Shown piece after piece: positions 1 to 64,000 of a stretch of 64,000 nucleotides of DNA; the first letter of the stretch is position 1; each line of letters opens with the position of its first letter. This DNA is from Batkoa obscura (taxonomy: Eukaryota), in NCBI GenBank assembly GCA_030770535.1, contig JASVEC010000027.1, positions 248,001-312,000 of the forward strand. Direction: 5' to 3'. The notes beneath the pieces were generated by a model. It was given only the letters and a program-made list of their open reading frames with translations. It was not told where the DNA came from and did not search any database. The position numbers and the translations under genes were made by a program.

Positions 1-762
1 TTTGATCAAAAAATAAAGTTTAATATAAAAAGAGAAACCCTTTATAATTAGCACTAGATCAAACACTAATAAAAGCATTATTTATTATTTAACTCTAAAC
101 AATATCTAATTTATTTTATCAATTGACCAAAAAAAATATACTCAATTCTCTATAATACCTGTTATTTATATTTCTTAATAAATATAGATTGATCTAAACA
201 ATTTTTTCGAACTTTATGGGATTTTGCACCTCAACAAATAACAATGATTTATTTTGTTTCAAAATCGTAAGATAGGATAGAATAACCAAGTTTTCACAAA
301 ATTGAAATTAATCTATAATGCAAACCGAGAATCAATTAATTTATTATCATAATACAGTAATAAAAACTCATTGATCTAGATTTATTACTATTTATTATTT
401 AAATATACTATATTAATTCTGCTACTATTTAACATTTGGTTAATTTATACTTATTGTGACTTGAAACCCCTTTTTACAGCACAAGTTAAAGTAATAATTC
501 TTTTATCACTTTACGATTATCTTTATTCACTTTTAGCTTGTGTTAAGGGATCTCTTTATCCCTTTAAAATAGCAGTAAAATAAAAACTAAAGACACAATA
601 TTATTTATTTAAAATAACTTAACTATTATAATAATTAAAGGGAATGCTAATACAATAGGTAAAATAAAAACAAAAGCAAAAAAGTTCATAAAAAAATGTG
701 GTATGGAACGCTACTTATAAATGAATACAACAAGTTGTATATTATATTATAATTCTACATTT

Positions 763-1893
763 TCATTTTTTAGCAGTAAGCTCCTTTTCCGTCCTTTCTT
801 TGGAATCAATGGGAGTAATAAAATGCTTAGGGGATGGTGATCTTCTAGTAGGTTGTCTTCTTTTTACTACGCCATCTGGACCAGCGTGATAAATAGTTGA
901 CAGTAACTCATGCATTTCGTAGTAAAACTCGAAATTGCTAGCTCCTGAATTCAGTTGTTGAATCTGTTGATGATAATAGTGATAGTTATTATCAAAAGAT
1001 TGTCCAGAGTGAGGTGCTCCTCCTTTTGGGATATATTGAGAACCATCCGACGATTTAACTTTAGGGTTACTAGCTATCTTTTCAGTATACTTCTTATATT
1101 TTGCTACCAATACCTTCCATCTATTCTTACATTTTTCTACTGATCTTTCATACCCATATCCTCTAAGTTGGGTAGCGATCGTTGCCCATACACCTGGATG
1201 ACGACGTAAGTTAGTGAGCTCCCTTTTATGCATCAATAAAATTTGCACAAATTGTTTTGTTTCAGCATAATGCCAATTCTCAGCTCTACCTCGAATATCC
1301 TCTTCATCGTGAGAAGCCGGTAAAGTGGTTGGGGTAGGGTGAGATGGGGTTTGAGGTACACTAGAGCTATTGAGCGGGGTAGTAATACCTTCTCTTGAAA
1401 GGTGGCTTGGATATGATGGCATAGCATGATGGTTAGTAGAATAGTTATGATAATAAGGATGATTCGGGGTACTCATCATCATATTATTATACATTGGGAG
1501 TGATTCTCTTGAGATGGGGGGGATTTGAAAGCCATGAGTTGTTGGGGTACTTGGCTCGGTGTGATGTCCAGGATGGTTGAGATGAACGCTATTTGGCATG
1601 ATTGGTACAAAACTCATATTATTTTGATTGGCATGAGGTTGAGTGTTATAATGATAATGGCGCATTTGAGGGTGATTTTGAGGATGCCCTGCTGATTGAG
1701 GATAATGCTCATGGGTATCCTGATGCATGCGTGGCTCTATTTTTATAGGTTGAAGATGTTGTGGGTGATGGTTTTGATATTGTGAGTAGTAATGATGATT
1801 GGTGTTACTTACATTATTAGAGGTAGTTTGATGGGATGCTTTGCTAGGTTGATAACCATTGGATGAGGAAGGATAAGGGTTATAGTCCACCAT
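763..1893 (-). CDS. Myb/SANT-like (trihelix GT-1 type) DNA-binding protein, intronless, with His/Asn/Pro-rich N-terminus
   Basis: ORF contains the motif W.yaET..Fv.......RRHPGVWATIA..LRGYGYERSVEKCKNRWKVL..KYK, typical of the Myb_DNA-bind_4/trihelix domain; paralogous to 55943..56872. Confidence 0.85.
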   Translation of the reverse strand: MVDYNPYPSSSNGYQPSKASHQTTSNNVSNTNHHYYSQYQNHHPQHLQPIKIEPRMHQDTHEHYPQSAGHPQNHPQMRHYHYNTQPHANQNNMSFVPIMPNSVHLNHPGHHTEPSTPTTHGFQIPPISRESLPMYNNMMMSTPNHPYYHNYSTNHHAMPSYPSHLSREGITTPLNSSSVPQTPSHPTPTTLPASHDEEDIRGRAENWHYAETKQFVQILLMHKRELTNLRRHPGVWATIATQLRGYGYERSVEKCKNRWKVLVAKYKKYTEKIASNPKVKSSDGSQYIPKGGAPHSGQSFDNNYHYYHQQIQQLNSGASNFEFYYEMHELLSTIYHAGPDGVVKRRQPTRRSPSPKHFITPIDSKERTEKELTAKK

Positions 1894-4681
1894 AATAATT
1901 AATTAGCTTAAGGAATTCTATTAATATTATATACTTTTGTTTTTTGAAAGAATATTAAACTAATAAAAAATATTTAAAAGTGAGAAGTTTGGAATAACTT
2001 ATTTTTTCGAAGTTTATTTATACTTTTCTATTTTTGATTGAGTCGGTTTTCTAAATCAAAGTGAAGGTAATTTCAATCTTAAAAAATTGAAATCAATTAA
2101 TTTTTGGTGTAGAAATGCTCTTAGTGGTTGATAATCAGAGTAAACTTTCCCGAAATTAATGTTTCATCCTTGTAACTTTTTACTAAAGCGGAATATTTTA
2201 TGTTCATGACCCTAATTTTTTGAGGAATAATTTGTTACTTATTATTTATGAGAACCGGTTCTCGTTACTAATTATTCTTCACTTTGATGTCTTAATTTGG
2301 AAGTTCTACTATTGATGCGTTGCAGGTTCCAAGTGTTTGTGGTTTCAAACCAAGGAACAATTACATATTTAGTAGTACAATACTGCTAATTTTTTATTCG
2401 ATTTCTAATGTCCATGACATCTGAGAGGAGTACACATTCCTATTAAAGTAGAAGTCTTTTCAAGTTAATCCTTTAATTAGTAGTAGTATTGGTTCTTAAT
2501 AAATACGGTAGAATAATAGTAAATTTTAATTGGTTAATAAAAATAGATAGTAAGTTGATTGGTTATAATGCAGTTATGAATTATTCTTTTAATATTAGTA
2601 TTTCCTGGTAGAAGCTAAGCTAATTTAAAGTTAGTAATGAAAATCAATGGTTCTGTATAAAATAAATAATTTTTACTTTATTTTTATTTTATTTTCATTA
2701 TATTCTATGTGTAGTCTTATTAATTTTTAATACAAAATAGAACTATTTTTCATGAGTTAATACAATACTATCAGAACTATTGATTTTTTTTTAAATTTTC
2801 ATAAGATGTTATCTAGATAATAATGATGACGCTATATTTAAATACTATTAAAATCCGGTTAATCTATTACCATACTAAAGAATATAAAATCTCTATTTAT
2901 AACATCAATCACGCTTTTCAACTACCTTTATCCCAAATACCTTAACCTTATTGAGCAAAGCTATTGGCTTAGGTCTAAGGATTATTCTTATAATTTTTTT
3001 ATTGATTTTGAACCATAAAAAGAAGTATAATATAGAAAAACTACTTTCTCAATTAAAATCTTATAGTGCAAAGAAATTCAACATTTGAGCTTTATTTATA
3101 TATTGTTTATTTAAAGAGCTTAAATAAATTAGTAATGTCGCTTTTAATCGAGCTTTTATTTTAAAATTATTTTAATATATGATTTCAATACTTGTAAATT
3201 ATTTAAGTTGCCTAAATTGGTAATCTGATTATTTTCATTTTTCAAATTGGCTTAACTTTATAAGGGATTATATTTAAATTGTTTTATACTTTCTGTATTT
3301 AGGATCACTCTATCAAAGGCTGTGTTTATGAATATTCAGTGAAATAATAGTTGTTATTTATATTTTAACCTAAAGTCCTCTTTCCTTACTTTTTAAAATA
3401 ATCACAACTAAAATGCCTATTATCTTTTCATTATCAAGATCAAGATCAATTATTTATAATGTTATTTAAGTTATATTAAAATAAAATTATATGCTATGAA
3501 ATAATTTATAGTTTTATTATATAGCTTTAGTCTGAACTTTAAAGCATGAATTGTTACTAAAAATATGTTTATTTATAAAAATATCTTATACGTAATGCAC
3601 ACAACTTTTCTTTAATAAAAGTTAAATTATATGGGCTACTTTATTTTATAAAAAAGGAGACACCTTTTTCCGTACTCAGATTGAACGTTTATGATAATAA
3701 TAATAATAATAATAATAATAGCTATTATTATAAATTAAAACTAAATTCTGCCTTTTTTCCTTCTAATCAGGTGACTAAGTGTAGCATAATACCTCTTGAA
3801 ATTTAAAATGATGTTTGTCAACAAATTCTATTCCGCTTTATTTGAATATTTTTATCATTTTATGTTCTTATTTTAATTTATAGTTTAATGCTTTTACAGT
3901 TTTAATAACTTTCAAAAATGATTTAATATCTTTTAAAAATAAAGCAACTAGTTTATTCTATAATAATATTTTATAACATTTGTTTTTATGATGACTAATT
4001 GAAGATAATCTAATTGAAATTTAAATGCCTACCTCACACTTGGATGTGAGTCATTTATTTTATTTACACTAAATTATTTGCTTCATTATCTCCGTTTCTT
4101 CACTATTCTATGTTTAACTTAGTATTTATAAAACGACTATACACCTACTTTGTTAAATTTAATCAATTATAAACAAATGAATTAGGGCTGTATACTCTTT
4201 CGGTCCCTTAGTTCACTCTTTTTTATTTATCTTTCATCCCAACTCTTCTATCTCTGTTCATTGTTATTCTTATATTTTCTACCGTTAGCTAAATAAAACA
4301 CCTGAGCTTTCGAGCTTTCCATTTTTTTTTAAAGTAACAAATATAGTAAATTTTTTATTCACAACCTTTATAATATCAAATAAAATAGCGCTTTATTATA
4401 CAAACTTGATAACTTTATTTTAATTAGTATCATAAGTTTATTAAGAGGTTAAAATTAATTACAACTTTATTCACTTGTCTTTATTTTGAGTTTTTATATC
4501 ATCTTTTAATAGTTAAAACTAATTAAAGTTTTAATTGAATTAGCTTTTATACTGTTAAAAAAGTAATTCTTTAATATACTAATCAATTCAATAATAAATG
4601 TTAAGGAAAGAACCAAATCAACATATATAATTACTTTATAAAATGTTTTTCAAAATAGTTATTTTTTTACATATAGGTTAA

Positions 4682-4907
4682 TTTAAAAGCTTGGTTCAAA
4701 TTCTGTCCAATTCTGCTTTTTAGCAAAAATTGCAAATCAAGCACCAAGTACTACAGAAATAGCTGCTTTTTTGCTCAATTTAAGATTAATTGTATGGGAG
4801 TGTTTTTTTGCCCGGTATCTATTTGGTATTTTTTTTGAAATTTTACGTTAAATAAGAAATGGACAAAAAATGGAATTAAAATTTTTTATTTAAACCAGGT
4901 TTTTAAA
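4682..4907. mobile_element. Degenerate fold-back/MITE-like element (~225 bp)
   Basis: Imperfect TIRs tttaaaagcttggttcaaat / atttaaaccaggtttttaaa, plus an inner inverted pair ttctgtccaattct / agaaatggacaaaa. Confidence 0.5.
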
Positions 4908-5047
4908 CTTACCAATATAGATTGATTATGTTATTTAAAGCATTGAGTTAAAATTTAAATAATAGAATGAACTCATATAGCTATTTTAATATTGATGTTA
5001 AAGTTTTAATTTAAATAAATAAATTAATAATATATTTATTATTATCA

Positions 5048-5104
5048 TAAGAGATAAGAGATAAGAAATAAGAAATAAGAAATAAGAAATAAGAAATAAG
5101 AAAT
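5048..5104. repeat. 7-bp tandem repeat (TAAGARA)x8
   Basis: Directly visible. Confidence 0.9.
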
Positions 5105-6084
5105 GTGGCTTTTATAATTAATATTAAACTAATTGTCGTAAATTTAATTACTGTTCAATTGTTTCTCCACTAAATATCCGAAAAACATTGTAAATTTTTT
5201 ACCAACTTTATGTTAACAGGCTACAACTCTTGTACCTGTTAATTAACTAATTAATTAATTAAAGTTTACTTTGTTTGTTTTTTATGATTATTATAAGTAT
5301 TATCTGTATTAAATTTTTAATGATACAATTTATTCATTACAACTATAATAAATTAAATATAATAGAACCTAAATAAACTGATAAAATTATTACACTAAGC
5401 ATGACCTGGGATGAATAGATTTTTATAATTTGTAGTAAAACTATTAACAATGAAATAAATAAAAAATTTAACTTCAATCATACTTTTCTCCTCATTTAAA
5501 ACTTTTTAATATAAAAGTATCTTTTTTGTTCCAATATTTTCCTATAAATTTCCTTGATTTTATATTGTGTAAAAAATTGAACATTTATTGAAATAAAAAA
5601 GATACCCCTATATTATAATTTTTAACAATACGTTAAGAAGTGTCATGTTTTTTTATAATTTTTTTCAAAAAAGTATAATCATAACTGATAAGGTCAAACT
5701 TGGCTTTGATAGAAGATTTTTTGCTTTTAAATTCAAAGGTTATGACAAAATTATAACATAAACAAGGTTTTAATAGTATACAAATGTACAAATACAAAAT
5801 GAAACTATAAATTTTAATATATAAAAATAAAGATTAAACTTAATCAGTAAAAAAAGGTGAAGGTATAAAAGATAAAGGATAAATAATACAGCAGTTTTGT
5901 GGAAAAAAGCGAAATTGAACCAATAAAAGCTTCAATTTGTGAAGATAAGATAGTATTTCGGAAATGATTGGTAGAAGCAGTCAAAAGGATGACGTTCAAA
6001 TTAAATTCAATATCATGGAAATGTATTAAAGGGATAAAAATGAAAGTTTCAACTTTAAGTTTTTATCGAAGTATAATAAAAAGG

Positions 6085-7869
6085 ATGAGTTTTAATAAAT
6101 TATCTATTGATGATGTTGATTTCAACGGCAAAAGAGCCTTAGTAAGGTAAATTAAACTACAGTTATTTATACCTATTTATATACTAATAATAAAACAGAG
6201 TTGATTTCAATGTCCCATTTGCTGATGGAAAGATTAGTAACAACCAAAGAATTGTAGCTGCTTTACCAACCATAAAACATATCTTGGAGCATGGTACTAT
6301 TAAATTTTAAGGTTAAAGAAATAGGTTGATTAATAAAAAATTTTGTAGGTGCTAAATCAGTTGTATTGATGAGTCATTTAGGGCGTCCTAACGGCAAAGT
6401 AGTTGACAAATATTCTTTGAAACCAGTAGCTGAGGAAATAGAGCGTCTCTTAAACAAACCAGTAAAATTTTTAAATGATTGTGTTGGACAAGAAGTTGAA
6501 AAGGAATGTAGCGAAGCTAAAGATGGTAATATAGTTTAATAACTTTACATTTTGTTTTATTTATTTTAACTCTTTTACTAGGTCAAGTAATTTTGTTAGA
6601 AAATTTAAGATTCCACATTGAAGAAGAAGGTTCTAGCAAGGATTCTGAAGGTAAAAAGGTAAATTAATTCGATACTCAATGCTACTTTAATTTATCCTTC
6701 TTTTTTAATTAGACCAAAGCAGATAAATCAGACGTTGAAAAATTCCGTGCTTCACTAAGTAAATTAGGAGATGTTTATGTTAATGATGCTTTTGGTACTG
6801 CCCATCGTGCTCATTCTTCTATGGTTGGTGTTGATCTTCCATTGAAAGTATCAGGATTTTTGATGAAGAAAGAATTAGAATATTTCTCTAAAGCCTTAGA
6901 AACTCCAAAAAAACCTTTCTTAGCTATTTTGGGAGGGTAATTATTTATTTATTACTAATGTATCATTTTCTAATTCATATTTTATTAGAGCTAAGATCTC
7001 AGATAAAATTCAATTAGTTGAAAATCTTTTAGACAAAGTAGATCGTATGATTATTGGAGGTGGTATGGCTTTTACTTTTAAGAAAGTATTAGAAAATCTT
7101 AAAGTAACTTATTAATCCTATAACATAACATTAAGTTAATAATAATAATAATATTTTATTAGATTGGAAATTCCTTGTTTGATGAAGAAGGAAGTAAATT
7201 GGTACCTCAATTAATTGAAAAAGCAAAGAAAAATCAAGTCGAAATTATCTTGCCAGAAGATTACGTTACTGGAGATAAATTCTCTAAAGATGCTACGGTA
7301 ATATTATTCAAATACAATTATATCATCCATTAACGTATTTAGGTTGGTTATGCTACCGATAGCGAAGGTATTCCAGACGGATGGCTCGTAGGTTATTTAA
7401 TAATAATAAAACACTATACTAAACTAATTAAATTTATAGGGATTGGATTGTGGTGAAAAATCAGCTGAAAAATTCAAGCAGGCTATTATTAGCTCAAAGA
7501 CTATTTTATGGAATGGGTAAACTAACATATGAAATCACATTAGATATTGAATTAATAATTAATAATTAATTAGTCCACCTGGAGTGTTTGAATTTGAAAA
7601 ATTCGAAAAATGTACTAAAGCTGTATTAGATGCTGTAGTTCAAGCTACCAAAGAAGGAGCAACTACCATTGTTGGTAAGTCGAATTATAATCTTATTTTA
7701 ATATTGAATGTTAATTTCATTTTTAGGTGGGGGTGATACTGCTACCGCAGCTGCTAAATGGAATGAAGAAGAAAATATCTCCCATGTTTCTACTGGCGGA
7801 GGTGCTTCTTTAGAACTTTTAGAAGGCAAAGAATTACCAGGAGTTGTTTATCTTTCTAATAAGCAATAG
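6085..7869 (+). CDS. PGK1: Phosphoglycerate kinase, 11 exons / 10 short introns
   Basis: Spliced translation [27 protein letters not shown]...MSHLGRP...[13 protein letters not shown]...[13 protein letters not shown]...GGGDTA...[25 protein letters not shown] introns, first at 6147-6198, last at ~7675-7726; TAG at 7867-7869. Confidence 0.97.
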
Positions 7870-7902
7870 CTATCAAATAAATAAAACTTGTTTAGTTTCA
7901 AC

Positions 7903-9310
7903 TTAATTCTCTTTTATTTTTGATTGTATTGTATTAAAATAAAATATAGTTGATATTAAACCAATGGCTGATAAAATATAACAAATGATTGGGCCATATG
8001 CCCAATAAAGTGTACATGCTATAATTGGGCCAATGGCTCTCCCTAATTGCCCAAAAGAACGAAAAGTACCTAAAATTTCACCACGTTGATTAGGAATGGG
8101 AGTAGCATAAATAGAAGTTAAACTAGACATCGAGGACACCACTGTAGCTGAAGTAAAAGATAAAAAGGTGATTGATAAATACAAATAACTTATGCTTAGA
8201 TTAAAGTGAATAGTAAAGGCTAATGTTAATAAAGAAATAACACAGCTCAACATCCCTAACACAATATTTCTGCCTTCATTAAATTTATATCGACGTACAT
8301 AAAATCCCTGAATACAAGCAGATAAGATACCCAAATACCCGAACATACGTCCCTGTTGAATAGAATTAAATTTATATTGATGCTGTGCTAAAAAAGGTAG
8401 TGTAAACTCAATCCCTGAAAATAAAAATAAAAATAATAAATGACAATTATTTAGCTTAGAGATTTCTACTATGTCCTCTATTTTTACATTCTTTTTTTGT
8501 ACATGCTCTGCTTCTTTTTCACTTTTATCTATCTCCTTTTCGCCACTACTACTTTCCTCGTTTTTCTTTACACTGAATTCCTTACTCTCCTTTAAAAATA
8601 GTGCTAATAAGATCAATTCAATAAAAATAAGCACACACGCCAACAAAGCAGCGGAAGAAAATTTATGTGGATTATATAAACTATGAATCTTTTGACTAAA
8701 AAAATCGATAGAAACAAAATAGCCTGATAACCCAGGCCCGACTGTAAAAGCGACAGAAAAAGCGAGACCAACTAAAGCCATTGATTTGGATCTATTCTGG
8801 ACACTGGTGATATCTGAAATAATCGTTGTAGCAATCTGTACATTACCTTCTGAGAGTCCAGCAACTACTCTAGCCAATAAAAACAGGCTAAAATCTTTTG
8901 CAAAGAACCATATGATGCTACTAATTAAGTTGCCTATCACTGTGATTATTAAAATCTTTTTACGTCCGTAAGTATCACTGTATTTGCCAATGATTGGTGA
9001 TATAATAAATTGTAAAATGGAAAATAAGCTCCCGATGATACCGCCTAACAAGGTAGACTCTAAAGCGTTGTCTACCCCAGTTTGGTTCAATATATTGGTT
9101 TTAAACCAGCGGATTCCATATAGTATATTGGTTAGTAAAAAGTTCTAGATTAATGATAAGGGTTAAAATTTTAGATCATAAAATTTAAAGTACCTCTTCT
9201 TTTTGATATTCAACAATCAAAGATGGAAAAATAGGTAAAATTACTGTAAATGCAAACAAGTCAATCAATAAAGTTAAAAACACAACACTCAATTGTTTTC
9301 TTGTATTCAT
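7903..9310 (-). CDS. MFS transporter (MFSD10/tetracycline-transporter-like, DHA1), 2 exons
   Basis: Exon 1 9310-9194 (MNTRKQLSVVFLTLLIDLFAFTVILPIFP), intron 9193-9145, joins the 395-aa ORF in frame; motif A GKYSDTYGRK; about 12 hydrophobic segments. Confidence 0.9.
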
Positions 9311-9888
9311 TGAGTTTAATTATATAAAATAAAAAATAAAAATAAAAAATGTTCTAATTTGGGCTTTTTATACATTCTTTGCTACGTCATTTTCATTGGC
9401 TTTATCATTAAATCGATTATCATAATCTAAGATTAATTTAATTAATTAATTTTGTTTAGTAATAAATTTATTAAATGACCCACTTTATGCTAACATATAT
9501 TTAATATTTATTCAAAATTAAATAAAAATAATATGTCTGGATACTTATATTAGTATAAAAACCTAATAAGTAAATAGCTTTAACAGCGAGCTAAATTTAT
9601 TAATATGATGCTTTTTTTATAATTCAAGGCACTACAAATATTAGGGATAGGGGAGCGTCTTTTTTGTTGCATTTGACAAATAATTTTTTTAAAATTTATG
9701 TTATATAAAAAATGAATACATAAAGAAACTAAAAAATACATCTCAATAGGTTTTCTAATGAGTTTTATCTTTTTTTGTAATCAAGCATTTTTATGTAATA
9801 ATACAAATATTACGGTACTGGAGAAAACCAAACACCTGTTTAAAATTTTATTATTATGTAAAGTATTTGAAGAATAAAAAAATCAAAT

Positions 9889-9992
9889 ATATGAGGATGT
9901 CTGCCTTTGTTTAGGAAATTCATGAGCGATTTTTCCTTCCAATTGGTTTCAAAAAAGGGATAAAGTGATGAAACTTTAAAACACCCTCATAT
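9889..9992 (+). mobile_element. MITE family A copy (degenerate)
   Basis: tatgaggatgt...acaccctcata termini; internal sequence alignable to the other copies. Confidence 0.6.
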
Positions 9993-10357
9993 GTTTAATC
10001 TTATCTAAGGTTATTTTAGATATCTACTTTAAAAAATTAATGTTTATTTACAGAGTTTTCAAATAAAAAAGATTTGGCACTATCTATAAATGAATACACC
10101 TTTAATCGCCAAAGTTTACTTTTCAAGATATAGAAAGTAATATAGCATTCAAACAATTAGTACAAAAGTACAGGTTAAAACTCGGTTTTTAGGTATTCAT
10201 CACTCATTGTTTTGAGACAAAATTTTGTTATATTGAAATATTTTTCAAAAATAGAAATTAAATACAAATACAAACTCCTTTTAAAAACCAATTGTGATTA
10301 TATTTAAAACTATGAAAGCTTCAGAGACAAAGTCAATTCAAAAAAGGACATTTAAAA

Positions 10358-10458
10358 TATGGGGATGTATTTTTATGTCTAACAATTTTACTAACAATTT
10401 TTCCACTCAAATGGCGCTTAAAAACGGAGAGAGTAATGAAGCCAAAAACATCATCATA
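10358..10458 (+). mobile_element. MITE family A copy (~100 bp)
   Basis: tatggggatgtattttt...ttttactaacaatttttccactcaaatggcgcttaaaaa...aaaaacatcatcata. Confidence 0.85.
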
Positions 10459-11119
10459 TATAGTAAATAAAGGTACATTTTAAAAGTGTATCCTAAGATA
10501 TTAATGCTTGTTTGTAGATTACCGGACAGAGGGGATTTAACTATGCTTATAATAAATATGAAGTTGATCTGAATGTATCTATTTTTAGAATATAAATGGC
10601 TATGCATTATCTGAATAGCTGTTAAAACAGTAAAAGCTCAAATTTTACCTATCTATTACTTTTTGAATTAAACATAAGGCCTTAATTATATTGAAACGTT
10701 TTTATACTAAAAAAACCATATAGAAATGTAATTTCCTTTTAAAAGTTAAAACTGGCTTTACTTATAACTATAAAATCATCAAAAAGGTGACCAAATTTAA
10801 AAAAGTGCCTTTAAAATATTAACTGTTAGATAGTAAAGTACACATAAAGTGGCTATATTTTCAAAAAATTACTGCAATTTACTAATTTTAAAAAGTGGCA
10901 AATGAATTTTTATAAATTTCTAACAAATCAAATACCTAACAAGTTTATTTTTTTGATCAACCTGTGTAACGTAACAACAAAAGCTCTGTATATAATGTTT
11001 GAGAATATTACTATACTTAAACAGTAAATTAAATGAGAGTGATCAAAAAAAGGATGGAGGGGATAATAATATAACAATTTAATTTATTTATTGTGTCCAC
11101 ACTTTTAATTAATAACAAT

Positions 11120-11644
11120 ATGAATTTATTTAATATGGTATTTGTTCTGTCATCTTTATACAATGTAAATAGCCAGTTTCACAAAGAAGTACAGTCAAAT
11201 AGAGACTCAGAGAACTTAACTAGTTATACAATAACGTTAAGCCATAAACCAGTAATAACTACAGCGCCACCTGCACAAAAAGTTACAGTTACAGTAACTG
11301 CAACTGAGGTAAAAACAACAACAGAAGTACAAGCAGTAAACCAATTTTTTACCGTTACATTGCCGCCAATAATATTACCTCCAGCAACTGAAACAAAGAC
11401 TGTAATTTCTAGCCAAGTATCAACCTTATACGCCCCAGGGACAACCAGTACAGCTACAGCTACAGTTACAGTTAAAGAAATAGTAACAGTTACTGAAATA
11501 AAACCAACAACTGTCATTGTCCAAGTTAAACCCGATATCATTCAAATTAACCAGGACGTTTTTTGGGCTATCCCTGGTCCCCATCCAAATCCTTTAGATC
11601 CTAACTGGGCTAATTCTGTAGTTATGCCTAAACCCACGCAGTAA
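11120..11644 (+). CDS. Putative secreted Thr/Val-rich (mucin/cell-wall-like) protein
   Basis: First ATG at 11120 gives a hydrophobic N-terminus MNLFNMVFVLSSLYNVNS; VTVTVT repeats; Pro-rich C-terminus. Confidence 0.65.
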   Translation: MNLFNMVFVLSSLYNVNSQFHKEVQSNRDSENLTSYTITLSHKPVITTAPPAQKVTVTVTATEVKTTTEVQAVNQFFTVTLPPIILPPATETKTVISSQVSTLYAPGTTSTATATVTVKEIVTVTEIKPTTVIVQVKPDIIQINQDVFWAIPGPHPNPLDPNWANSVVMPKPTQ

Positions 11645-11801
11645 AGTAGGTTAAGCGTATTCGTTTGAAATAAGTTTTTAAGTGTAAAATTAGTCATTAA
11701 ATAATTATAATAAAACTTATATTGAAAAACTTGTATTTAATTGTTCATCTATTAATTTATAATAGCTTGTATTTATTTCTAATAATTTATTTAAATAAGG
11801 A

Positions 11802-12221
11802 TTACATCCTTTGATTACCAACTGAGTTACATGTCTTTAGCATATCAAGATAATATTGACAGACGGAAATATCATTCCCACTTTGCTCCATACAATTTGT
11901 AAATTGTTTTAGTTCGTTCTGACATGAGCCTCCCCCGTAAGTTTCATTAGACTGATTATAATGTGCTTGTTGAGGTTCAGCTGGGGCTGGTTCGCTGCTT
12001 CCTCCAAATAAGTTACCTATACTATGTCCAATAGAACTACCTACAGCTACACCAGCAGCGGTTGAAGCCATTTGAGCAAATAAACCGGGTTGGCGAGGTT
12101 GAGATTGTGCAGATGCTTGAGGGGACATAGGTGGTGCATTTGCTCTTGGAGGAGAGGCTGCAGCAGTTGATGAACGACGAGTTTGAGTACGATTTGGTGA
12201 TGAACGTGATTTTCTAGGCAT
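11802..12221 (-). CDS. MIX17: Mitochondrial intermembrane-space CHCH-domain protein (Mix17/CHCHD2/CHCHD10 family)
   Basis: PGLFAQMASTAAGVAVGSSIGH motif plus twin CX9C (CQNELKQFTNC...CQYYLDMLKTC). Confidence 0.93.
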   Translation of the reverse strand: MPRKSRSSPNRTQTRRSSTAAASPPRANAPPMSPQASAQSQPRQPGLFAQMASTAAGVAVGSSIGHSIGNLFGGSSEPAPAEPQQAHYNQSNETYGGGSCQNELKQFTNCMEQSGNDISVCQYYLDMLKTCNSVGNQRM

Positions 12222-12551
12222 TTTGATTAGTTTTTACTAAACAGTCACTTAAAATTCCTTTCTCTTTTATAACTTTTACCAACTTTGTTTAGCTCTTCCT
12301 TAGCCAATAGCTTATTAACATTCTTACTAATGGTCGATAATGATGTCATTATTAAATCAATTTTCTATTTTAAAGCATGATCATTGGACCAAATCTAGTG
12401 CGTAGTGACTAGAAAGCATTTGGGATGGAATGGAAAAACTAAGACAAAAATCGGATTTTCCAAACATTAAAAAAACATTAAAATTACTAAATGATACGTC
12501 ATAACAAAAAGGGTTATAAAATAAAGTTTTAAGGAATCATACAAGTTAAAC

Positions 12552-13064
12552 ATGTCTGCTAATATTAATCAATCTGTTGAAACATACTTAAGTTTAAAAG
12601 GAGTTCAAGGCCATTTTAGAGGCGGTGACCATAACCCTAAGGTCGATAGCTTTGGGGAAGCTAAGCACGAAGCTTTAAAGGTATAAACTTAAGCACACTT
12701 TTTTTAAAAAAAGACTAATAAATAGAACATTCAAGAACATTATGGAAAACCTGGCCAAAACGCTGTTGATATTTTAAAAGCACTAGGTGAACCAGACAGG
12801 AAAGAAGTTCATATCCCAGAATTAGCCAGAGAAGAAGAGGCTCAAGTAAACAGAGATCACGGAAGAATTGCTGGTGGACAAATGGCCCCAGTTATGCCAA
12901 ACCTTGGCCCTTTCATGGGTGGTGATGGTTATGACAGTAATACTGCTGGCGACCAATACTATTTGATTTATGAATGGAGAGGAAAACATGACTATGTTTA
13001 TTTCAAAGTTGATTCTAATACTGATAAGGTAACCAAATCTGGATGGTATAATGCTCTTGATTAG
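12552..13064 (+). CDS. Uncharacterised ~155-aa protein, 2 exons
   Basis: Exon 1 12552-12680, GT-AG intron 12681-12725, exon 2 12726-13064 in frame with the listed 60-aa ORF; codon usage looks like an expressed gene. Confidence 0.8.
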
Positions 13065-13750
13065 GATCGCGAATCTTGGAAGCGATAAGTTAATGCCATA
13101 TTATTTTATTTAAATAAAACGTGACTGTCTTTTAATTCAAATATAAGGATGTATTAAAGTAATTTATAAAGATATATCATTAGTTATGTATTTAAGCTTA
13201 CTTAATATTGCATGGTTATTGTTTTTATAATACAAAGAATTTTATTGGATTGATTTTTGTACTGCTGATTCCAAATATAAATAGCACAAATATGTACAAT
13301 TGTCGTTAGATGCTAATCAACATTTTTCTCTTTAATGGATAATGTATATAGTAATATAACAATAACTATAGTTTTATAAAAAAAATGTAGATACAAATAA
13401 TCTGTTTAGGTAAGTTTATGCTCAACATTAGAATCGCGAATATACATTAGGTTAAAAATCTGTTTTAAAACAACAACTAAGAAAAAACATAGTAGTATAG
13501 GGATAAAAATTCATACTTGAACTCAACAACATTAGAGAAACTATCATAGCTTAATAGTTTCACTTATAAGCTATAAACTATAATGGGACCTTTAACTAAA
13601 ACGTATAATTATAAAAAAAATCAATAACATATATGACTCTGTTCTAAAGCGCCGAATTGTTATGGTCATTCTTACTTTATCACTATAAGCCAACAATATC
13701 TATTAATAAACTTGAATGTTTATAATAATATATAAAACTACAATTTTATT

Positions 13751-14522
13751 TTATTCAAAGCCATTCTCTCTTGCTTGTTGACGAACTCTTTTTATATAAG
13801 CTGCTCTATCTGTTCTAATAAAAATTCAATCACCAAATAAGCGAAAAGTCATAAAATTATCTTACTTAAATAATCTAAAAGCGTCTTCTTGAGCTGGGGA
13901 AGCTGGGTTAGGGTCACTTAAAAGATCTTGTATACCAATAAGGATCTTTGAAAGTCAGGATTTATAAATAAAGTTTTTAAAAAATAATATTTACTTGTTT
14001 AACTGTAATTGATGGTTTCCAATCTTGCTCTTCATTAATTATAGATAAACATACAGTTCCAGAAGGATATACATTTGGATGGAATAAAGGTGGAGTAAAT
14101 ACGCCTAGTATATTTTATTAATTATAATCAATCGAGCATAGCTTTATAACTTACATTTAGGTGGTTTATTAGGGTATTCTAAATGAAAGTTAATAATTTT
14201 AAATTCATATCAATTATTTGCTTACCATTTGTAAATATAATGTCTAATTTATAAATCCCATTTTCCCAATCGGACTAAAAAAGTTATTGTCATTATTTTT
14301 AAAAAATACTCTCATTTTACCCCTTTTTTCCCCGGAATACCACAATTCCATTTCATAAGATCCAAAGTACCATCTGCTTTTTTTGTTGGTCTAGCATAAA
14401 ACCCCTTGAAAAATATAATTTTTTTTTCTATAAATTGCAATTTTGTTACTTACATGTGGATGATCTTTTCTCCAACTTTTACGTTCTTCTGTTAGCCTTT
14501 TGATACTAATTCCAGTTGACAT
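13751..14522 (-). CDS. UBC9: SUMO-conjugating enzyme Ubc9, 7 exons
   Basis: Spliced translation [29 protein letters not shown]...[10 protein letters not shown]...[48 protein letters not shown]; missed by the ORF track because of 6 introns. Confidence 0.95.
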
Positions 14523-14677
14523 TATGAATAAAACCTGAAATCAATTTAAACTGAATTTTAAATTAATCTTCCAAAATCTAAATTTTGCATAAGTTTTGCA
14601 TTTGAAACTTGGATTCAAGTCGAAAACTGATCCCAAGTTGTTTACCACTTTAACCAAATCAATTAAAAAATATCAAA

Positions 14678-14941
14678 ATGGGTGGCGGTAGATCTGGATG
14701 GAAAGGAGCATTTTTTGTAGCATTCCCACATTTAAAGAAAGCGATTATGGAAAATCAACCTATTAAAACAAATGCAAGATCATGTACCATTATCCCCTCC
14801 TTTGTTGGTGCTAAATTTTTGGTTCATAATGGTAAAAATTATATCCCCATTTCAGTATCAGAAGAAATGGTGGGTCATAAACTTGGTGAGTTTATTCCAA
14901 CCCGTAAACCTTTCAAATATCGCCAGACTAAAAATAAATAG
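14678..14941 (+). CDS. RSM19: Mitochondrial ribosomal protein uS19m
   Basis: RSGWKGAFF...[25 protein letters not shown]...[18 protein letters not shown] is the bacterial-type S19 signature. Confidence 0.92.
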
Positions 14942-17157
14942 ACATTTCTTTTTTCATTTATGTTTTAGAGTTATTTGCGAATGAATGGGCTTTTTGGTAA
15001 CTTTTTTTGTTGATTTTAATTATTATTTCTTTTTTACGAAAAAACGTTTCTATTGTTTTTGGATATTCAATATAGTGTAATTATAAGTATTATACAAAAG
15101 GTACATTTTTAAATTAGAAGTGTTAAAAAAGAGACAGAAAACAGAACAGTGAGTTAAATTATAAGAGTAAATATAATGACCTAAATAAATAACATAGTGA
15201 CAACTAAATCACAGATAATCAAGCAGTCTAGATTTATCATAAAAAAAGCTTATTAAACTATTATTATGTTGTCAATCACTGAACTTTTTTTAGAATAATA
15301 TTAAGTTTTTTAAGTTTTAATATATTTTATAAAATAACTAACATTAAAGTATAATGATAGAATAAGAGGTAACGCTGTAGATTGCTTATGTTTAGTTTAT
15401 TTATGTGTTTTTAAATGAATATTAAGTAACTCTTTTTACTATGGATAATTTATCATCTATTCAATGCTTTTCCATACATGAATAAGTAAATAATCATTAA
15501 CTGTTTTAATTTATAGAAGATCGAAAGTGATGTATAATTTTTTACAACAAACTTATCAAAGTATATTAATGATATGTATGGTAAAATTGATAAACTTAAA
15601 ATGCGACATAATATTTGAAAGGGTACTATAATTGTAAGAAAAAGTAAACAAACAACGAATATTTTAAAAAAATATCTATTGAGTGTTAAAACAAGACTTA
15701 TTCACTAAGATAAATATACAACTTAATGCTTCTGGTAGGGAAAAGCTATAGAAGAAAAGTTTATAAAGGAGATAGATAGATTTATTAAGTATACCTCCAA
15801 GTCCATTACAACCAAAAAAGAATCATATATATCAAAAAACAAATGATCATTAATAAACATAGAGTTTTATGAACATAATCTTTAGCTGAAAAACGATTAT
15901 ATCGTTCAGAAGATATATTATACCTATCAATTTATAGTCTATCGTTTTTATACCTATTCAGTAGTAATTTTTGATTAAACTATACGATATTGGTATCTTT
16001 ATATCTAATATTATATAACATAACACTACACTATCTAATGAGTATATGTTTATTGGTAATAATACGCCATCTACCAGCGATATTTACAAAAACATTATAT
16101 TTTTTAATACCATTGTTAAAATTAGCTACTTTATAGCACTCCATATAAGCCTAATAGGCATTCGTTCGACCAGTTTCAATAACCAAATAAGTTTCATATC
16201 TTAAAAGATAGGATTGAGTTCTATAAATGGATTATTATAACCGGTAAGTAGAATAGTAACCGAAGGTGTAGTGATGTAATTAAAGAATTATAATAAGTAT
16301 AAAGATGACTGAAATCAGCTGTAGTAATCTACTTTTTTTACACTGATAACACAACTTTTAAAATAACCTATATTATAATAAAACATGAAAATACTTAATA
16401 CTGTTAATTTTTACTCAAATAGTTCCACACTTTATAAAATAATGAATACAGGTACTATGTCTAAGTTAAATAGAATTACTTTATTGATTAAGAAAACGTA
16501 AAAGCAAAATATACTTTAAAGTTTAACTAGGGTTATTTTTATTATTATTTGATATATCTTTGATTTTATTTTATTTTTTAAGTGAAATAAAACCTTAATA
16601 GAAGCAATGTAAGTAAAGTGGGAGATTTTGGGTAGGAAATATTGCTAAAAAGTGCTAATTTTATCCAACAACAATAAATGCTTTAAGTTCCAGTTACTTA
16701 TATTTTTTCATAAACAATTGGGATCAGAGTATCTATATGTAATAAAGTTGAATATGGAATTTTTTAAAGTTGAGAAGATCGGATTTTAAAAACAGTAGAA
16801 GATATTAAGGATACTAATTGTTAGTTCTTATAATAAATATCAACGTGTTATGTTTAAAATTCCAGTTCGATTTTTGACAGTATCATCATTATAATGTCAG
16901 CTGAAAACTGCAATGCAAGTTTTAAGTTTTTAATTTTTATTACAATTTAGTCTTAAAATTTAATCAATAAAATCACATCCTTTCCTTATTTTCACTTTTT
17001 AATTCGCTTCTATCAGCTTAGTCCAAAAAATCGATAAAAGTGACTACTTTTTTCTAAAACCAAATATCCACACTAACCAATCGTCAATAAATTAAAATCT
17101 TTTTATTTTCAAAAATAAATTATCTTATTTCAAATTTATCACTTTTAGTTCTAAAAG

Positions 17158-18072
17158 ATGACTCCAACAAACATAGTAAATTTCAATGAAATACCTAATT
17201 GGGGTAACAATTCCTTAAGTTTCAATCATCATGATGATGATTTTAAAGTCCAATTTTATTGTTTATCAAATGATAATGATTCTTCCTTGTCTCAACCCAC
17301 TACTTTAAGTTATCCGATTGTAATCGATACGGATGAAGAAGAAGAAGAAGAAGAAGAGGAAATAGTATTTTCCCAGCGACGTTCATTATTACCTACCACA
17401 GCAAGAATGCTCACAAGACCAAGACGTACCACCATGAATTCCAATTCCAATTCCAATTCCAATCAAACCAACTATCCTATCCTACTACCAAAAACTGTTG
17501 TTTATGAACCCGATTTTGAAATCAATTCTAAAGTATCCATATGGCAAGGGGATATTACAAAACTCCGAATTGATTGTATTGTAAACGCTACAACCTTTGA
17601 AATTTTACATGGTTCTGGTGTCACCCGAGCTATAATAACCGCTGGTGGACCAGATCTTATAGCTGAATGTCGAAAAATTGGTGGATGTGGAGCAGGTGAT
17701 ATTTGTGTAACTAAAGGTTATCGATTACCATGTAAATTTGTATTACATACTGTTGGACCATCAAGTGAAAATGAGCGATTATTAAAACAATGTTATTGGA
17801 AATGTCTGGATCAATTGGAGAAATTAAAACCAATGGGGAAATCCATTGCTTTCCCTTGTATTTCCACAGGGGTTAAAAGGTATCCAAACCCAGCAGCGGC
17901 GCATGTAGCGTTAAAAACGGTAAGTGAATGGCTAAGACAACATCCTGAAAGTTGTGTAAAGAGAGTGGTATTTTGTACTTTTTTGGAGTTGGATAAAGAT
18001 ATTTATAATGAACTTATTGCCATTTATTTCCCTCCCGCTTTGCCTAGATTTGATACCTATGAGTTACATTAA
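17158..18072 (+). CDS. Macro domain protein (MacroD/GDAP2-like) with divergent active-site loops
   Basis: SIWQGDITKL..DCIVNA...VTKGYRLPCKFVLHTVGP...SIAFPCISTG; acidic/low-complexity N-terminus. Confidence 0.9.
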   Translation: MTPTNIVNFNEIPNWGNNSLSFNHHDDDFKVQFYCLSNDNDSSLSQPTTLSYPIVIDTDEEEEEEEEEIVFSQRRSLLPTTARMLTRPRRTTMNSNSNSNSNQTNYPILLPKTVVYEPDFEINSKVSIWQGDITKLRIDCIVNATTFEILHGSGVTRAIITAGGPDLIAECRKIGGCGAGDICVTKGYRLPCKFVLHTVGPSSENERLLKQCYWKCLDQLEKLKPMGKSIAFPCISTGVKRYPNPAAAHVALKTVSEWLRQHPESCVKRVVFCTFLELDKDIYNELIAIYFPPALPRFDTYELH

Positions 18073-18585
18073 GAAAATAGGAGAGAGTGCCATTTTTTAT
18101 TTGTTTATAGGGAGTATGCTATTTTTATTTTTATTATGCTATTTTTTCTATGCAGTGTTTTTTATATACCTAGTAAATGTGTTTTTTTATATATCTAGTA
18201 AATGTGTTTTTTGGGCTTTTTATGTTAATAGTTTTTTTTAGCACTATATTATATTATTATTTATCTTGTATTATTATTAGTATTTATATTTTATTCTATT
18301 GTATTGTCAATATTGCATTATGGTTATTTTATTCAATCAGTACTTATTTAGTTAAGCTAAAATTGAATTTGATGAAATTGAGATTAAGAATTAATTCTAC
18401 AGAATAAGAAATATAAGAAATATTCTTTAAGTTTGTTTTATTGAAATTGTTAAGTTTATTTATTATATTGAAATTTATATCAATAGCAGTAGTAATAGAT
18501 AGTATAAGAAAGAGATAGTAAATAAAAGTATTTTTTAGATTACGTTTTGTTACTTTGAGATTTCCAATTGATAAATTAATTAGTA

Positions 18586-18693
18586 TATTAGTATTTGTTT
18601 TCTAGTTTCATTGAATTTTCCACTTTTTAAGTACTATTGAATGGAAAAATTGTTAAATAAAATTATCAAATAAAAAAAAGGCATGTCCATATA
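18586..18693 (-). mobile_element. MITE family A copy (reverse, degenerate)
   Basis: Reverse complement reads tatatggacatgcc...aacaatttttccattcaatagtacttaaaaagtggaaaa... Confidence 0.65.
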
Positions 18694-18703
18694 GAAACTA
18701 TTA

Positions 18704-18856
18704 CACTAGGAGAGGTCTCAGGTAGTTAATCCCGAAACCTATTTTATTTAGTAAAACACAATGAGATTTTTTTTAAATAAAGTAAATAGATTTTTGTGCT
18801 TTACTAAATAAATCAAGTTTCGCGAGTAACTTAACTATCTGAGACCTCTCCTAGTG
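18704..18856. mobile_element. Fold-back MITE with CACTA...TAGTG termini
   Basis: Perfect 18-bp TIR CACTAGGAGAGGTCTCAG / CTGAGACCTCTCCTAGTG, imperfect palindromy continuing inward, flanked by TA on both sides. Confidence 0.85.
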
Positions 18857-18987
18857 TAGTAAAATCTTTAATATTTTAAAAAATATTTTTATCCTCTTAT
18901 CCTCCTCATCCCTGGAATCTTGATTATTTCCAACTTAGTAATTTTTATAATTATAAATATTGTAATTAATTGGAACAATTCCTATTC

Positions 18988-19154
18988 TTAAAATTAGTTG
19001 CATTTAGATGCCTTTACTTTATTTTAATTTGTTACTAATTTCTTTTATAACAAATATATAAATAACACATTACATAAGCTTAATAAATTTAATGTAAAAG
19101 AAATTAATAACAAATTAAAATAAAGTAAAGACATCTAAATGCAACCAATTTTAA
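18988..19154. repeat. Long inverted repeat / fold-back element (~60-bp arms)
   Basis: ttaaaattagttgcatttagatgcctttactttattttaatttgttactaatttctttta pairs with taaaagaaattaataacaaattaaaataaagtaaagacatctaaatgcaaccaattttaa with few mismatches. Confidence 0.85.
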
Positions 19155-19317
19155 CAAATAAGATCATTTTATTGAAAATTCGGAGTTGATTTAGATTTAG
19201 CAATTTTTTAATGTTTACTTTTTTAATTACTTAAAAGTGGAACTATTCATTTTTACTTTCAAAAGGTGGAATATAAAAGTAGATCATCTACAAATAACAT
19301 AAAAATTAACTAACTAA

Positions 19318-21651
19318 ATGGATAAGGTAAATACTGGCTATTAATACTCTTATTTTATAATAAAACATGGAGCATTCCACAATCTCATTACCTTTTCTCA
19401 TATCAATTTAATCTTCTTATAGCTTCCCAAACCCATTCAAAGCTATGATATTATATTGCCTTTTGCTGTAACAAATAATCGAGAAAAAAGAGGAAGAGCA
19501 TGTGATATGTGTTATTCACGTAAAGTGAAGTGTGATAAAATATTGCCCAATTGTGGTAACTGTAGTAAAGGAAAAATAGCTTGCACTTATTTTCGAGCTG
19601 AAGGACAAAGGTATCATATTGGAAGACCAATAAATAGTCGGAATAAAAAAGAAGGAAATGAAAATAAGGAGATTGAGAGAAGGATGAAGGGTGTTAAGGT
19701 AAGAAAAAAGAGTTTATATTAATAGATTAAATTAAAGTTTTATTTATATATTATATAATTTATTATCGTTATTATTTAGAATGGACATTCAATAACAATA
19801 ACAAGTAGAAGAGGAGAATTAAATTTACCAAAAAAACAAATTACATTATATAAAGTATTAAATCCAATGCCAAAAAATGAACGTTTTTTCTTTCAATTTT
19901 CCAATTATTCTTTAGGTAAATCAACTGTTATATTAAGTGATAATGGAGAAGGAGTGTTTTTTGGAAATAGTCCAGCATCTTATGCATTATCATCTAATCC
20001 ACATGCTTTACGTACATTATTAATATTAATTAATAATCCAGAATATGAAAGTAAAATAGACAATTTGTTCTATTCTAGTAAAAATATTAAAAAGTTTTTA
20101 AAAATGGATTCAATATTAAATAATCATCAAAACATTAATTTATTTAGTTTATTATCTAATGAAATGATATATCAACTAATTGAATCCTATTTTTATCATT
20201 TTAATTCAGGATATTCTTTATTAAATCGTAAAGTATTTGATTATTGGATGAAAAACAAAATGAATTCTTCAATTCAATTCTTATTTTCAACTGTATTATT
20301 AACTGCTAGCGGATATTTCAATATTAAATCATATATACCAAGATTAGGTTTATTATTTGCTAAAAATTCAATAACATTATTGAAGCCAATCTATTTAAAA
20401 CCAAGTTTATCAACAATACAAGGTTTAATTATTATGTCTCATTATCCATCTACTATATTAGATGATAATACAGCTCAATACGGATGGACATATCATAGTT
20501 TAGCTATTAAAATGGCTATAAATATTGGGTTACATTTACCAAGCCCTAATTTACCTTCATATTTACAAGAATTAAGAAGAAGAACAATGTGGTCTTTATT
20601 TTGTAATGATGTATTATTTCGATTATGTGTTGGAAAAAATCAAATGATTGCATTGAATCAATTATTTATTAATATGCCTCAATTAAATGAAATATTAGAT
20701 AGTAGTGAACAATGGTTTAATCCGTTATGGCCAGAATCTCCATCCCCGTTAAGAAGAGTTAAAGCTATTGAAGCAAGAATTTTATTTTTTAAAATTGCTT
20801 ATAAAATGCTAACTATTCATTTAAATTATAAAGATAAATTTAAACCATTTTCATTAGCTAATTGTACTTTAATGCCTTTAGGTTGGAATTTGTCCAAAAG
20901 TGTATTAAAATTGCCATTATATAATCAATTTCTAATAGAAACAAAAGTATTAGAAAAAAAATTACATAGTTGGTATTTATCTCATCATCCTTTAAGACAA
21001 CGAAGAGTACCTAAAGCAGAAAAAAATTCAATAATAATACCACATCGTAAAGATATGTATGCTTTCCTTGGATCTTTACATTATATTTATTTATTAGTAG
21101 AATTATATCGACCTCATTTTATATTAGATTTACCATTTTATTTTAAAGATATGGAATTATTTTATAAAGCTATTAATGAACCAGAAAGTTATCCTATTAA
21201 TGAATTTCTTCAATTACCAAATTGTTTAAAACCGTTAATTGCTTCCTATTTAGGTTGTTATTATATAGTTGAAAGAAGATTTGATTTTTTTCATATCGGG
21301 GTACCTTATAAATGGTGGTGGTTATTTAATTTTTATTTAACTTTACATTATTATTTAGAAAGACCTTATAAAAATGATGATAGAAGTAATAATAATAATA
21401 ATAATAATAATCAACAACAAAATACACAATATAGTCAACAGAATAATAAACAAGGAAAGAATTTAATTGAAGAAATAAAAGAAGATAATATGGATTTATT
21501 ATTAATTAGTAAAATTATTAAAATAATGAAAGGAGTTTATAAAATATTAATGGAAGGTGCTGATCGATTTGTATTAGCTAATGATATCTTTTCAGTATTA
21601 AAAATGTTCCCTATATCTTTAGATCCTATTCAATTTCAATCTAAAAATTAA
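19318..21651 (+). CDS. Zn(II)2Cys6 transcription factor with fungal-specific TF middle homology domain, 3 exons
   Basis: Proposed exon 1 19318-19326 (MDK), intron 19327-19422, exon 2 19423-19698 (ACDMCYSRKVKCDKILPNCGNCSKGKIACTY), intron 19699-19779, exon 3 in frame with the 594-aa ORF (AIKMAINIGLH...ELRRRTMWSLF). Confidence 0.9.
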
Positions 21652-21678
21652 ATTCCATTATTCATATTATTATTAATT

Positions 21679-24034
21679 TTATTTTTTATTTAAATCAAAA
21701 TAATCTACTTCATCTATATCTTCTTCATTTTCTTCATTAATTGTATAATTTATAGGTGAATTGTTTAATGAATTTAATTGTAAATCTAAATATTTTGGAT
21801 GAGGAGTAGGTATTCTATCTATCGAAATTTCCGATGTTTCAGGTGATGGATAATTATTTAAATAAAATTCATTTTCACTATTATTATTATTATTATGATT
21901 TTGATTATTATTATTGTGTTCTTGATTTTCAAGTGTTTGTATTAAATTATTGACATCTTCATTATTAATATTATTCAATTCATTTTCATTAAAATTTAAA
22001 TTTCTTACTTCCTCTTCAAACTGTAATCCAGTAGCTGAATTTGGTGGTGTTAATTGCCACCATAGAGTATTATTATTTGCATTATTTCTAATATCTAATT
22101 GATTAATTGAGGAATTATATAATTTAGCTAACAACAGTAACAACACAACAATAAATAATACAGCTAATTGAGCCAATTGTAATCTTTTACCAAATCCCAC
22201 TTCATTTTTCAATACATTGAATTTTTTTTCCAATATATTAATTTCAAGTTTTCTTTTATTATTCATATTTTCTACTTGATCTCCCATTTTTTCCCATAAT
22301 TCTTCCTGTTTGATTTTAATTTGTTGAAATTGTAAGTAAATTAATGTATTTAATTCTTTAAACCCTAGTTGAAATTGAGTTAATTGATGTTGATCAATTT
22401 CCATAAATAAATTATTAAATGTTGTTGCTTGATTATCAATATACGCTTGTAATAACTGATAATTCGATTCAAGATTTATTAAACGTCGATTTAGTGCTCG
22501 GAATACATTTTCAGGTCCATTATTATTATTGTTTTTATTATTACTATTTTTACTATTATTGTTACCATTATTATTGTTTATATTTTCACCATCCGTAGGT
22601 TCCGGTTGTTTTATATTATCTTCACTTTCACTCATTTCTGTTAATATATCTTGAAATTTACTCTCTGTTGTTAAACTACTCATAGTTTTAAATTCTTCTT
22701 CAGTATTACTTTCTTTTTTAAATTTCGTTTTTCCCATATTATGATTTAATTTTAAACTATCAGTATAACTTAAAATAGCTTTACAATATTTTAGTTTAAA
22801 TAATTGTTTCAATTGATATTTATCATAAGGGGTTATAGCATAACTTATTTTGGGTTCAAAATTAAATAAATGAATTAATTTTTTTTTACAACATTGAGTA
22901 CTACTAGTGGGTATTATTGGTAAATTATTAAAACTGGTGGTTAAATGAGGGCTTTCTATAAATTGTAAGATATTATTTTGTTGATTCTCAAATGTTTCGG
23001 ATTTTGTTTTAATACTCTTACTCTTATTTTCAATTACCTTTATTTCCTCTTCTTTATTTTCTCTAATATCTCCAATCTCTTCTTCATTATCATTAGTTCC
23101 TTCATCTTCCATAGATACTACCTCAAAATTTTCTTTTTTTATTAATTGGGTTTCTGGTTCTTCTGGATTATTTAAAAATCCCGCTAACATAGTAGGACCA
23201 AATACTTTAATTTCGGATATAGGACAATAATATTCATTGCCATAATGAGATTTGAATTCAATCTTAAGGTATTTCATATAGCCTTTAACATTCACATCAA
23301 ATGCCTAAATTAAAAAATAGAAACCAATTGATTAATTTAATTGATTTAATTTATTATGATTTATGATATATTTTTTTACCTGAAAATTTTTAATATTTAA
23401 GGCTTCAAAAGAACCGGCAAAATACCAATCTTCTTTTTGGGGTGGATAAGTAGCTGAAGCATATAAATCAAATCGTTTAAATGTGGATGAAAAAAATTCA
23501 AAATTAGCTAATAATAAGGTTTGTATTTCTATTTCTTGACATAATTCTACAACTATATATCTTTCACTGGAGCATTTATCTAATAGATAGCGATCTTTAT
23601 TCTTGTCTAAGATAGCGCTTGGATTGCGTGAAGAAGGATTCGTAGACATTATATTAGCTGCACAATCTTTTGATGCATAGTTAAATCGATCTTTAGGTCC
23701 TTTATATGAATAGCCAATGTATAATTCATGAATGCTTTGTTTATCTTCACCGGTTTTTGAAGACTCTTTGGATGTATTCGGTTTGGTTTTAAAATCGGAA
23801 GTTATATCTGTGATTTTTTTAATATATTCTTCAAAGGAAGGGAGTATTGAGTCCCAATTTTTTAAATAATTTATTGTACTTTTGATTGGTTTGGTTAATG
23901 AAGCTAGATCTTTTATCACAGTTGATGTCTAGAAAGTGTTAGTGGTTACATAATGGTAGAAGAGGAGTTACCTGCTGACTAATGGTTAATTGTAAATAAG
24001 TTAATTGTAAATATAAGATTATTTTATAATTCAT
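21679..24034 (-). CDS. SLP1: Mid-SUN domain ER membrane protein (Slp1/SUCO family), 3 exons
   Basis: Signal-peptide exon 24034-23972, exon 23928-23380, exon 23304-21679; RFNYASKDCAA...VVELCQEI...LANFEFFSSTFK...SHYGNEYYCPISEIKVFG; coiled coil and TM segment. Confidence 0.9.
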
Positions 24035-24296
24035 GATTAATAATAATAAAATAAAATTTAAAATTGGTCAATATTTTGATTAATGCTTTTTAAAACTTGG
24101 CATTTATTTTAAATGATTCCAATTTTAACCAATCAATTTTTGAAATTCAATAAATTAAAAAATATCAATATTAATAATAATCAATGATTTATTACAAAAT
24201 ACTAATCATTTAAAATAGAACTTTATTTCTTAAGCAAATATAAATAAGTTTTTCAAATATGATAACAGTAATATATATACAAAATTTAATTACAGC

Positions 24297-26710
24297 TCAT
24301 TCCATAACATCTTCTATATTACGATCAACCACCATCTCTTTGCCACCTTCAGCTTCCTCACGACCAACCACTTCCTGCCCACCTTCCTTTACTACCTCAC
24401 TCTCTTCGATTAATTCTTTCTCACTTGTAACCTCATCTGCTTCAAAAGTTGTAAAAATATCTTCATTTATATCCATTAAAGTATTCTGCTTCCAAGTGCC
24501 TAAACATGTATTAAGATCTCTATAACTTAATTTTAAATCATTTTCTTCCCATTCTTTTAAACTTTGTTCTTGAATTTTAACCCAATTATTTTTCTCCTTC
24601 TTTCTTTTCATCATTATACCTCGTTGCCATAATATTTTTTCTGTTGTTAAATTTAAATCCTCTTCATCTTCTCTGTTTTTATAACCTAAACGTTGACGAA
24701 TAGGGATTCTTTTAGGACTATTGTTATAGGCTAACCTTTGATTAATTGATATTCTTTTAGTAGGATAAGGTTTATTATGATTATAATTTTGTTATTTAAT
24801 TAGAGCAAGCCTTTAGTTGATAGATACACTTGTATCCTTATCATTCCTACAAGAACTCTTCTCATTCTTATTTATATTATTTTTCTTAATCAAATTTAAT
24901 GGTATTCTATCTTTAGTATATTGACTATCATTATTCTGGTAGTTTCGTTTCATTTTAGTAAAATGATCTTCTGAGTTTCTCACCTCAAGTAAATTTATAA
25001 GGGCTCAAATACCATCTTTCATTTTTTTTTCTTCTGATTCCTGCTCCATATTTTTATTTTTAGTTATTGATTCAAGGAACCGTTTATCTCCTTCATTTTC
25101 TTTTTTAATTAAATTTTCTTTATACTTATCACCTGAAAACGTTTCTTGTTGTTCATTTATATCATCAGCTTCAATCTCCTTATCAACATTGTGATTGAGT
25201 ATGTCCTCTTTATTCTTACTATTTCCAAAACATAACTCATAATCTTCACTTAAATCCTCTTCCCATCCTCTCATATCTGTACCCTCCAATACTTCTTTAG
25301 TTCCATCCCTAATATCATTATTCTGTTTATTGTTATAAAGTTCTAACTCTGTATCTTTAAAGCTTTTTCTTTCAACGATAGCAGATTCGTCTTCAAGCTC
25401 TTTCCGTATGTTTGGTTTAATTTCCAGCTCTACATCCTTTATAATGTCTTTTGTAATGTCTTGTCTGTCAAACCTTTCGCCCCCATTGAAACTGCTAAAA
25501 TCTTTGATATCATTTCCGCATAAATCAAAGTTATTATTTCCAACAACTACTCTAGTGTCTTTATTAGAATCCTTTTCCACTTCTTCAATATGATCAAAAG
25601 TTCTCCATTCTTTCTTGAAGTTGTACGATTTCTTTGTTTCATTTGCCATATTATTGCCCCTCTTTTTATTTTCCCAATTACGATTATTATTTTGATCCGT
25701 CCCTCTATTTTTTGGATTCTTTACTTTTCGATTCCAATTATACCCTTGGTTACCATTATTATTATTATCTTTCAGATCATAAAATAGACTTGAAGTGCTC
25801 ATTTTATTAAATTCATTGTTATTATTATTATCGAATCGATTTGTGCTATTATTAAAACTGTTATTATTGTTAAATTGGCTTGTGCTATTATTTTTCGAAT
25901 TAAAGTAGGTAGTATTAGAATTACGTTGTGCATCCCCTTGATTGTTTTCAAAGCTATTATTAAATTGGTTATTATTAAAATCATTATTATTATTAGTCCC
26001 TCGAAAATTGATATTTCTAAACTGGTTTCGATTAAACTTCTTTTCATTAAAGTTTCCATTATCTCCTTGAAAGCTATTATTGTTTTGAAAACCATTATTA
26101 TTTTGATAATTATTATAATTATTATTATTCTTTCGCCTACTATTATTATTATATCTGCTATTATTTCGGTTATTGTTATTGAACTGATTATCGGAATTGC
26201 CTATGTTATTTGAATTCCATAACTCTTCCTTCTGATTGTATCCAGTTTAATTTATTGTCTAAATAAAAACCAAGTTCGTTATGAAAATAGAGAAAGTGAG
26301 CCATTACCACTATTATTCATGAGTGGATTCCTAAAATCACCATAATTAAGTCTTTGCTTCCAATTGTTGTTATCGTTATCTCCTTGATTCCAACCGTTAT
26401 TATTTTTATTTTTTCGATTAAAACCATTACTATTATTTCCGAGATTGCAATTCTTATTGTTATTCTCCTGATTCCAGTTGTTACTATTATTTCCCTGGTT
26501 AAAGTCATTATCATTATTTATTGGGCTCTAATTGTTATTAATATCCCCATCCATTCCATTAAACTCCCTAAAAAGCTGGATTTCATCTGGATTATTCAAC
26601 TCCTCATTTAACTGATCAACTGGAGAGTAATTGAGTATATAATCATGTTTCTTGATCCACTCTATTATCAATTTTTTTTCTTGATATGTTAATGTTGGTA
26701 TTTCATTCAT
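24297..26710 (-). pseudogene. Disrupted gene for a long Asn/Arg/Glu-rich low-complexity protein
   Basis: ORFs 24297..24614 and 25005..25802 share a frame that is open from ~26246 except for isolated stops (25005 TGA, 24813 TAA, 24792 TAA); upstream segment 26710-26308 has an isolated TAG at 26528. Confidence 0.7.
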
Positions 26711-27639
26711 CTTTAATAAATTGGAAAGAAATTTAAAGAAACCTATTTTTTACAAAAATCAGTTTGTCTTTTTTATAATTAATGACAAAAGATCAATTTT
26801 TATGCTTTTTTTAGCCAATCATTACAGCTTTATCCCTTGCTGAATTTTGTTTTCTTGCTTTGTTACCAATTCTAGAAAGTGTTTTTTCTAGTGCTTTGAG
26901 TTGTTAATTAAAATAGGTAAATATAATAGGTAAAACTAACGTTCATTTAATAAACTATACTAATCTTTAACTCTAACGTATTTTCTACTAATAGATTATT
27001 TATTGAAGATAGTTTTAAATATTAATTTAATAATATGATGAATGCTATTTTTTTTATTTTTCAGGGCGTAATAAAACATACTCATTAAACAAAATTTTTA
27101 AAAGTACTGATATTGTATTTTTATAGCTTAGCTTTATAAATAATAGTTTAACCCAGCTTCGTCTTTATTCTTGCCATTTAAACAGACCATTCTCTTCATT
27201 CAATCGAAAGCCGTCTAGAGAGTAGAAATGAAACGATCACTATTTCGTTTATCTACCTTTGAAAAGATATGAAAAGGCTGTGCTATATTTCTACTCCCTA
27301 GATAACTTTTGCTGAATAACATAATACTTAAAGTTTACTGACTTCAGTATTTATACTTTTATCTCAACTAATACTTGAGGCGTTATTCCTTACGAGAGAA
27401 AAAAACTTTATTAGTAGAGTTAAGATTAAAGCTATCATTATAAGATTTGCTAAAATAAAATATTATCTATTAATTTTCCATTTAGCTTTCCTTATAATAT
27501 TTGATATCACTATTACTTATAGGTTAGCTTCTATCAATTCAAATAATGACAACATAATAGTTATAGATCCATTTATATTAAAGATTATATATTAATTAAA
27601 AAGATGTATAGTATAAAAGATGATAATAAATTGTCTTTA

Positions 27640-28112
27640 GAATATAAAAATTGGCGGGTGATAATACCATTCGAGAAATTATTAGTAATGGTGGAACTAG
27701 CAAAAAAATTACAAGTTTGCTTTAAACGGCTTCATATTGGTATGTAACAAGTTATAATTAAATGACTTTGGATTATTATATAATGTTTTATATTTAACTA
27801 AAGCCTCTGGTAACTCTAAACTTCCTAAGTTAGAAGATCTATTTGATGAATGACAAGCTGTGCCTAATTGGGAAAATAAGATTTCAATTACAAGTGAACC
27901 AGAGATTTATAAAAGTAGATAGATATTCAACTTTTACATCAAAAATGGTGCACCAACTTGGTTTTCTTATGAGTTGCTTACTTTAAATACGTTTAATAAT
28001 AAAATATTGATTATTAGCACTGTTTTTGATAGTACTTGAATCTTTGATAAAATCAAGTCTTTAGATAAGATTCCAATTAGTTTTAGTAGTATTACTATGA
28101 ACCACATTTAGC
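27640..28112 (+). pseudogene. Decayed coding remnant of unknown family
   Basis: Protein-like frame ASGNSKLPKLEDLFDE*QAVPNWENKISITSEPEIYKSR*IFNFYIKNGAPTWFSYELL... with sporadic stops and a GTATGT donor near 27740. Confidence 0.4.
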
Positions 28113-28304
28113 TGATATCATTTATATACCTACATTTTTATATTTTAGTCAATAAATTATTGTTTTATATAAAAAAAACTGTTTAATATCTCTATTAATT
28201 TAATTTATAAAAGCAGATTATAATATAAATGATTATTAGCAGGAAATATAAAAAAATAAATATAAATATAAGCATAAATATAAAGATTATTTCAACTATA
28301 TAAG

Positions 28305-28530
28305 TTTTGAGTATTATTGATTTTCTCATAAAAGCCTTCTTTTCATTCTTATTATAGTTTAAAATTTAAAATAATAAAGGAATAGTGAAATTAGAACTAA
28401 AATTAATAATAACATAATTTATTTTATCTAATACAAGTTTGAAATATTATTGATTTTTTCATACAAACCTTTTTTACTTTTATTTTTGGTTTAAATATGT
28501 AAAATAATAATGGAATGATAAGATGAAAAT
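28305..28530. repeat. Degenerate tandem duplication, period ~133 bp
   Basis: tattattgattttctcataaaagcc...aaaataataaaggaat recurs as tattattgattttttcatacaaacc...aaaataataatggaat. Confidence 0.6.
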
Positions 28531-28608
28531 GAATTTTTTTAAAATAATCAATTATCTTAAAGTTGTCATTTTTAAAAATAGATTAAAAAAAATCTTAAAA
28601 ATAAGCTA

Positions 28609-28707
28609 ATAGGGATATTTTTTTATGCTTAAGAATTTTACTAACAGTTTCGCTTAAATAGTGCTTAAAAGATGGAAAAAGTAATGAAGTAAAAAAAACA
28701 TCCCTTA
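28609..28707 (+). mobile_element. MITE family A copy
   Basis: agggatattttttt...ttttactaacagtttcgcttaaatagtgcttaaaagatggaaaaag...aaaacatccctta. Confidence 0.8.
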
Positions 28708-29389
28708 ATGTTAACGCGAGTTATAAAGTTACAAACTACCAGATTGCTTTTTTTTAAATATTTTTTAGAATTTGAATTAAACTAATTAAATATCTTTTTT
28801 TATACATTTGCTAATTTTATTAAAACTAGCTATTTTTATATTATGAAGTATTGCTTTACCAGCTTTATAATTAATTATAACATAATAAATCACTTAAATC
28901 GTTTATAAAACTAGTTGCAGTTTTGTAGCTAATTTAACTATGATTCATGTAATAAATTTAATTAGCTTTAGCTGATTTTGCCACTGAAGGTTATTATGTT
29001 CTTAAACTCAGGTATAATCAATTTAGAGCTTTATTTAGATTTTCTATAAAAACTTTTGCTACCTAATTGCAAAGAATATTATTTTTATATTTTGATGTCC
29101 ATATTTAGCAACTATAATAAAGGATAACTATCATCATGTTCCTTATATATAGCCACCTAGCTGGAGTATAATTTTTTTTAAATAATAACTTTGTGAAATA
29201 TCGGTTCATTAGCTCTAGGATTGATTATAATATGATAATCAATTCAGAGTTCCTTATATAGATTTGCTGTAAGAATTGCCACCACCTGATCACGAAGGAC
29301 TTATTGCCCATGTTTTAGTGTCCATACTTGGCAACTATAATAAGCTATAACTGTTATAATATCCCTTATATATAGCCACCCGGTTGGAG

Positions 29390-29396
29390 TATAAAA
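29390..29396 (+). promoter_or_regulatory. TATA box within the LTR-like repeat, ~55 nt upstream of the 312-aa ORF
   Basis: TATAAAA; conserved in the reverse copy (ttttata at ~32247). Confidence 0.5.
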
Positions 29397-29450
29397 GGGA
29401 TTCTTCAACATACAAACCAAGCCCTTTCCCTTGATATATATTTTTCAACA

Positions 29451-30389
29451 ATGAAACTTAATTTGATGATAATAATAGCTTGTGTGACGATCTCTCACAT
29501 TGAAGCTGGACAATATTTAGACACGAATGGTAAGCTTACTGACTCAACAGGACATGAGACAGGGCAGCTAACTTATCAGTGTGACGAGGATTGTCCTGTC
29601 ATGAGTGAGGTTTCACACAATTTAGAGGTCAGCAACGCAACTAGTATAATTATGAATGACGGAATTATCGCACCTGTGCAATCGTATTGCACGGTATCGA
29701 ACAACGGCGCGCTCATATACAGTTTAGGATGCAAAGAGCACGTGGGCACTAAGTGGCCGTTAACAACTCAAACTCCATCACACATGATAGTAGTTAAAAT
29801 GTGTTCCAATAGGTGGTATTACGCTATTACTTATTGGAAAAGGGGTTTGGGCGGTAGTCACCTACATCAGGACACTGAGTGGAACCAGAGTGGCAGTGGA
29901 CGAGCGGGACGATTCGTTATCGTAGCTCAGTCAGCTAAAGGTGTACCGCAACAAGCTCGAGTCAATACTCCAATATCCGTAGTGACCACATGGTGGAATA
30001 GCTGCAGTGAGGGAGTTGCATGGCCGTTCTATAACAGTGTCCAGGGCAATGTTATTACAGATTTGATAGATGGTATACTTAGCTTTTTGCAAAGCAGAAA
30101 TAAGAGGAGAGACCCTAATTGTCAAATAGGGACTGCTGAAAACGGTCGCGGCCTGAAATGCGTGTCGGCAAATTGTAAGGGTACTACTTCACAACCAATA
30201 AAGTTAGTGCCAGAAGATAGAAGACTAAATCACGCAGGTATGGCCATACCTCTGTATAAACTTAAAACAGCAGCAGGAGATAAACAGCTAGTAGCTCAAT
30301 GTAACGGTGATGACTTATATTGGAGCAGTAACTTAGACGATATGACGTATGTAGCATTTCAAGCGGACAGATGGCGCTCTTATGAGTGA
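29451..30389 (+). CDS. Secreted Cys-rich preproprotein of probable foreign origin (killer-preprotoxin-like architecture)
   Basis: Intronless 312 aa; signal peptide MKLNLMIIIACVTISHIEA; 11 Cys; dibasic sites KR130-131 and RNKRR216-220; N-glycosylation sequons N62 and N145; visibly GC/CpG-richer than host genes. The ORF is secure; the function is inferred. Confidence 0.75.
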   Translation: MKLNLMIIIACVTISHIEAGQYLDTNGKLTDSTGHETGQLTYQCDEDCPVMSEVSHNLEVSNATSIIMNDGIIAPVQSYCTVSNNGALIYSLGCKEHVGTKWPLTTQTPSHMIVVKMCSNRWYYAITYWKRGLGGSHLHQDTEWNQSGSGRAGRFVIVAQSAKGVPQQARVNTPISVVTTWWNSCSEGVAWPFYNSVQGNVITDLIDGILSFLQSRNKRRDPNCQIGTAENGRGLKCVSANCKGTTSQPIKLVPEDRRLNHAGMAIPLYKLKTAAGDKQLVAQCNGDDLYWSSNLDDMTYVAFQADRWRSYE

Positions 30390-30456
30390 CCAAGAACAAA
30401 CGAAATCACACGTCACCGAAACTTGAAGTAAACAAGTGTTTACCCATAGTGTACGG

Positions 30457-30665
30457 AAAAAAATAAATAAATAAATAAATAAAAAAAATAAATAAATAAA
30501 AAAAATAAATAAATAAAAAAAATAAATAAATAAATAAAATAAATAAATAAATAAAATAAATAAATAAAATAAATAAATAAAAAAAAAATAAAAAAAATAA
30601 AAAAAAAAAAATAAAAAAATAAAAAAAAAAAAAAAAAAATAAAAAAATAAAAAAAAAAAATAAAA
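30457..30665 (+). repeat. ~210-nt A-rich tract ((AAAT)n grading into poly-A), followed by (TA)n
   Basis: Directly visible; begins 67 nt after the stop codon of the 312-aa ORF. Confidence 0.95.
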
Positions 30666-31860
30666 GTATATATATATATATATAATAGTATAAAATAAAG
30701 ATATATATAATTAAACAAGTGAATTTTAATTGGATTACTCTCTGATAACGTATCATTAATAAAGTCACTAAGTCTTTCTGACAACATCTTATATAGATTT
30801 TACAGTAGTATCTTCTATTCTATTTGTTTTACATAATTCGTAGCTTATTACATACTATCTCTATTAAGTTAAGTCTATCTTAGTTACATAAACTAAGCCC
30901 CTTCGACTCAAGGCAAGTTAATTAAGCAAGAGTAGCTTTTAACTCCGACCACTGAGTATCAACTTTCACAATTTGGGGCTTTTTAAATTATTCCTTGATA
31001 TTATATTTTTTAATAAAGCCATTAAGTATTACTTATGGTATTCTATTTAGGTTTTACAATAATATCTTTTATTTTATTTGTATTATAAGGTTTATAGTTT
31101 ATTATAAATAATTTCTATTAATTTAAGTCTATCTTGATTACATAAACTAAACTTTTTTAAATTTAGCTAGTTAATTAAACAAAAACTGCTTTTAACTCTA
31201 ACTACTGAGTACTAACTTTTATAGTATTTAATAATAATAATTCTAATACTTAAACTGATAACTTATTAGTATTCTTTGTTAAAATTTTATATTAAGGTTA
31301 TTAGTTAATTAATAAATCGAACTAAATTTTAGCTTAGTAATATTATATAATTTATCTAGCTGATTAGTTTTATTACATTTTTTTTATAATTATTATAAAA
31401 AATAACTTTAATCTTTTATCAGTTTTATAAAATACAACTTTATTAAATTTTATTTTTAACTTTTCAAGCTTATTTTTAACAATAAAATATAAACTAATTA
31501 AAACTAAAAGCTTTATATTATTTATTTATTTAAAATTATTAAAATATAAAATATAATAATAATTAATCTCATTTTTAACTTTTAATTTAATATTTAAGTT
31601 AAAATTAATATTAAAAACAACTTCAATGAAATCATGTTTATTTAAATCTAATACTAATACTTTTAATTTATTTAAGTTTTAATACTTGATTAAATATTTA
31701 ATTGTTATTTTATTAACATTAAATTTAAATATCTTAAATTGACTTAAATATCTTAAATTGACTTAAATAATTACTAAATTTTTTCAATAACTAAGATTTA
31801 ATTTAATTTTAATTCTTAATTCTTTAACTTAAAATTTAATGTTATTATTAATTTTAAGCA

Positions 31861-31964
31861 TATAGGGATGTATCTTTTATTTAAAAATTTTACTAACAAT
31901 TATTCCACTCAAATAGCGCTTAAAAAATGGAAAAAGTGATGAAACCAAAAAAACACCCCCAAAT
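31861..31964 (+). mobile_element. MITE family A copy abutting the solo LTR
   Basis: tatagggatgtatc...ttttactaacaattattccactcaaatagcgcttaaaaaatggaaaaagtgatgaaacc...acaccccca. Confidence 0.85.
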
Positions 31965-31969
31965 AATTT

Positions 31970-32452
31970 TGTGAAAGTTGGTACTCAGTGGTAGGAGTTA
32001 AGAGCAGTTCTTGGTTGATTAAGTTGCCTTGAGTCGAACGGTCTTAGTTTATATAACTAAGGTAGACTTAAATGAATAAGAATAGTACGTAATAAGTTAC
32101 GAACTATATAAAACAAATAGAATAGATAATACTATTGTAAAATATACGTAAGACGTTGTCAGAAAGACTTAGTGGCTTTATTAATGGTACGATATCAGGG
32201 AGTAATTCAGTTAAAAAGCCTCTAGTTAGTATGTTGAAGAATTTCTTTTATACTCCAACTGGGTGGCTATATATATAAGGGACATTATAGCAGTTATTCC
32301 TTATTGTAATTGCCAAGTATGGACATTAAAACGTGGGCAATAAGTTCTTCGTGATCAGGTGGTGGTAATTCTCACAGCAAATCTATATAAGGAACTCTGA
32401 ATTGATTATTATATTATAATCAATCCTAGAGCTAATGAAGCGATGTTTTACA
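31970..32452 (-). mobile_element. Uninterrupted solo-LTR-like element (~483 bp)
   Basis: Reverse complement begins TGTAAAAC and ends TTTCACA; collinear with both halves of 29192-30970; no internal retrotransposon coding sequence seen nearby. Confidence 0.8.
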
Positions 32453-33403
32453 CATTCAATGATATCTTCTAATATAGGTGCAAATAGAAACACTTTTATT
32501 ATTGAACATAACTTTGTATTATCTGAAGTAATGGCTAATTAATACATTGATGCTGCTGGTTGGCTCATATTATATTTTGCTGGGACTTTGGCTTTTATAT
32601 GGATTATTTTGATCTAGATATTTTAAATAGAACTACTTACTTATTAAATAATAAAGATAATTCAAAACAATAACTGCTATAATATAATATTGTAATCATT
32701 TTGTTTTAATAACACAGTTTGTTTAACTATTTTTCAAAACTATAATAAAATTACAGTATATTTACTAGATTTAATTTATGCTTTAAACCTTGATTTCTTA
32801 TAATAAATACCATTAATTAAAAATTATTATTAGAATATTTTCTAAAAACATTTAAACAAATTCTTCACTTAGTGTAGCTATAAGTTTAAGATCAAATATA
32901 ACACCTGAAAAGCTATCTACATACAAACCTCATAAAGAAAAGAAATTAGAAAAGATCCAGTTTACTGCAATTTGGCATCAGGGATTAAAGAATTTAGCCG
33001 TTAATCACAGTTCAGTTGAATATAAGGATATATATGCAGTTCATTAATAAGTATAAAGATATGAGTATATACTTAGGTTAGCTTCCTCTTGGAATAAGTG
33101 AATGGTCTACTCTATCTTTCCTTCCTTTCTTTTAATAACTTTCATTTTTTGAGACAGTTTGCTTTCCTCACCAGCATTATACTTTTGAAATTTGACTAAA
33201 ATGACTGTTTATCTTTATCTTGAACCCAGTTTACTTATAATAAATCACAGTAATATTGTTTTGGGATCAATGTTTGTCTAAGAATAGAAATGAGTAAATT
33301 AGTTATACTAATTAAATGCTATCTCTTTGTTTTTGCTCATTGAATTAAATTCTTAGCTATAAAAAAGTAAATATCGAAGGTAAGGAAAGTGATATACATT
33401 ATA

Positions 33404-33505
33404 TATGGGGATGTGTTTTTTTGTTTGAAAATTTTACTACCAATTTTTCCGCGCAAATAGCGCTTAAAAAATTGAAAAAGTGATGAAACCAAAACATCCC
33501 CATGT
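33404..33505 (+). mobile_element. MITE family A copy (well preserved)
   Basis: TIRs ATGGGGATGT / ACATCCCCAT in TA-rich flanks. Confidence 0.9.
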
Positions 33506-33763
33506 ATATATTTAAAGCAGTTCGCATTAAAACCTGACTTGAGCTATCAAGTAATATAGTACATGTTTGAAAATATTCTGAGATTTTTAATTCAGTATAA
33601 CAATTGAGTTATCATAAACTAATTGAATAATGAAAATAGCATAGATAGCTGTAAAGAACATATATTTATTTTATTAGTATTAAATAAAATTAAAAACCAA
33701 AAGTATCAAATGATTTTATTTTTAGCCTAATCCTTATAAGATCCCAAACAAAATCAGAAACTA

Positions 33764-35419
33764 TTAAAATATAGATATAAACGGAATCATTGTAAATGCA
33801 ACGAATATTACCTTCATCTGCATTACATATAAAAAGACATAAAGGACTGAGAGAATAATAAATAAAGTGTTAAAGTTCATACCACCATCACTTTTAACTC
33901 CATTAGAACTACCTTTCTTATTTACATCGGTACGCTTAAAACTCTTTCTATGATCATTTTTGTTATCATTAAAATGAATATTATTAACACTCTCATTTCT
34001 AAGTTTGGTATTATTAGTAATAAAATTTAGCTTGGTATCCATGCTATAGTTACCTAGTGTATTTCTGAAAGCTTTAAACTTATCTTTATATCCCAAAACT
34101 GGTGCATAATTAAATGATGAACTTTGTTCATTTTCAAGATTAATATTAACAGGGGGTATAATCCAATTTACCGCCCATAGTATAGCTATATACTAAATTT
34201 ATGTAAGTTTCAAGCCCATCAATATACCCTAAAGTTGGTATATGAGTAGATACTAATATTTTTTTATTCCTTCCAAATTTATACTATTTTCTCGCATCTT
34301 GCTTAGAAAAATGATTATTTACTTCATTATAATCCAAAGTTAAATTGGAGTTCGCTTGATTTTGTTGATATTGGCCCTGACTGTTTTTACTCTTTTCTTT
34401 CCTTCTTTAGCTTTAGTTTTAGTTTTAGTTTTTTTACTACTTTTATATTTTTAATTCCTGTTTACTTTATTATTTTTTTATCTCAAATGATTGAAAATTG
34501 TAATCAAATTCATTGACACTATCGATGTAGTTATCAATATCGTTCTTAAAAGTGCCAGAATCATAACCATTATTATAGCTAACAGTGCCCTTAGCATAAT
34601 TATTAGAGTCAGTATCACATTCGTAGTGGGTATTTGTATGAAAAACTCTGTGACTATAATAATCGGAGGCCGTGCCATATCCGCTTAATTCATCCGTAAA
34701 ATCGTCTGCTTGCTTTGAAGTTAAAATATCCTATTTTGATTTTAAAACAGGGCTACGTATATATAATTTACTTTTTTTATCATATACAAAAAGACAGATT
34801 AAATCATTGTCTTCTATTTCATTGTTAGAGTTCATTTTTTGCTTAACATTACCTGACATTAAAGACTTGCCATATTTTTCCTTATTTTGATTAAACTTCT
34901 TTTTGGGTTTAGTAGCGGTATCATTATTTTAATCCTTATTATAATTTCAATATCTATTGCTATCCTTGTTATAGCTGTTACTATCAGCTCTATGATCTTG
35001 CTGAGCAGTATTTGGACAAGCTGAGTTTTCTACTACTTTATTGGAATTCAATAAACTATTTTCTTTCTTAGATTGTATACCTATACGATTTTGACATATT
35101 TAAAGCTAAGCTAATAACATAATAAAAACAGATGGATTGCTATATTTACTACTCTTATTTTTTTGTTACATTTGATCTTTCTATTATCCTTGGTCACGTT
35201 TGAACTTTTGTCTTCTTTAACTTCAACCTTTTGTTTTGGATTATTTTCCTCCTCATCTACTTCAAACAAAGTAAAATTATATTGTCATAATGGTTATCAG
35301 CCCACTGCTTGGTCAATTCATTTTTATTTCGATGACTTACTGATGATGCTCCATATATTATTAATAAGCTTAATAAATGGAAATTTATTATAGTAGGCTC
35401 TTATAATTTTTTTTTCCAT
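33764..35419 (-). pseudogene. Disrupted multi-exon gene, low-complexity Lys/Asn-rich with a C-terminal hydrophobic segment
   Basis: ATG at 35419, GT-AG intron near 35338-35305, then frame G**PL*QYNFTLFEVDEEENNPKQKVEV...; further in-frame stops near 34930-34950; terminal ORF 33764..34096. Confidence 0.55.
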
Positions 35420-36054
35420 TCATTAATCAACCACTTAAACTTATTCCTTTGTTAGGATAGGGTTTTTTTTAGCTCCTTTGGAACCCGGTAAAGCCTCTTT
35501 AATCGTTTTTTAATGCTTAATCAGTTTCAGTACAAGAAAATTCTTTTTTAAATGCAATATTATTTTACAAAAGGCATTTAAACTAAATATGATAATTGAA
35601 TAATCATAATTTACATAATATTAATATCTGAGTCTTAAAATCCGATCACACAAATTAAAGTGATAAGTTTATTTATTATTCTTCAATAATTGATTATAAC
35701 TTCAAATTACTTATGGTTAATTTTAAATTTCATTAAACAACTTCATATAATCAAAGACTAATAATAAAATAATATATCTAAGCATAAAAGTTATATTTAT
35801 TTAGCACACATTTAAAATAAAACAAGAATATAAAACACTAAAATCTCTCAGTCAAATCAAATTTTTATAAGAATTGTAAGCAAAGACAAAAAAGAGATCA
35901 TTAAAATAGGAGCAAAGGAGTGTCAATATGAATAGAACCAAGATTTGTATTCATATGCATTAAAAATAATATAATACATTGCATTATGTATAAGAGTTAG
36001 CAAATGATTAATAAATTAATCAGTAAATAATAATAATAATAATAGAACAGGTAC

Positions 36055-37759
36055 TTATTCAATATCTGGTAAACTTTCATGTCTAGCATGTTCCTCTATT
36101 TCTATATTATTATAGCCATTGCATTGATGATCATTATTTGAGTATGAGTTTGATGATCCGAAATTTTGATTTGGTCGAGAGATAGGTGGTGGTAATAAAG
36201 AAAATTGTGGCATAGGTGCATTTTCTGGGAAATAACTGGTATGGTTAGGTGATCTCCCAACCGCTCTAAGCCATCCTTCTGCTCTTTCGACAGATTCCTT
36301 GAATATACCACCAACATTATGTAGCATGTTCATGGATTCAGTTGCTAAAGTAAGGACTCGGTTTGTTTGCTCGGTAGGGGTGAGAAGCGATGGTGAATTT
36401 TGACAAGACGAGTTTGGTGTAAGAAGTGGGGACGAGCATGGGGTGGAAATATCACTTTCTAAATACGGCATATTAAGCGATGCCCATCTTCCAGGTAAAT
36501 TAAGAATAAAATTGCGTACACTATTTCGTGCATCTCCAGGTAAACAAGAGCCAGCATAACGGCCAACTACATCAATGACTTTACGTAGAGTTGCTACTAC
36601 TTCTTTCTTGATGTTTGATAAAAACGCCGCAGTTGATGCTCGAGTAGATAATGCAGTTGAATTAGAAGGGGTAGCAAGCGAAACAAGATAGTTTCTTAAA
36701 AGTTGAATTTGCTGTTCAATATGTGCAGATGCATACTAAAAAAATTAGATGAATTAAAATTATGGATAAAGTATTCTTACAGCAAGCCATTGTTGGCAGT
36801 ACCTAAGGCATTTCATACTTTCTTCTGAAACCAATGCAACACCAGCACTAGCTGTAACACCAGCTTCTAAAACAACTTGTTGCCAACGGCTACGAGGTGC
36901 TGGTTTAGCGACTTCGCTGGTTTGAGGCGTATATGAAGGTTGGCCTAAATTCGCAAAATTAGATCGAGTTTTTAAATTTTTAATAAAATTACAAGCTGGT
37001 CCTCCTCCACTGAGTTCCATCACTCTACGATTGCGTAGCTCACTTCCATCTTCAAACTTAGGGTAAGGTTGATGTACAGATGAATGGACAGGATAATGAC
37101 CATCTTGCTGGTTATGTTCGTTTAACTGTGGTTGAGTTGAACTATCCATAAATGAGGAATAATGTCTTTCCAACTAAAAACGTTAAAAAAATGCTTTACT
37201 AAATGCAATATGGTTTACTTTATCAAGTTGACGACAAGCAAAGTCATCCAATTGACCAAGTTGTGGCTCAAGCTTATTTATAACAGGCATACAAATAGAT
37301 TTTACTGAGCTTTCTACCGTTTCTGCACCATACTAAAAACGCAGTTTTAATATTTATTCTTTGATTTATCGTGTTCTATGTTTATAAATTAAGTTTAATA
37401 TGAATTGAATTTACTTTGACAACAAATGAATTGGCTTTAGTGCTTTCATAAGCCCTTAGCGCTGAGTTTACTAACGGTAAATTCGACACACGATTTAAAA
37501 AATGATCGTTTTGGTGTATTTCATTGCTCGAGTCTAAGATAAAAGAGTCAATATGTATTTTTATGAATTTGATTGAGTATATCATATTAATAGTGCAAAC
37601 ATTAACAAACTAGAATAGTAACTTCGATCACTTACGACTATTATTTAAATCATTGGAATTCCTTAAACTATCCAAAGCTTCAGCAGCGATCTCCTCATCG
37701 CGTTGATTGCTTGGCTCCGGTTTTGGATTGCATAAGTTGTTGATTGAAATTCTTTGCAT
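36055..37759 (-). CDS. OPI1: Opi1-family transcriptional regulator, ~5 exons
   Basis: MQRISINNLC...IAAEALDSL; FLNRVSNLPLVNSALRAYESTK..S.VVK|YGAETVES; DDFACRQLDK|LE; SEESMKCLRYC..WL|YASAHI; KKEVVATLRKVIDVVGRYAGSCLP..ARN.VR.FILNLPGRW. Confidence 0.9.
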
Positions 37760-39039
37760 TTTAACCTTTTATGGACTATATATACAATAATGCACTTCTC
37801 TTGAAATAATTAAAAGGTTAAAGGGCGTTGATATTTTTTTTGAAAATAAAAGCTAATTTCAGGTCCAATTTTAACTAATTATTCAATCATTTTGCTCTTT
37901 GTGCCTGATTAAATAACTTCTCCCTTTCTTACTAGTTGTTTCTTTAACTTTTACCTTTTTACTTCCCAATCATTTAACTCAAAATTAAAACATGCATCGA
38001 ATCATTAATTGACTATTTTTATTAATCTGGATTTCGTGTATTTAATTCGTTAGAATCTAAAACCTACTTTTACCTAATCTTGCATTAAGAATTTTATATT
38101 CCCCATCCCCTAACTTTTTTATATTTGTGTCATTTAAATAAAATCCCGTGATGATTAGAAATAAGCATTGACTTAGACCGAGTTACGATATTAGCATATT
38201 AATAAACTTTGTTATGTTAGGTTATTCTATGTTTATTCAAGATATATTGGTATTATTTTAATGATGATATTGAAAAGCAATCCACCCCTCATTCTACCGA
38301 AAGGAGCTTCAATCCCAGTTCTGAGCATATGAAAATAACACATAAAATCTTCCTTAACTTTCGATATGAAAATTAGTTTCATTACTAAGGTTAATGATTT
38401 AAAGCCTTCTTAATAGAACCTTGTGTTGTAATTACAATTAATAGTAGAGCTACTAAGGATTACAATCTTTGCTAAAGCTAAGGTGCGGTTAAGGCCTAAT
38501 TAGGCTGTTCTTATGACGTTGGTATTAAAGATAGAGATTTTGAGTAAATAGGCAATGTTTTTAAAAAAATGATAATATATATCATATATTAAAAACATTT
38601 ACATATAAATAATTTAAAATGCATATTATAAAAAATATGGAGTTAAAGTACTATCTTTATTGTTATCACCCTGAGTTAATCTCCGATATTCTAAGAATTT
38701 TCTATCTGACTATTTTTTTATAAAAGAAATATAATAAACCACTATTCTGTTTCTTCACTTAACCTCGATATACGACAATAAATATTTTATTATGATGTTA
38801 TAAAATTGAGTTTAAAATTAAAAACCATTATTTTAAACATTCAATTAAATTATTTCAAAATCAATATTAAATGTGCCACTCAATTTTCAGTTGAAAAAAA
38901 AATCAAGTTTAAATCGAAATATATTCAATCGAAAATTTTAAAATTTTAATTAAGTGTTTGACAAAAATAAAACAGTAAATCAACTATATATTATGACTAT
39001 GATTACCATTACTATTATATTTCATTTTAACTTCTTCCA

Positions 39040-39669
39040 ATGTTTTTATCTATTCCGTTAATACTACTATATCTAAGGCTTATCACAGCTAAATTTCAAA
39101 TCAAGGGTTTAGATTATGAGAATCCCGAGGCCCCTATAAGGCATAAATTTATAGAAACGAATGGCAATGGATTAATAGCGAAAAACGATACAAGTCCATG
39201 GCCAACTGGGCGTCATTTTTTTACAAGCCATAAAGAAAATTTTGAACTAATTAACAACAGCGAAAAGAATATCACCACTTTATTAGTAACGTTAAACATC
39301 CCAACTCCAGTGAACCCAAATATGATGCGTCAAGTGAAATTCACTGGCCCAAGCCAACAATTTTCTTTACTAATGTTTAATGGATTAGGTGAAATGATTA
39401 CATATGTAGTTATGGTAACCGATGATTTTATTATTGAGGATTACGATGCGATTAATCATAAGGATCCTTTATATTCAATCACTGGACCTTCTAATGCTTT
39501 TGATGAGGTTCAAAATACTGACGGTTCTCTAACCCTTAAAGTTAACTCCCCTCATTCGCCTAAGCCTATGGTTTCTTATCTTTCTATTATTTTGGAAAAA
39601 AATGATTTTAAAAGGGAAATTAATAAGCCTTCAACGATAACTTACTATATCTTATTTTTTACCTCCTGA
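39040..39669 (+). CDS. Hypothetical secreted/surface protein, 209 aa
   Basis: Intronless ORF with signal-peptide-like N-terminus and hydrophobic C-terminus (ITYYILFFTS). Confidence 0.65.
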   Translation: MFLSIPLILLYLRLITAKFQIKGLDYENPEAPIRHKFIETNGNGLIAKNDTSPWPTGRHFFTSHKENFELINNSEKNITTLLVTLNIPTPVNPNMMRQVKFTGPSQQFSLLMFNGLGEMITYVVMVTDDFIIEDYDAINHKDPLYSITGPSNAFDEVQNTDGSLTLKVNSPHSPKPMVSYLSIILEKNDFKREINKPSTITYYILFFTS

Positions 39670-40094
39670 AATAAAATTAATTTAATAGATATTTTAATAA
39701 AAATATTATATATAGGTATGAAATACATCAAATTGTAATAGCGTTAGGACATTAAACATTCTACAATCTAATAGTATTGATGTCTTATAACTAAAAACAA
39801 TACTTTGACATTTATCGAATAATAGTAAAATAAGCTTTATAAAATAGTTAAAGCTTTATAAACAAAAGATAAAAACTTTGTAAATCTATAAACTTAACTC
39901 TATAAGCTTTAAGGTTATGACACCATACTCTACAAGATCTCAGCACTTTTATGACCGCCTTTTTAGCACCGCCTCTTTACTTTTATTATTTCTAATATTA
40001 AAATTAAAGTTCATAGTTAATCAAGATAAAACTAAAAATAACTACTAATTTTAAGGTTATAATACAGGACCATATTTATATAAGAAAATAAATA

Positions 40095-40922
40095 TTAATG
40101 AAAAGCAAAGGTACCAAATTTTGGCAGAGTAACTGGAAAATAAGTTGAAATTCGATCATAATAAATTTCTTGGTCTGTTTTTAAATAAGTACAAAATATT
40201 ACTCTCTTAATACTAGTTTCTGGGTGAGTTCTTAACCAAGAAGAAACCGAATTCAAAGCTATATTGGCTGCGGATAAATTAGGAAATCGATTGATGCCTG
40301 TAGATATACATGGAAAAGCAATTGAGCTTATTGGGGGGTCCAAGCTAGAAGCAAGTTCCAAGCTTTTAACATAACAAGATTTCAACTTATCGTTAATTTG
40401 GTATGCTGGACCAACGGTGTGTATGACATGCTTTGCCGGTAATCTATACCCTTTGGTAATGCAAACTTCTCCAACTCCACAACCCCCAATCAATTTACAT
40501 TCAGCAACAAATTCTGGTCCTCCAGCATCAACGATGGCCTTAGTGACACCATAGCCGTGTAATATCTTAAAAGTGGTTGCGTTTACAATAACATCCACGT
40601 TTAATTTTGTTATATCTCCTTTCCATATTGATACTTTAGAATTAATATAAAAATCTGGCTCATAATTGTGCTTTTTAAAAGGCAATGTGACATTATATAT
40701 TGTGCTACCAGGACCTTGACGGCCTTCAGTAAAAAGCTGGCTCTCATTTAACTCTTCTTCGTCATCCACATCTGAGGAAGAATTACTTGAGCTACTTTCG
40801 TATCCATTACTTGATTGGCTCTTACATTGATTACTATCAAGTTCATTATTTCTAGCTTCGTTATAGACTAAAGAGTCATAACCCCATGTTGGAATTTGAT
40901 TGATACTAAATATTTTTTCCAT
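40095..40922 (-). CDS. Macro domain protein, paralogue of 17158..18072
   Basis: YEPDF.INSKVSIWKGDITKL..D.IVNATTF.ILHG.GVT.AI..AGGP...HTVGP...SIAFPCISTG. Confidence 0.9.
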   Translation of the reverse strand: MEKIFSINQIPTWGYDSLVYNEARNNELDSNQCKSQSSNGYESSSSNSSSDVDDEEELNESQLFTEGRQGPGSTIYNVTLPFKKHNYEPDFYINSKVSIWKGDITKLNVDVIVNATTFKILHGYGVTKAIVDAGGPEFVAECKLIGGCGVGEVCITKGYRLPAKHVIHTVGPAYQINDKLKSCYVKSLELASSLDPPISSIAFPCISTGINRFPNLSAANIALNSVSSWLRTHPETSIKRVIFCTYLKTDQEIYYDRISTYFPVTLPKFGTFAFH

Positions 40923-41195
40923 TTGAATTAAATTTTAAAAATAAACTGTTTTCATTGTTCTGTATTATTTTAAGCCATTGCGTAGTCTGAATTTTAATTT
41001 GATGATGGTAATTTGTTACTGCCATCCACTTAAATCTTGCCTCATTCCACTATCACTAAAAGGTTGCTACTTTGGAATATATTTTAAAAGTTGTTATACT
41101 CGAGCTCTCGATAACTAAATCCATACCTTAAACTCAATATCCCCCAGTCTAAATCTCCGTATCAAAGTTGCTATTTTTGAATGTAGATTGCTAAA

Positions 41196-41300
41196 ATGAG
41201 AATGTTTTTTTTGGTTTCATTATTTTTCTATCTTTTAGGCGTTATTTAAGTGGAAAAATTGTTAGTAAAATTCTTAAACATAAAAATACATCCCCAAATA
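41196..41300 (-). mobile_element. MITE family A copy (reverse)
   Basis: ...aagtggaaaaattgttagtaaaattcttaaacataaaaatacatcccca is the reverse complement of the family consensus. Confidence 0.85.
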
Positions 41301-42419
41301 GCCTTTAATTTGAACTTTAAATAAAAAACTGTCCTTGTTTTTAAGCATAATTTGCAATAAATGCACTCTATTTACTCCATATTACTAGAAATAAAGGGTT
41401 CCCTTGGCCAATCCTGCTTTGCACAATAAAAATTGTTAGATTAAATGTTAAAAAATAGCAACACTTAAAGCCCATTTTATTCTAGAATCTTTAAAATAGT
41501 CGCTTATAACAAATAAGTTCCGTTACATAACAATTTGAATTTATGATAATATAATTTTCTTAAATTGCTTAATTGGAATAGCAACCTTATTAATGATAAT
41601 CTAGTTGATCATTTTATATGGCTTTTGTTTTGAATATACACTTTTATCTCAGGATAAATAAATATTCAGTTTATAATAACTTGATTTTGAAGTCCTTTAC
41701 AACAAAAGCTTAACTTTAATGAGTGCCGAATAAAATAACAATACTTTACGATCCAACTCTATTAATAAGTGCATATTAAATGTCTTAAATGTGAGAAAAT
41801 GAATATAATTCTTATATAAATTACAATAAGAATTTTTATATGATAACTTTATTAGATATTCGTTTTATGAAAGGAGATGTAATAAAAAATGTTTATTATT
41901 AAATTTCATGCATTTTATTATTCAGACAATACTTAAAACAATTGTCTGTTAAAATATTACTTCTTTGTTCAGGGTAACACACTACATAATTAACTTTGGT
42001 GTGGTTGTTATATTAGTTTTTTCTTAATAAACTACAATAAACATCAAAAACTTAGAGTGATGAGGTAGAATAAAAGCTTGGCCGCACAAACAATATCATT
42101 TTTATTGTATAAATAAATTATGATTGGTTTGGATTATATAGCATTAACTAAGCATAATTTTAATAAAAACCTGGTTTGGGAAATCACAGGCATGTGACAC
42201 AGCGACTAGTCATTAAATAAACCAATATAAACTTAAATCAAATCACTTAAATTTATTTGCTTCTTTCTTTCTATCGTTATTTACTTTCAGAGCCACTTTT
42301 TCAAATCATATATTTTATAGACTATTAAACATTTTTAACAGAAGTCATCCCGAATATTTTATTAAACAAACCGTTGATATTCTTTAAATCTATTTGTATT
42401 ATTATTGTTATCCTTGACT

Positions 42420-43016
42420 ATGAGCTCAGCCATGCCAGTACCACAGCGTTCTAATTCTTATGCAACAGAATCCACTCGTCCTATTAAAGTGTGGTCAGCA
42501 AATCAATCTTTTTGCGAGGAGCCTGAAATGGAAGACATTGTTTCTCCAGAGTTACCTAAGCGTCCTGATTTTAATCGTAGAAAAGTAAGTCCTTAAATTA
42601 TTTTATAAGCTTAGTATTAATATTATTTATAGTCAACAACATTTGCTGTACCAGGCCTCAGCTACGATTACCAAGAAAGCCTATTAAAAGACTTTGATAT
42701 CCCAGAAGCATTTTGGAATAAGTTTATTTCGGCCCTTAACGCAGCATTAAGTGAGATTCCAAAATGGAAAGATCCACAATCTGTTCGGCGCCGTCGTGGA
42801 CTTTCTTTTAGTGAGGGAGACAGAGAAGTAGTCTGTTTTGGATCCCATGAACCTTCTCAGCTTGATCAAGCTGAAAGAGTCATTAAATGGTGGAATGATG
42901 ACTACTTTAACGACAAAGGGTGTCAAGTTAAGCTCGAATTCAAACAACCAGAAGGAGATATTGAAAATGCATTTGGATTTGACGTTAAACCATGCCTTTC
43001 TCTCCTTTCTGTTTAA
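42420..43016 (+). CDS. Uncharacterised ~182-aa protein, 2 exons (weak resemblance to DUF4646/Erf4-like pattern)
   Basis: Exon 1 42420-42584, intron 42585-42632, exon 2 open to TAA at 43014-43016; motifs DIPEAFWNKFISALN and VIKWWNDDYFNDKGCQVKL. Confidence 0.7.
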
Positions 43017-44489
43017 ATTTTAAAAATCAACCTTTCACTTGCCTGTTCTAACCTCTGAAGCTTTTATATCTATTTGATTGTCTAACTTTTATAATCCTTA
43101 TTATTGAAACGACATCACTACATTATTTTGTGCTTTGAGTATTCAATAAATTTATATTATTTTAAAGTAATGGGTTAGATTTAAAATACTGACTTTTAGA
43201 CATGAGAATTTATTATTCTTTAGTTATGTATAAATTAGAAGTCACATTTGTGAGATTGTTTTATTATACCTGAAATTAGCATCTTGGAATTAGATTACAA
43301 AATGATCTGAGGTAAAGCTATTTATTATATTCACTGATCTTAATTGTTTAATATAATCAATTAATTGCTCTAATTAGCAACTGATATTTTATAGTTTTGT
43401 GCCATCAATAATACAAATGATATAGCTAAAAAATAATGCGAAAATCAAGGTTCAAAAAATCATAATAGTTGTAGTATCAACAAGATCACTTTGGTTTAAA
43501 AATTATTGTAGATAAGGTAGGTGCTTAGATCTTTTTAGATTTGTTTATTACACCATAATTTAAGGTTTTTTAAGTAGTTAATTATAACGTATTTGTAAAA
43601 AAATTACTCCTTTATTACCCCACTTGTTTGTAAGTATGTGGTTAAATAATAGACATTATAAAATATTAATAAAGATAAAAAGTAGATAGTAGCTATTTTA
43701 AATATCATTTCTTTATTATTGCAATATGGGGCTGAGCTCGTTATTTTTTTTGTCCTTAAAAAATATTGATAGCTTCTTTCTTTTATAACGTCTTTAAGTT
43801 TTAATCATTTTAACTTCAAATAAAATATTTGAATTACTATATGACGATAAAGACAGCTCGATATTATTCAAATACATGTCTGGTTTCAATACTATACTAC
43901 TATTTAATGCTCAAGTCCTTTTTAAAAGCCCTTGTAAAATTTAAAAAAAATACTTTTCACATTAATTTAGATTTACAAGATAAAATCTGGCTATTTTATT
44001 GAAAAAATATTATCCCTTTCAAAAAAAATACATCTATTTTAATTCTTTTTTGTACACTTTAAAGTAAAAGTGAACCTGAAATTTCCCTATTTGTACATAA
44101 AACTACATAAACTTTAAATTAAATGAATAGTTTTTTTTGTAAAGTGAACAATCTTTTTAATAAATTGATTAAAATTTATTTTATAAATGCCAAATTAATA
44201 AGTGAAAATAACATATTTGAGGTTTGTTAAAATTCTGCAATAAATTTAATCATTCTTTTTTATTATCTGATTCCAAATAGCATGTCCTAAAAACCATAGT
44301 AAAAGTTTTATAGTATTATCATAAATATACAAAGCACATTTTATAAATTATATGATAGTTTCTAGATATTTATTTTAACAAAAATATTTATGCTATTAAA
44401 GAATAAAGCTTGAGTTAAATTTCAAATATTCAAACCAAATAAATTTAACTCGAAAAAAAAATGTTTACTTTTTGCAAAACATTCCTAAA

Positions 44490-45561
44490 ATGAGTCCAAC
44501 TTCACGTATTATAATAACAGGGGGTTCGCGAGGAATAGGATACAGTATAGCCAAAAAGTTCTACGATGAAGGACATAACTTAGTCTTAATCTCTTCAAGT
44601 GACAAAATTTATGAAGTGTTTAAAGAAAATGATAGAGTATTAAAATATAAAGTAGATGTAACGAGTTATGATGCATTAAATAAATTATTCAAGGTAGCTG
44701 TTGAAAGTTATTAATTTTACCCTTTTTTATATTTTTATTGCTCTGATTAGGACTTATCAAAGTTAAGTGATATTGATTGTTTAATCAATTCTGCAGGTAC
44801 ATTGTTTTTAACAAAAAAGATAATTTTAATTAATTTTAATTAATTTTAATTAATTTTAAGGTATATCCATTAACGGACCATTAAGTATACAAAGTGAAAG
44901 TGCTATATTTAAAGTTTTAAATATTAATCTCATGGGTACAGTATATACTAATAAGTTAACTTCCAAAATGTTTTTAAAGAATAAAAAACAAGGTAAATCA
45001 TAGGCTTAATAGCAAAATATCTAAATGACAGCTTAGGCTCCATTATAAACATAAGTAGCGTGATAGGTCTAATCGGTAATCCAGGGCAATCTGTTTACTC
45101 TGCTAGTAAATCTGGCGTTATAGGTAACACTATTATCTGTTACTTTATACATAATAATTTTTTTTAGGATTGACTAAATCTTTAGCAAAAGAATTGGGTC
45201 CTAGAAACATTCGAGTAAATTGTATTGCTCCTGGTTTTATAAATAGTGATATGACTAAAGGTAAAAACAATTAAATGATAAATAGTGATATTTATTGGCT
45301 TTTAGATTTAAGTCAAGAATTAAAAGCTGATTATCTGAAGCGTATACCATTAAGTAGATTTGGTGAACCTGAAGTAATTTACAAAAAACTAAAAAGCATC
45401 TAAAAAATATTAATTCTTTTAAAAGGAAATAGCTGAAGTTACCTATTTGTTATACAAATCAAAATATATGAATGGAACAGTAACATTTTATTTATTTGAC
45501 TTATTGTTATATTTATATTTAAAAATAGGTTTTAACAGTAGATGGAGGTTTATCATGCTAG
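44490..45561 (+). CDS. Short-chain dehydrogenase/reductase, 3-oxoacyl-ACP reductase (FabG/CBR4/Oar1-like), 8 exons
   Basis: [72 protein letters not shown]; 7 GT-AG introns. Confidence 0.92.
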
Positions 45562-45570
45562 ATCTTTTTT

Positions 45571-46274
45571 CTAGAACGTAAAAGTATCGGTATCTAATAA
45601 ATCATATTTGTCCCATAATACATCCTTCTTCTTAACCCCTGTTTTTATTGCATTTCTCTTCAATTCTGCCCAATCCCTTTTACTTTCTTCATCTGGGTAT
45701 CTCCTTTGAGGTGCTGGGAAATGATCGCGCCAGTTTGAATTAGATTCTCGATTTACTTGCATCCTCTCAAAATTTGGTATGATTTCGTCCAATTCTTCAT
45801 GAATAAAACTTCTGTTAGAATGACTACCTCTATTATACTCGTATTCATTTCTTTCATTAATAAAATTCCTATTGGAATTGCTATTCCTACCTGTGTGACT
45901 ATTTCTACTGTTTTTGTGTTCACTATTTCTACTATTTATTAGTGAAGGCTTAGGTTCAGTAATATATTCTTCTTCACTAACCTCATTGATATACTCCACA
46001 TCACTATCATAACCACCAGTATCCCATTTTTTAATACTACATTCTTTCCCTAAAACTATTGGTTCATTATCGTGTTGGTGTTGCCTTGAATCTATTTAAT
46101 CCTATTAGTCATTATTTACCAGTTAATTTAAATTTAAGTACCATTGTTAGCATTAGCTATTTCAATAGAATACTTTATATATCCATTTTCACCCTCCGAA
46201 TAATCATAATATTCTACTTCTTTATCGCAGTGCAAACTACGAGTCCATTGATTGATCCTTTCTCCATCTCTCAT
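45571..46274 (-). CDS. Hypothetical hydrophilic protein (5' end uncertain)
   Basis: Exon from ATG 46274 (MRDGERINQW...) splices through a phase-1 intron (~46141-46092) into the frame of the 142-aa ORF; further upstream exons are possible. Confidence 0.55.
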
Positions 46275-47981
46275 TTTGCCTTGTATTTTTTTTATTCCCT
46301 TCTATCCTTATCAATATAAAAAATTAAGTTTCAAAATAGAATTTCCGTTTAATCACCTCCCTAATTTCATTTCATACTAATTTTAGTTGCTAAAACAATT
46401 TACTTTTCACTGCTCCATTACACTTTAGAATGTAGAAATATTATTGGTTAAATTAAAATTAAGAATCTTTGACAGTTTTGGCTTTTAAAAGGTAGCTCAC
46501 AATGGTAACTTATACAAGATATCAATAGTTTAATAGCTCCTTTCCCGCAGAGGATTAATCACTATTCACTCTTTCCACTTATTCTCTTTTAGTAAATGTT
46601 TTTAAGAGAGTAAACATTGAGTCTTTTGGCTTTTGATTACAAAAAGGTTTTGCTTTTCCAATTTTTAAAATGGTTGCTTTTTTTCTCCTGAAAGGTGTAA
46701 ACCAAGTGTTTTGTTTGTCAACGTAAATAAATATAAGTCACCCAGTTTAAGGAACTCGGGAGTCAATGAATAAACCCCAATAAAATAAAGGGCAAGTTCA
46801 GAAAGCTCATACTTTTTGGAATATTTGAGCAGCCTTAATGACATAGAGCTAACCTCGGATTTACAAGGCATATAAAAAAACATGTGCTTTTTTTTAATTA
46901 GTTTATGTGCTTTTAGTAGCTTCTATATTCTTCTATTTTTTAGCATTTGGATAGAAATTATGTAGCAATGAATAATATACCTTTAAACAAACATCAAATA
47001 GTAATGAGTTCTAAATATAATTATGTCATTTACTATATAAATGTATAGTGCTGTTCCTAATTCATATTGATCATGTCATTATTTTTTGTAAACTATTTTT
47101 ATAATTATATTTATTGAACAATATCCAATTTCTATTTTTTATTTTAATTTCTATTACGATACGTAATAGTTTTTTATTTAGTTAATGTTTTGACTTTATC
47201 TATTCTAATTTTATAAAAACTTAACTTCGAGTTTACAAATTCATTATGCATTTTTATAATCTTTAGTATTAAATTCCATTTGAATATAATAGTTTTTTTT
47301 ACAATATTAAAGTAGAAGACAAATATATTTATTTGGTTGAACATCAAATTATTAACTTTAGCTTGTTCAAGACTTATTAAAAAAAACTTATTAAAAAACT
47401 ACAAGCACATTAAACTTTTACAATATTTAATAAAAAATGTATTAAACTAATAAATAGTGTCTTAATAAAACAAATTTTGTCTCTTAAATATTAGGTAACT
47501 GTCTCTTTAGGACAGTTTTTCTTATCCTTGTAGCGACATACACAGAATACAGGTTAGTCATAGATCCTTTACCTCTCCTAGATTTTCTAATTTTATCTTA
47601 ATTTAACTCCTCCACAAATGAAATGTCGTATTAAATATTTAAGCTTATTTCATGAAATCATACAAATCTTTTATCACTATTTTTAGCACCAGGAATAGTT
47701 CCAGTCCTGCTGTATCCCACTCATTAGACCTTGGTTGAAAGCTTTTCCTTTTTGACTTCTCTCTTGGCCTTGTTGGTTATCTTTTATACTAAATAAAAAT
47801 ATGATGTCGAAGACATTAGGACTAAAAAACTATCGACCTTTGAAAATAAACGAGATATTATAGCTATAATGTAAATTGTTTAAAATAATTTATAGCCATA
47901 CTAACCAATTTACATATGAGATAGTTTGCTCATAGTGAATTTTATTCATTTTTAAGCTAAGGATATGATTTTCATTTGAAA

Positions 47982-48086
47982 TATGGGGATGTATTTTTGT
48001 GTTTAAGAATTTTACTAACAATCTTTCCACTCAAATAGTGCTTAAAAGATGGAAAAAGTGATGAAGTCAAAAAAAACACCCCTATA
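47982..48086 (+). mobile_element. MITE family A copy
   Basis: tatggggatgtattttt...aaaaaacacccctata. Confidence 0.9.
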
Positions 48087-48128
48087 AAAATAAAAGCACG
48101 CTCATAAACAGTTACTGTATAGTCTTTA

Positions 48129-48233
48129 TATGGGGATGTGTTTTTTTGTTTAAGAATTTTACTAACAATTTTTCCGCTTAAATAGCGCTTAAAACATGGG
48201 AAAAGTGATGAATCCAAAAAAAATATCCTCATA
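48129..48233 (+). mobile_element. MITE family A copy (tandem neighbour, ~40 bp from the previous copy)
   Basis: tatggggatgtgttttt...aaaaatatcctcata. Confidence 0.9.
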
Positions 48234-48362
48234 TACGAGTTTCAAAGATAGATTATATATTCAGTATTTGTCTAATAATTGATTACAGGGAAACTAAAGA
48301 ACTCTAAGTGATACATTTATTGTATAATAAAGTAAATAAAAGGATTGATTTAAACCATTTAA

Positions 48363-50312
48363 TCAATGTTTAAATGCAAGCATGTTGATAGACCTGACTG
48401 GAGTGGTAACAATACGCAATTTAGACTTTACCTCGCTCTCATCCTTTAATTTGAAGCTAAAATTTCTAGCTAATGAAGCGGTAGCCAAATAAAGCTCCAT
48501 CCAAGCCAAGCCATAAAAAGATCAATTTAATTATATGTAAGCAGTTGATAGTTGTCTATCTTATTACCTTCTGCCTAAACATGCTCTTGGACCAATTAAA
48601 AATGGCATAAAGTATTTGTGAGATTTAAATTCGCTATTTTTATCAATCCATCTGTCAGGGTTAAATACTTCAGGATTTTTCCAATATTTAGTATTATAAT
48701 GAAGAGCAAGTACACTTGAAGAGACAATGGTCTATAAAAAATTAGAAGATATGCAATTATATATCAAAGTGAATTACATTTTCAGGAATAAAATAACCAT
48801 TGACCATTTTTCCACCTTTTGGGGCGTATCTTGGCAAATTCCCAGAAACAGCTGGTAAAATTCTCATACTTTCATAAATGACAGCTTTAAGATAAACACA
48901 TTCTTTACAGCTATTATAGTCTATAGTATCTTTGCTTGGGAATTTTTGAATCAACTCTACCTTTAGCCTGTTATAAATTTCGGGATGCTTTGATAAGAGA
49001 TAAAAAGTCCTAATTAGCTTGTCCAATGTATAGTTTAACTTCGGCTATAATTAAATTACCAAGTTAATGAATTAGAAGTTGTATCTGAACCAGCGACACA
49101 ATAAATTAATTAGAATACTGTAATGAGGTAACTAAGATTTTACAGTTGAACAATGGATTCTTTTACAATTTCTTTTTCATTGAGAGTCTTTCCAGTATCT
49201 GGGTCAGAAGCACTAATTAAAGTACTTAAGACAGTTACCCTGTCTGAACCTTCTTTGGTGTTTTTAACAGCTTCGTGGGAAAACTAATAAAATTTAGAAT
49301 AATTATTTCAACTTTTGATAGTTCGCGATTTACTTTATAAAGTTGAGTAAGACTGCCAAATTTGAATTTCTTTAAAAACGGAAACACACCAACCTTAAAT
49401 TTTAATAATCGTTTTATAGTATAAATAGTAAATAATTACTAAAACGACTTTACTGAAAAAATCTTTGATCCATCCAATAACCGGGTGATATCCATTTTTT
49501 TATCATATTAAAAGATCTACCATAAACTACATCCCCAATTACATCCTAATAATATACAATTTAGTATCAAGCAATATCGATAAAATATATCCTTACAAAA
49601 GAAAAGTAATGAAACAATAAACCAAAATCGAAACCTTTGTTCTCTAAAGCCATTCCCCCAACCTTGTTTACTGAGTTGTCTACATTTTCTTTTACCAAAT
49701 ATTCTATATTTCCTATAGCTTTATCTGAAAAACTAGGAGCAAGGATTTTTTTCTAATTATTTTTAATTATTAAATTTACAACATTTATAGACTATTTACT
49801 CTTTGACAATGAAAATCTTGATCCCTAAAAAACTTACAAACATCTTAAATATCTTGATTAATAATTAATTACATTGTACCGATAATCGTTTCCCCAATAA
49901 CTTTGAATCCATGATAGAAACCACTTTTCGGGAACGCATAAGTAGAATGTATCACTTTTGTTGCTTCATCGGATGAAAATGATACACTATTCCAATCTGG
50001 TAAAAACGTTAACCTTAATATATTAAACTAGTTAATTAATTACTTAATCTCACAGATTCACCGTACTTTTCATGAAGATCTCTTATGTATGTGTGCATGT
50101 CTCCCTTAAAAGTGAATATTCTAAAATAACTAGGAAATATCTGATGTATTAATGGACCTGGGATTTTGCTTAGAGGACTAAAAAATATATTGTATATTAC
50201 CTAGAAGGATGTTATTATCTTTAAAAGTAGTAAATAAAATGTATACGTTATAAATCCAATAAGATAGAACAGCTATTGCAGCATAAAATAGTAATGTAGA
50301 TAAATTGAACAT
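48363..50312 (-). pseudogene. Cytochrome P450 (multi-exon), apparently disabled
   Basis: SPLSKIPGP, AGSDTTS (I-helix), ESMR (ExxR), FNPDRW, FLIGPRACLG heme motif; +1 frameshift in the T7 run at 49495-49501; acceptors TG (49099-49100) and GG (48511-48512) where AG is expected. Confidence 0.8.
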
Positions 50313-50520
50313 TTTTTGACTTTTGATTTTTTGATTTTTGATTTTTTGCTTTTTTTAGCTCAATTTATATTTTTTACATTTCGGAAAAAGCTATAAAAAA
50401 TCGCTATACCAATTTTTGTTGAGTTACAGTTATTAAGCTATGCTTCCTTTGTCCCAAAAAGAGCGTCTAACTGTTTTCTAAATCATCTGGAATCCGACAT
50501 ATCAAAAACTGATTTCATTT

Positions 50521-50674
50521 TGATAAAAGTTTATGATTAGGTTGGTATAATTAAAACTTACTAAAAATATACAGTTACTTAATCTTATAAATATTTACTA
50601 GATCTGATGCTTACAGGTTTTTATCTAGTCATTAAACTTTTAATTATACCAATCTAAATACAAAATTTTATCAC
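50521..50674. repeat. Imperfect inverted repeat (~35-bp arms) upstream of the CYP
   Basis: tgataaaagtttatgattaggttggtataattaaaa / ttttaattataccaatctaaatacaaaattttatca. Confidence 0.65.
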
Positions 50675-51227
50675 TATAGTTTAGTAATCATTTTTTAAAT
50701 CCGATAGAGCTCTGGTTGGCTTAAGTGATAATTGGAGATCTTTTCGGGACAAGAGAATATTAGAGCTGTTCCAGCTTTATTGCGACTTAATTTGCGTAGA
50801 TTTTTAGACCCAATTATTTATTTGCTTGTTTTCTAAGGGCTTAATCAGTAATTTTTATACTGATTTTAGCAAAATTTTATTCTTAAATGGATATTAATTT
50901 AACCGCAATAGAGTTGGAGTAGTTGTAATTGGTTCCAATACTTTAGCGATATTCTGGCTTATTTTAAACTATTAAAAAGCTTAATGCGGCATGATTTACC
51001 CTAATAAAAAAAACTCTGGCTTTAAATTCTATACCAGTCTATTAATGATAAGTAAAAAGCACTTAAGTGATAACTTACTTTAAGCTATGATATATTTGGC
51101 TAATACATTTAAAAATACAAACAGCATCTTATATTCCTCAAATTAAGTTAATATCAAAGTATGACATGTTTTGATTCTATTTAAATACTCAAGTCATTAT
51201 GTTGCTCAAATTAGCTCTTAATTATTA

Positions 51228-51325
51228 TATGGCAAGTCTTTTTTTTGCCTAAAATTCTACTAACAACTCCTCCAGCCAATAGCGCTTAAAAGGACAAATA
51301 AATGAAATTAAAAGGACACCCCGAA
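51228..51325 (+). mobile_element. MITE family A copy (degenerate)
   Basis: ...attctactaacaactcctccagccaatagcgcttaaaagg...acacccc. Confidence 0.65.
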
Positions 51326-51718
51326 ATAATAATACAATCATTAATTTTATTTATATTTGCCTGAACCTTCTGTTGTTCCTGATTTATGAAAAAATTAATT
51401 CACTCTCAAACTTTTCTATTATCCTCGTTTACAATCTATCATCTTCACTTACAATCCCTTTTCTATAAAAAGCCTTATAAAGCCTTTACTTCCTCTAAAG
51501 AAAGTAAAATATTATAGAATAAACTGTAATAAATAAATAGCAATTTATTAAAACTTTACTGATTGATTAGTTATAATTAGCAAATTTTTGGTTTATTACA
51601 TGGTTAACTAAATTAATCAAGCTTAACTACATACACTGCAATAAAGTATGATATTGGGTTAACGTATTCAATTATAATACTTTTTTTAGAATTTTCTAAA
51701 ATAGTGCTAGTATTTATA

Positions 51719-51822
51719 TATGGGGATGTATTTCTTGTTTAAGAATTTTACTAATAATCTTTCTGCTGAAATAGCGCTTAAAAGATAGGAGAAACAATGA
51801 AGCCAAAAAAAACGCCTTCATA
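51719..51822 (+). mobile_element. MITE family A copy
   Basis: tatggggatgtatttc...aaatagcgcttaaaaga...aaaaacgccttcata. Confidence 0.85.
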
Positions 51823-54800
51823 TGATTGTTAATTCTTAAATAATAACTTGTTTTTAAATAAATTACTTTTAGATATAAGCAATCTAAATTTTTGTAAAAT
51901 ATATATATATACTCTTTTTTATATAATAATTTATTTAAACTCTATTAATATTTTATTACTAAAATTATATATATATAGCGTACTAAATGAGTATTCATAG
52001 CATATTAACCTATCGTTACATTCTATTAAATTAAAATTGTTTAATAGCCACATAAATATAAACTACTTTCTATGCATTTAATATCTACATGGCTTTATCT
52101 ACAGGATTTTCACTTTGTCAATTTTATGCTATAATTTTATCCAAACTTTATCATTTTTTCACAGAAAACACATTTAAATTTTTCATACATAATTTATCCA
52201 CGGAACATCATCTCAAAAATGACACAGTAAACTTACAATTTTTAAACCATTATTACTTGGTATAATTTCAAAATGTTTTAAATTAATATTAAGCTATATT
52301 ATTAGTTTTGCATGGCCACTATATATTTCACGTTTAGCTCAAGTGTTATGATCGGGCTATATTTACTGATTTTCTAAGAACATAATATAAAATATAGTTG
52401 TTTAAAAATAGCCCATGGTGTTTAAGCATTAAAGCATACAAGCTATCTTTTATCATGCAGGCTAGTTTTTCATTTCATATATGTTTAAAGGATCTAACAT
52501 ACTTAATCTTTTGAGTAAATTACCAGTTATTTATCTATACATTAATATTTTTAATAAAAATCAAAAATATTTAGCATAAAAAGATCCTTTAAAAATTTAA
52601 CCAATAGATCATCCAGCCCCAATGTTAAATAACAAGTGAAAAAATAATAAAAATAAGAGGATAATCATAGGCTCTTTCTTTAGTGGTATGTTTTACTTTC
52701 CTCTTTGCTCAAACAAGCATTTTTATGGCATTTTTTTACATCTGAGCTTATTAGACTTTGATTTTTTGGTTTATCAAAAACTAAGTTTCTTAACCCAAGT
52801 TTATTACTGTTTTTTAATAACTTAATGTAAAAGTTTTCTGATCGTATTTAACCTTAGCCTGTGAAATTTCGAAATTTTTTTCTTAATGTTTACTCTATGA
52901 CAGCATTAAAAAAACAGTGGTCACAACTTTATTATCAACCTTCCATTTAAAGATCCTAGAATGATATACTATGCTCCTTTTGTCAAAGTTCTTTCAATTA
53001 TTCAAACCTAATCCTTTTTATAACTAGCCTTCTATTTCCATTCCGCCTATTCTTAAGCTTTTATCGTCATGACTTCTCTCTGAGGCACTCATCTTTACAA
53101 TACTAAACTATTGGCATATGATATTTATATCTCTTCTTTACCTCCTACCTCCCCGTTCTATTTTTAGATATGTCTCTACTGAACTGAATATAGGTTCACA
53201 AAGTTGAAGCTATCCATGACTAAATAGGTACCTGAAAATCAGAGTTTCATCCTATAGTCTATTAGCTATCTCCCTACATATCCTACTCTCTTTGCTTACT
53301 TTTTCATTTTGGCTCAACGTTACTTTACTTTTTTCTATAAAACACTTAGGAGTCTTTGGATCTTTCAAGTTTTTAAAAGTGTCTCATTTATATAGTCTTT
53401 ACTGTAATCTATAAAATTAATTTATATTAAAAAGTTATTTATTTAAACACATTTCTTATAAAATATAAGTACTTAAAAGCGTAAATATTTTAATTTTGCT
53501 AATTAAATAATTAGAAAAAGTCAGAGATGTATTAAATTGGTGTAATTACAAAATAGAATGCTTTATGTTTCATAACGAAATCCAAAACAAATTTTGCATA
53601 TTCAAGCAAAATAAAAAATAGAAATACACAAATTTAGAAAAAGAATACCCTATTAAAGAAATTATAGCCAAACGATAACTTGACATTTATAGTTTCTTTT
53701 ATAAAATTGATGCACTAAAGCTTAATTTCTTAAATTTAATTTTAGTGGTATCAATAATGTGCATTAAAATGCTATCAATGTTTTTTATAAAAGTTCAAAT
53801 TAATTTGTATAGTTTTTATATTTATAATATCTAAACTTGAAGTTTAGTAAATGTAGCTCAACTTTGAAGAGTTAAAATGAATAAATAAAGTGGTAAATAG
53901 TAGTAATATAACAATATTAGTCAGTTTTGTCGGAATTATAATTTATAAAAGTAAAGTGATTAATAAATATCATTACATTGAGCTGAATTTAAAACCAAAC
54001 GATCTATCAATAATTTTACTAATGCAAATATAACTTATAGATTGCAAGCCTCTAAATTCACTTCAATTATGGCTTGAATTTTTATTATAATACCTAAAGT
54101 TTGCTACTTCTAGCAGGTACCCCGAAATTTAATATAACGACATTATCCATTGTTGATGTTTCAAAAAATGGGAACTAAACCTTAATGCTAACCATAAATA
54201 TTACAAAGCAGTCAAGTCCCTGTTTATTAAAATAACACAACTTTTTTCTCACACCAAAGCCATTAATGCAAAGTTTACTATTTCATTTATTTACAATTCT
54301 AAATCTATTATCTTATTAGTGTTTACTAGTGAGTAAAAATAACTACAACGTGATAAAAAGTTGAAAAATTACACAATTATTATAATATTATTCGTTTAAC
54401 ATAGAAATAAATAAAAATAAATAAAAATAAATAAAAATAAATTAATATTAATATATATATGCAATAAATAAATGTTAATTTTCTGATTATACAATAATAT
54501 TCTTTCATGAGATATGACCGTTAATTCACTTCAAAAGGCTTATTATATCATCATAACTATATTACCATTTTAAATTAAGCTAATTGTAATATATCTGTTT
54601 CACCAACACATTAGAAGTTTGTTCTATTTCAGTTGAAACAATTTTAATTTGATTTCACCACACTCAATACATTATATAAAAAATATAATGTAAAGGCATG
54701 TTGTTAGTTGAAATACCATATCTTTTTTATTATTTGCATACTGTAATGATTGAAAGTTATTTTAATGTTAAATAAAGTTTTCTTGTTCTTCGCTTTAGAT

Positions 54801-55942
54801 GCTACTAGAATAAATGACATACATCGTATAAAACAACTTAAATGTGATCAAAAATGAGAACTTTTTATTTGTTAAGTGATTTCTTTATAGAAAATTAGAA
54901 TGAAATCCTTTGGTTATAATATTTTTGTTATTCCTTTAGCAATAATATTTTTGTTTTAAATTTATACTAAGCTTTGGTAGTTAGTCTCACTAGAACCTTA
55001 ATTGTTTGAAACCAATTCTACAAATGTTTATTTTATAAGCATTTAAAGTTACTATCACCTACAAGTTGCCTAATCTATGGCTTATGAAATCCAATGCTTA
55101 TTTTAATATATTAAACACCTCAGTCATATCTATTTATCGCTACCTATCCCCTCTTCTTTACATATTGTTAAGCTGAAAGGAGAAATTAAAGCAAGTTATG
55201 CAACTAGAAACATATTCCTAAATTCGAGAATAATTTTAAAATAGTATACAGAAGCAATACATTGACTTATCTTTAGGTACTATTTGCACTTGATAATGTT
55301 TTGAATGATTCAACCAGGACCGGTTTCTAGCTATAAAAGGCAACTTCGTTTGTTTCCATGAATGAAAAGTTAAAACTCACCAACCAATCAAATTGAATAA
55401 AAATAAGCTTATTTAATTTAGAATAAGCTAAGGGTACTGTAAAATAAGGCTTGACCTCAAAAACAATAGAAATATTATATTACTGTATTGAGCATAAATT
55501 ATTCGAAGCCGGTGGAATAATGGTCCAATTGGTGTAACTTATAGATAAAGAGTCCCATATTTATTTATGTAATGGTGGTTGAACTACTATGCTATATCGA
55601 ATCCTCAGGGTTCCGCTATTGATAATAAATGAATTAGCGTACTGAAATTAAACTACAAAATCAAAGATACAAATACCTGGCTGTGTGGGAAACAATTGGT
55701 GATGAGGTGAAGGTAGCACAATAGATTTCAAAAGTTAGGCTTTAATGCCTTACAAAATCCGAATTTTTATTAATTTACTTTTATTGGTACATTAAAAACA
55801 GCTTTAATGAAAAGTAAAATCAAAAAAGGTTGTGCAAAAGTTAGCATAAAGTATAAATTAAATTAAATTTCTCAATTTCTATTATTTTTATTTTTTATTT
55901 TATTTTATTGTTAATTTATAATCTATACGCTAAATATATTGA

Positions 55943-56872
55943 ATGGATCCTTCAAAGATTATGAATCATAATAACCAAACGATGACTACAAGTGAAGCAA
56001 TGAGCCAAGGCTATTATTACCCTTCGAGCTACTTAGTAGATAACGATATGAACTCACATATGATGATGAATAATTTTAACTATAATCTACAACATTATAA
56101 TGCGTACCAAGAAGAGGTCTATAGTAGTGTACCTCAGCCCTCTTTTTCTCAATCTCCAGTTCAGCTTGACCATTCCGATCCAAACCCATTATGGATTCCT
56201 CCAGCACAGATGGTACCTATAAGCGCTTATATGAGCCAAGGTAACGAAAGCAATGATCTTATGATTTCTCCAGAGATGGAAGATATGACTTTAGACTACC
56301 AGCAAAAGCTAGAAAACTACAACTCGAAGTACCAGCATAATAAATATGCCAAAGATGGAGGCTGGAATATGGAACTTGAAAATAAAAGTATAATCCAAAT
56401 GCAAGAAAGTATAAGAGAAAGGGCAGAAAACTGGAGCCCAATTGAGACTCAACATTTCGTTAGTGCTATACTAAAGTATAAAAAAGAGATGAAAGAGATG
56501 CGTAAACATCCTGAAGTATGGGAAAAATTATCTTTAGAAATGAAAAGACAAGGCTACGAAAGATCGTTATCTAGATGTAAAAACAAATGGAAATCCTTAG
56601 TTGCTAAGTTTAAAAAGTTAAGTAAAGATATCTTAGACTCCCCAGATATATCGACTAAAGCTCAACTAGCACTTGATTCGGAACCCTTTTTAAGTTTGAA
56701 TGAAATACTTCAACATTCTTATCAACAAACTGACTCTGGATTAGTCAAGAAATACAAATCAGGATTTGTTAAGGCTCTTCACAAAGAGCAAACTCTATCT
56801 TTTCAATTTCACCCCGAAAACTCTGGTATAGATGATGACAAACTTCCCACCTTTACACAGTTTCAGTTATAG
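55943..56872 (+). CDS. Myb/SANT-like (trihelix) DNA-binding protein, paralogue of 763..1893
   Basis: IRERAENWSPIETQHFV...RKHPEVWEKLS..MKRQGYERSLSRCKNKWKSLVAKFKK. Confidence 0.85.
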   Translation: MDPSKIMNHNNQTMTTSEAMSQGYYYPSSYLVDNDMNSHMMMNNFNYNLQHYNAYQEEVYSSVPQPSFSQSPVQLDHSDPNPLWIPPAQMVPISAYMSQGNESNDLMISPEMEDMTLDYQQKLENYNSKYQHNKYAKDGGWNMELENKSIIQMQESIRERAENWSPIETQHFVSAILKYKKEMKEMRKHPEVWEKLSLEMKRQGYERSLSRCKNKWKSLVAKFKKLSKDILDSPDISTKAQLALDSEPFLSLNEILQHSYQQTDSGLVKKYKSGFVKALHKEQTLSFQFHPENSGIDDDKLPTFTQFQL

Positions 56873-59800
56873 ATAACTTACGATCATGTTAAACTTTTAA
56901 TTAATTTCTTTTTGAAAAATAATATAAATTTTGTTCCTTTCACACCCCTTTTCTATATTTTGCAGTAATAAAATCTATTTGGCGGATATTTAAGTTTTTT
57001 ATTAGATTATTTTAGTTTAGTTTTAAAATATCTGCATAAAGATGATTCGACTATTGTAACAAGCTGGTCAATTGTTAAAATATGATATAGTATACCATGG
57101 AGCCTATAATTCCATCAAATCAAAGGAAAATTATTGTTAATTATATTCAATCTAAACTGAACATTAAAATAGGTATTAGTCGCTATTATTGGATAACTTT
57201 AGTGGATGGTAGAAATATTTATTTATGCTTCAAGTCTTTTATGGAAGTGTATGAGCTTATTCTTTATTCCATGTTTAGTATATTTAATGAAGAAAATTAT
57301 CATTCTTTATCTATGACATTATCACATTTTACTCAACGTTTGGAGTTGTTCAAGATATTTTTTTATTTCAGAATATATTAGGCTACATTTAACTTTATTT
57401 GAAATAAAGAATAACAGTAATAATTTCTCCTTTTAATATTGATATCATATTACTTAACTTTATATTAGACCTTTGCATTATATGAATTATTTTAAAGTAG
57501 GTTAGTAGTATCAAAATATTGATAATATAAGAATTTAGTTTAATTTTAAAAACTAACTGAATTTTAAGCTTACTTAAATTTTCGATAAATTTTAAATTTT
57601 ATTATAGCTTTTTGCAGTAAACTTATTCTCTGTTTAGCTCACTAGTTTAAACTAAAAATACCATAGTCAAAATGGCACTTTTTCCCCAAATATGTTTATA
57701 TCCGTGATGTCTCAAGTTATCGTGTAATATTATAAAAATTATTCACTTGAGTCATCTTGATTCGGTTCTATTTATTCTAAAAATTCAATTATTATTTTGG
57801 ACATCTTACTACTATATAAGTACAATAAGTTAAAGAGACTTTTTTTCAATATTATGTTATCTTAATGATTAGTAATATTATCGTTATACGTAGAAGGTGG
57901 TGCGATCATATATTGAAATCGAACAGATGAAGTAAGCCAATTCTTTTATCTAGAGATAGTATCAAGTGTCATTTAAGATTTATTGTTTATTAATTTTTTA
58001 AGTTATGTTCTGTTTTAAAGAAGATTTATATTGCATTTTAAAGTTTATTATTTTTACTATTATAAGAACTGATTGAAACTCCATCTCTTGATTTCTTATT
58101 TTTCCCAAATTTACTGAACTCCGTGCATATTATCGAAGTATGACAATATCAACTTTAAATATAATAGTAACTACATTGATCAATTAATATATTAAAAGTG
58201 GTCACAAAAATGTTTTAATTTTATGTGAGACAATTGATAGTGGGTCCAATTCATTTTTCATTCTAGCTAACTTACAATCTATACTATCATTTCAAAGTAG
58301 TTTATTTCTTTTGAATAAACTTGTTTGATGCAATTTTTATTTAGTTCATTTAACATGTTTATTAGATTTTTAGTCAAAATATTTCAAATAAATAAACGGG
58401 AATAATACTAAACTAAAGATCATTCAACATATTAAAAATGTACAATGAGAACAATTTTGGCGGTCTATTGTTTAATTTATAATAAATAATAAAAGTTTAC
58501 TTTTTTTATTGAATTTTGTTTTATTAAAGTAACTATTAAAATTGTGATTATTTTATAACTTTAAAATTTCCTAAATTTGACAAATTAGAAAAAAAAGGCT
58601 TATAAAATTGGTTAGAATATACATAAATCAACGAAAATTAACAAAAATTCGCTAAAACTCGACAATTTAAAAGTTAATCTCAAAAAGTAAAAAATAGAGT
58701 AAGTTAAAAAAACCTGGGTCCGATCTCTTGGCATATTATCTTTCCATTAAATAATAAATTATCTGAGCGGATGGCGTTTTCTGGGCAATCAATTATTTAG
58801 GTACCAATTCTGAAGAGATCAATTCTCTTGCTTGCTGACCACACAACCTATCTTAATATTACTAACATTTAATAAATATACTTGCGCTTTTGGGTTCAAA
58901 ATTTAAAAAAAATAGAAAAACCTCTCTACAACTCTAATGATATTAATTCTCGGTAAAGACATAAATTAGTTTAGACCTATTTTTTAAGAAAAACTTAGAA
59001 ATGATTTAAAGAACTCCCGATTATTTTATTATTGAAAGTAGATATAAAGAAGATGACTAGAAGAGTGGGTGTTAAAGGTAAGAGGTGGTGCGTGAGGAAG
59101 GTGAAAAAAGATGAACTAATCAATAAGATAATTGGTGGAAGATACTTCAATTTCAAAGTACCCGCTTTCGCTTTTGATAAGGTAAGCTTAGTTGCTTTGA
59201 ATTCAGTTTTGTACAAGGTTATTGAATTATTGAGTTATTAAGTAAACTGAGGCTGGGCTTTGGTCCTTTAAAATTAGAAAAATAGATAAAAAAGTTGTAG
59301 AATAAAAAATCAACGTTAGTTATTAAATTATTTTAACCACTTAAACGTTTATTTTATAGCTTAATATTATGTTATGCAATGACCTATTATTTATCTAATT
59401 ATTGAATTAGATAATTTATTTTGATAATAAACTATTTAGGGGTTTACGCTCTTACAATAAGATAAAAAATATAGTTTTATTATACAACATAAAACCACTT
59501 TTTTTTAATAAACCATTAAATTCTAGTTAAAGCAAAAAAGTTTCATTTTTTTTTAAAATCTTCAAAATTCTTAATCATTTTTATTATTATTAGTTTTTCA
59601 TTTAAACTAAAATAAAATAATTTTAAGATTAGTTTGAATAAAGATTTTAAAAAATATTAAATAGTTAAGAAAAATGAAACTTATTACTTTTGATAATTAA
59701 GTTTTTTTTGATAAAGAACTGATTTTGATCTTATTGAAGATCAACAAATTTAAAAAAGGTTCTAAATCAAAGTTCAGATGGAATCTTTATGAAATTTTAA

Positions 59801-60173
59801 AAAACAACTGATATTCTAAAAGTAAGTTTGATGGTTTCAAAAATTAGCATCAACAATATAGCGGGATTATGAAATAAACACATAAAGTTGAAGTATTAAA
59901 GTTAATTCAAATACTAAAGATACAGTATTTTTTACCTACCGCATCTATTTCTAAAAATAAATTTGAACAGACAGCTAAACTTTCAATAATAATTCAAAAA
60001 ATAAACAAGTAATGAGGTTTTAATAATGAAAATCATTTGATTCATGTTATAAATTATTTGTTTTTGTTTAATTTTGTTTTAGTTGATTATTCTATTTTGT
60101 TCTGATTGATTGTTCTATTTTTTTTATAGTTTGTTGAAATATTTTTCTTGAAATAAATGTGATAGATTGAAAA

Positions 60174-60276
60174 TATGGGGATGTATTTTTTTGTTTAAGA
60201 ATTTTACTAACAATCTTTCTGCTCAAATAGCGCTTAAAAAATGGAAAAGGTGATGAAACCAAAAAATATCCCCATT
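60174..60276 (+). mobile_element. MITE family A copy
   Basis: tatggggatgtattttt...aaaaatatccccat. Confidence 0.9.
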
Positions 60277-60908
60277 TTATAATCAATTATTTGACTATTG
60301 TAATTTACCAACTTTATCAGATTTCTACTCACAAAATCATAAAACACTTTATATTAATATGGTTTTTAAATTATCAATTTTTAATTACTATATGATTTTA
60401 AGACGCTTTTACTTATAATAGTTATACTATTAATACTTGTCTTTAGTTTTATTAGTTTTAAAAAGGTTATTATAATGGATCTTTATTATTCTAATTATTT
60501 TTTTTAATAAAAAACTATCTATTGATAGGAGTTAGATAGCTTTTGTTTTATAATAAGTTTACTTTAGCCAAATCCTCCTTTCTTTAAAATTATTGTAGCT
60601 ATTAAATTTCAAATGTTAGATAGTTTTATTAGATTCTTAGATTATTGAATTAGTTAAAGCTACTTCATCTCTATTTCATAGTAGTTAGTGATAATTTTTA
60701 CAGTTATTTAATTTGTATAATTAAAATTCTTAAACCTTAATCTTTTATTTTATTGAATTTTGGCATTTGTTTTACTATTAAATACACAGTTAAATAGTCC
60801 GCAAACTGATAAAATAGCTGTATTTTAATTTTGGTGAAATAAATTTAATTTAAATTTGAAATTTTTTGAAATTTCATTTTTTTATTAATTTTCAAACAAA
60901 AAATAAGG

Positions 60909-63696
60909 ATGGGTAAAAGTAAAAAGAAACAAAAATCGGAAGACTTTAAAGTAAGTGAAATCTAATAAATGATAATAATAATAATTAATATTAAATATAG
61001 AAACCTAAATTAAAAGTTGGTAAAAAGAAAGGGTTTGCTGAAAATCATACGGATACTTCATTTAAATCAAAAAGTAAAAATATTCTTTACTTTATTACAA
61101 TTAAATGATGATTTATACTTTTTTCTATAGCCATCTCCTTACCTAATCAGTCCGTTACATTGGATAAAAGCCAACAAATAACCACATCAAGAAATTTGAC
61201 TATTAAAGAATTATTTTTGCAATTAAAACATAATAATGCTAATGTAAGAAAAGGTAAAATAAGATGATTTTTATAAATATTTTTATTTTCTGATAAAATT
61301 ATTTTAGATGCTGTACTTGGAATTAAAGAATTACTAAATAATCATCAAGTTTTATTATTGGTTTATATAAAGGATTTAACGGATATCATTTGTCGAATGA
61401 TGTTAGATGAAGTAATCTATTTGTTTTAAATATTAAACAGGTTTAAATAACATTAAACTAAAAGGATCCAATTGTTCGAAAATTAAGTTTAGAATTATGT
61501 GAAGAAAATATCAGTTCAATTAAAAAAGTAAATTATTGTTATTATTACTATAATGAAGATGGAATTTATAGTATTTAAGGAAACAATAGCTCCTTATTTA
61601 GATAAATTAATATTATATACATGTAATGGAATGACTCATTTATATGAAGATATACGTGAAGATGCTATGTTATTTTTAACCTTTTGGTTAAAATTAGATG
61701 TTAATTTAGCTAAGAAATATAATGATAAAGTAAGATAAATCAAAATGTTTTTTATTAAAGTTAATATCAGTTTTAATTAGATCCTTCCTAATTTTTTTCA
61801 ATTATTAAAAATTGGCTCAATTACTAAGGCTTCCCATGAAAAAGGTAATATTTTATATTAAATTTTAAAAAAATTTTATTAAAAAAAATTTTAGATTCAT
61901 TTTCAAAAGCTAAAGGTCAAATTTGGTCTAAGAAAGTAATTTTATTTAGTACTTTAATTAAAATTTATAATGTATTTAATATACTATTTATTTAGTCAAG
62001 AGTTAAAATGTTAGAAAATTTAGAAAGTTATTTAAATTTATTAAGTCAAGATGCATTAAGCGAGTAAGTTTAATATACTATTAATATTAAAGTTATTTAT
62101 TAATTATTATTGTTATTATACAGAGATTGGTATTTACAATCTTTTTTAAATGAAAAAAACATTAAATTAGTATTAAATGAATATCAAAATCAACAAAAAA
62201 TTAATCTAGTAGAACAAGATTATTTAAAATCTTCCATTTATATGGGATTTGAGTATTTAATTAATAATAATAATAATAATTTTTTAAATGATTTGGATTT
62301 AAAAAAAGAAGATTTAATAATTGAGGTAATCTATAACATTTATTTAATAATGATAATTGATTTTAATTTATCAATTATTTTATTTAGTCTATACCAACAT
62401 TATATGAAAGTTTAATGTCCTTTTGGGTAGAAACATATTCGAATGTGTTGATTAATACAACTAGAATTAATTACTCAGAAGATTTAAAGTGCTTAAATTG
62501 TATATTAAAATTAATTTTATGGATTTGGAGATATCAAATTCATCAAATCAAAGATTTCAAAGTAAATTTAATTTAATTTAATTAATATTTTACAATAATT
62601 AATTAATTGATTCATTTCTATTTTATATAGAATTTATCAACACAATTTTCAAGTTTAAAAAAATTTGTATTACCTTATTTTCCATTTGCTTCGGACATGA
62701 CATTGTCACAAGATTCAAGAGTAATTTTAATTCATTATAATAATATTATTATAACAAGGTTAATCTTAACCCTTTATATTTAGGTATCAACGATTATATT
62801 AGAAATGAATATAATGGTCACTGAAATCTCTGGGTTATATTTATTAATTTATAAAGAAGTGGATTCTAAGTTATTTCAACGTATATTTGAACATTTATTA
62901 ACTATATTAAGTTACAAAAAAGATTCAATACAAAGTATTTCATTAAATTATTTTAATTCAATTTTACCTTCTTTAGCTTGGTTTTTAAATTCAGGAGATA
63001 AAAAAACAATTGGAATTTTATTAGAGGTAATAAATATAAATATAAATATAAATATATTTATATATCATGATATTAATAATACTAATAATATTGATAATAA
63101 TTAGGCTGTAATTGATTTTTCAATTTATTGTATAAATACTGAAGTACAATATGAATGTATTCGATTTTTAAGTAAAATAATTCAATTACAATCTCATCCC
63201 GATTTTAATGGCACAATTAAATTATTTCAAGTTTACAATGAAAAAGATGAAATTATTTTAAATTGGATTATTAAATTAATGAAGTTATTAACTAATAATT
63301 TATTAAATAAATCATCTAATGAAATGAATAAAGTAAGTATTTTTATTTAATATATAAATTATAATTTATTTTATAAATTTCATTTTTTTATAGGTAATTA
63401 TTAAATTATGGTTTCATATTATTAGGTTTGAAAACATTGATAATATATTAATACCAATTCAAAATTCACTTATTGATTTATTTATAATCAAAGATCAATC
63501 GATTCCATTATTCAATTTAAATCAAGAAGATTTACAATTGTTTTTTAATTCATTTTCTTTTATGTTAGGATTATCCAAATCACTTTATAGTCAATTTAAT
63601 CAACTTAAAAAAAATATTAATGAGTTCAAAAATAATCAAAATATTGAACAGATAAGCGTGAACGGTTTAATTAAGGTATTGGATAATATTCCATAA
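60909..63696 (+). CDS. IPI1: Pre-rRNA processing protein Ipi1/TEX10 (Rix1 complex), many short introns
   Basis: MGKSKKKQKSEDFK|KPKLKVGKKK...NHTDTSFKSK.ISLPNQS...LKHNNANVRK|DAVLGIKELL...GMTHLYEDIREDAM; last exon 63394-63696 ends in TAA. Confidence 0.88.
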
Positions 63697-64000
63697 CTTT
63701 TTTTAATATTTAAATATACAGATATCATAGATTAAATTATAGATTAAATTATAGATTTATTTTTTATTTTTATTAGTTATTAAATTGTTAAATTAAATTA
63801 ATAATAATGGTATTTTACTTTATTTTATTTTATTTCTTAATATATTTATATTTACAAATGTAAAATTATAATGTCCATTAATTTTTTTTACTCTTGAAAA
63901 GCTGATGCCTCAAGTATTTTATTAACTAAAATAAAAGCAAAATATTTAAATTAATGAATTTAAGGGATAAAGGCATTAATAGGAACAGTCTGTTAAGGTA

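Follow-up and report, generated by a model that had tools for sequence, protein, structure and literature searches.

A gene-sized cassette of mRNA outline within a nested LTR of Batkoa obscura, a candidate for capture by reverse transcription

A 64-kb stretch of the Batkoa obscura genome (GenBank assembly GCA_030770535.1, contig JASVEC010000027.1, positions 248,001 to 312,000 of the forward strand; referred to as the window in the following) contains a three-level nested insertion, in which an eroded old LTR harbors a young LTR and the latter is in turn interrupted by a cassette of 1.3 kb. This cassette lies in sense orientation and comprises a full-length open reading frame (ORF) without visible intron and an A-rich tract at its 3' end; its first base lies 29 nt upstream of the ATG, and the A-rich tract sets in 66 nt after the stop codon. 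Like LTR-mediated retrocopies, it is thus an mRNA-shaped insert with LTR sequence at both ends. We consider RNA-based capture the best reading of this arrangement, and a likely one. The more specific scenario, in which an LTR element captured the mRNA during minus-strand strong-stop transfer and its U3 region became the likely promoter of the gene, has in our view an even chance of being correct.

The nested LTR architecture

To resolve the nesting, the intact 483-bp copy (the reverse of 31970–32452) was compared with the window by blastn (E-values 4e-88 to 1e-19). The two halves of the young LTR, 29192–29417 and 30724–30970, correspond to positions 1–228 and 237–483 of the intact copy, and those of the old LTR, 29014–29171 and 30977–31219, to positions 44–205 and 233–479 (71.0% identity for the last; the other values are given in Table 1). 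The young LTR has the termini TGTGAAA and TTTCACA, i.e. TG...CA with short inverted ends, and is flanked by a target duplication that matches at three of four positions. The single mismatch is a C>T change, and C>T or G>A changes make up 62 of the 119 changes in the eroded host copy. Around the old LTR and the copy at 31970, no target duplication was found. An initial annotation of this locus, made from the sequence alone, had described the younger copy within an eroded older one and the ACTT/ATTT junction, both of which blastn and the sequence confirm. Its account of the older copy holds for the nesting and needs amending in some details: when the first 60 nt are aligned locally, the match begins at a TG at 28948, and the old LTR probably starts there rather than at 29014; furthermore, erosion has affected its 'caacatac' motif and damaged its TATA box. 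The intact copy carries TATAAAA at positions 201–207 and AATAAA at 271–276, the latter being kept in all three copies.

Table 1. Features of the nested locus, in coordinates of the window
Feature	Position	Strand	Basis
Old eroded LTR, 5' part, U3 to start region	28948..29191	+	start at 28948 probable; 73.6% identity in core 29014–29171
Target duplication, left copy, 4 bp, ACTT	29188..29191	+	sequence
Young LTR, U3 and first R bases, begins TG	29192..29421	+	90.8% identity to intact copy, 228 nt
Young LTR TATA box	29390..29396	+	sequence; motif also in intact copy, 201–207
Putative captured-gene leader, 29 nt	29422..29450	+	sequence; likely-RNA contig starts 29425 (X1), 29440 (X2, X4)
Intact 312-codon ORF, no visible intron, predicted signal peptide 1–19	29451..30389	+	
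3' untranslated stretch; 10-mer at 30429 within 16-nt hairpin	30390..30455	+	sequence
A-rich tract, likely decayed, slipped poly(A) tail	30456..30665	+	assembly; no bridging contig
TA-rich spacer and right junction; three partial look-alikes	30666..30723	+	
Young LTR R-U5, AATAAA at 30758–30763, ends CA	30724..30970	+	85.8% identity over 247 nt
Target duplication, right copy, 4 bp, ATTT	30971..30974	+	sequence
Old eroded LTR, 3' part, R-U5, ends 31223	30975..31223	+	blastn, alignment
Intact solo LTR copy, without cargo or own target duplication	31970..32452	-	blastn

Sequencing runs were used to look beyond the window: X1, X2 and X4, which are likely RNA, and X5, a DNA run with another organism label (of 24 runs listed, 19 with shares under 0.1 were left out, as was X3). 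By its sequence, the 483-bp repeat is LTR-like, since other copies run into a PBS-like sequence; in two contigs of X2 (agreement 0.97), one of them at depth 587, a stretch starting with TGG follows 2 nt past the terminal CA. The window contains no tRNA genes, and hence none to match this sequence. The earlier identification of the repeat as an LTR is supported by the PBS-like sequence, the TG...CA ends and the TATA and AATAAA motifs, while any flanking gag-pol sequence or polypurine tract would lie outside the reach of the contigs, which extend by at most 30 loose letters. The copy at 31970 had also been proposed as an empty-site control. The empty state is indeed the common one: five contigs from X1, X2 and X5 contain the LTR without the cassette, and in X5 the ORF has a depth of 14.9, i.e. 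single-copy depth, compared with 10,000 or more at LTR positions. The same depths speak against the converse possibility, raised in the initial annotation, that most copies contain the ORF.

The junctions and the origin of the cassette

The cassette interrupts the young LTR at positions 228–237 of the intact copy, some 20–30 nt past the TATA box and before the AATAAA motif, a site that a random insertion would meet about 2–3 times in 100 (11–15 of 483 positions). Judged by the TATA/AATAAA layout, from which both the U3/R boundary and the transcription start are placed, the break would coincide with the U3/R boundary and give the order U3-gene-A tract-R-U5. Strong-stop capture could produce this order as follows. 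Minus-strand strong-stop DNA, the copy of R-U5, would jump not to the 3' R of the element but to the 3' end of a polyadenylated mRNA packaged along with it; reverse transcriptase would copy this mRNA through to its 5' end and then return to the element RNA, at its U3/R end; and plus-strand synthesis would yield an LTR of this form. Integrase would insert the element into an LTR that belonged to the same family but was older, generating the 4-bp duplication, and LTR-LTR recombination would leave the solo form. In Ty1 retrosequences, oligo(A) is reportedly joined to the start of R, with strong-stop DNA priming on the 3' end of the mRNA.

The A-rich tract, which the initial annotation did not mention, comprises 210 nt (177 A, 32 T and 1 G) and is likely a poly(A) tail altered by decay and slippage; its region contains (AAAT)n and 17-nt periodic units, which are signs of slippage. 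The length given is that of the assembly, as no contig bridges the tract (30450–30695 were masked in the contig comparison).

At the junctions, AAACCAAG (29414) and AAACAAG (30713) form a near-duplication of 7–8 nt with an indel, of which the right copy lies 47 nt from the A-rich tract, and the 10-mer TAAACAAGTG occurs at 30429 and 30712. Both repeats are located where they had been reported, but the 10-mer is only mildly unusual by shuffling (57 of 2000 cassette shuffles, 47 of 5000 3' UTR shuffles). The right junction reads TGAA where empty copies have GCT, GCC, GTT or ACT, and is therefore not a clean target duplication. Furthermore, 29432–29466 resembles 30700–30735 at 29 of 36 positions, a value found in 2 of 600 shuffles and none of 450 AT-rich controls. 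By this measure, the cargo looks like the start of R at its two ends, as would be expected for switching driven by microsimilarity (PMC5131818). The 8-bp duplication by itself fits template switching as well as target-primed reverse transcription, the two routes that had been suggested, and does not tell them apart. The 10-mer recurs as well, but the true switch points could be placed only against the donor mRNA. We also considered 30666–30723 as a decayed second U3 end; its likeness to the intact copy was equaled in 28 of 3000 shuffles, but that to the young U3 in 154 of 3000 and that in a local test in 457 of 600, and this reading was not accepted.

Several observations sit less easily with strong-stop capture. 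A 57-nt spacer parts the A-rich tract from R, the repeated 10-mer allows for two insertions, and neither a second cargo-bearing LTR nor internal gag-pol sequence was seen. In the Drosophila cases described (PMC5131818), most retrocopies are incomplete and stand in place of internal ORF sequence instead of splitting an LTR. Moreover, an A-tract and a short junction duplication are also hallmarks of LINE-type insertion (PMC5470649), the main rival explanation. A LINE-type enzyme might accordingly have inserted an mRNA copy by target priming into a resident solo LTR, at a chance or open site, where it was kept for the promoter that it gained. The A-rich tail and the near-duplication AAACCAAG/AAACAAG fit this explanation, and survival bias may account for position and orientation. 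We nevertheless regard it as rather unlikely: the duplication is imperfect, the four letters that follow it fit no empty copy, and a TA-rich spacer separates it from the A-rich tract, even though the young LTR is close to the X5 majority, with 15 differences at most over 473 places (44 are listed in all, 29 of them in the ORF). Elsewhere in the window, long A or T runs are lacking, all three runs of at least 12 lying within the tract. Finally, the survival argument needs selection, which the neutrality tests described below do not show.

It is improbable that two events were involved, with a template switch at the 10-mer of the 3' UTR, which resembles R, linking the gene (29422–30428) to R, and with 30439–30711 as a separate A-tailed insert. 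While TAAACAAGTG flanks this block as a perfect 10-bp repeat, with the chance frequencies given above, three look-alikes were tried on a low-complexity junction, for which 1–3 in 100 is weak; in addition, the X5 copy continues through 30439–30449, and none of the nine joints listed skips the block. Less probable still is a capture at the DNA level, in which a DNA fragment, native or foreign, filled a break in the LTR and the A-rich tract grew in place as a microsatellite. No intron-bearing parent is known, and the periodic units do show slippage; this explanation, however, leaves the mRNA outline and the lack of a donor promoter or other flank unaccounted for and makes position and orientation a coincidence. 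A general insertion hotspot in the start region of these LTRs, which had been proposed and to which two events within ~5 bp of one LTR position would point, is equally improbable and finds no support among 1356 X5 contigs on 29150–31000, where none of the nine joints listed links the site to another LTR end (short contigs at likeness 86, with 103 loose ends not included); given that the cassette lies at the putative U3/R boundary, its position is better explained by a jump of reverse transcriptase.

Transcription, divergence and the encoded protein

The ORF is likely transcribed. In all three likely-RNA runs, which belong to one study, it is covered by a single contig without differences, at depths of 179.6, 115.9 and 17.5, whereas the depth is 0 in all three for 32468–32700 and 0–32 for 31289–31812. 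As the initial annotation had pointed out, the TATA box of the young LTR stands 55 nt upstream of the ATG at 29451. The likely-RNA contigs begin 29–44 nt past this box, while the contig of the DNA run X5 reaches upstream to 29319; this contrast with 29425–29440 is a weak hint of a start near the TATA box, bearing in mind that the RNA label of X1, X2 and X4 is a guess and that contigs show neither transcription start nor expression level. Based on the TATA box and these contig starts, U3 plausibly serves as the promoter of the gene, and the earlier suggestion of a ready-made LTR promoter stands to this extent. A promoter scan with a bacterial model, unsuited to a fungus, stayed at chance level. 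We also observed that R-U5 exceeds U3 in depth ~8–23-fold in the likely-RNA runs, compared with ~2.4-fold in DNA, as a transcription start at the break would lead one to expect; these are summed contig depths, which do not reveal RNA levels, and we do not count them as support.

In X5, the copy of the ORF contains one stop codon and one frameshift; being broken in a related organism, the gene is dispensable. The two copies differ by 20 amino-acid-changing and 9 silent substitutions (ratio 0.65–0.91), and in this comparison with the X5 copy we found no departure from neutrality (p 0.27–0.84). In simulations, the ORF stayed stop-free after 30 neutral substitutions in 14 of 100 cases. It diverges at 29 of 922 positions and the flank at 4 of 314, which falls short of a significant difference (p 0.10). 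X5 yielded no parent gene against which intron loss could be judged; the ORF follows a single contig path there, at single-copy depth (likeness 85–86). Together with the high GC3 of the ORF, the lack of a parent in this run hints at a foreign donor.

The ORF is predicted to encode a secreted β-trefoil protein, with the trefoil spanning residues ~104–309 and carrying a low-confidence insertion of ~75 residues with an amphipathic helix (mean pLDDT 49.3, pTM 0.53; pLDDT 31.4 for the fold from the single sequence only). VIA-align superimposes the model on a designed β-trefoil (Z 11.7, rmsd 2.7, 122 residues), although the structure matches are tied, with Z 9.9–11.7 for the best 50 listed. Foldseek and Atlas agree with this fold; the Atlas look-alikes (0.83–0.85, ~90–106 of 256 features) are a lead only, and no Foldseek match against the PDB reached E 0.001. 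Ricin-B-type fungal lectins, protease inhibitors, Kunitz-STI, MIR and the lectin domains of insecticidal proteins share the predicted fold (Z ~10–11.7 over 120–150 residues), but known β-trefoil proteins are only 2–13% identical and lack the insertion and the predicted signal peptide. Mushroom ricin-B-type lectins are cytoplasmic. The product has no Pfam match up to E 1, ricin-B included, no PDB sequence match by single sequence or profile, and no QxW repeats among the columns conserved in its homologs.

These homologs are true relatives, with 27–44% identity over ~200–230 residues and shared motifs around K130, D141, C185, C242 and D287. They stem from eight phmmer matches, of which two (P0006 and P0009) were dropped as repeat-driven, short stretches, and include Botrytis BCIN_08g01290, Metarhizium MAA_09923, Pseudogymnoascus VF21_07828 and Heterostelium PPL_02296. 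The unnamed family is patchily spread over Metarhizium, Akanthomyces, Botrytis, Pseudogymnoascus and a dictyostelid; our searches yielded no function on record, and the literature no match for seven locus tags. No match to the product was obtained in a word-based protein search (0 of 647 candidates), in PHROGs, plasmids and phages, or in viral contigs (0 of 22 and 0 of 6 pattern matches), metagenome contigs (0 of 94 and 0 of 32) and prokaryote genomes (0 of 5), nor any longer fused form among 6951 candidates, the latter being weak evidence. A viral fold search gave one match under E 0.001, a Tupanvirus protein with 10% identity, which we take as a shared fold only. Two candidates were rejected: a killer-toxin preprotoxin of a dsRNA satellite, as the homologs lack the dibasic RNKRR site, the predicted trefoil spans it and the viral contigs searched gave no viral locus, and a retroviral env, as there is no transmembrane stretch beyond the N-terminus.

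A shared fold alone gives no function. The most likely role of the predicted protein, although held with less than even confidence, is that of an extracellular, lectin-like accessory factor that binds glycans and is directed at other organisms. That an LTR element captured the mRNA of a foreign organism and, by one aberrant strand transfer, placed it between its own promoter and polyadenylation signal, creating a horizontally acquired, immediately expressed gene for a secreted protein, and that the patchy spread of the β-trefoil family over insect- and plant-pathogenic ascomycetes, a dictyostelid and the present fungus results from such transfers, we consider quite unlikely.

Comparison with known systems

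If strong-stop capture is correct, the locus represents a natural and recent gene birth in a fungus inside one LTR, which supplied promoter and polyadenylation signal in one step. Full-length genes born in this way are known chiefly from yeast experiments under selection; in animal and plant examples the geometry differs. The intact, likely expressed allele and the broken one would capture both the birth and the death of such a gene, and if the donor was foreign, the locus would offer a specific path by which genes pass horizontally between eukaryotes as RNA. The locus also defines an unannotated family of predicted secreted β-trefoil proteins in biocontrol and plant-pathogenic fungi.

Our literature search found no report of a fungal retrogene with a solo LTR. 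LINE/L1 retrocopies (PMC5470649) share the intronless ORF, the A-rich tail and the short duplication; here, however, the duplication is imperfect, a spacer follows the tail, and the insert lies at the putative transcription start region of the LTR. In Saccharomyces, Ty1 retrosequences (Derr 1991; Schacherer 2004; Maxwell 2004; Maxwell and Curcio 2007; as cited in PMC7175516 and PMC5131818) likewise arise when the reverse transcriptase of an LTR element copies cellular RNA and may place the copy under a foreign promoter. Those cases were selected in the laboratory and involve the cell's own genes, whereas the present one is natural, occurs under two organism labels and lacks its donor. LTR-mediated retroposition by template switching has been described for Drosophila, other animals and maize Bs1 (Tan et al., 2016, PMC5131818). 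Those retrocopies likewise consist of an mRNA copy with LTR-element flanks; they also show short similarities at the junctions and immediate LTR-driven transcription, both of which may apply here. They are mostly partial and internal, between two LTRs, while here a full ORF with its A-rich tract splits one LTR at the putative U3/R boundary and no parent gene was found. The kind of process, LTR-mediated retroposition, is thus known; its natural geometry and its cargo are unusual.

Nested structure of the locus

When the intact copy was used as a blastn query against the window, four further pieces were found, ordered old-left, young-left, young-right and old-right (see table). The young LTR starts with TG and ends with CA, has inverted termini of 7 nt and lies between ACTT and ATTT; excising it together with one duplication brings the start region of the old copy back into register with the intact copy. 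The order of the pieces and the restored register bear out the initial annotation, which had proposed an old LTR split by a young one that is itself split by a cassette, and every motif cited there is found in the sequence. The old LTR, which probably spans 28948–31223, is eroded, with 62 of 119 substitutions being C>T or G>A. Both breaks lie at LTR positions 225–237, and the intact copy has no target duplication of its own.

Features of the window, with their positions and remarks
Feature	Position (strand)	Remark
Old LTR, left piece	29014–29171	73.6% to intact copy (blastn)
Young LTR, left piece	29192–29417	90.8% to intact copy (blastn)
ORF	29451–30389 (+)	
A-rich tract	30456–30665	
Young LTR, right piece	30724–30970	85.8% to intact copy (blastn)
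Old LTR, right piece	30977–31219	71.0% to intact copy (blastn)
Intact copy	31970–32452 (-)	query
~98-bp elements	31862–31959, 33405–33502, 28609–28704, 10359–10452, 41209–41296, 47983–48072, 48130–48219, 51720–51808, 60175–60274	blast; 3 weaker matches in addition
Macro-domain paralogues	17158–18072 (+), 40095–40922 (-)	67% nucleotide identity over 577 nt
Myb/SANT-like genes	763–1902 (-), 55943–56872 (+)	one by Pfam match, the other by eye
Asn-rich low-complexity open frames	24297–26246 (-)	two, of 164 and 413 codons; strong strand skew; no Pfam match; possibly a mobile-element remnant

On the evidence within reach, the repeat does appear to be an LTR, as had been claimed. The intact copy carries TATAAAA at 201–207 and AATAAA at 271–276, a U3-R-U5 layout; transcription is expected to start 25–30 nt 3' of a TATA box, hence here at about 230–237. 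Furthermore, two contigs of the sequencing run X2, one at depth 587, continue past the terminal CA: after two letters comes a sequence beginning with TGG, the placement expected of a primer-binding site. The empty state is, on the same footing, the common one: five contigs in three runs link 29402–29417 to 30724 with 8–23 letters between. In run X5, the ORF has a depth of 14.9–15.4, no higher than unique flanks and junction contigs (19–25), against 10,000–45,000 on LTR positions (summed contig depths, not a copy number), which excludes that most copies carry the ORF. The intact copy can accordingly represent the empty site. At 28948–29016, the old LTR apparently represents a subfamily whose U3 has a longer start; a similar sequence (18/30 by eye) is found in X2, in a loose end that precedes position 29237.

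The window has a G+C content of 26%, and its neighbouring genes match Fungal_trans and Opi1, by which it reads as fungal. It also holds 12 blast matches of a ~98-bp element family with inverted ends GGGGATGT...ACATCCCC and TA-rich flanks, one copy lying 10 bp from the intact LTR. These elements, very deeply covered in the DNA run X5, look like a MITE and, at a guess from the TA flanks, would be of Tc1/mariner type.

Age and probable transcription of the captured gene

The contigs come from four public runs: X1, X2 and X4 (organism label A, one study) are by guess RNA, and X5 (label B) by guess DNA. Three junctions are found in X5: old/young on the left (28906–29223, with four differences and four gap letters), young/old on the right (joints at 31000, at depth 24–25) and U3/ORF. 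The structure is therefore older than the separation of the two labels; 29223–29319 has no bridging contig. At most 15 of 473 places separate the young LTR from the majority of X5 copies, so the event is recent. The X5 copy is broken by a stop at codon 182 (window 29996) and, at codon 272 (window 30265), by the loss of 17 nt. Among the 29 listed ORF differences (up to five more exist), 20 change the amino acid and nine are silent, 19 have A/T in the window where X5 has G/C, and eight show the opposite; the ORF ratio from these 29, 0.65–0.91, is indistinguishable from neutral. In simulations of substitutions only, free of indels, the ORF stayed stop-free after 30 neutral substitutions in 14 of 100 runs. 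Neither result is a sign of selection.

Two side observations concern X5. At 30142–30265, where two ORF contigs overlap by just 12 nt, depth doubles locally (31.7 and 27.8 versus 15), a pattern that may come from a small bubble or from a second, short copy of the piece. The contig of record 13, of interest at 29319–29450, has 39 differences; 14 of these are unlisted, and at least nine probably lie in U3, more than in the ORF; the X5 cargo may lie behind a somewhat different U3, through conversion or at another locus.

In all three likely-RNA runs examined, the ORF is represented by a single contig with no differences, from 29425 or 29440 to 30449 (depths 179.6, 115.9 and 17.5), with 32468–32700 uncovered and 31289–31812 at depth 0–32. 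In each run its left end lies 29–44 nt 3' of the TATA box, whereas the contig of the DNA run extends into U3 (29319). For the proposed LTR promoter, these contigs of one study give a weak hint that U3 drives the captured gene.

Protein family and predicted fold

The ORF protein has no match in Pfam, PDB sequences, PHROG, or viral, plasmid, phage and prokaryote searches. In 1.84 billion representatives, phmmer gave eight matches, six of them real and all hypothetical proteins: a protein from a 909-bp metagenome contig (44%, E 2.6e-58) and proteins of Pseudogymnoascus, the dictyostelid Heterostelium, Botrytis cinerea, Akanthomyces and Metarhizium. A nine-row tree groups the window protein with the first three (100/100), apart from the others. 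The nearest row shares just 42% identity with the window protein and the root is placed for drawing purposes, so the tree points to no donor.

A signal peptide is predicted by hydropathy alone. The fold model (21-row alignment; pLDDT 49.3, pTM 0.53) aligns in VIA-align to a designed beta-trefoil (Z 11.7, rmsd 2.7, 122 residues), with Z 9.9–11.7 across 50 tied entries, which we take to be beta-trefoil proteins. Foldseek agrees (best E 6.5e-3), and Atlas scores of 0.83–0.85 are in line as a lead only. The predicted trefoil covers about residues 104–309; some 75 of these form an insertion, poorly modelled, with an amphipathic helix at 200–217. We tentatively suggest extracellular glycan binding against other organisms, because lectins and their domains are frequent among the closest folds and most homologues come from insect- or plant-attacking fungi; protease inhibition would be the next option. 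Three Metarhizium acridum homologues (P0008, P0029, P0044) have a shortened C-terminus that misses the final predicted strands, and the beta-trefoil family may have been lost repeatedly.

Proposed capture and possible origin of the cargo

The cassette comprises a 29-nt leader, the 312-codon ORF, 66 nt of 3' sequence, a 210-nt A-rich tract, which holds the window's only A or T runs of at least 12 and is spanned by no contig of X1, X2, X4 or X5, and a TA-rich spacer. We give about an even chance to an mRNA having been captured by a retrotransposon's reverse transcriptase at the U3/R boundary. Following the standard LTR replication scheme, strong-stop DNA would first switch to the end of the mRNA and from there return to the 3' end of the element, yielding U3-mRNA-poly(A)-R-U5 with the gene in sense orientation. 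One such event would account for position, orientation, full length, the short R-start repeat and the untidy junctions. Yeast retrosequences reportedly have junctions of oligo(A) to R. For animals, plants and yeast, the literature describes template switches at microsimilarities and transcription that the LTR drives at once (PMC5131818, PMC5470649, PMC7175516).

A LINE-type insertion into a resident solo LTR is the main rival reading, which we hold to be less likely. The right junction resembles the start of R, but also the cargo's own 5' end (29/36; 2/600 shuffles, 0/450 AT-rich controls), the 3' UTR 10-mer (57/2000 shuffles) and, less convincingly than these, the end of U3; it reads as ambiguous, with no clean target duplication. 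Entry of the young LTR into the old one at the position where the cassette splits the young copy would occur by chance in about 2 of 100 cases. The insertion hotspot once suggested for the LTR start is not supported, as no other LTR end occurs here among nine listed joints (1356 X5 contigs), and we regard the coincidence as accidental or as a slight bias towards open promoter DNA.

The copy being so young, a parent gene should still be >90% identical. None was seen: X5 offers one path, at single-copy depth and a likeness of 85–86, in contigs that show presence rather than absence, and the likely-RNA contigs contain a single ORF sequence. Given this, the patchy family and the high GC3 of the ORF (0.39 versus 0.22 pooled; 0.11–0.33 in 11 host frames), a foreign donor is plausible; a native parent, since lost, is possible. 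That the retrotransposon captured a foreign mRNA directly strikes us as improbable. Our search, with most subscription papers outside it, found no literature on the homologues' locus tags or on fungal retrogenes in solo LTRs. The process itself is already known; what makes this variant new is its natural U3/R geometry, together with a missing parent gene and a cargo from an unnamed beta-trefoil family.
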